Shown piece by piece: positions 1 to 33,000 of a stretch of DNA of 33,000 nucleotides. The stretch is from positions 1-33,000 of IMG/VR virus record IMGVR_UViG_3300007643_000036. One strand, 5' to 3'. Below the pieces are notes generated by a model. The model searched no databases, had not been told where the DNA came from, and saw only the letters and a list, made by a program, of their open reading frames with translations. This stretch comes from a virus (taxonomy: Duplodnaviria > Caudoviricetes). The stretch's first letter is position 1, and every line of letters begins with the position of its first letter. The translations under genes were made by a program, and so were the position numbers.

Positions 1-278
1 CCCCCCCCCCGCCCCCCCCCCCCAAGTACTGCACCCGCAAGGTTGGCAAGCTCATGTTTTGCATCCTCAAGGTAGGCTTCCGCAAGGTTTGCATCCGCAA
101 GGTTGGCATCCGCAAGGTTGGCACCCGCAAGGTAGGCACCCGCAAGGTTGGCATTGTTCTTTATGGCCCACTTGATAGCCAGCCCTATCCTTATTGAGCG
201 TGGCGTTTTGTCGCCGCACTCAATATCTGCGGTGAATTGAACTTCTCCGGTCCAACGGTTTTTAACTGTAAACTCCAT
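1..278 (-). CDS. Pentapeptide-repeat protein (3' end truncated at window edge)
   Basis: Not in the ORF track. Manual translation from ATG 278 gives MEFTVKNRWTGEVQFTADIECGDKTPRSIRIGLAIKWAIKNN-ANLAG-AYLAG-ANLAD-ANLAD-ANLAE-AYLED..., canonical A(N/Y)LXX repeats. The ATG overlaps the TGA of the upstream gene (TGATG). Confidence 0.85.
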   Translation of the reverse strand, partial: MEFTVKNRWTGEVQFTADIECGDKTPRSIRIGLAIKWAIKNNANLAGAYLAGANLADANLADANLAEAYLEDAKHELANLAGAVLGGGGRGG

Positions 279-619
279 CAGAGATACCGCCAGCTTGCGC
301 TATAATCCGCTTCAAGCTCTGCCCATCCGCGATCTGCGTCGGTTACGCGGTCAGCGTTGGTAATCTCGTCAATGCGAAATATGGTTTCCATTGTCAGAAA
401 CTTCGCAGCGGTCAGGCGGTCGTAATAAACAACCGTTGCCCGATCCTCTACAGATATGCCGCGCAGGGTTAGTTCCCCGTCGCTATCTGCTATGAAATAG
501 CCTTGGGCAAACTCGCCGCGCTCGTTCGTCGGGTCCGTTTCTTCCATCCAGTTGTCGGAAATATCTTCCACCAGATCGGCGGTGATCCACTTGGGCTTGA
601 TTGACAATTGCGTGTTCAT
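278..619 (-). CDS. Hypothetical early phage protein, first gene of leftward operon
   Basis: 113-aa ORF with GAGGG RBS, downstream of the pL-like promoter and coupled to the next gene. Confidence 0.75.
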   Translation of the reverse strand: MNTQLSIKPKWITADLVEDISDNWMEETDPTNERGEFAQGYFIADSDGELTLRGISVEDRATVVYYDRLTAAKFLTMETIFRIDEITNADRVTDADRGWAELEADYSASWRYL

Positions 620-650
620 TTATCCATTCCCTCTGTTTGGGTATGGATAT

Positions 651-702
651 AATCTAGGCCAAGTATCTTGGCACGTCAAGAACAAATGCCAAATTTCTTG
701 TC
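651..702 (-). promoter_or_regulatory. pL-like promoter with two repressor operators
   Basis: Minus strand TTGACG (679-674), 17 bp, TAGATT (656-651). The perfect inverted repeat GCCAAGtatCTTGGC (658-672) fills the spacer, and a degenerate copy GCCAAatttCTTGtC lies at 688-702. Confidence 0.8.
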
Positions 703-793
703 ATTAAAGTTTGGGGCACCCGCTTGACGTGTATGCGAAGAATCGCCAATCTGCCTCTATTACGTGGGGAAGACGTAAAAAAGGACTGCACAC

Positions 794-1042
794 ATGCAAG
801 AACGGAAACGCCAAGCGCGCATTGATCGGTTAATCAAAGCGTCGGCAAGGACGGGTTTAACTATAGATTGTCTGGAGGCGTTAACTCAGGGCCTGTCAAT
901 CCAGGCTGAACGCAAGGTCATTGGCAATGTATCTGCCATGCCCTCATATATGAAATCGAGGGTTAATCCATATGTTTGGCGCAAAGCTAATGCCCCATCA
1001 ATGGACACACGGCTTGATCCGGATTCCCAATTAGATAGCTGA
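794..1042 (+). CDS. Possible small ORF antisense to the 3' half of the repressor
   Basis: AAGGA RBS upstream of ATG 794 and a candidate promoter TTGACG(724)-17 bp-CAATCT. It overlaps the repressor by 157 bp, so it is uncertain. Confidence 0.3.
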   Translation: MQERKRQARIDRLIKASARTGLTIDCLEALTQGLSIQAERKVIGNVSAMPSYMKSRVNPYVWRKANAPSMDTRLDPDSQLDS

Positions 1043-1155
1043 GAGCGTTTGAGGCCAGCTTTTTCAGCGTATTCCTTTTGCTCCATGCCTTCTAGGTGTC
1101 GGTGCCACTGAATACGCGCGGCTATATCTGCGAACGGTTTTACTGATTCTTTCAT
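886..1155 (-). CDS. CI-like XRE-family HTH repressor (short, no peptidase S24 domain)
   Basis: MEQKEYAEKAGLKRSQLSNWESG is an HTH_3-type motif. The gene is divergent from a cro-like gene and flanked by operators. Start reassigned to ATG 1155. Confidence 0.85.
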   Translation of the reverse strand: MKESVKPFADIAARIQWHRHLEGMEQKEYAEKAGLKRSQLSNWESGSSRVSIDGALALRQTYGLTLDFIYEGMADTLPMTLRSAWIDRP

Positions 1156-1162
1156 GTCGCGA

Positions 1163-1236
1163 TGATTGCCGCGACAAGTAATTTGACGCAACTGTCTGTC
1201 GTTTGGCTTGACGTAAGCCAAGATGCTTGGCATAGT
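1163..1236. promoter_or_regulatory. Divergent pRM/pR-like promoters with operators
   Basis: Plus strand TTGACG (1208-1213)-17 bp-CATAGT (1231-1236), with operator GCCAAGatgCTTGGC at 1217-1231. Minus strand TTGCGT (1191-1186)-17 bp-CAATCA (1168-1163), with degenerate operator GaCAAGtaatTTGaC at 1173-1187. Confidence 0.75.
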
Positions 1237-1242
1237 GTCCAT

Positions 1243-1485
1243 ATGGCTAATCACACAACTTCTCAATTCATCGACGCCATTGGCCCCGATGCTTTACTTT
1301 CACTAGAGGGAATGACGGAAAGAAATCTCCGCCACGTTCGCTCCGTGGGTTACTTCGCTGCGCGGTGGTATCGCCCCATTAAAGAACTCGCTGAAAGCCG
1401 TAGGATTCTTTGCCCGCTTGATGCTTTTAGCTGGCAGGAAACCAAACCGATTGCGCGCCAATCTTCTACGGCGCCCATGCAATGA
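1243..1485 (+). CDS. Cro-like small transcriptional regulator
   Basis: 80-aa ORF from ATG 1243 (MANHTTSQFIDAIG...) divergent from the repressor, in the cro position. Confidence 0.7.
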   Translation: MANHTTSQFIDAIGPDALLSLEGMTERNLRHVRSVGYFAARWYRPIKELAESRRILCPLDAFSWQETKPIARQSSTAPMQ

Positions 1486-1632
1486 CTGTTTCCTTGCCTG
1501 CAACAATAGGTAGCATTCCCCCTGCATTTTGCAAGGTTGGGTATACCTTACCTTCCCAAAAGAACAGCAACCCGCGCATGGGCGGTTATCCATGCAACCT
1601 CTCTGTTGGACGCCAGAAACGTCAGGCCACCT

Positions 1633-1665
1633 CCCTCGCTGGCTTCGGCTGGCGGGGGCTTTTTC
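1633..1665 (+). terminator. tR1-like intrinsic terminator
   Basis: CCCTCGCTGGC-TTCG-GCTGGCGGGGG hairpin (with G-U pairs) followed by CTTTTTC. Confidence 0.6.
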
Positions 1666-1680
1666 TGGCAGAGGTGCGTA

Positions 1681-2025
1681 ATGGGTAAAGGGCAGAGAAT
1701 AAAAGGTTCCGGCTATGAGCGCGAAATCGTCAACTGGCTGCGTGAAATCGGCGCAACCGCTGAACGTGTCCCGTTATCCGGCGCGGCTAAGGGGTCATAC
1801 GCGGCTGATATAAGGTTCGGCCCCACGCTGGCTTACAGCGGCGAATGCAAGCGGTTCAAAACAGGTCTGGCGAAACTCTACCACGCTTTAGAGCAAGACG
1901 ACGCTGACGTTGTTTTTGCGCGCGGCGACAGGAAAGACACGATTGTCTGTATGCCGCTGGAAACCTTTGAAGACTTCTTAGCGAAACTTGGTTGGGCGCA
2001 CCAGAGATTTGGGGGCGAGGAATGA
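1681..2025 (+). CDS. Putative Holliday junction resolvase (PD-(D/E)XK nuclease)
   Basis: KGSGYERE...RVPLSGA...ADI...GECKR pattern typical of Hjc-like phage nucleases; GAGG RBS before ATG 1681. Confidence 0.75.
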   Translation: MGKGQRIKGSGYEREIVNWLREIGATAERVPLSGAAKGSYAADIRFGPTLAYSGECKRFKTGLAKLYHALEQDDADVVFARGDRKDTIVCMPLETFEDFLAKLGWAHQRFGGEE

Positions 2026-2846
2026 GCATTCTGCACATTGCCTTTTACCCCTCAGATTGGCTTGCCGGAACGCGCGGACTGTCGGACGCTGAGACAGGCG
2101 TTTACATCACACTCATAGCCAGAATGTATGAAATGGCGGCACCCATTGAGCGGGATGATAATCGCCTCGCCAGATTGTGCGGATGCAAGTCGCGCGCAGG
2201 GTTTGTGAAGTCCCTCGAATATCTCATTTCTGAGGGGAAAATCACAGAGTCAAACGGCTCACTTTTCAATGAACGTGTTGAAAAAGAGATCAAAATTACG
2301 ACACAAAAGTCAGACAAAGCAAAGACAGCCGCCGAGTCGCGTTGGAGTAAAAAACCCAATAAAAACAATGGAGGCGATAATGCAGACGCATCGCCCAAGC
2401 ATATGCCCCAGCAATGCCAGTTAGAACCAGAACCAGAGTTAAGAATAGAGGTAGATAAATCTACCTCTTGTTCATTTGACGAATTTTGGAAGGTTTGGCC
2501 GAATAAAAGTTCCAAGCCTGCTGCCAGACGGGCGTGGAAGAAATTATCCCGTGCTGATCAAAAAACGGTAATCGGTTGCGCTGCGTCTTGGTTCAAGGCT
2601 TGGCGAAAGCAAAACCCCGATTGTTCGCCCATTCTGCCAGCCAGCTTCCTGAACGGTGAGCGGTGGCTTGACGAGGGGGTGGCTGTTCCGAAGGCCGATC
2701 CAGAGGAAATGCTGAAATTCTACGCAGATTGGGTGAACGGTGAAAAGTTCATTTCCCCAAGCGCAATCAAACCGCAGGTCGTTTCTCAGCTTCTGAGCAG
2801 CGACATGGTTTCAGAATCCAGAATGAAGGAAAGGGGATTGATATGA
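2022..2846 (+). CDS. Replication initiator, DUF1376/YdaU-like
   Basis: N-terminal FYPSDWLAGTRGLSDAETGVYITLI and C-terminal FDEFWKVWP.K..K..A..AWKKL / PASFLNGERWLDE motifs. Confidence 0.8.
   Translation: MSILHIAFYPSDWLAGTRGLSDAETGVYITLIARMYEMAAPIERDDNRLARLCGCKSRAGFVKSLEYLISEGKITESNGSLFNERVEKEIKITTQKSDKAKTAAESRWSKKPNKNNGGDNADASPKHMPQQCQLEPEPELRIEVDKSTSCSFDEFWKVWPNKSSKPAARRAWKKLSRADQKTVIGCAASWFKAWRKQNPDCSPILPASFLNGERWLDEGVAVPKADPEEMLKFYADWVNGEKFISPSAIKPQVVSQLLSSDMVSESRMKERGLI
2380..2468. other. Candidate replication origin inside the initiator gene
   Basis: GCA..ATGC-type short repeats at 2380-2418, an AGAACC tandem, and a perfect inverted repeat AGAGGTAGAT-AA-ATCTACCTCT at 2447-2468, all in the interdomain linker as in lambda O. 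Confidence 0.45.
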
Positions 2847-3139
2847 TTGAGCCAATCACAGCAGACAGCATGCGCGCGGCGTATTCCAAGGTTCACATGG
2901 GCGTTGCGCCAATATCCAAAATAATTCGCGCAGTTTCCGAAGGCAGCGGGGTTTCGACTGACGAAATTCTAGGGGGTTCCCGCCTAAAGCACATTGTCGC
3001 CGCCCGTCACTTGGCAATCTGGCAATCACGCCAACTTGGCTATTCGTTCCCCCATATCGGGCGATGCTTTAAGCGCAATCACACAAGCGTTCAGAACGCA
3101 TGCCGAAAGATCGACGCGAAAATGAAAAAGGAGAAATGA
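2843..3139 (+). CDS. DnaA C-terminal (domain IV)-like HTH protein
   Basis: [20 protein letters not shown]...[24 protein letters not shown] follows the Bac_DnaA_C pattern (R..A.Y...S.P.IG..F.RDHTTV..A..KI). Confidence 0.8.
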
Positions 3140-3140
3140 A

Positions 3141-3575
3141 ATGGCTGGATCAGTCAACAAGGTAATCATTCTAGGCAACTTGGGGGCAGAACCCGAAGTG
3201 AGAACATTCCAGAACGGAAACAAGGTTTGCAATCTACGCATTGCCACAAGCGAAACCTGGAAAGACAAAAACACAGGTGAACGCAAAGAGCGCACCGAAT
3301 GGCATACGGTCGCCATTTTCAACGAAGGTCTGGTTCGGGTCGCTGAACAATATCTGCGCAAGGGGTCAAAGGTTTATATCGAAGGCAAGCTGCAAACCCG
3401 CAAATGGCAGGATCAATCCGGAAATGACAGGTATTCCACCGAAGTTGTGCTGCAAGGTTTTGACGCAAATCTAACCATGCTTGACGGGCGTCAGGACGGC
3501 AATTCTCAGCAATCCGACAGCGGGTATCAAGCACCGCCTGCAAGCGATGCGTTCGACGACGAGATTCCGTTTTGA
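3141..3575 (+). CDS. ssb: Single-stranded DNA-binding protein
   Basis: [21 protein letters not shown]...TEWH...[19 protein letters not shown] with acidic DDEIPF tail. Confidence 0.97.
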
Positions 3576-3587
3576 GGAGGCGAAGTA

Positions 3588-3914
3588 ATGAAACACAGCG
3601 ACAGCACACCCCATGCGGACAGCAACGGCGGCGAGGGCGCGCGGGAAATGCGTGAACTCTGGCAGGGCGTTCTGATCCGCCTGATTCAAGATTTATCATC
3701 TGAGAATAACGGCGATGAATCGATAAGGGCAAGAATAGACGCGCACCGCTGGTTCTCTGGCTATTCCAAAGATTTCAGGGAGGTCTGCACGCTTGCTGGC
3801 CTTGATCCGATTGCGGTTCACGAGCGTTACAAGGCCGGAAAGATTGCGCCAGATTTGCTGTTTGGTTGCCGAAATATCAACGGCAACAAGCCGAGATATG
3901 CGGTGGCGATATGA
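3588..3914 (+). CDS. Hypothetical phage protein
   Basis: Strong GAGGAGG RBS; contains a DFREVCTLAGLDP motif; in operon. Confidence 0.75.
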   Translation: MKHSDSTPHADSNGGEGAREMRELWQGVLIRLIQDLSSENNGDESIRARIDAHRWFSGYSKDFREVCTLAGLDPIAVHERYKAGKIAPDLLFGCRNINGNKPRYAVAI

Positions 3915-4309
3915 GAACCCGCCCACCATTCAGACGCCGGAACCTATCGCGGGTGTATCCATTCGCGGGGAATAACTACACCATTTGCGTGGGGTATTAC
4001 GACAGCGGCAAACCTGCCGAAGTCTTTGTTGACGGGCCACCCCACCACACGGGCAACCAGTTGGACAGGGAAGGCGACGACGCCTGCATTCTCATTTCAT
4101 TGCTTTTGCAGCGCGATGTTTCCGCCGTGAAAATCCGTGACGCCCTATCGACAGAACCAACGTGGCAGGGGGAACAACCCGCAAGCCTCACGAGCATGAT
4201 TGCGCACGCTGTTGTGGACATGGAAGAGGCCATGACGCCGCTCACGTATGAAACCCGCGACCCCGAAAACCTAGAACCACACGGGCCGCAAAATCACCCG
4301 CTGAAATAA
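3911..4309 (+). CDS. Stand-alone TSCPD-like domain protein (similar to the C-terminal region of class II ribonucleotide reductase)
   Basis: R..P.RR...YTICVGYYDSGKPAEVFVD...DDACILISLLLQ...S.TSMIA pattern; ATG 3911 overlaps the previous stop. Confidence 0.6.
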   Translation: MRTRPPFRRRNLSRVYPFAGNNYTICVGYYDSGKPAEVFVDGPPHHTGNQLDREGDDACILISLLLQRDVSAVKIRDALSTEPTWQGEQPASLTSMIAHAVVDMEEAMTPLTYETRDPENLEPHGPQNHPLK

Positions 4310-4333
4310 CATCGCACAAGCGAGGGGCAGACA

Positions 4334-4876
4334 ATGACAAAGCATTTCGACAGGCTTTACCATGTTCGGAACTATGACTGGGAACGCGCCATGCGGGAGG
4401 GTTGCAAGTTGGCAGTCGAGAACGCCAGAAAGAATGCAACGCTATCCGGTGTAGATGTTATGTGGGAATTACTTAAAGACGCCATAAGTGTGTCTGGCAT
4501 AACTTACACGGGAACTCCAAGGCAGGGATTGCCGCGCAAGTCAGCAATGCCGGACGCGCCAGACGAAATCACCTATTGGCAACAAATGAGCGCATATTTA
4601 CGCGGCGAGACAGAGGATCAGCCAGAAATAGAGGCGCGGCCACCAGAACCAACGGCAGAGCAGATCAGCAGGGCGGGAATGGTTCTTGAGGTTTGGCATA
4701 GGGCGGCCCTAAAAGAACGCGGGGACTGGAAAAGGATTAGAAAGGCCGTTTACCTGAAGGCGTCGGGCGTTCCTCACAGAAAAGTCTCAGCAATAACCGG
4801 ATTTTCACGCCAGCGGCTGCACCGATCCAAAGCGGAAGCAATGGGCGATATGCTGGAATTTATCCGAACACTTTAG
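4334..4876 (+). CDS. Putative late-gene regulator (Q-position antiterminator, C-terminal HTH)
   Basis: Last early gene; C-terminal HTH GVPHRKVSAITGFSRQRLHR; directly followed by a strong promoter and terminator. Confidence 0.55.
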   Translation: MTKHFDRLYHVRNYDWERAMREGCKLAVENARKNATLSGVDVMWELLKDAISVSGITYTGTPRQGLPRKSAMPDAPDEITYWQQMSAYLRGETEDQPEIEARPPEPTAEQISRAGMVLEVWHRAALKERGDWKRIRKAVYLKASGVPHRKVSAITGFSRQRLHRSKAEAMGDMLEFIRTL

Positions 4877-4904
4877 GGGTTTGAAAATAAATTTGCGCTA
4901 CATG

Positions 4905-4944
4905 TTGACATTGCGACAAAATCACGTATGATCTGATATACAAT
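4905..4944 (+). promoter_or_regulatory. pR'-like late promoter with a second -10-like pause element
   Basis: TTGACA (4905-4910)-16 bp-TATGAT (4927-4932), with TACAAT at 4939-4944 (about +1 to +6). Confidence 0.7.
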
Positions 4945-4963
4945 CACATGAAATGTGTTTTTG

Positions 4964-4994
4964 AGGTGCGTTGGGGAAACCCGCGCGCCTTTTT
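4964..4994 (+). terminator. tR'-like intrinsic terminator
   Basis: AGGTGCGT-t-GGG-GAAA-CCC-GCGCGCCT hairpin followed by a T tract. Confidence 0.65.
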
Positions 4995-5015
4995 CGTTAC
5001 CCGAAAGGGGCAATC

Positions 5016-5297
5016 ATGAAATTCTTAGCACTTACAGCGGCGCTTCTTGCGCCTTCTTTCGCTATGGCACAAGCAAACTGCGCCCCAAGGGCATTTGCCG
5101 AAGAGCGACTGCGAAACACCTTTGGCGAGGTTATCCAATCACGCGGCATTCTTCGCGGCGCTATCTTGGAAATGTGGGCGAACACGGAAACAGGAACTTG
5201 GACTGCGGTAGTTACGACGCCGGACGGGCGGTCTTGCGTTGTGGCAGCGGGGCAGGACTTTGAATCGGTTCTTGAGCCAGGGGGCGACCCGGCGTAA
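5016..5297 (+). CDS. Small secreted protein with two cysteines (paralog of 24833..25123)
   Basis: Signal peptide MKFLALTAALLAPSFAMA; AAGGGG RBS. Confidence 0.75.
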   Translation: MKFLALTAALLAPSFAMAQANCAPRAFAEERLRNTFGEVIQSRGILRGAILEMWANTETGTWTAVVTTPDGRSCVVAAGQDFESVLEPGGDPA

Positions 5298-6325
5298 TGC
5301 CTAATCCAACATTAACAGACGAGGCGGCGCGGGAAACTGTCGCTGTTTATCTCGACTGCAACATGAATGTGTCTGAAACGGGGAGGCGGCTTGGTCGCAC
5401 ACCCGCAACAGTAAGACACAGGCTTGATTTAGCTGTTGATCGCGGCTTTATGGAACGTGACGCTTTACACCAGCGGAACGCCCCGCGAGCAGTGGAATAT
5501 TCGGACCTGCGGACGCGAAAGTTAGCGGCGTTTGCCCGAAAGAAGGAAAAGGGAAGTTGGCGCAAGCCTGTTTTGGTTTCATTGCCTGACGGGCCGTTTA
5601 GGCTGAAAATCTTTGGTGATCCGCACATTGACGACGCGGCTTGTGATTTTGAATTGTTTGAGCGTCACTTCATGGAGCTAAACCCAAGCACAAGGACATA
5701 TGGTGTCTGCGTCGGGGACTGGTTCAATAACTGGCTCAAGGTTCTAAGCCACCTTTGGAAAGATCAACCACCATCAGACGAAGCATACCCGCTTTTGCAG
5801 TATCTCATGGAAGAACGCGGCGCGGGATTAATTGCGGCATGTTCCGGCAATCACGACGACTGGACGCACGCACCGTTTGATCCGATTGACGATCTAATGA
5901 AGCGGCATGGGGTTCGATACCGCAAGGGCGCTATCCGGCTGGCTGTAAAAAGCGGGGAACACACCCCGTTCACCATCGGCATGCGGCACAAGTGGCGTGG
6001 CCAATCCATGTATTCCGCAGCGCACGGGATTCGCAGGGCAGTAGAAAAGGGCTGGTCTGATCTGATTTCGATTGGTGGCCACATTCACCAAGACGAGCCA
6101 AGGCTATTCACGCACCCCGACACGGGCAATCACACACACATTTGTCAGGTGAGCGCATTCAAGAAGTTTGACGAGTTTGCAGACATTCACGGTTTCATGG
6201 GTAGCCAAATCAGCCCGATCTGGGACTTGGTTATTGATCCGCGCCTACCGGATACCAATCCCGACAAGGTGAAAACATTCTGGGACGCTGAAAGGGCGGC
6301 GGCATATCTTGACGCAATCGCGTAA
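5297..6325 (+). CDS. N-terminal HTH fused to a calcineurin-like metallophosphoesterase
   Basis: NVSETGRRLGRTPATVRHRL (HTH); GDPH, GDWFN, GNHD and GHIH metallophosphoesterase motifs. Confidence 0.8.
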   Translation: MPNPTLTDEAARETVAVYLDCNMNVSETGRRLGRTPATVRHRLDLAVDRGFMERDALHQRNAPRAVEYSDLRTRKLAAFARKKEKGSWRKPVLVSLPDGPFRLKIFGDPHIDDAACDFELFERHFMELNPSTRTYGVCVGDWFNNWLKVLSHLWKDQPPSDEAYPLLQYLMEERGAGLIAACSGNHDDWTHAPFDPIDDLMKRHGVRYRKGAIRLAVKSGEHTPFTIGMRHKWRGQSMYSAAHGIRRAVEKGWSDLISIGGHIHQDEPRLFTHPDTGNHTHICQVSAFKKFDEFADIHGFMGSQISPIWDLVIDPRLPDTNPDKVKTFWDAERAAAYLDAIA

Positions 6326-6506
6326 AATCTACGCAAGGGCAGAGGGTAACAAGCTGGTATTCTATGCCCCTAAAGCAGACGGTGGCACGGAATACTTTAA
6401 ACCAATCGAAGGCACTGCGTTGGCTAACCTGCTGGTGGATGCTGCGACTGCACTTGTTATTCCGAAAAACAAGCGAAATGACTTGTCTCCCAAGATCGAC
6501 AGTTAG
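6309..6506 (+). CDS. Hypothetical protein
   Basis: 65-aa ORF with TTG start, filling the operon gap. Confidence 0.45.
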   Translation: MTQSRKIYARAEGNKLVFYAPKADGGTEYFKPIEGTALANLLVDAATALVIPKNKRNDLSPKIDS

Positions 6507-6516
6507 GCGGGGCCGA

Positions 6517-6708
6517 ATGCTCACAGGTGAAGAAATCGAAAACTGGGGCGTTGATGAACTGGAAGCAGAAGCCATAGCCGCTGAAATCGAAGTATATATG
6601 AACTTCATAGCAGAACGCGGCGAAATCTCAGGTGAAGCAATAGCCCAATCAGCCGCTTTAATCGTGGCAGACTTAATTGACGACGCAATCAAGCAAGGAA
6701 TGAACTAG
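6517..6708 (+). CDS. Small acidic hypothetical protein
   Basis: MLTGEEIENWGVDELEAEAI... from ATG 6517. Confidence 0.5.
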   Translation: MLTGEEIENWGVDELEAEAIAAEIEVYMNFIAERGEISGEAIAQSAALIVADLIDDAIKQGMN

Positions 6709-6953
6709 ACGGCCTGACCAGACGCAACACGGGCTTTGTGTGCTGCAAGGCTGCGTTCAAAGGTTGTGAGGTAGTTAACGTCAGCTTCCCACTCACGCTT
6801 AAAGGCGAGCCATTCAGAGCAACGCTCCTGCCGGATGTTGCAATCATTCATAAGCTGTTCCCCCACTTGATATTCAAGGTTCATTCTATCAGCGGCATCA
6901 TCAGTCATCTGACAAGCAGACAACGCAAACACTAAGGCAAAGACAATACGCAT
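6705..6953 (-). CDS. Predicted lipoprotein, moron-like (opposite strand)
   Basis: MRIVFALVFALSAC with lipobox LSAC; GGAG RBS. Confidence 0.75.
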   Translation of the reverse strand: MRIVFALVFALSACQMTDDAADRMNLEYQVGEQLMNDCNIRQERCSEWLAFKREWEADVNYLTTFERSLAAHKARVASGQAV

Positions 6954-7050
6954 GGCGTTACTCCATTGCTAGGGATATTCCACAGCATAGGACCACGCCA
7001 AGGCATACAAGGCAACACAAGGTTACGGGGAATAATCAGCGGTTTGAATC

Positions 7051-7335
7051 ATGACCTGGAGACATGAACTAAGCAGGCATGAACGCGGTTATGGGTATGA
7101 ATGGACTAAACGCCGGGCGTCCGTTCTGCTGCGCGACAATTATCTGTGCCAGCCATGCTTAAGACAGGGAAGGCCAACCGCAGCGCGTGAGGTGGACCAC
7201 ATAACGCCCAAAGCGCAAGACGGATCAGACGACTTCGACAACCTGCAGGCAATATGCACGGACTGTCACAAGGCTAAGACCAAGGCAGAGACAAGCAACA
7301 AGGCGATAATAGGGGTGGACGGGTGGCCAATCTAA
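7051..7335 (+). CDS. HNH endonuclease (HK97 gp74-like packaging cofactor)
   Basis: RDNYLCQPC...EVDHITPKAQDGSDDFDNLQAICTDCHKAKT; just upstream of terS. Confidence 0.92.
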   Translation: MTWRHELSRHERGYGYEWTKRRASVLLRDNYLCQPCLRQGRPTAAREVDHITPKAQDGSDDFDNLQAICTDCHKAKTKAETSNKAIIGVDGWPI

Positions 7336-7389
7336 GGCAATATCCTTCAAATAGTTCACAAGCCCTTGATAACAAATATTTTATGGCTA

Positions 7390-7470
7390 GGGGGAGGGTA
7401 ATTCTCTACCACCTCTCAGTCAGGGACCGGCGCGGGGAGCCTTTTTCCCACGTCCAAAAAATGGGGAATT
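7390..7470. other. Probable cos packaging region
   Basis: Non-coding gap between HNH and terS with a G-run and GGGACCGGCGCGGGG. The position is typical of 3'-cos HK97-like phages; the exact cut site cannot be determined. Confidence 0.4.
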
Positions 7471-7474
7471 AAAA

Positions 7475-7858
7475 ATGGCGGGTCGTCCAAGACTTCCGAA
7501 CGAGGTGGCAAAGGTCACTGGCGCGGCGGTCAAAAACCCACAAATGTTTCGCGGACGCGCCAAGCCTAAAGTCAAGAGCTTGGGACCAGCGCCTAAGCGG
7601 TTCACGGATGAGCAGAAGACGCTTTGGGATGAGTTCAATGATGACTTCCCTTGGCTTGGCCGCAGCGACCGTGGGCTGGTGGAAAGTGCCGTTATTCTAC
7701 GCGCTCTTTTGCAGGAGTTGGGGGCAGACGCGCCGATAACGCTGCACGCGCAATTGCGGCTGGCGCTTAGTTCGATGGGCGGGACGCCTGTTGATCGAAG
7801 CAAGGTGCAAGCGCCGGAAGATGACGAGGGAAGGCCAGAAGATGAGTTTTTGCAGTGA
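7475..7858 (+). CDS. terS: Terminase small subunit
   Basis: MAGRPRLP...LSSMGGTPVDRSKV motif; position upstream of terL. Confidence 0.75.
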   Translation: MAGRPRLPNEVAKVTGAAVKNPQMFRGRAKPKVKSLGPAPKRFTDEQKTLWDEFNDDFPWLGRSDRGLVESAVILRALLQELGADAPITLHAQLRLALSSMGGTPVDRSKVQAPEDDEGRPEDEFLQ

Positions 7859-8091
7859 GTGATGTGCCGGAGTGGGCCAAGGTGAAAGCGTCGAAGGACG
7901 ATTTGTCTAGAATGATCCGGGCTGCATACGAGACACATGGGCTTATGCGCGTTAGGCTATTCTGGTTTATTTCATACGGCTTTTATTCGGCCGGCCTATT
8001 CAACTGGTTGGGCGTGGCAAAGATGATGGTGTGCGGATGCATGTTTGACAAAAGCGTTTCCTTTAATTCCGTGTGTTGGAAGCGTGACTGA
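7855..8091 (+). CDS. Hypothetical protein
   Basis: GTG start overlapping the terS stop (GTGA); hydrophobic C-terminal half. Confidence 0.4.
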   Translation: MSDVPEWAKVKASKDDLSRMIRAAYETHGLMRVRLFWFISYGFYSAGLFNWLGVAKMMVCGCMFDKSVSFNSVCWKRD

Positions 8092-8143
8092 CGATCCAGT
8101 AGGCTGGTTCTATACGGTCGATGTTGATTGATTACCCTCTTGG

Positions 8144-8515
8144 TTAGGTAAACTCTGGGGCGTAAGCGAACGATGGGAGTTGAGGATCATTGCGTTCAGA
8201 TTGAAATTCTGTCTGGTAATGATCTTCGCAAACGAAAGCAGCGGCGGAAATTGCGCCCTGCGCAAGCAGTCCAACCAGACTGCCCTTAGTCATTTCGTCA
8301 TGCTCAAAGTCGAATGTTTCACAAAAAGCCGCGTTCATGACCAGCACGGTTAAGTCGGCGTCGGAGAATCCATCTGGCCTTTGAGTTTCAGGCAATTCTT
8401 TAAGTATCTGCGATACCTCGAAAGATGTGTCACTGTAGTCGTCAATATTGGGGCGGAGACGCAGCCTAATTTGGCCCATAAACTCTTGTTCAAACTGCTT
8501 GCTTTCATTTTCCAT
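8144..8515 (-). CDS. Moron-like acidic hypothetical protein inserted between terS and terL
   Basis: 123-aa ORF on the opposite strand with its own promoter. Confidence 0.7.
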   Translation of the reverse strand: MENESKQFEQEFMGQIRLRLRPNIDDYSDTSFEVSQILKELPETQRPDGFSDADLTVLVMNAAFCETFDFEHDEMTKGSLVGLLAQGAISAAAFVCEDHYQTEFQSERNDPQLPSFAYAPEFT

Positions 8516-8548
8516 AAGGGCGCGCCTTTTTAGGTGTCATCGGGTCAT

Positions 8549-8577
8549 AATATACAGGGAGTGGGATGCTTGTTCAA
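8549..8577 (-). promoter_or_regulatory. Sigma70-like promoter for the 8144..8515 moron
   Basis: Minus strand TTGAAC (8577-8572)-17 bp-TATATT (8554-8549). Confidence 0.55.
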
Positions 8578-10342
8578 TGACGTTGACCCCTGCACGGCCT
8601 ATGCCAAGGCTGTTGAAAGCGGAGAGGTAGTAGCGGGGCCGCACGTAAGGGACGCGGCCAAACGGCATCTGGACGATCTGGTCACGGGCGCGGATCGTGG
8701 TTTGTATTTCGACATGGAAGCGGCGGATCGTTTTTATCGGTTTTGCTCGACGGTTCTACGACTAAGTGAGGGGCAGTTTGATGGCGCTCCGTTTGAACTG
8801 GAACCATCGCAAAAGTTCATCTGTGGTTCGTTGTTTGGTTGGAAGTGGGCAAAGACAGACAAGCGAAGGTTTCGTCGGGCTTACATTGAGCAGGGTAAGG
8901 GTAACGGCAAGTCACCTATGGTTGGGGCCATTGGCCTTTATGGGATGGTTTCAGACGGAGAGGCTGGCGCGCAGGTCTACGCAGCCGGGGCAACCAAGGA
9001 ACAAGCGGGCATCCTGTTTCGGGATGCTGTGGGGATGGTGGATAAGGCACCCTCTCTGGATAAGATAATTCGGCGATCCGGCGGTCCGGGTAGGGAATAC
9101 AACCTTGCGCATTTGAAAAGCGGCTCATTCTTTCGGCCTGTGTCGCGGGAAACGAAAAAGACAGGCTCAGGGCCGCGACCGCACTTTGCTCTGTGCGACG
9201 AGGTTCACGAGCATCCAGACGGCGGCGTTATTGAAATTCTTGAACGTGGTTTCAAGTTTCGTGAGCAGCCGCTGCTAATTATGATTACGAATAGCGGTTC
9301 AGATCGGCAAAGCATTTGCTGGCAGGAACGGCAACACGCGGTCAAGGTTGCCGCACAGGATACGGAAGACGACACAACTTTCAGTTACGTTTGCGCGCTT
9401 GATCCCGATGACGAGCCGTTTGAAGACCCGGCGTGCTGGATCAAGGCAAACCCGCTTTTGGGTGTGACCATCACAGAAGAATATTTAGCCTTGCAGGTTA
9501 AGCAGGCCAAAGACATTGCGGCGAAGGCAAACGGTATCCGCCGCCTGCATTTCTGCGAATGGACAGACGCTGAAAGCGCGTGGATCAGTCGCGCCATGTG
9601 GGAAAGCGTTGAAGACCACACGTTGGACATTGATCAATTCAAGGGGAAGCGAGCATTTGCCGGATTGGACTTGTCAGCGAAAACCGACCTTACGGCAAAG
9701 GCGCTGGTTTTCCCCGACGGGCAAGCAGAAGATGGCAAGCCAATGTTTGCGGCGTTTGTTCATGGCTACACGCCAGCCGATACCCTTAAAGCACGGGCTG
9801 AAAGGGACGGCGCGCCATACGATTTGTGGGTGGACGCGGGGTTCATAACAGCAACGCCGGGGAAAAAGACGCGGCTGGATTACGTTGCGCAGGATTTGAT
9901 TGATGACTCAGAGTCGTTTGATCTGGATTTTGTTGCATACGACAATTTTTTGATTGCGGATTTTGAAGCCGTTGTGGGCGATATGGGCGCAAGCCTCCCC
10001 ATGCTGGATCACCCGCAGGGCTGGAATAAGCGAAAACGCGACACACCAGACGGAACAGAAATAACGCTTTGGATGCCTGGTTCTGTTGATGAGTTGGAAA
10101 CGCTCATCATGGAAGGCAGGATTCGGGTGCATGTAAACCCGGCTTTGAGATCTGCGGTTTCTTCTGCGACGTTTGACACTTCGCCTGCGGATTTGCGGCG
10201 GTTTACGAAACACAAGGCCACGGGCCGAATTGATATGGCGGTGGCTCTGGCAATGGCCGTTGGCGCTGCGACCGCAAGGGATGACGGAGATATTCCGACC
10301 TCGCCTTGGGATGACGAAGATTTTGTTTTGGAGGTCGGCTAA
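8570..10342 (+). CDS. terL: Terminase large subunit
   Basis: Walker A GKGNGKS, Walker B ALCDEVHE, nuclease GLDLS and GRIDMAVALAMA. TTG 8570 after GGGAG is preferred; the ORF is open from 8534. Confidence 0.95.
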   Translation: MFNDVDPCTAYAKAVESGEVVAGPHVRDAAKRHLDDLVTGADRGLYFDMEAADRFYRFCSTVLRLSEGQFDGAPFELEPSQKFICGSLFGWKWAKTDKRRFRRAYIEQGKGNGKSPMVGAIGLYGMVSDGEAGAQVYAAGATKEQAGILFRDAVGMVDKAPSLDKIIRRSGGPGREYNLAHLKSGSFFRPVSRETKKTGSGPRPHFALCDEVHEHPDGGVIEILERGFKFREQPLLIMITNSGSDRQSICWQERQHAVKVAAQDTEDDTTFSYVCALDPDDEPFEDPACWIKANPLLGVTITEEYLALQVKQAKDIAAKANGIRRLHFCEWTDAESAWISRAMWESVEDHTLDIDQFKGKRAFAGLDLSAKTDLTAKALVFPDGQAEDGKPMFAAFVHGYTPADTLKARAERDGAPYDLWVDAGFITATPGKKTRLDYVAQDLIDDSESFDLDFVAYDNFLIADFEAVVGDMGASLPMLDHPQGWNKRKRDTPDGTEITLWMPGSVDELETLIMEGRIRVHVNPALRSAVSSATFDTSPADLRRFTKHKATGRIDMAVALAMAVGAATARDDGDIPTSPWDDEDFVLEVG

Positions 10343-11577
10343 TGTTTGGTTTCGGCAAGCGCGAAAAACGGGGGGCGACATTTACGCAAGCAGAGCCGCG
10401 TTCTTTTTTGGAAATCATTGGCCTGAATGTTTCTGCATCGGTATCCATGGAGGAGGCGTTAGGCGTTCCCGCTGTTTGGGCCGCGATTAACTTTCTTTCC
10501 GGCACGATTGCGGGGTTGCCGTTGAACGTCTTTGAAAAGGACGCGAAAGGCAACAAAAAGAAGGTTAAGGGAACTAAGCCAAACCCTATTGTGCCAATGC
10601 TTCACGACGCCGTGAACGAAGGGACATCTTCCTTTCAGTGGCGCTATGATATGTTTTCAACGGGCGTTCTGACGGAAGGCCGATTTGTTACCTACATTGA
10701 GCGCGACGGACGCGGCCAGCCCATTAATTTGTTCCCGCTGGTTGATGCGCGGGTGCGCAGGACAGCAACGGGCCGGAAGGAATACACGGTCACGGTCAAC
10801 GGCAAAGATAAGACATATCCGGCGGCTGACGTGCTGGATATTACATTCATGCTGCGGAATGATCTGTTAACACACCGTTCGCCGCTTCGTCAGTGCGCTG
10901 TTGCAATCGGCAAGGCAGTAAATTCGAACGAATACGGCTCTAAGCTGTTTAAGAACGGCGGTCTACCCGCGTTTGCATTGCAGGGACCGTTTGGCTCTGA
11001 GAAATCAGCGTCAAGGGCGTCTGAGAATGTCGCGGAGGCAACTAAGAAGGCGGCACAGCAAGGCGGGAATGTTTTGGCTATCCCGTTGGGCCACGAGTTG
11101 AAGCCTTTGGGGGCTGACCCCGAAAAATTGCAAATGACTGAGGCGCAACGGTTCGCGGTTGAGGAAATTGCACGGATTTACAGCTTGCCGCCTACGTTCT
11201 TGCAAGACCTGACGCACGGAACATTCAGCAACACGGAACAGCAAGATCTGCACTTTGTAAAACACACCTTGAAGCGGTGGATTGAACAGCTTGAGCAGGA
11301 AATGAACCTAAAATTCTTTGGACGCGGATCAAATCGGTTTGTTGAGTTCAATTTGGATGGCCTTCTGCGGGGCGATTACAAAACCCGCATGGAGGGCAAT
11401 GCAAGGGCGATCCAGACCGGACAGCTTACGCCAGACGAGGCGCGCGCCATGGATAACCGTGAACCTAAGCCTGGAGGCGACCAATTGTTGATCCAAGGGG
11501 CAACGGTTCCGCTTGACGGACACACAGCCGATATGGCGACACAACCCACGGAAGGGGAAAACGATGGAGAAGCGTGA
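10342..11577 (+). CDS. Portal protein, HK97 family
   Basis: VPAVWAAINFLSGTIAGLPL; EEIARIYSLPP; TFSNTEQQ; LLRGDYKTR; TPDEARAMDN. Confidence 0.95.
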   Translation: MFGFGKREKRGATFTQAEPRSFLEIIGLNVSASVSMEEALGVPAVWAAINFLSGTIAGLPLNVFEKDAKGNKKKVKGTKPNPIVPMLHDAVNEGTSSFQWRYDMFSTGVLTEGRFVTYIERDGRGQPINLFPLVDARVRRTATGRKEYTVTVNGKDKTYPAADVLDITFMLRNDLLTHRSPLRQCAVAIGKAVNSNEYGSKLFKNGGLPAFALQGPFGSEKSASRASENVAEATKKAAQQGGNVLAIPLGHELKPLGADPEKLQMTEAQRFAVEEIARIYSLPPTFLQDLTHGTFSNTEQQDLHFVKHTLKRWIEQLEQEMNLKFFGRGSNRFVEFNLDGLLRGDYKTRMEGNARAIQTGQLTPDEARAMDNREPKPGGDQLLIQGATVPLDGHTADMATQPTEGENDGEA

Positions 11578-12133
11578 AATTCGCGCGGGAATCCCCGCCG
11601 AAATCAGGGCAGACGATGACGGCATAAAAGTTGAAGGTTATGCCGCAGTTTTTGACGAGGAAACCGACATTGGCGGCATTTTCCGCGAAAAGATTGAACG
11701 CGGGGCGTTTTCTGAGGCAATTGGCCGTGATGATGTGGTTTTTCTTATCAATCACGAAGGTTTGCCGTTGGCGCGGACACGTTCAGGCACGTTGACCCTG
11801 ACAGAAGACGACCACGGACTGAAAATTGAAACGGCGCTTGATCCAGATGACCCAGACGTAAAGTCGATTTCCGGCAAGATGAAACGCGGCGATTTGGACA
11901 AGATGTCCTTTGCGTTTTACCCCGAAATTCAGGAGTGGGACGAGGCAAGCGAAATCCCGCTTCGCACAATCAAAAAGGCGTCACTTTTTGACGTTAGCAT
12001 TGTGACAACTCCGGCTTATGACGGAACTGAAATCGCGCTGCGGTCCCTTGAGGCTGCTCGTAAGACCAAGAAACGATCAACACTACCGAACAAACGTCGC
12101 GTTCTGGAAATGATAGAACGCGGCCTGATTTAA
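11564..12133 (+). CDS. Prohead protease, HK97 family
   Basis: VEGYAAVF, FREKIERGAF, LINH, MSFAF and LFDVSIVTTPAY motifs. Confidence 0.95.
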   Translation: MEKREIRAGIPAEIRADDDGIKVEGYAAVFDEETDIGGIFREKIERGAFSEAIGRDDVVFLINHEGLPLARTRSGTLTLTEDDHGLKIETALDPDDPDVKSISGKMKRGDLDKMSFAFYPEIQEWDEASEIPLRTIKKASLFDVSIVTTPAYDGTEIALRSLEAARKTKKRSTLPNKRRVLEMIERGLI

Positions 12134-12157
12134 CGGCGCTCTCGCTGTTAACGCCCT

Positions 12158-12229
12158 AAATTCCGACCCTTGGGCAAGGTCTGGATTTGAACGCCGTGAG
12201 GCGTCCTGTCCCATTGATGGAGGCCATAA
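12158..12229 (+). promoter_or_regulatory. Structured 5' leader, copy 1 (upstream of major capsid gene)
   Basis: GACC-C-TT-GGGC-AA-GGTC, ACGCC-GTGA-GGCGT and CCA-TTGA-TGG(AGG) hairpins; homologous to 15692-15766. Confidence 0.7.
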
Positions 12230-13504
12230 ATGGCAACTTTGAAGGAACTGCGGGAGCAGATGGCGAACGCCGCCACCGAAGCCCGTTCTCTGCTTGATCA
12301 AGCATCGGCAGAAAAAGACGAAGCCCGTGCGGCTGAGTTGGAAACACAGCACGATAAAGCGATGTCTGACTACGACGCGCTGAATGCTAAAGTAGAACGC
12401 TTGTCAAAGCTGGAAAGCATTGAGGCGCGCGCTATTGAGGCTGCTGAAGCAGAAGAACGGGCCAAGCGTGAATCTAATCGCCCCGGCGCGGAAGCTGGCG
12501 AGGCACGTCAGGGCGGTGACATGGATTACGACGCGGCCTTTGTTGAATATCTGCGCAGCCAAGGCCAAGAGGGTTCAATGACCGCTGAGGCGCGGGCAAT
12601 CCTTCGCGGCGGATATGAGCAGCTTGAAGCACGTGCGCAGACAACTACTGCTGCGGCGGGTGGCTACACTGTCCCAACTGAAATGGCGAACTTTATCGTC
12701 AAGTCGATGGCGGCGTATGGTCCGATGTATGACTCCGATGTAACCATGGAAATGGTAACATCTGGCGGTGGTCAGATCACCATTCCAACAGTTGACGACA
12801 CTTCGGCTGTGGTTGTTAAGCATTCCGAGGGCGTTACGCTGACGGATGACGGCGGTTCTGACGTGACCTTCGGTCAAAAGACGCTGGATGCGTTCCCGTT
12901 CAACACTGAATGGTTGCGTGTTTCCAAAGAATTGGTTGATGACAGTGCGTTCAATGTCAATCAATTCTTGGGTGAGCTTCTTGGTGAACGTCTTGGGCGC
13001 CGCGCCAACACCGAACTGACTGTTGGTGATGGCACTGGCGACCCCAACGGCGTCGTGACTGCATCCGCAGCAGGTAAGACAGCCGCCGCAACGGGTGCTG
13101 TGACGCTGGACGAGTTGATCGACCTGATTCACTCTGTTGATCCGGCTTACCGGACCTCGCCAAAGGTGCGCTTCATGTTCAATGACGCAACTTTCGGTGC
13201 GCTTCGCAAGCTGAAAGATGGTGAAGGTCAGTATCTGTGGCAGCCTAACAACCAGCAGGGCGCTGCTCCGCTGTTTATGGGCCACAACTACAGCGTCAAC
13301 CAAGCAATGGCGTCCATGTCCACTGGCACCAAGCCAATCATCTTTGGTGACTTGGGTAAATATATCGTGCGCAAGGTTGGCTCGCCTTTGATTGGAGCAA
13401 TCCAAGACAAGGACTTCTGGCCCGGCTTTGGCATCGCTGGTTATATTCGCTTTGACGGTGAATTGACTGACACAGCAGCCGTTAAGCACCTTGTAATGGC
13501 CTAA
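12230..13504 (+). CDS. Major capsid protein, HK97 fold
   Basis: Coiled-coil delta domain, GGYTVP, VSKELVDDS, GDGTGDPNG, LRKLKDGEGQYLWQP and IIFGD motifs. Confidence 0.97.
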   Translation: MATLKELREQMANAATEARSLLDQASAEKDEARAAELETQHDKAMSDYDALNAKVERLSKLESIEARAIEAAEAEERAKRESNRPGAEAGEARQGGDMDYDAAFVEYLRSQGQEGSMTAEARAILRGGYEQLEARAQTTTAAAGGYTVPTEMANFIVKSMAAYGPMYDSDVTMEMVTSGGGQITIPTVDDTSAVVVKHSEGVTLTDDGGSDVTFGQKTLDAFPFNTEWLRVSKELVDDSAFNVNQFLGELLGERLGRRANTELTVGDGTGDPNGVVTASAAGKTAAATGAVTLDELIDLIHSVDPAYRTSPKVRFMFNDATFGALRKLKDGEGQYLWQPNNQQGAAPLFMGHNYSVNQAMASMSTGTKPIIFGDLGKYIVRKVGSPLIGAIQDKDFWPGFGIAGYIRFDGELTDTAAVKHLVMA

Positions 13505-13511
13505 CGATAAC

Positions 13512-13547
13512 GCCACGGGCGGTTCGCTGCCCGTGGCCCCTCTTTCC
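13512..13547 (+). terminator. Stem-loop after the capsid gene (weak terminator or mRNA stabiliser)
   Basis: GCCACGGGCGG-TTCG-CTGCCCGTGGC followed by an imperfect pyrimidine tract. Confidence 0.6.
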
Positions 13548-13561
13548 AAAGGAAAAGAACA

Positions 13562-13759
13562 ATGGCAAATGTTAAAGTTTATACGCCACAAGGCGGCAAT
13601 ACGCTGAACGTCGATGACGGTGGCGCGATTGTCTTGGGCGATATTACCCTGATAGTTAACGGCACTGATGTTGTTATTACAGGGCTTCCAACTTCCGACC
13701 CGTCAGTTGCTGGTGCGATTTATTCCAACAGCGGCGTTCTAACGCTGAGTGCTGGCTAA
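13562..13759 (+). CDS. Small virion protein (possible head decoration)
   Basis: Follows the capsid gene; contains LPTSDPSVAGAIYSNSGVL; AAGGA RBS. Confidence 0.6.
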   Translation: MANVKVYTPQGGNTLNVDDGGAIVLGDITLIVNGTDVVITGLPTSDPSVAGAIYSNSGVLTLSAG

Positions 13760-13944
13760 TGCTGGTTCGGCTTCTCGTCCCCCGTGCCACCCCGTTCGGG
13801 CCTGAAAGCATTGGGGACGAAATCAACGTCCCTGACGATGAGGCGTTGCGCATGATCAAAGCGGAGCAGGCCGAAATCGTCCAGACACGCAAGACGCCTG
13901 AAAAGGCGGTAAAGCGTCCAAAGGCAAGGAAGGCCAAAAAGTGA
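13759..13944 (+). CDS. Small basic-tailed head-module protein
   Basis: Coupled start; GDEINVPDDEALRMIKAEQAE pattern often seen after capsid genes. Confidence 0.65.
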   Translation: MLVRLLVPRATPFGPESIGDEINVPDDEALRMIKAEQAEIVQTRKTPEKAVKRPKARKAKK

Positions 13945-14519
13945 TTTACCGTTCGGGCGACCATATCCTGACACTGGCCACCGCTCCTGCGTCGATCCCC
14001 GTGTCACTGGATAACATGAAGGCACATCTGCGCGTTGATGGTTCCGATGAAGATATGCTGATTTCGGCCTATCTAAACGCGGCCACGGCTGCGCTGGATG
14101 GGGAAGGTGAGTTGAGCCGTGCAATCATCACGCAATCGTGGGACGAGGCATTCAAAAACCCGTCGCGCGATGTTTATTTGAGCATGAAGCCAGCGGCCAG
14201 CCTGACAAGTGTTAAATATTATGACACTGACAATGTAGAGCAGACTGCAACGCTTGGTGACTTCACGCTTTACAGTTCTTCGGATTGGGCCTTTGTGCGG
14301 TCTGACAGCTGGCCTGCCACATATGACCGCCCCGACGCGATAACGGTTCGATACGTGGCGGGTGAAGCAAGCGCCCCTGAAAATATCGTGCAGGCAGTCA
14401 AATTGATTGTGTCGCACTGGTATCAAAACCGTGAAGATACAAGCGAACTAAATCTAAAGGAAATCCCCCGCGCGGCCTCGCACTTGATCGGCCTTTCGCG
14501 GTTGGGATGGTATGGCTAA
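13941..14519 (+). CDS. Head-tail connector (gp6-like adaptor)
   Basis: PVSLDNMKAHLRVD..DED.LI and P..I.QAVKLIVSHWYQNRE. Confidence 0.9.
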   Translation: MIYRSGDHILTLATAPASIPVSLDNMKAHLRVDGSDEDMLISAYLNAATAALDGEGELSRAIITQSWDEAFKNPSRDVYLSMKPAASLTSVKYYDTDNVEQTATLGDFTLYSSSDWAFVRSDSWPATYDRPDAITVRYVAGEASAPENIVQAVKLIVSHWYQNREDTSELNLKEIPRAASHLIGLSRLGWYG

Positions 14520-14521
14520 CC

Positions 14522-14866
14522 ATGAAGCGCAACGGCAGGGCAGGCGCGCTTGATCAACGGGTGACGTTTCAGGCCAAAACCTTTGCGGATGACGGGGGCG
14601 GCGGTAGCACCGCAACGTGGGCGAATGTTCCTAGCGTTCCGACTGTTTGGGCTGCGGCTGAAGCCATGCGATCCATTGAATCAATCACAGAGGGCCGCGT
14701 GAATGCTTCTGGGCTTTATAGCTTCACGGTTCGCTATCGAACGGACATTGATGAAACCTGCCGCATTCTCTGGAATAGCGAGGCGTTCAACATTGTTGAC
14801 GTAAAGCGCAGCAGTGGGCGTGAACTGTATTTGGTTATTCAAGCCGAGCGCGGCGAACTGCAATGA
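14522..14866 (+). CDS. Head closure / head-tail adaptor (SPP1 gp16-like)
   Basis: AGALDQRVTFQ...DDGGGG...W...TVWA...FTVRYRTDI. Confidence 0.85.
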   Translation: MKRNGRAGALDQRVTFQAKTFADDGGGGSTATWANVPSVPTVWAAAEAMRSIESITEGRVNASGLYSFTVRYRTDIDETCRILWNSEAFNIVDVKRSSGRELYLVIQAERGELQ

Positions 14867-15267
14867 AATTCAACGGCACAATTCGCGGCCTTGATGACGT
14901 GAAGCAAATCCTGGAACAAGCCACGCCGAAGCACGGCGAAGCGATTATGCGTGCAACCGTGCATGATATTTCTGGCCAGATAGTGAAAGACGCAAAGCGA
15001 AACGCGCCAGAAGATGAAGGCGATTTGAAGGCGTCAATCAAAAACAAACGCCGCCGAAAGCGGTTTGGTGTTTTGAGGTCTGACGCGATTGTTCAGCGGT
15101 TTGCCTATTACTGGCGCTTTTTGGAATACGGTGATGGGCCGGATGGCGAGGAACACGCGATGTTCCTTCGTGCATTGCAGAAGATGAAGCCAAACATTGA
15201 ATCGGTGTTTCTCAACTCGTTCGGGAAAAAGTTGGTCGCGCGCCTGAATAGGGCAAGGAAAAACTAA
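14863..15267 (+). CDS. HK97 gp10-like neck/tail completion protein
   Basis: AKRNAPEDEGDLKASI and YWRFLEYG motifs. Confidence 0.85.
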   Translation: MKFNGTIRGLDDVKQILEQATPKHGEAIMRATVHDISGQIVKDAKRNAPEDEGDLKASIKNKRRRKRFGVLRSDAIVQRFAYYWRFLEYGDGPDGEEHAMFLRALQKMKPNIESVFLNSFGKKLVARLNRARKN

Positions 15268-15680
15268 TGGCTGCTGAATTTGAAATTCAAAAGGCGCTCT
15301 ATACCGCACTTAACGGTGACGTGACTGTTAGCGGCCTTGTGGCGTCGGTTCGGGATGCGGGACAGCAAGCGTCAGACGGCGGCGCAGCTTCGGCGTTTCC
15401 ATACATTGAGGTCGGTTTTATCTCGCTTGCTGAATACGACACGCAGCGCCAGACCGGGTTTGATTTTCTGGCACGCATTCACACTTGGAGCCGCAGCGCG
15501 TCCATGAAGGAAGTGAAGCTAATTCAGGGCGCTATTTATGATGTTCTGCACGTTCAGAATTTAACGATTACAGGTCACAGCAATATCTTGCTGCGGCGTG
15601 AGGAAAGCGACGTATTGCGCGCCTCAAGCGGGGCGTTTCACGGCGTCTGCGAATATCGGGGTCTTGTCGAAAAGACATAA
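15267..15680 (+). CDS. Tail terminator (DUF3168-like)
   Basis: IQKALYTAL, FPYIEVG, IHTWSR and FHGV motifs; synteny. Confidence 0.85.
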   Translation: MAAEFEIQKALYTALNGDVTVSGLVASVRDAGQQASDGGAASAFPYIEVGFISLAEYDTQRQTGFDFLARIHTWSRSASMKEVKLIQGAIYDVLHVQNLTITGHSNILLRREESDVLRASSGAFHGVCEYRGLVEKT

Positions 15681-15691
15681 ACCGAAAGCCC

Positions 15692-15766
15692 ATTCATCGC
15701 GCCTTGGGCAAGCGCGTTTGATTGAGCGCCGTGAGGCGTCCAATTCCCTTTGAAGGAGCCTAAACA
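15692..15766 (+). promoter_or_regulatory. Structured 5' leader, copy 2 (upstream of major tail gene)
   Basis: CGCGC-C-TT-GGGC-AA-GCGCG, GCGCC-GTGA-GGCGT and CCT-TTGA-AGG(AG) hairpins. Confidence 0.7.
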
Positions 15767-16168
15767 ATGGCAAAGACTGCGGGTAGAGACTACCTTATCA
15801 AAAAGAACGATGTCACCATCGCGGGCGTTCGCGTTGTTGGCATGACATGGGCTGGACAGCCTATCGACGTTACGGATCAAGGCGATGATGGGATTACAAC
15901 CTATCTTGGCAGTGAGTTTGCAAACGAAACGCTTGAAATCTCGGTTGAAGGTGTTGAAGACGGCGACGTTCTTGCCGATCTGGCGTTTGGGACAACCTCT
16001 TCGGCGCGTCACTTGACTGACATTACCATTGACCGCCCAAATGGCGATACGGTGTCAGGCACATTCATCATGACAAACTATGCTGAAACCGGGAACTACC
16101 AAGAGGCGACAACCTTTACGGCCAGCCTTGTTCGTTCCGGCATCCACACACTGACGCCGGGTGCGTAA
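15767..16168 (+). CDS. Major tail tube protein (TP901-1/GTA-like)
   Basis: MAKTAGRDYLIK...IAGVR...PIDVTD...G.F..T......G.Y.EATTFTASL..SG pattern. Confidence 0.85.
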   Translation: MAKTAGRDYLIKKNDVTIAGVRVVGMTWAGQPIDVTDQGDDGITTYLGSEFANETLEISVEGVEDGDVLADLAFGTTSSARHLTDITIDRPNGDTVSGTFIMTNYAETGNYQEATTFTASLVRSGIHTLTPGA

Positions 16169-16170
16169 GC

Positions 16171-16539
16171 GTGACTGGTTTTGAAGATGTAAACCTTGAA
16201 TGGGACGGTGAGACATTCACCGTTCCTGCCGAACGGGTGTTTGAGTTGGTGCGCCGGGTTGAAACTATCCTGATGGACGGGGGCAATTCCCCGGCGTTTG
16301 TTCTGTTGCTTAATAATCGTGTCGCGCAGTCTACATTGGCGCTTGCCTATGCGGAGGCGTTGCGGTTCGCAGGGGCTAACGTAACAGGCTCCACTGTGTA
16401 TCTGAGCATTATGAATGACTTTGCGTCAGACGCCGCGACCGCTGCCGAAAAAGTGCAGAACGCCATTGTTGGTTTGCTCATGGTTATTTCCCCGCCTATG
16501 GCGGCTGAGATAATTGGCGAGCCTTCCGAAAAAAAGTAG
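16171..16539 (+). CDS. Tail assembly chaperone (gpG-like)
   Basis: Lies between the tail tube and tape measure genes; ends in GAA AAA AAG TAG. Confidence 0.8.
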   Translation: MTGFEDVNLEWDGETFTVPAERVFELVRRVETILMDGGNSPAFVLLLNNRVAQSTLALAYAEALRFAGANVTGSTVYLSIMNDFASDAATAAEKVQNAIVGLLMVISPPMAAEIIGEPSEKK

Positions 16540-16760
16540 ACGAGGCGAGCGCAAAACCGTTTGTTCAATCGCTTTTTGAAATTGCGGTTGGGATTTGGGG
16601 CTGGACGCCGGATCAGTTTTGGCAGTGTCGTCCCGGCGATTTCTGGTGGGCATATCTTTCCAAGATTCCGGCAGAAGTGCGTGAGCGACCAAATAAAAAC
16701 GCTCGCCTCTACGAAATGCTGAAAGAAGCGAAAGCAAAAGAGGCAATGGAAAATGGCTAA
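16530..16760 (+). CDS. gpT-like extension reached by -1 ribosomal frameshift
   Basis: Slippery heptamer A AAA AAG at 16530-16536. The -1 frame is open: KVDEASAKPFVQSLFEIAVGIWGWTPDQFWQCRPGDFW...AMENG*, stop at 16758-16760. Not in the ORF track. Confidence 0.8.
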   Translation, partial: KKVDEASAKPFVQSLFEIAVGIWGWTPDQFWQCRPGDFWWAYLSKIPAEVRERPNKNARLYEMLKEAKAKEAMENG

Positions 16761-18507
16761 AGTTGTTGGTGATATTGCCATTTCCGTTGGCGCTGACGTT
16801 TCCCCGCTTGAACGTGACATGGCGCGCGGTGGGCGTTCTGTTGATAAGTTCGGCAGGAAGTTTAGCGCACAGACAGCCAAGATGGAAAGAATGGCGAAGC
16901 GGGTTGCGGTTGCGTTCGCTGGTATTACGGTTGCGGCTGGTGCGTTGGCGGCGACTGCAAATGTGGTGTTCGACTATACGAAAAATCTGCGGGATTTTTC
17001 ACAGGTTGCCGGGGTTGGCGTTGAGCGTTTTCAATCGCTGACCTATGCGGCCAGTCAATACGGTATTAGCCAAGAAAAACTTTCAGACATTTTGAAAGAC
17101 GTGAACGACAAGCTGGGCGATTTTGCCCAAACGGGCGGCGGTCCAATGCTGGACTTCTTTGAAAACATTGCCCCTAAAGTCGGCGTGACAATTGAGCAAT
17201 TCCGCAGGCTGAACAGCGCGGACGCATTGGCGCTTTATGTTGATAGCCTTGAGCGCGCGAACGTCAGCCAAGCGGACATGACATTTTACATGGAGGCCAT
17301 TGCAAACGACGCAACACGGCTAATTCCATTGCTGGCCAACAATGCTTCCGAAATGAACCGCCTTGAGGGCGCGGCGTCAGAATTGGGCGTGGTGATTGGC
17401 GAAGAGTTGGTTGACCGGACCGCCAGAATGGCGAACGTCTGGAATACGCTTGTTGATAGCATGCGCGCCAAGTTTGTTTCGTTTGCCTCGATGGTCCTGG
17501 TCGGCTTGGATAACATATTCGGTATTACCGATCAGGGCGTGATTTCCAATCAGCGCGCTTTGCTTCTTAGGCTAAATTCTGAGCGCGCAGAGGTTGCAAA
17601 CCAAATTCGCGACGAGCAGGAGCGCGGGACGCGGTCGGTCATTGGTCCCGCCAACACGGAGATTGAGCGACTTCAAGGCGTGCTTGAGGCGATTAACGAA
17701 GAATACGAAATCGTTAACCAAGAAATCAACCGCATTGAAACGGCAATGACAGAGCGCGAAGCGGCAGAGGCGCGGCTTGCGGAGGCATTGGCAAACGAAG
17801 GCGGCGGCGCAGAGACGCCCGGCGGTGGTGGAGGTGGCGGCGGCACCAGAGGCCCGTCTGAAACCGATCTGGAGCGGCTAAAGGATGGCTTTGCGTCTGA
17901 ACGTGAAATCATCATTGCCGATTACGAGGAAAAACAAGCTCTGCTGCAAGACTTTTTGGAACAGAAGCGACTGACGCAAGAAGAATACAATGAGTTAGAG
18001 GCAAAACTACAGGCCGACCACAACCAGCGAATGAAAGACCTTGAACAAGCCAAGCGCGCGGCAACGCTGCAAGGTTTAAGCGGTATGTTTAGCGACCTAT
18101 CAAGCCTTATGTCCTCGGAGAATAGTAAGCTGTTTAAGATTGGTCAGGCGGCTGCGATTGCTGACGCAACGGTCACTGGATACCAAGCAGCGGTTGAGGC
18201 TTGGGAAAAGGGGATGAAAATCGGCGGTCCCGGCATGGCAGCGGCATTCACTGCGGCCTCGCTGGCCAAGACAGGCTCCCTCATTGCTGGCATCGCGTCA
18301 CAGAGTCCGACAGGCGGTGGCGGAGGCGCTCCCGCTACAGGCGGCGGAACTGGCGGCGGCGTTACAACACCCACACCAGGAACATACTACAACGTCAACC
18401 TGCAAGGCGAAGGCAATATCAGTCGCGGCGCGGTTCGCGGTTTGATCGGAATGATCAATGACGAGATTGAGGACGGTGCAGTTCTTAAAGGGATTACGGT
18501 GAACTAA
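16753..18507 (+). CDS. Tail tape measure protein
   Basis: 584-aa helical Ala-rich protein after the chaperones; starts VVGDIAISVGAD; contains DILKDVNDKLGDFAQTGGG. Confidence 0.85.
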   Translation: MAKVVGDIAISVGADVSPLERDMARGGRSVDKFGRKFSAQTAKMERMAKRVAVAFAGITVAAGALAATANVVFDYTKNLRDFSQVAGVGVERFQSLTYAASQYGISQEKLSDILKDVNDKLGDFAQTGGGPMLDFFENIAPKVGVTIEQFRRLNSADALALYVDSLERANVSQADMTFYMEAIANDATRLIPLLANNASEMNRLEGAASELGVVIGEELVDRTARMANVWNTLVDSMRAKFVSFASMVLVGLDNIFGITDQGVISNQRALLLRLNSERAEVANQIRDEQERGTRSVIGPANTEIERLQGVLEAINEEYEIVNQEINRIETAMTEREAAEARLAEALANEGGGAETPGGGGGGGGTRGPSETDLERLKDGFASEREIIIADYEEKQALLQDFLEQKRLTQEEYNELEAKLQADHNQRMKDLEQAKRAATLQGLSGMFSDLSSLMSSENSKLFKIGQAAAIADATVTGYQAAVEAWEKGMKIGGPGMAAAFTAASLAKTGSLIAGIASQSPTGGGGGAPATGGGTGGGVTTPTPGTYYNVNLQGEGNISRGAVRGLIGMINDEIEDGAVLKGITVN

Positions 18508-19310
18508 TGGGCGTTATTATGCAGTCAAGCTATTCGCTGCCGGGTAGCGATCAGCCGCTGACACACGCGCGAATTGCGCATTCTGGAAACTGGCTGGCGG
18601 GCGGAACTGTCGCGGCAAGCACAACGGACGCTGATTACTTCGCTGACGGGCCGACAAACAGCCTGACCTATGAAAAATGGAAGCCAACAAGCCTTTCAGC
18701 AACGTGGGAATATGACCACGGCAGCGCGGCAGAATGCGATTATTGCGTGATCGGTGCGCACACTATGGGGACCAACGGAAACACGCTGCAAATCCAGTAT
18801 TATAACGGCTCAAGCTGGACGGGTGTTATTCCTTCGACTGCAATCACCACTGACATGCCTATTATGGCAATCTTTGGGGCGCAAACCCGTCAACGCTGGC
18901 GGATACAGGTTTCGAACGGCACTGCCCCATCAATCGGCGTGATAAAGTTTGGCAGCGCGCTTCAAATGCCGCAGGCGATCTATGGTGGACATTCCCCTGT
19001 TGATTTGGCGCGTCAAACCGTCTTGCGCACCAACATTTCGGAAACGGGCGAGTTTCAGGGGAGGTCAAAAATCCGTGCAACCATGCAAGGGGCATTTGAC
19101 TGGACGCATATCAAGGCAGATTGGGTCAGGACAAACTGGCGTCCTTTCCAACTGGCGATTGAGACTGAACCGTTTTTCATCGCGTGGCGTCCTGAGACAT
19201 TCTCAGAGGTTGCGCTTTGCTACACCACCCAAAGCCCAACGGCTGCGAATATGGGGGTTAAGGATTATATGCAGCTTGGCCTGCAAGTAACGGCGCGCGG
19301 CTATGACTGA
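18507..19310 (+). CDS. Putative distal tail protein
   Basis: Directly after the tape measure gene; beta-rich; ends with PFFIAWRP. Confidence 0.65.
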   Translation: MGVIMQSSYSLPGSDQPLTHARIAHSGNWLAGGTVAASTTDADYFADGPTNSLTYEKWKPTSLSATWEYDHGSAAECDYCVIGAHTMGTNGNTLQIQYYNGSSWTGVIPSTAITTDMPIMAIFGAQTRQRWRIQVSNGTAPSIGVIKFGSALQMPQAIYGGHSPVDLARQTVLRTNISETGEFQGRSKIRATMQGAFDWTHIKADWVRTNWRPFQLAIETEPFFIAWRPETFSEVALCYTTQSPTAANMGVKDYMQLGLQVTARGYD

Positions 19311-22089
19311 ATCTACGCCCGGTCGTGAGCCGGTTCAGATTGTCGAAATGTACCAGCCGAAGTGCGGGAATGACTTTGGCTGCGGATCCTGCCGTGCTGG
19401 TTTGGGAACGACAGATGCTGCCTCTACCATTGCGCGTGATTTCGCAAATGGGGCAGGTGAGTGGACTGGGACGAGGGTAGATATAACCGAAATATTCGGT
19501 GGCCTAAATATTGCAGCAAACGACGCAGACCCACTCTTTCACGTCAATCCGGCTTCAACGGGCTTTGACGGGGATGACTTCCGATATGTTGTGGTGTGTG
19601 GGCGGCTAAATTGGACGCCTTCCAATCACGAGTGGACGATACTTTATGGGAACTCAGGGGCCAGCATTGCTTCATCCAGAAGCATGACTGCTCTGAACCT
19701 GTCGACGTCATTTCGGGGCGTTGCTCTTAACACACTTGAATCCGGTGATGAGTTTGTCGCGGTCTTTGATGCCAGCGATAGCACGGACTACGCGACGGAA
19801 TGGCAGGGCCAAACCGTAACGCGCTTGCGCTTTGACATTTCGGTGGATTCTTCGACGGATTTTGACATTCATTCAATCGCCATTTGCGACAAGAATTTAA
19901 TTGCCTCAGAGGGGACTGAATGCTTTCGGACACGGGCAACGTGTCGTGACCATGATCGGTTTCGCTTTCAGCCGGAAAGCCTGTTTGAGCCGGATCAAGT
20001 TCTAAAAACTGGCGACGTTGTGACTGTTGACGGAACGGCGCGCGCGAATGACATTTTCGCCGCTGCGGTTGTGAATTTCGGCACTGATCCTGACGGGGTA
20101 ATTTGGGAGCAGGGGGCCGCTGCTACTGGTTCATTTCTCGGTGTGACCTCGGGGAATATCGTTTGGCGGGTTGGGGATGGCGCGTCTGGGACGCCTGCCA
20201 ATGGCGCAAAGGTCAGCACATCGGCTAGCCCTTACGACGATAAATCGGGCATTCTGTTTGCCGCTGCAAATGTGTCGGAAAACTCTTGCGCGCTCTGGTT
20301 TTGGGATGATCAAGCGCGAACGGTGACATTGCTCGGGGAAAACACCGCGTCAGGTTCGTTTACCGATTGGGCTGGCACTGCTGACGGCGGCATCGGCCAT
20401 ATGGAGGTTAACCAACCAGCGGGTGAATCAACGGCAGACTTCACGGGGTCGATTGGTGAGGTTCGGTTGTATCACAGCACCAGCGCACCGCGAATGGATG
20501 CGGATTTTGTAACAAAGCTTTGGTTCTCGCGGGGCAATTTGGGTGACAGGGATATAAGCGACGCGCCATATATCATTCCCTCGCTTCGCTCTGTCTCAAC
20601 CACGCCGACGCGGATCAATCTATCAACGGCCAACCGTGACGCGGCAGGGCTTGGCAACAGGGCTGTTTGTAACCTCAGCTTTGAGGACCACCCGCACACC
20701 GACGCGCGCCTTGATCCCTATCTTGTAAGTCGGTCTTACACGCCGCTAACGCAGGGCAGCTTTTGGTCAAAGTGGATGGTGCGGAATAAATACCGCTACA
20801 ACATGCTGCTGCGGGTTTATGAGGGCTACAACGGGCAAACATTAGCGCAGATGCGCAATCGGTCGTATATTCTTACCAACGCCAGCGGTCCCGGCAGCGA
20901 TGGGCGCGTGACCCTTCAAGGCAAAGACGTGCTTGCCAAACTTGAGGAACGCAAAGCGCAGGCACCCGAAGCCTCGCCCGGCGGTCTTTATGCCGACCTG
21001 ACGGACAGCGCCACGTCCTTTACTGTAGCAGGGGCGGCCCTTGATGACTACGAGCAGCCCAGTGGCACGGTGCGCATCAACGATGAGTTGATGACTTATA
21101 CGGGAGTTGCAACCGGGGTAAACGGCGTTGATTTCACGGGCGTCACACGGGAAACAGACGGCACAACTGCGGCAGCGCATTCAACGGATGACATTGTGCA
21201 AAGGTGCATCCGTTACACCAGCGAAAAAGCCAGCGATATTACAATTGACTTGCTGACAAATTGGGCAGGTGTTGGCTTATCGAATATCGACGCTGCGAAC
21301 TTTGGGACAGAGCAGGATAATTACCTTGCGGCCTACACCTTGTCGGCTGTTCTCAGCGTTCCAACGGCAGTCACTAAGCTGATTTCGGAACTACAGGAGC
21401 AGGTCGGATTTTATATCTGGTGGGACGAACGGCTTGCAAAGGTAAAAATGAAGGCGGTGCGTGGCCTGACAGACACGCCTGAAACGCTCACGGAAGAAAA
21501 CAACATAATGGCCGGATCGTTTTCGATTGCGGACATGCCCAAAAGCCGGATTTCTCAGTATTGGCTTTACTACAACCTACGTGAGCCGACGCTTTCACTG
21601 TCCGACAGCACCAACTTCGCCAATGTCAATGTTCAGGCTGATTTGCCGAGTGAAACGCCTGCGCAATATGGGGAAAAGTCAGTCAAGAAAGTGTTTTCCC
21701 GGTGGTTGTCCACAAGCGCGCTTGCCCTGTCGACCGCTTCCAAGACAATCACCAGGTATGCAGATGTTCCGCGTCAGTGTTCTTTCCGAATGGACGCAAA
21801 AGACCGGGCCTACTGGGTTGGGGATACTGTTCAAATATCTCACTCGCTCGATGTTGATGAATACGGCCAGCGCCGCAAGGCGATTTGGACAATCATTAGC
21901 GCCGAAGAAAAGTTGCCCGGTGAGGTTGTGGAATACGTTGCCGAGGACACAACGCTATATGGCGGCATTGCAGTTATTCAGGCAGGCGGATCACCGGATT
22001 ATTTCGCAGGCGCAAGCACATTCAAGGCATGGATCGGGGACGCCTCCGGCCTGCTTTCAGACGGCAGTGATTCAACGAGGATATCATGA
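19303..22089 (+). CDS. Tail tip/hub protein with Cys-rich N-terminus and inserted beta-rich domains
   Basis: 928 aa; Cys motifs (CGNDFGCGSC, CFRTRATC); position in the tail-tip module. Confidence 0.75.
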   Translation: MTESTPGREPVQIVEMYQPKCGNDFGCGSCRAGLGTTDAASTIARDFANGAGEWTGTRVDITEIFGGLNIAANDADPLFHVNPASTGFDGDDFRYVVVCGRLNWTPSNHEWTILYGNSGASIASSRSMTALNLSTSFRGVALNTLESGDEFVAVFDASDSTDYATEWQGQTVTRLRFDISVDSSTDFDIHSIAICDKNLIASEGTECFRTRATCRDHDRFRFQPESLFEPDQVLKTGDVVTVDGTARANDIFAAAVVNFGTDPDGVIWEQGAAATGSFLGVTSGNIVWRVGDGASGTPANGAKVSTSASPYDDKSGILFAAANVSENSCALWFWDDQARTVTLLGENTASGSFTDWAGTADGGIGHMEVNQPAGESTADFTGSIGEVRLYHSTSAPRMDADFVTKLWFSRGNLGDRDISDAPYIIPSLRSVSTTPTRINLSTANRDAAGLGNRAVCNLSFEDHPHTDARLDPYLVSRSYTPLTQGSFWSKWMVRNKYRYNMLLRVYEGYNGQTLAQMRNRSYILTNASGPGSDGRVTLQGKDVLAKLEERKAQAPEASPGGLYADLTDSATSFTVAGAALDDYEQPSGTVRINDELMTYTGVATGVNGVDFTGVTRETDGTTAAAHSTDDIVQRCIRYTSEKASDITIDLLTNWAGVGLSNIDAANFGTEQDNYLAAYTLSAVLSVPTAVTKLISELQEQVGFYIWWDERLAKVKMKAVRGLTDTPETLTEENNIMAGSFSIADMPKSRISQYWLYYNLREPTLSLSDSTNFANVNVQADLPSETPAQYGEKSVKKVFSRWLSTSALALSTASKTITRYADVPRQCSFRMDAKDRAYWVGDTVQISHSLDVDEYGQRRKAIWTIISAEEKLPGEVVEYVAEDTTLYGGIAVIQAGGSPDYFAGASTFKAWIGDASGLLSDGSDSTRIS

Positions 22090-22619
22090 CAACTTACACC
22101 ACCATTCCAGATACTGACGTTGATCAGGACAGCCCTGTTACAGTTCCACTGATGACTGCCTTGCGCGACAATCCAACCGCTGTAACTGAGGGGGCTTCCG
22201 GCGCACCACGGATCGACGGGAAGGCGCTCGGAACGCACATTGCGGATGTTTCATTCACCACCACGGCAGGCGAATGCCTTCTTGTTGATGGTCACGAGCT
22301 TATTCAACTGAAGGGCTATGCTGATTTCTCTGGCGCGGGGGCTTTGCAAATCAGCTTTACGGCCAATGGCGGCAGTTCGTGGAATAGTTGGCAGGGGGTA
22401 AACTCCCAAGTCTCCGGCGTTGGGAAAGTGGCGTTTGATATGGAAATTAACTTAAACAACGGCGGGTTTCTTGGCTTCTTTTGGGAGGCTGCAAGCGGCG
22501 TGGAGGTGAATATTTCATCGCTCACCATTCCGTCAAACCCTGATGGCGTTCGATTGAGATTCAGCTTGGGCGGCACAACCAGTATGGCGCGCATTCGTGG
22601 CTTGGGCGAGGTGGCATGA
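22086..22619 (+). CDS. Putative tail fibre / receptor-binding protein
   Basis: N-terminal adaptor DVDQDSPVT..LMTALRDNP.A..EGASGAPRI followed by a beta-rich C-terminal domain. Confidence 0.6.
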   Translation: MTTYTTIPDTDVDQDSPVTVPLMTALRDNPTAVTEGASGAPRIDGKALGTHIADVSFTTTAGECLLVDGHELIQLKGYADFSGAGALQISFTANGGSSWNSWQGVNSQVSGVGKVAFDMEINLNNGGFLGFFWEAASGVEVNISSLTIPSNPDGVRLRFSLGGTTSMARIRGLGEVA

Positions 22620-22921
22620 TGAACCTATTCACAGCACTGGCGTTGCTGGTTGGCGCGCTTCAACTTCTCGACCTTTATACAACCATTCGGATAATTCGGG
22701 CTGGCGGTTATGAAAAAACCCCGCTTGTCATTCGGCTGATGGAGCGTTTTGGCATGGTTGGCGGGATATTGGTTGCAAAAGCAATAAGCGGGGCGCTGAT
22801 TTACGCCCTTTGGCGTTATTCGGACGTTTGGCCGGAGGCAACGCTTATTGGCTTGGTGGCAATGCTTGTTTTCACCGCGAAGACGGTGCTTGGCAACTTC
22901 AAGGTGATACGGAGACAATGA
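22616..22921 (+). CDS. Membrane protein (DUF5658-like)
   Basis: LQLLDLYTT...GGYEKTP motif; about 3 hydrophobic segments. Confidence 0.6.
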   Translation: MMNLFTALALLVGALQLLDLYTTIRIIRAGGYEKTPLVIRLMERFGMVGGILVAKAISGALIYALWRYSDVWPEATLIGLVAMLVFTAKTVLGNFKVIRRQ

Positions 22922-23160
22922 GTATGACGGATGAAGAAAAAGCGCAGCTTCAACGCTCGCTGGAGATTGCCGAAAAGCTGAACGCAGCCTTATTTCATCC
23001 AAGCGCAGACGGGCAACCGCCGATGATGGATCGAATATCGGTCATTGTTGTCGGGGCCGAACGCGGATCATGGGCCGTGAAGTGGGCAACCAGAATAATG
23101 CTTGGCCTTGGCGCTGTTGTCGGGGCGATAGTCACCATTAAATCCGGTATCAGCAAATGA
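22918..23160 (+). CDS. Small protein with C-terminal TM segment (possible holin or antiholin)
   Basis: ATG 22918 with GGAG RBS; C-terminal hydrophobic helix. Confidence 0.6.
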   Translation: MSMTDEEKAQLQRSLEIAEKLNAALFHPSADGQPPMMDRISVIVVGAERGSWAVKWATRIMLGLGAVVGAIVTIKSGISK

Positions 23161-23588
23161 AGTATCACAATCCGAAGTGGTTCAAATTCGAAGGCACCTT
23201 GTCTGTGCTTATCTTGTTGGCGGCGCTGGCGTGGTTGGCCGTTCCAACGCGCCTGCTCTACAATCCAAGTTCTGTTTTGATCGACGGGTATCAGGTGACG
23301 GTTTATCGGACCTTCCCGCTTTCACCGCCATTCAGAATGCCAATTATCCGCTACGCTGAAACCGTGCGGCCTGTGATTGGGCCGATGGTTTGCCACGATC
23401 CAAACGGCTCTACCGGATTTCGATATAGAGACAACGGACAACCAGCAGCACAATGGGACATCAAGCAATGGGCGGCACCCTGCATGAAGGGCGCATATGT
23501 TTGGTCGGCGCGCTGGACTGCCTTGCTGTTTGGCGTGATTCCGCTTCGCCCGGTTGAACTAACAACGGTTATCGAACCTACACAATAA
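23157..23588 (+). CDS. Membrane-anchored hypothetical protein
   Basis: N-terminal TM segment and a predicted periplasmic domain with two Cys; coupled start. Confidence 0.65.
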   Translation: MKYHNPKWFKFEGTLSVLILLAALAWLAVPTRLLYNPSSVLIDGYQVTVYRTFPLSPPFRMPIIRYAETVRPVIGPMVCHDPNGSTGFRYRDNGQPAAQWDIKQWAAPCMKGAYVWSARWTALLFGVIPLRPVELTTVIEPTQ

Positions 23589-23605
23589 ATCAGGAGGGTT
23601 GCCAG

Positions 23606-23647
23606 ATGAGCAACTACAATGCAGCGATTCTGCAAGCGGCAGAGTGA
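23606..23647 (+). CDS. 13-aa mini-ORF (MSNYNAAILQAAE) coupled to the holin
   Basis: AGGAGG (23592-23597) lies 8 nt before ATG 23606, and its TGA overlaps the holin ATG (TGATG). Confidence 0.45.
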   Translation: MSNYNAAILQAAE

Positions 23648-23859
23648 TGCTCAGTAATTGGAAAGACATTCTGAAACGAGCATGGTCGATAAGGCTGATC
23701 ATCTTGGCGGGAATTTTGTCCGGCGCTGAAATCAGCCTGCCCCTGATCGAACCCTTCTTTGACATTCCACGCGGCGTGTTCGCTGGCCTGTCTTTCGTAG
23801 CCACGACCGGTGCTTTTATTGCGCGGCTATTGGCCCAAGCAAACCTACCAGATGAATGA
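23647..23859 (+). CDS. Putative holin (2 TM)
   Basis: NWKDILKRAWSIRL...ARLLAQ pattern; two TM segments; directly before the endolysin. Confidence 0.7.
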   Translation: MLSNWKDILKRAWSIRLIILAGILSGAEISLPLIEPFFDIPRGVFAGLSFVATTGAFIARLLAQANLPDE

Positions 23860-23867
23860 GGTGAAGG

Positions 23868-24341
23868 ATGCGACGTAGAGGTAAGATAGCGGTTGCTGGG
23901 TCTGCTACGGCGGTCACACTGGCCGCTTTTGTCGGGGTGTGGGAGGGACTGCGGACTGAGGCATATCTTGATGCAGTTCAGGTGCCGACGATTTGCTATG
24001 GCGAAACACTGGGCGTTCAATTGGGCGACACAGCGTCGGTCGCGGAATGCGACGCCATGCTGGTTGCCCGGCTGTCGCAGTTTGAGAGTGAGCTTAACAG
24101 ATGCCTGACCGACGAAGAAAACATTCCAGATGGTGCCAAGGTCGCTTTTGTATCTTGGGCTTATAATGTTGGGTCTGGTGCGGCGTGTCGTTCAACGCTG
24201 GTTCGCAAAGCAAACGCTGGTGATCTGGTTGGGGCGTGTAATGAATTGCCGCGATGGAACCGGGCAGGGGGCAGGGTTCTGCGTGGGTTGGTGCGGCGAA
24301 GGGCTGCGGAACGCGAAATTTGCCTGGATGCGGTGCAATGA
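23868..24341 (+). CDS. SAR endolysin, GH24 lysozyme
   Basis: Catalytic E-X8-D-X5-T in WEGLRTEAYLDAVQVPTICYG; AYNVG; GLVRRR; Ala/Gly-rich N-terminal SAR segment after basic residues. Confidence 0.92.
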   Translation: MRRRGKIAVAGSATAVTLAAFVGVWEGLRTEAYLDAVQVPTICYGETLGVQLGDTASVAECDAMLVARLSQFESELNRCLTDEENIPDGAKVAFVSWAYNVGSGAACRSTLVRKANAGDLVGACNELPRWNRAGGRVLRGLVRRRAAEREICLDAVQ

Positions 24342-24655
24342 TGTTCGCTTTACGCTTCCTGCCTTACGCAGTTTCAGGGCTTGCCGTAGCAGCGGTTTGG
24401 TGGCTCTGGGCCGATAGGGCTGCACTGCAAGCTGAGAACGCAGCGCAGGCGCGGGAATTGGTGGTTCAGGCGCATGTGCTGGAACAGGCGGCCGTCGCCC
24501 GTGACGTTGCACGTGCCGAAGCGGCGCGTATGGCGGAGAAAGCCGCTGAATTTGACAACATTCGTGAATTTATACTGAGGGGGCCAAATGATGAGCCGTT
24601 GCCTGATGCTTTGCGCGATATTCTTGACAGGTTGTTCGCAACAAATTCGGACTGA
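24338..24655 (+). CDS. Rz-like inner-membrane spanin
   Basis: N-terminal TM plus Ala-rich coiled coil; follows the endolysin. Confidence 0.75.
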   Translation: MMFALRFLPYAVSGLAVAAVWWLWADRAALQAENAAQARELVVQAHVLEQAAVARDVARAEAARMAEKAAEFDNIREFILRGPNDEPLPDALRDILDRLFATNSD

Positions 24656-24836
24656 ATATGTTGTTCCTGATGTGCCTGACGAACTGCGGCAACCCTGCTC
24701 TGTCGCGCAGCGCGACTACGATACGTTGCTGGATATTGCCCTGATCCTGACCGATCACGTTGAATGTCTGGAAACTGCAAACGGGCGCATTGTGGCGGTG
24801 GACGAAATTCTAACCAAAGCAGAGGGGCCGCAATGA
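24588..24836 (+). CDS. Rz1-like outer-membrane spanin lipoprotein
   Basis: Lipobox LTGC; VPDVPDELRQPC; overlaps the 3' end of Rz in another frame. Confidence 0.75.
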   Translation: MMSRCLMLCAIFLTGCSQQIRTEYVVPDVPDELRQPCSVAQRDYDTLLDIALILTDHVECLETANGRIVAVDEILTKAEGPQ

Positions 24837-25123
24837 TGCGCGCGTTTATCGTCGGGCTTTTGTTGAGCGCGCAGGGCGTTTTGGCTCAAGTCATACCGTG
24901 CAACGATCGCGAAGTGATTGCTGATAATCTCACCAACAATTTTGACGAACATCGGCTCGGCGCCGGCATGCGAAGCGAAACGATAATCGTTGAAGTATGG
25001 GCGTCACTGGAAAGTGGAACATTCACGGTTCTATTCACCGATGTAACTGGCCTGAGTTGCGTTCTCGCAACCGGAATTAACTGGACCAACTTCGACCCAA
25101 CGCCAGAAGGCGATCTAAACTAG
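24833..25123 (+). CDS. Small secreted protein with two cysteines (paralog of 5016..5297)
   Basis: Signal peptide; shares the C..R...L...F.E...G...E.WA..E.GT.T...T...G.SCV.A.G pattern. Confidence 0.75.
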   Translation: MMRAFIVGLLLSAQGVLAQVIPCNDREVIADNLTNNFDEHRLGAGMRSETIIVEVWASLESGTFTVLFTDVTGLSCVLATGINWTNFDPTPEGDLN

Positions 25124-25137
25124 CGAAAGGAAATGGC

Positions 25138-25299
25138 ATGGCAATTTTTGGAATTGTTCGAGATCTGAACGGTGTTCCCGTTTTTGACGATCCAGAAAAC
25201 GCACCGCCCGAAATGAAAGCGATGCTAACCGATGACGATATTCAGAAAATGCCTCTGGATATTGTCGAAAAACTTGGACTAACCCACAGGAGAAAATAA
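25138..25299 (+). CDS. 53-aa hypothetical protein
   Basis: Manual translation MAIFGIVRDLNGVPVFDDPENAPPEMK...LGLTHRRK; AAGGA RBS; below the ORF-track cutoff. Confidence 0.6.
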   Translation: MAIFGIVRDLNGVPVFDDPENAPPEMKAMLTDDDIQKMPLDIVEKLGLTHRRK

Positions 25300-25300
25300 A

Positions 25301-25681
25301 ATGGGTATCACTCTAACGACAGCTGCGCGCAATGCGCTTGCAAATGCTCTGGTAGATCTCTGCGATGCAGGGTCTTCTGAGGCAAACGGCCATCTTGTGA
25401 TTTTGTCTGCGGGAGACGTTGAGGTTGCGAAATTGCCCTTGAGCAACCCCGCATTCGGAAACTCTGCAACAGGCGTTGCAACTGCTGAAGCGATCACCTC
25501 TGACACCAGCGCTGCGGGGGGAACTGCTGCAAAGCACGTGTTTCAGGATCGGGACGACACCGAAGTCTGGCAGGGCAACGTCCAAACATCGGGCGGCGAT
25601 TTGAATATTTCCAGCCTGACCATCGGCGCGGGGTTCACTGTGTCTTGCTCCAGCTACACGGTCACGCAACCTGCGAGCTAA
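25301..25681 (+). CDS. Putative virion structural protein
   Basis: AGGAG RBS; TTAARNALANALVD...LSNPAFG...GTA pattern; small-residue-rich beta protein. Confidence 0.65.
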   Translation: MGITLTTAARNALANALVDLCDAGSSEANGHLVILSAGDVEVAKLPLSNPAFGNSATGVATAEAITSDTSAAGGTAAKHVFQDRDDTEVWQGNVQTSGGDLNISSLTIGAGFTVSCSSYTVTQPAS

Positions 25682-25733
25682 TCTATGCTTTGATGGATGG
25701 CCTCTGTGATCCACGCAAAATAAAGGGCGACAG

Positions 25734-27494
25734 ATGGCCTTTCCGGTAATTGAGAGCGTCGCTGTCACAGACGCCAAAAGCACCAGTATAAACGCTGACA
25801 TGCCTTCGGGCGTGGTGAGCGGTGATTTATTGCTGATGCTAATCGGTGTTCGGGGCGATGCTCTTGATGTAGGCTTTCCTTCGGGTTGGACTGCGCTTGA
25901 GGAAGACATCTTTGATGATCCGTGCTTTGCCGCTTGCTGGAAAATCTCGGATGGAAGTGAAGGTTCCACAGAAACTGTTACATTCGATGATGACAAAGAT
26001 ACCGTCATTTCCACATTCAGGATTAGCGGACACAACGACACCGCGCCTGAATTAACCACAGCCACTGGCGACAGCGATACACCTAACCCGCCAAACCTTG
26101 TTCCAAGTTGGGGCAGCAAGGAAACGCTCTGGATCGTCTTTGGCAACGTCAACGATGGCAAGACGTTTGAAAGCATCCCTGCAAACTACAGCACTGAGGT
26201 CACGCAGAAAGAGGGCCAGTGTTCGGTTAAGATCGTTTCCCGCGAACTTGAGGCGACAAGCGAAAACCCCGGCACCTTCGGGATCGGTTCGAATCGTGAG
26301 TGGTATTGCGTCACCGTAGGCATTGAGCCTGCTTCTGCTGGCGGTTCACTGGAAACCTCTGGTGGTGTGACGGTTCCTGTCGCCACCCTGTCAGGATCGG
26401 CTGCGGCATCTGGTTCAGCGTCTGGGGGCGTAACTGTTCCAGTCGCAACTCTATCCGGTTCTGCGGCTGGTGCGGGTTCTGCATCGGGTGGCGTTTCTAT
26501 TCCGACACAAACGCTTTCCGGCAGTGCGGCGCTGGAAGTCGCTGCGTCCGGTGGTGTGGAAATTCCCCTGCAAACGACTGCGGGTTCTGCTGATGCGTTG
26601 GCCGCTGCGTCAGGGGCAATTGAAATGCCTGTGCCGACACTCGCAGGCAGTGCGGGGGCGGAAGTCGCAGTGTCTGGCGGCGTGGAAATTCCGGTTCCAG
26701 GGCTTTCCGGCTCCGCTTCGGCGTCTGCGGTTGCATCTGGCGGCGCAACGATACCGGTTCAGGATATCTCTGGCGCAGCATCGGTGGCAGCTGGATCTCT
26801 GGCCGCTTCTGGCGGCGTATCTATCCCCGTGCAGTCACTATCAGGCGCGGCGGGTGCAGAGGCTGGTTCAAGCGGCGGCGTAACACTGCCCATCCTGACT
26901 CTATCAGGCAGCGCAGGGGCGTCTGCTGACGCTTCGGGCGGGGTCACTGTGCCGTTGTTCGAGCTTTCCGGCTCTGCTGCTGCGTTGGGGGCCACATCGG
27001 GCGCGATTAGCGTTCCCGTTCCATTGGTGTCTGGATCGGCCAGCGCGGTTGCACAGGGCGAGTCTGCTACTGGCGCGGTTTCAATTCCGCTGCCAACGGC
27101 CATTGGATCAGCTGCGGCGGCTGGTGCGGTATCAGGCGCAATCACAATTCCGGCGGCGATTATAAGCGGGGATTCTGCGGCAATCGCAGGCGTCACTGGT
27201 GGCGTCAGCATACCGATTGCGACGGTTTCGGGTTCTGCGAACGCCCAGGCAGACGTATCAGGCGGGGTGAGCATTCCTGCGCTGACAATTGCAGGTAACG
27301 CGGCGGTGTCAGGCATTTTGTCGCCATTCTTCGTTTCACCCGCAAACTCGCGGCAGGTTGGCACACTCACGGCATCACGCAAAATCGGCAGCGTGTCACC
27401 TTCTCGTAAGGCAGGCACAGTCACGGCATCCAGACGCGCGGGAACGCTGACCGCTTCGCGCAACGCAGGAACATTCACAAGATTTGAGGCATGA
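25734..27494 (+). CDS. Repeat-rich fibre-like protein
   Basis: ~200-aa globular N-domain, then 15 copies of a 21-aa repeat SGGV.IP...LSGSA (two are 24 aa), then five 9-aa T.TASR.AG repeats. Confidence 0.75.
   Translation: MAFPVIESVAVTDAKSTSINADMPSGVVSGDLLLMLIGVRGDALDVGFPSGWTALEEDIFDDPCFAACWKISDGSEGSTETVTFDDDKDTVISTFRISGHNDTAPELTTATGDSDTPNPPNLVPSWGSKETLWIVFGNVNDGKTFESIPANYSTEVTQKEGQCSVKIVSRELEATSENPGTFGIGSNREWYCVTVGIEPASAGGSLETSGGVTVPVATLSGSAAASGSASGGVTVPVATLSGSAAGAGSASGGVSIPTQTLSGSAALEVAASGGVEIPLQTTAGSADALAAASGAIEMPVPTLAGSAGAEVAVSGGVEIPVPGLSGSASASAVASGGATIPVQDISGAASVAAGSLAASGGVSIPVQSLSGAAGAEAGSSGGVTLPILTLSGSAGASADASGGVTVPLFELSGSAAALGATSGAISVPVPLVSGSASAVAQGESATGAVSIPLPTAIGSAAAAGAVSGAITIPAAIISGDSAAIAGVTGGVSIPIATVSGSANAQADVSGGVSIPALTIAGNAAVSGILSPFFVSPANSRQVGTLTASRKIGSVSPSRKAGTVTASRRAGTLTASRNAGTFTRFEA
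26358..27320 (+). repeat. Degenerate 63-bp coding tandem repeat (about 15 units)
   Basis: 21-aa periodicity is visible in the translation; codons have diverged between units. Confidence 0.85.
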
Positions 27495-27495
27495 A

Positions 27496-27825
27496 ATGAG
27501 CGAGACATTCTACATTAAGCGCGGCGACCGCAAATACGGCATTGAATACACCCTCAGCACATATGTTCAGGGTGGCGCGCATCTTGCGGGTGCCTCTGCG
27601 AAGTTTCAAATGATGGATCAAGCGGGGGCCACTGTGATCAGCCAAGACGCTGTGATCCATGACGATGACGGGGTGCTGCGGTATTCATTCGGAGCAGGTG
27701 AAACTGACACCGCTGGTCTTTATTCTGCGGAGTTCAAAATCACCTTTGGCGACGGGTTGGTTGCGACTGAGCCGAATGACGGGTTTTTCACCGTCAAAAT
27801 CGGTGCTGATGTGCCTGATAGTTGA
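27496..27825 (+). CDS. BppU N-terminal-like fibre anchor protein
   Basis: FYIKRGD...L.GASAKF.M...GVLRYSF..GETDTAGLY.AEFKITF.DG...T.PNDG pattern. Confidence 0.65.
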   Translation: MSETFYIKRGDRKYGIEYTLSTYVQGGAHLAGASAKFQMMDQAGATVISQDAVIHDDDGVLRYSFGAGETDTAGLYSAEFKITFGDGLVATEPNDGFFTVKIGADVPDS

Positions 27826-27914
27826 TCAGCCTGTCTGGCGTTACGCTTTAATGCTTTAATGGCGGTGCAATTCGCCATTGGCGCGCAGTTTTATGACGTT
27901 CCTTCCGTGTTCAG

Positions 27915-28229
27915 TCAGTTTTCGGTAGAGTGATCGGCTGACATTGCCGCTATAGTGTTGCGGTGAAATGCTTCCAGTTCGTCGACCCATTGCTGCATGA
28001 ACCGCAGATCACCGTCTGTTTCGTCCAATCCGTCATCAAGTCCAGCGTTCATCACGGCAAAGAGTTCAGCAGCGCCAGCAAAAAAGCAAGTGCGCATTTC
28101 GCGCATTTGATCGGCTGGCGCGTCTGGATACACATGCTCTTGAAAGACCTTGAAGCATGTGTCGATCAGCTTTCCCCTGCGTGCCAATTTGCGGATCTTT
28201 GTTAAGGCGATCTTGTCTATGCTTGGCAT
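27915..28229 (-). CDS. Hypothetical phage protein
   Basis: Start at ATG 28229 after GGAG; contains QMREMRTCFFAGA. Confidence 0.7.
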   Translation of the reverse strand: MPSIDKIALTKIRKLARRGKLIDTCFKVFQEHVYPDAPADQMREMRTCFFAGAAELFAVMNAGLDDGLDETDGDLRFMQQWVDELEAFHRNTIAAMSADHSTEN

Positions 28230-28231
28230 GT

Positions 28232-28483
28232 CTACTCCGGTGCTGGTTGGGTTGTGATTAAAACAGGCTGGAAGATTGGGCTGGTTATGATGTCGTCGCC
28301 AATGATCGAAAGGCGAACCGCACCACCGTTGTTTAGATCGTGAAGCTCTTTTGGTGTCGGCTCCCAAATCGAAGTCATGTAATTCACACCATCTATGCGC
28401 TCGTCAACAATGGACAGGCCGATGTATTCTGGCTGATCCTCTGCAAGGCGTCGGGTGGCGTTCGTTGGTCTAAGCGGGGTCAT
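28232..28483 (-). CDS. Hypothetical phage protein
   Basis: AEDQPEY..L...SIWEPTPKEL..LNNGG pattern; AGGAAGG RBS. Confidence 0.7.
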   Translation of the reverse strand: MTPLRPTNATRRLAEDQPEYIGLSIVDERIDGVNYMTSIWEPTPKELHDLNNGGAVRLSIIGDDIITSPIFQPVLITTQPAPE

Positions 28484-28496
28484 TCGTCAGACCTTC

Positions 28497-28769
28497 CTAT
28501 TCTTTGTTATCGAAATCTTGGCCCAGATCGGCCAAATCTTTAAGCGCCTGCTCTTTCTCGGGCGTCCATGCCTTTCCAAAGGCGACTCCGACCTTATATG
28601 CGTGGCGATTAGGTGCCTTGAGCGCGGATACAACTTGGTCTGCAATACCTTGCGGATCGTCTGTGTTCCGAACCGACAATATCCCGATGCAAGCGCCCAT
28701 GTCGTCAAGAAGCATGATCGACTGTCCTACGATGGATGAATATGCGACCTTTTCGGCGTCATGGATCAT
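28497..28769 (-). CDS. Hypothetical protein
   Basis: AAAGGA RBS; in the leftward operon. Confidence 0.65.
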   Translation of the reverse strand: MIHDAEKVAYSSIVGQSIMLLDDMGACIGILSVRNTDDPQGIADQVVSALKAPNRHAYKVGVAFGKAWTPEKEQALKDLADLGQDFDNKE

Positions 28770-28790
28770 TTTCTATTCCTTTCTTGTTAA

Positions 28791-29645
28791 CTATGCGGTG
28801 ACGCGGAAGCCTGCCGCATTGCGATGGCCTCCCCCGCCATTCGCTTTTGCGATTTCCGACACGTCCATTCGATCATCCGTCGAGCGGAGAGAGTAGGTCG
28901 TGCCATCGAATGACCGAACCACACAGGCGGCAAATGGCGCATCGGGGTTTCGGTGCAGAAGTTCGTTTGCAGTTTCAGAAACGAAATCGTATGAACACGC
29001 CGCCACTGGAACCTTGTGTCCCGCGATTTCTTCTTGGAAAGCGGTGTCGCAGATGTTGCTGATGATCATGTCAACATATCGACGAATCGCGACGCCTTCG
29101 TTTGCCAGCCTCTCCGCCGTAAACATATCCCAGAGTTCAAAATCTCTGGGCATTGAGCGGATGGAAATGCTGATTTCTTTGGTCGCCCTCAATTCAAAGC
29201 GCCAAAGATCGCGATCCTCGACGGCGGCGAACCAATCAGGCATGGGGTCATTGCCAAAGCAGTATTCCCACGCCATGCGGCAACCCGATTTTTTCATGTT
29301 GAAACAGACGCCAACGCCCTCAATCAACTTATCGGCGTAGCGTTTCTCAAACGGACCGCCAACGCACTCCAGATTAATAAAATCTGCCAGTTCCGCCTCG
29401 GCAGTTTTGTGGTGATCGAGGACGATGATGCGTTTGGCCTGATCTGCCATCGCCTGCATCACATCCTTTTTGAATGAAAAATCAACGATCAGAACATCTT
29501 GGCCGGTCACGTCAGGCGCATCTTGACCATATTGGCAAGGCACGTAGCTGACGGCATCGCCAAACCGCTTCCAGACGGCGTAGGCGGCGGCGAATCCATC
29601 GTCGCAATTGTCATGGTAGATGCAAATATCCGGTGACTTAGACAT
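28791..29645 (-). CDS. DHH/DHHA1-family phosphoesterase
   Basis: YHDNCDDG, IVDFS, VLDHHKT, EDRDLW, YSLRS and GGGGHRNAAGF motifs. Confidence 0.9.
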   Translation of the reverse strand: MSKSPDICIYHDNCDDGFAAAYAVWKRFGDAVSYVPCQYGQDAPDVTGQDVLIVDFSFKKDVMQAMADQAKRIIVLDHHKTAEAELADFINLECVGGPFEKRYADKLIEGVGVCFNMKKSGCRMAWEYCFGNDPMPDWFAAVEDRDLWRFELRATKEISISIRSMPRDFELWDMFTAERLANEGVAIRRYVDMIISNICDTAFQEEIAGHKVPVAACSYDFVSETANELLHRNPDAPFAACVVRSFDGTTYSLRSTDDRMDVSEIAKANGGGGHRNAAGFRVTA

Positions 29646-29661
29646 GATCGTTCCTTCCGTG

Positions 29662-30033
29662 TTATCCGCCTACTGAGCGGTCGTGTTCGATTGCCTTCTC
29701 TGGATCGGATGTGCGCCAATCAGGCCAAACACGTATCTCGTTAGTGTCCTGTTTTTCTCGAATTAGGCGACAGGCCATATCGGCCACTTCGGCGTTTGTG
29801 GGTTCGCCCGCGCCGATCTGCCGCAACTGATCAGCACACGACCGTAGTAGACCGTCCAGCCCCAGAATGGCTACGTCAGTCCACTCTTCGCTGCGCTCTG
29901 CTGCGGTTGTTGCAGTCTGCACTTCGATCAACTCTTTTCGGATGTGATCTGACACGCCATTGGTGCGCGCGCCGGGTCCGAACGTTGCGCGACTGAATGC
30001 TGCCTGCCGCCTAAGATGCTCAAATAGATTCAT
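29662..30033 (-). CDS. DUF550-like (dATP/dGTP pyrophosphohydrolase-like, MazG-type) protein
   Basis: FSRATFGPG...DHIRKELIEV...EEWTDVAILGLDG...KQ..NE.R.WPDWR...AIEHDR; start 30033 after AAAGGA. Confidence 0.8.
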   Translation of the reverse strand: MNLFEHLRRQAAFSRATFGPGARTNGVSDHIRKELIEVQTATTAAERSEEWTDVAILGLDGLLRSCADQLRQIGAGEPTNAEVADMACRLIREKQDTNEIRVWPDWRTSDPEKAIEHDRSVGG

Positions 30034-30071
30034 GACGTTCCTTTCATTTGAAGTCTGTCTTTGTGACTTCC

Positions 30072-30114
30072 TGTGTCTCAAATAGAATATAGCGACACAA
30101 ATAGAAATATTCAA
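30072..30114 (-). promoter_or_regulatory. Sigma70-like promoter of the leftward accessory operon
   Basis: Minus strand TTGAAT (30114-30109)-17 bp-TATATT (30091-30086). It overlaps the inverted repeat TGTGTC...GACACA (30072-30099) and the direct repeat CAAATAGAA. Confidence 0.6.
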
Positions 30115-30165
30115 GTTTTTATTTATACCTTGTATATTCGGCTATTTTCATTTACCCATATTGGC

Positions 30166-30636
30166 ATGAAGATATTTGCTTATTCTTACCGCAAAGACCC
30201 CGTCGCGCTGCGAAACGCTGGCGCGACTGTTATCTTTGTGGATACCTCCCCCGATAGAACAGAGCGAGCGAACATGATGCACAGGCTCGGCCTGCGTCGT
30301 GGTGATACGCTATTGCTCTATTCTCTGCGCGACCTCGGCGGCAGTCCGGCAGGCGATGCCAAGTGGCGGCAGATGGTCGAGGATCGAGGCGTGTCCATTG
30401 AAATTGTCAAAGTCGAAAATCAGCCAAAGAAGGTGGGTCCGAAGGCGAAGTATCGCCCTGGCGTCGATGGTGCGAAAATGGATCGTGCCGTTTGGCTGGA
30501 TGAAACGCGATCAGAGCGCGACAGGCTCAAAGCAATAAGCGCGCGCAATGGACACGAAGTGACGCGGGGAATGGTGATTGGCCGCTATGGCTGGCCATCA
30601 AGGCCCAAGCCGTTTGACCCCGATGATTTCAAATGA
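30166..30636 (+). CDS. Degenerate serine resolvase-like protein
   Basis: ALRNAGATVIFVD...R...LRRGDTLLLYSLRDLG resembles the resolvase catalytic domain, but the YARVST motif is absent. Confidence 0.55.
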   Translation: MKIFAYSYRKDPVALRNAGATVIFVDTSPDRTERANMMHRLGLRRGDTLLLYSLRDLGGSPAGDAKWRQMVEDRGVSIEIVKVENQPKKVGPKAKYRPGVDGAKMDRAVWLDETRSERDRLKAISARNGHEVTRGMVIGRYGWPSRPKPFDPDDFK

Positions 30637-30815
30637 ATGGAGGCAAGTCGATGGTTCCTAAGGCCATGACATTCAAGGGGCCAGCGCGGAGCTTCGGAGA
30701 GCTTCGTGCAAGAGTTTCTCTGGTCCGGTGGTTGGCGCGGCGTCACGGATGCCTCTACGGTCGGGGCAATGCACCGACTGCGTGGAACTTCAAACTAACA
30801 AACGATCAAAGTTGA
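30633..30815 (+). CDS. Small hypothetical protein
   Basis: Coupled to its neighbours; GGAGG before an alternative ATG at 30651. Confidence 0.45.
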   Translation: MNGGKSMVPKAMTFKGPARSFGELRARVSLVRWLARRHGCLYGRGNAPTAWNFKLTNDQS

Positions 30816-31096
30816 TGAGGCATAGCGTGACCCTAGATCGTATTCGAAACACTATCGCGGAAACCGGCGCAAGCATTCGGGAGGTGGCGGATCAATCAGG
30901 CGTGTCGTTCTCAACTATTGCTAGAGCATTGCGTGGTGAGGGCAGTCTTTCTCCGAGGACCGACGCTAAACTGCGTCGATGGCTTGGCGACACCGTTCCA
31001 GAGTTGCCCGAAACAATACCAATGCCGCAGAGCCGCGCCCATGCTGAAATGATGTTATTGGTGGCGGAGCGATACCTAAAAGACAATCAAAGTTAG
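30815..31096 (+). CDS. XRE-like HTH DNA-binding protein
   Basis: SIREVADQSGVSFSTIARALRG; TGATG-coupled start at 30815. Confidence 0.8.
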   Translation: MRHSVTLDRIRNTIAETGASIREVADQSGVSFSTIARALRGEGSLSPRTDAKLRRWLGDTVPELPETIPMPQSRAHAEMMLLVAERYLKDNQS

Positions 31097-31107
31097 GGAG
31101 CGATGCG

Positions 31108-31329
31108 ATGGCACTCAGGATCAGAAGCGATGGCCGCGTATTCTGCGCAGCCCTACGCCCTGAAATGCAGGGTGATACCTACCTCGATGATGAAATCCAC
31201 TATCAGTTATCTGCGGTTCACAAGGCTCTTGTCACTGAGCCGATGGACCTTCACGCGAAACACGCGGAATGGTGGTGGCGCGGTTCGGTGCCGGATGGTG
31301 TTGAAATTGCCGCCCACTACGCGACATAG
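31108..31329 (+). CDS. Hypothetical protein
   Basis: GGGAG RBS; 73 aa. Confidence 0.65.
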   Translation: MALRIRSDGRVFCAALRPEMQGDTYLDDEIHYQLSAVHKALVTEPMDLHAKHAEWWWRGSVPDGVEIAAHYAT

Positions 31330-31404
31330 AGGCATCCCCCCCCAAGATTGAGCGCGATTGACCAAAGCGGCCTGCGCTGCCCTCCGAAGGCAGGGGGGGG
31401 GCTG

Positions 31405-31620
31405 TTAAGTGCTTTCCGGCGGTTGCGGCATCTCAATTTCTGGACAAGGCTCGTCGTGATAATATTCCCAATCGGCGCGAGCCTTCCGGCGATCCTCTGA
31501 GTGTTCCACGCAGTGTTCACAAAGGTCAATTGGTTCCTCATATATAAACCCGTCTTCATCACGAAAAGATTCGTGAACCAAGGTGTGTGCTATCCCGCAG
31601 TATCTGCAACAAATCTCCAT
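31405..31620 (-). CDS. Small Zn-finger-like protein
   Basis: CRYC and CEHC pairs; AAAGGA RBS. Confidence 0.6.
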   Translation of the reverse strand: MEICCRYCGIAHTLVHESFRDEDGFIYEEPIDLCEHCVEHSEDRRKARADWEYYHDEPCPEIEMPQPPEST

Positions 31621-31663
31621 TCCATTTCCTTTCCGTGTTTCACACTTTCACACTATGTTTTCG

Positions 31664-32386
31664 TTATGTCTTGTGAGCGGAAATCTTGCGAAGGTGTATT
31701 GCCGCGCAGATGTTGGAAAAAGCGTCGTCTGTTGTCTTTCCCTTTGCCATATTGGCCGAGTGGCAAAGCAGTCGACAGTTGTCAGGGGTATAAGACCCAT
31801 CGGAGTCTATGCGATCTATGACAGGCATGTATGGACAATGCAGGCCGCCATCCCGGAACATCGGCAATCCTGATAGCGCACAGCGCCCCCTCTGCTTGAT
31901 ATAGGTATTCTTCATCCAGTCAGCGGGAAGGGTGTAGTCTCTGCCATTTTTATTCGCCCGATTGTTGGCCGCTGTCTCTGACATTTCAAAGTGACAGTCG
32001 CCGTAAGGGGTTTTGAGTGTTTCCATTAAATCAGCAATTTCAGGAACGCCCAAGGCCACACAAAAGGCCCGGTAGTATTCGGTCGTGTATGGCGGGCCAT
32101 CTGCCGCTTCGTTCCAGAACGATGGCGCTCCATCTGCACCCCTTAACGTGTGGTATACTCCTTTAAAATGCTTCACTGTCGTAGATGGGGCGCGCAGACC
32201 GCACTTTCGCAAGGGGACTCGGCAAGTAATCCACCCCATGTCGCATTCCCTAAAACTGCGCGTCCCCCTTGGGCGCACGTCAACGCCGAACGATGAGATG
32301 ATTGGTGCGCCCTCACTAAGCAACGATAGCCGAATGATGGTTTCATGCATTCTTGCTGTGTTCGTGATGTGTTTGGGTTTCTGCAA
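31664..32386 (-). CDS. Protein with C-terminal HNH-like (His-Me finger) domain; start uncertain (possibly 32239)
   Basis: KQRGRCALSG...IDRIDSDGSYTPDNCRLLC..ANMAKG pattern. Confidence 0.65.
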   Translation of the reverse strand: MQKPKHITNTARMHETIIRLSLLSEGAPIISSFGVDVRPRGTRSFRECDMGWITCRVPLRKCGLRAPSTTVKHFKGVYHTLRGADGAPSFWNEAADGPPYTTEYYRAFCVALGVPEIADLMETLKTPYGDCHFEMSETAANNRANKNGRDYTLPADWMKNTYIKQRGRCALSGLPMFRDGGLHCPYMPVIDRIDSDGSYTPDNCRLLCHSANMAKGKTTDDAFSNICAAIHLRKISAHKT

Positions 32387-32479
32387 CGGTTTAGCCTTCT
32401 GTTATTTATAATTTGCACCAAATTTAGGTTCTGGCGCGGGGGGCAAGTCCCTTCATAGTAGATCGTTTTTCCCGTCAAC

Positions 32480-32869
32480 CTAATGGCCACGGCTGGCGTT
32501 TTCCAAAACAGCATCCCTCGCAGCAATGCGTATGCGCTTAACTTGAGCTTCCATTTCGTCTGCAATATTTAGAGCGGCGTCGCGGTCTGCATAACTTGAC
32601 AAATCCCACGTAAGGCAGTGATCAACCATTTCGCCCAAAGATATGGTGAAATGTGGTGTAAGCCCCTCCTCTTCATCAAGGTTTAACGGAACTTCTACGC
32701 ATACATCCTTGCCTTGCCATCTGAAATATGGGTGCAGGCAACCTTGCTCAAACCCGTTTGCGATTGCCTTGCTGGCTAGCTTGATAATGATTTCGTTAAA
32801 GTCTGGATCGTCGCAAAACGTCCAGCCCTCAAACGTGCCGATCTTTCCTGATACGTGTCGCATTGTCAT
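32480..32869 (-). CDS. Hypothetical protein
   Basis: AAAGGA RBS before ATG 32869. Confidence 0.65.
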   Translation of the reverse strand: MTMRHVSGKIGTFEGWTFCDDPDFNEIIIKLASKAIANGFEQGCLHPYFRWQGKDVCVEVPLNLDEEEGLTPHFTISLGEMVDHCLTWDLSSYADRDAALNIADEMEAQVKRIRIAARDAVLENASRGH

Positions 32870-32980
32870 TTCCTTTCGCGCGGTTTCTGGTTTACACAGC
32901 ACCCCGTAAGTCATTGACGCATATAGACGGTTTTCACGGGTGGTTTACTCCACATGCCATTGATATTTAACATCTATTGC

Positions 32981-32999
32981 AATCCTTCCGGGGTCGCCA
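32981..32999 (+). mobile_element. Candidate att core: isolated tRNA 3'-end fragment
   Basis: AATCCTTCCGGGGTCGCCA reads as the end of a T-loop, the 3' T-stem, the 3' acceptor strand and CCA, with no tRNA body upstream. IHF-like sequences are nearby (TAAGTCATTGA ~32908, CATTGATATT ~32958). Confidence 0.55.
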
Positions 33000-33000
33000 C

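Follow-up and report, generated by a model that had tools for sequence, protein, structure and literature searches.

A modular RNA leader of phage capsid, tail and coat genes as a candidate docking site for the host ribosome

It is an old question how a phage makes hundreds of copies of its capsid and tail-tube proteins, and a dozen portals, from one late message; the gap in copy number is usually ascribed to unexplained differences in initiation. The window analyzed here, a 33,000-nt stretch of the tailed-phage record IMGVR_UViG_3300007643_000036, contains two copies of one RNA leader, the first before the major capsid gene and the second before the major tail gene. In the following sections we ask what this leader is, where else it is found, and what it might do.

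The two copies in the window

All features for which coordinates are given lie on the plus strand. Copy 1 (12165-12229) ends just before the ATG at 12230 of an HK97-type major capsid protein gene (12230-13504; phrog_10, E 1.6e-68; PF05065), and copy 2 (15699-15766) ends just before the ATG at 15767 of a major tail (tail tube) protein gene (15767-16168; phrog_1407, E 1.3e-5; PF06199, E 1.2e-4, which is below the cut-off). The sequences and positions given for both in the original prediction were verified. The copies have in common an exact 11-mer and an exact 15-mer, spaced 13-14 nt; by hand arithmetic, about 0.6 occurrences of the 15-mer alone and about 1e-6 of the pair are expected by chance in 33 kb. 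A covariance model, run on the window with filters off, scored the two copies, both of which belong to its training set, at 76.9 and 78.9 bits; the next match reached 9.9 bits, and no third copy was found in the window by this search. The folding energy of the copies is no better than that of shuffled sequences (z -0.40 to 0.15).

The leader of copy 1 begins at the stop codon (12131-12133) of the prohead protease gene (11567-12133; phrog_80), whose ORF was called from a TTG at 11513 and has an ATG at 11567. A putative hairpin, P0, can be drawn from the sequence across this stop codon (12132-12149). Its 3′ arm is found in 62 of 66 HK97-capsid-like leaders, and it occurs in the capsid leaders of the clade of the window phage, copy 2 being without it. 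Directly 3′ of the capsid stop, the sequence can form a nine-pair GC-rich hairpin (13512-13537), which a terminator scan reports on the minus strand; it lies outside the motif and is possibly a 3′ stabilizer or a partial terminator.

A corrected fold

The leader had been predicted to form three simple hairpins. It turned out to combine a pseudoknot with two hairpins, one capped by GUGA and carrying an A.C or C.C mismatch, the other a marginal one at the Shine-Dalgarno sequence (SD). The first helix, P1, has 4 bp in copy 1 (GACC/GGTC; 12165-12181), closing the 9-nt loop CUUGGGCAA, and is GCGC/GCGC around the loop CUUGGGCAA in copy 2 (15699-15715). The predicted change from GACC/GGTC to GCGC/GCGC holds as covariation in homologs: the three free positions are paired in 97/97, 96/97 and 85/97 copies, against approximately 44, 44 and 54 after shuffling, where the shuffle expectations for pairing treat the copies as unrelated. 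The extension of this stem by a bulged C and UU:AA pairs to a GGGC tetraloop did not stand, the inner U2:A9 pair being broken in six of 33 protein-anchored copies and compensated in none.

GGGC pairs with an upstream strand instead. In copy 1, GCCC at 12153-12156 is the 5′ strand of a pseudoknot with 12172-12175, and in copy 2, where it starts 7 nt past the tail-terminator stop (15678-15680), GCCC at 15688-15691 pairs with 15706-15709. A GCC lies 4-13 nt upstream in 90 of 97 copies (27 after shuffling). The variable fourth position of GCCN:NGGC, at which all four Watson-Crick combinations are seen, is Watson-Crick in 57 of 81 cluster representatives, compared to 33.7 when shuffled. When metagenomes were scanned for loops that differ at the first core G, two stretches came up, one real and one without P1 pairing; with so few variants, the core GGC must be nearly invariant.

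The pairing of the second helix, P2, covaries strongly across homologs, as does that of P1, and this much of the original stem 2 was upheld. In copy 1 (12189-12206) it consists of G-C, an A.C mismatch, A-U and four pairs beneath a GUGA loop at 12196-12199; in copy 2 (15723-15742) it comprises U-A, G-C, A.C, G.U and four pairs, with the loop at 15731-15734. The unpaired bases that are invariant, or nearly so, are the GUGA loop, the A.C mismatch and the CUU..GCAA of the P1 loop.

A UCCC-N6-GGAG element follows, at 12209-12225 in copy 1 (SD 12219-12222, GCC 12223-12225) and 15745-15760 in copy 2 (SD 15755-15758, GCC 15758-15760). In this register its UCC/GGA hairpin, P3, contributes 0 to -0.2 kcal/mol. 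The third stem had been thought to covary from CCA/TGG to CCT/AGG; the pair is formed in 21 of 97 copies, with 23.6 expected under independence, and U.U is commonest (64/97). The P1 loop may have a second partner in the GCC at 12223-12225, and P3 and the downstream GCC could together pair the whole SD. A structure able to pair over the SD may equally repress. Among homologs, this second GCC goes together with P1 (55/58 versus 14/86), and does so independently of a Met-Ala start (54/57 versus 12/78). The covariation between the P1 loop and this GCC is weak (32/75 versus 25, p 0.03), and the variants L145 and L003 speak for and against the pairing, respectively.

The element is modular, P1 being absent from 86 of 144 core copies and from all of the single-stranded RNA (ssRNA) phage copies inspected. 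The distance from the GUGA loop to the SD is 19-21 nt in 148 of 155 DNA-phage copies and in 17 of 17 from ssRNA phages, although the search patterns permitted 16-25 nt. The SD itself is of ordinary strength (-8 to -9.5 kcal/mol, not above that of portal or protease), from which it follows that something else must favor these starts.

Distribution and comparison with known RNAs

On the basis of an exact-pattern scan, approximately 290 viral stretches are estimated to carry the element; the copies with P1 number about 200. Carriers include prophages of Euryhalocaulis caribicus and Mesorhizobium sediminum. Of the proteins encoded downstream, 96 were checked and 89 belong to the virion (54 major capsid, 31 tail tube); they represent six capsid families and a number of tail-tube families. 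Across 80 capsid-anchored loci (641 kb), every one of the 62 matches at E<=0.01 lies on the coding strand, and the 51 distinct matches inspected all span a capsid or tail-tube start. Among 73 capsid leaders, 39 have a match. A tail-protein-anchored scan comprised three loci only. The motif was looked for and not found in phages 16-3, vB_LagS-V1 and RHph_Y3_1, and blastn of the motif against GenBank phages returned nothing beyond chance matches inside coding regions. Since many close relatives are without the element, it is dispensable.

The core of GUGA hairpin and SD also precedes the coat gene of Steitzviridae ssRNA phages, in 17 of 36 distinct leaders from a replicase-anchored sample. It lies between the maturation and coat genes in records with a levivirus replicase (PF03431), which is present in three of five records of one set, the other two being DNA-phage contigs, and in five of five of a second. 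A model built from DNA phages only ranks the coat leader first in all 19 motif-bearing ssRNA records and returns nothing at E<=0.5 in seven motif-less ones. Twenty-three strong matches in 56 ssRNA loci all end at the coat start, the next match scoring 12.5 bits; in phiCb5 the motif was looked for and not found. Because ssRNA phages carry the core, its shared function cannot be that of a DNA site or promoter; translation initiation is the function indicated. The claim that the element precedes two genes only is correct for the window; elsewhere the core is also found before scaffold, protease, sheath and ssRNA coat genes, which takes it out of the confines of one late transcript.

In genomes of the class Alphaproteobacteria, a loose pattern was matched in 23 of 401, compared to 28 for the reversed control, and thus no excess; a model search of 151 host genomes, with 29 candidates scored per genome, returned only matches of 18-25 bits. 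A host mRNA leader was rejected as an identity, the matches in host genomes being at chance level. A general ribosome enhancer might be expected before host genes, where the matches are no more than in the reversed control.

The original view that this is no named RNA family agrees with Rfam 15, which has no match at either copy (E<=10, right strand and span) and none in 10 homolog loci. No description of the element turned up in the literature searched. Mu-gpT-DE is a predicted cis-regulatory structured RNA directly 5′ of phage head genes. The same is true of GP20-a (RF02991) and GP20-b (RF03003), and section 2.5 of PMC10690425 describes six candidates of GP20 type in that position. The GP20-type RNAs are bound to one gene family, whereas our element precedes many unrelated virion genes as well as ssRNA coats. 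Fremin et al. 2023 (PMC10690425) also list DNAVirus_1925, an unnamed candidate structured RNA of 68 nt with 202 sequences from marine and aquatic Caudovirales; 174 HK97 capsid genes and 17 Phage_tail_2 genes lie no more than 25 nt from it. Compared by description only, it is like the element in length and in the two gene types, and the two may overlap; its listing gives only two covarying bases and is without host, pseudoknot or function, and according to that paper none of its DNA-virus candidates was found in its RNA-virus set (PMC10690425).

Two other identities were rejected. P18 of alphaproteobacterial type A RNase P RNA is likewise a GNRA-capped hairpin of approximately eight pairs, followed by a similar purine-rich strand, but it is without the A.C mismatch and its spacing differs. 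The motif model, run on five RNase P RNAs, gave 9.5-10 bits in one (E 0.06-0.13, not significant), and mimicry of P18 or of 23S rRNA was set aside, the RNAs compared scoring at most 10 bits. As for an extended SD, the duplex with 16S tails gains at most 0.2-0.6 kcal/mol beyond the core.

A proposed docking site for the ribosome, and its alternatives

From sequence comparison we favor, with a probability of roughly 55%, the reading that the leader is a modular, phage-borne standby site, at which the host 30S subunit or S1 docks and the initiation of high-copy virion genes is raised. The GUGA hairpin, at its fixed 19-21 nt from the SD, would dock the 30S subunit or protein S1, and the genes whose products are most abundant in the virion would be initiated more often as a result. 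A host translation component is surmised to be the reader from the unrelatedness of the downstream proteins and from the lack of any DNA-stage factor in ssRNA phages. A positive effect is surmised from the kind of gene concerned, ssRNA coat, capsid and tail tube all being high-copy products. Pairing of the SD with 16S rRNA would presumably open the weak UCC/GGA hairpin. In the DNA phages, the P1 pseudoknot would come as an add-on: with P1 paired upstream (GCCN:NGGC), the SD would be left free and S1 offered a second pseudoknot handle, and with the upstream strand unavailable, the P1 loop might turn to the GCC at the SD end instead and so damp initiation, which is the least certain step.

As befits a standby site or enhancer, a structured element lies at a constrained distance 5′ of a weakly sequestered SD; compensatory pseudoknot change is seen in the P1 module of DNA phages only. 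In the S1-dependent standby of E. coli tisB, a 5′ pseudoknot is needed for S1 and 30S binding (PMC7708055). As described there, tisB resembles the element in having a small pseudoknot 5′ of a structured ribosome-binding site; its standby lies approximately 100 nt upstream and requires a single-stranded stretch and processing, whereas the hairpin of the element is 19-21 nt from the SD, and there is no sequence likeness.

The original prediction of a covarying cis-acting RNA before the highest-copy virion genes is borne out by P1 and P2 covariation and by gene context; that it sets virion protein stoichiometry may be surmised. Of the three functions put forward at the time, translation initiation gains most and processing or stability loses. 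A wider proposal, which we hold as a serious but still tentative one, is that a virus-specific ribosome-docking RNA, unused by host genes, has come to be present in two realms, in tailed dsDNA phages and in Leviviricetes, by spread or by convergence, that DNA phages have added an SD-gating pseudoknot with two partners, and that it would serve as a portable part setting capsid, scaffold and tail-tube amounts from a single late message. If true, the docking RNA would be a compact bacterial counterpart of viral translation enhancers. One would not expect dsDNA and ssRNA phages, which have no genes in common, to carry the same non-coding element, in sequence and fold as well as in spacing; this points to a host translation surface exploited by both. 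The element is a covariation-backed part of 45-85 nt, testable by reporter; it could become an expression part for Alphaproteobacteria, and may hint at alphaproteobacterial hosts for uncultured Steitzviridae.

The rival that survives best, although we think it improbable, is an operator, in which a host RNA-binding protein on the GUGA hairpin would hold the SD closed and so limit or time the synthesis of high-copy proteins. The whole SD can be paired by UCC/GGA together with the loop:GCC pairing, the invariant unpaired bases (GUGA, A.C, CUU..GCAA) resemble a protein site, and hairpin operators are reported to repress translation in ssRNA phages (PMC3561173). The MS2-type coat-binding operator is a hairpin at a start codon, as in the ssRNA copies of the element; but the ssRNA operators described there span the replicase start and are read by coat protein (PMC3561173), whereas the motif scores only at coat starts, lies 5′ of the coat SD and is common to DNA phages. 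P3 adds only 0 to -0.2 kcal/mol, and it is hard to see why viruses of two realms should repress the proteins that they need most.

Less probable again is that the element protects or defines the 5′ ends of processed or new mRNAs, so that capsid and tail messages outlive the late transcript. The strong hairpin at 13512-13537 directly after the capsid gene would suit such a role, the L320 core begins a few bases past a sigma70-like promoter match (similar boxes are seen by eye elsewhere), and a 5′ pseudoknot could stop a 5′ exonuclease. Yet the core of ssRNA phages is internal to a genome that must remain whole, a fixed distance to the SD is unnecessary for stability, and a promoter scan found none at L305 and eight in the late region of the window, where 8.4 were expected.

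Small translational riboswitches (SAM-II, SAM/SAH and preQ1 type) have a layout with alternative pairing onto the SD end. A P1 with two possible partners might similarly be a ligand-sensing switch tying virion synthesis to host state, and the H-type pseudoknot, the near-invariant unpaired loop bases and the alternative pairing are in keeping with this; we judge it quite unlikely, as no Rfam riboswitch matches at E<=10, the downstream genes concern virion structure without a metabolic theme, and P1 is missing from so many core copies, including every ssRNA copy inspected.

Highly doubtful is a binding or assembly-nucleation site for a virion protein, acting in autoregulation or packaging. The hairpin is found only at structural genes and ssRNA coats do bind hairpins (PMC3561173), but capsids, tail tubes, scaffold, protease, sheath and levivirus coats share no fold with which to read one RNA, and DNA phages do not package mRNA.

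The least credible alternative is that a phage antisense small RNA opens the leader, for which the window (the record is possibly incomplete) has nothing on the opposite strand that matches the P1 loop with at most one mismatch, or that the motif works at the DNA level as a promoter, operator or nut site. The near palindrome of the P1 core might suggest the latter, but its arms vary in sequence while the pairs are kept, and the core is present in viruses without a DNA stage, in line with the action at the RNA level originally proposed.

The leader in the window and in other DNA phages

The window spans an entire 33-kb virus record, and its late operon is of the HK97 type (terminase, portal, protease, major capsid, connectors, tail terminator, major tail, tape measure and lysis genes), with PHROG annotation placing the major capsid gene at 12230-13504 and the major tail gene at 15767-16168. 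Since the capsid is closest, among cultured relatives, to Roseibium and Rhizobium phages (~50% identity), the host is likely alphaproteobacterial. Both leader copies, at 12165-12229 and 15699-15766, exist exactly as the original prediction wrote them. That prediction had also seen the leader, by eye, in front of these two genes alone and had recognised in it no named RNA family. R1, a covariance model built from 33 DNA-phage copies including these two, finds no third copy in the window (next match in an unfiltered search, 9.9 bits), a model of the core alone (stem 2, P2, plus the Shine-Dalgarno [SD] element UCCC-N6-GGAG) concurs, and an Rfam search gives nothing relevant. The folding energy predicted for the copies is unremarkable (z -0.40 to 0.15).

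Several other features of the window were recorded. A nine-pair GC-rich hairpin follows the capsid stop (13512-13537), its coding strand lacking a U run. Tandem 15-nt repeats (20-169) likely belong to a minus-strand pentapeptide-repeat gene running off the window start. A 123-aa ORF (8144-8515, minus), located antisense between the genes of the small and the large terminase subunit, and a 586-aa repetitive Ala/Pro-rich ORF (25734-27494), following a virion structural gene, have no match in a PHROG search. The uncharacterised family phrog_25396 has two paralogs, one preceding a repair exonuclease gene and the other following the lysis genes (4971-5297 and 24764-25123).

An exact pattern fixing only the loop of stem 1 (P1) and the SD element matched at least 126 loci in IMG/VR (~290 stretches estimated). 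The matches listed include 97 distinct loci, in all of which a start codon follows GGAG at 4-10 nt. Among these listed matches, 96 downstream products reach at least 25 aa; the best PHROG is major capsid for 54 (48 phrog_10; 6 from phrog_212, 1005, 29 and 1328), major tail for 24, phrog_290 for 7 (Pfam tail tube for the one product checked) and decoration/scaffold for 4, with 7 lacking assignment. An independent sample of 80 capsid-anchored loci (641 kb, ~810 coding-strand ATG frames of at least 100 aa) yielded 62 R1 matches at E ≤ 0.01, every one on the coding strand. All of the distinct matches inspected (51) lie over capsid or tail-tube starts, 6 confirmed by PHROG and the rest by N-terminal likeness. 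Only 39 of the 73 capsid leaders having upstream sequence carry a match; the leader is therefore common yet dispensable in this capsid clade. In GTDB a core pattern matched 64 stretches, titled as Alphaproteobacteria (42), unclassified Proteobacteria (9) and other groups (13, mostly MAGs whose binning may be wrong).

Some individual loci deserve mention. A Phyllobacterium leguminum prophage (L264) has core copies ~450 nt apart (1034-1083 and 1491-1539) before consecutive head genes. In one case (L757:541-1032) the core stands before a P22-like portal gene, whose low-copy product is an exception to the high-copy rule; this may be the operon's first gene. The leader repeatedly precedes genes of phrog_8234, an unannotated 255-aa family (L136, L191, L140, L239, L359), which suggests that it is a major tail protein. 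Some capsid leaders without P1 contain another conserved element (GAGAACGGC ... GCCYAU) between the protease and capsid genes (L007, L016, L027, L073 and others), often in place of P1 or of P0, a hairpin over the protease stop.

Fold, pseudoknot and modules

In shuffle tests that ignore the relatedness of the copies, the covariation proposed for stems 1 and 2 was borne out and that for stem 3 was not. The three free positions of P1, counted from fixed anchors outward, are paired in 97, 96 and 85 of 97 copies (shuffled means ~44, 44 and 54), slid controls being at or below chance. The inner U:A pair originally drawn in stem 1 is broken in 6 of 33 protein-anchored copies, with 0 compensated, and the P1 loop is thus 9 nt. 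P2 consists of four inner pairs, one further pair, a mismatch and two outer pairs, closed by GUGA or GUGA plus one base. Among 144 of 164 rows kept after removal of repeated N-termini, and with the pattern fixing GUGA and some of the inner stem, the further pair forms in 104 (shuffled, 55) and the outer pairs in 125 and 108 (62 and 58); covariation scores from alignments agree (0.44 vs 0.14 and 0.39 vs 0.14). The mismatch is A.C or C.C in 89/144. The pair proposed for stem 3 forms in 21/97 (23.6 expected); UCC/GGA is retained in protein-anchored variants and is worth ~0 kcal/mol.

In 90/97 copies (27 in shuffles) a GCC is present 4-13 nt upstream of P1. In 207 pooled copies from 85 protein clusters, the base following that GCC and the variable loop base are G/C in 122, A/U in 6, C/G in 10 and U/A in 3; when each cluster and loop state is represented once, this fourth position is Watson-Crick in 57/81 (33.7 shuffled). 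A second GCC, directly at the SD end, occurs in 55/58 core copies with P1 and 14/86 without, independently of a Met-Ala gene start. Its fourth-position signal is weak (32/75 vs 25); one of two loop variants fits it and the other does not. The upstream pseudoknot is therefore supported by covariation, and the SD-side pairing by co-occurrence only. Having two partners to pair with would account for the near-invariance of the loop GGC.

The modules also occur separately. P1 without P2 was found in 46 rows, counting those whose arms pair and whose ORF reaches at least 60 aa; the 25 proteins scanned comprise 17 of capsid or tail-tube type, 1 integrase and 7 without assignment. P2 and the SD element lack P1 in 86/144 core copies, where 54 of 78 proteins were scanned, the rest being near-repeats: 12 capsid, 10 scaffold, 9 tail, 4 protease and 19 without assignment. 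Tandem GUGA hairpins within one leader were seen by eye in ssRNA (L620/L669, L688) and DNA loci (L113, L128, L260, L278, L299, L315, L341, L411).

Coat leaders of ssRNA phages

Three products without assignment resembled levivirus coats, and their records carry replicase PF03431 in the order maturation, motif, coat, replicase, all on one strand; five further pattern matches were replicase-bearing in 5/5. In a replicase-anchored sample (58 loci, 36 distinct coat leaders), 17 leaders, three of them the seeds, have the hairpin and CC..GGA, and the same holds for 3 of the 13 Steitzviridae leaders retrieved from GenBank (BK014121, BK014120, BK013831); the motif is absent from phiCb5. R1, trained on DNA phages only, ranks the coat leader first in all 19 records chosen for bearing the motif (E ≤ 3e-4 in 18) and matches nothing in 7 chosen for lacking it. 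From the GUGA loop end to the SD there are 19-21 nt in 148/155 DNA-phage and 17/17 ssRNA copies; P1 is absent from every ssRNA copy inspected. The motif is clustered on the replicase tree: its 38 rows require at least four changes by gain or loss, of which strong branches force 3, against 12.7 in shuffles; a single gain followed by losses is possible.

Comparable RNAs and proposed function

The leader is a real, widespread RNA family with no Rfam entry. Structured leaders ahead of phage structural genes are an already known kind, Mu-gpT-DE being a predicted structured RNA upstream of phage head genes; the present leader differs in its modularity, its pseudoknot and its sharing by dsDNA and ssRNA phages. 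In the accessible portion of PMC10690425, GP20-a/b are named examples of the kind, and DNAVirus_1925, compared by length and gene context alone, equals the window's leader in both and may be its DNA-phage form. The accessible main text of PMC5737381 mentions neither capsid nor GP20. Portions of PMC3561173 describe a 5' hairpin, replicase operator and 3' domain in ssRNA phages and no such coat leader, and the available part of 10.1101/2022.02.15.480533 has nothing on the leader. A literature search whose coverage mostly excluded subscription journals found no description of it.

Promoters, terminators and DNA sites are not known at internal genes of ssRNA phages, which could not afford a cut there; a function common to both phage types therefore acts on intact RNA at the start site. 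Because the downstream proteins are unrelated to one another, the factor reading the leader is likely a host component. We propose, given the fixed spacing to the SD, that during SD pairing the hairpin would dock on S1 or the 30S platform. On sequence grounds we give a ribosome-docking enhancer a probability of roughly 0.55. The SD is of ordinary strength, and pairing to fetched 16S tails gains little from the conserved bases preceding GGAG. In tisB, a pseudoknot is required for S1/30S standby, according to PMC7708055.

Counted against an enhancer are the many relatives lacking the element and the host genes, where it is not above chance (23/401 genomes vs 28 control). An operator is the foremost rival, and an unlikely one; an mRNA stability element is somewhat less likely still. 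Small translational riboswitches are laid out as a pseudoknot with alternative pairing onto the SD end, and a riboswitch appears improbable here. We give little credence to a virion-protein site, and the least to an sRNA target or DNA site.

A model search of 151 host genomes gave weak matches only. A P1-like sequence at 14.1 bits lies immediately before the RNase P RNA gene in Dinoroseobacter sp. S375 (L694:1871-1933, minus); its stem is only half paired, and it is probably due to chance.
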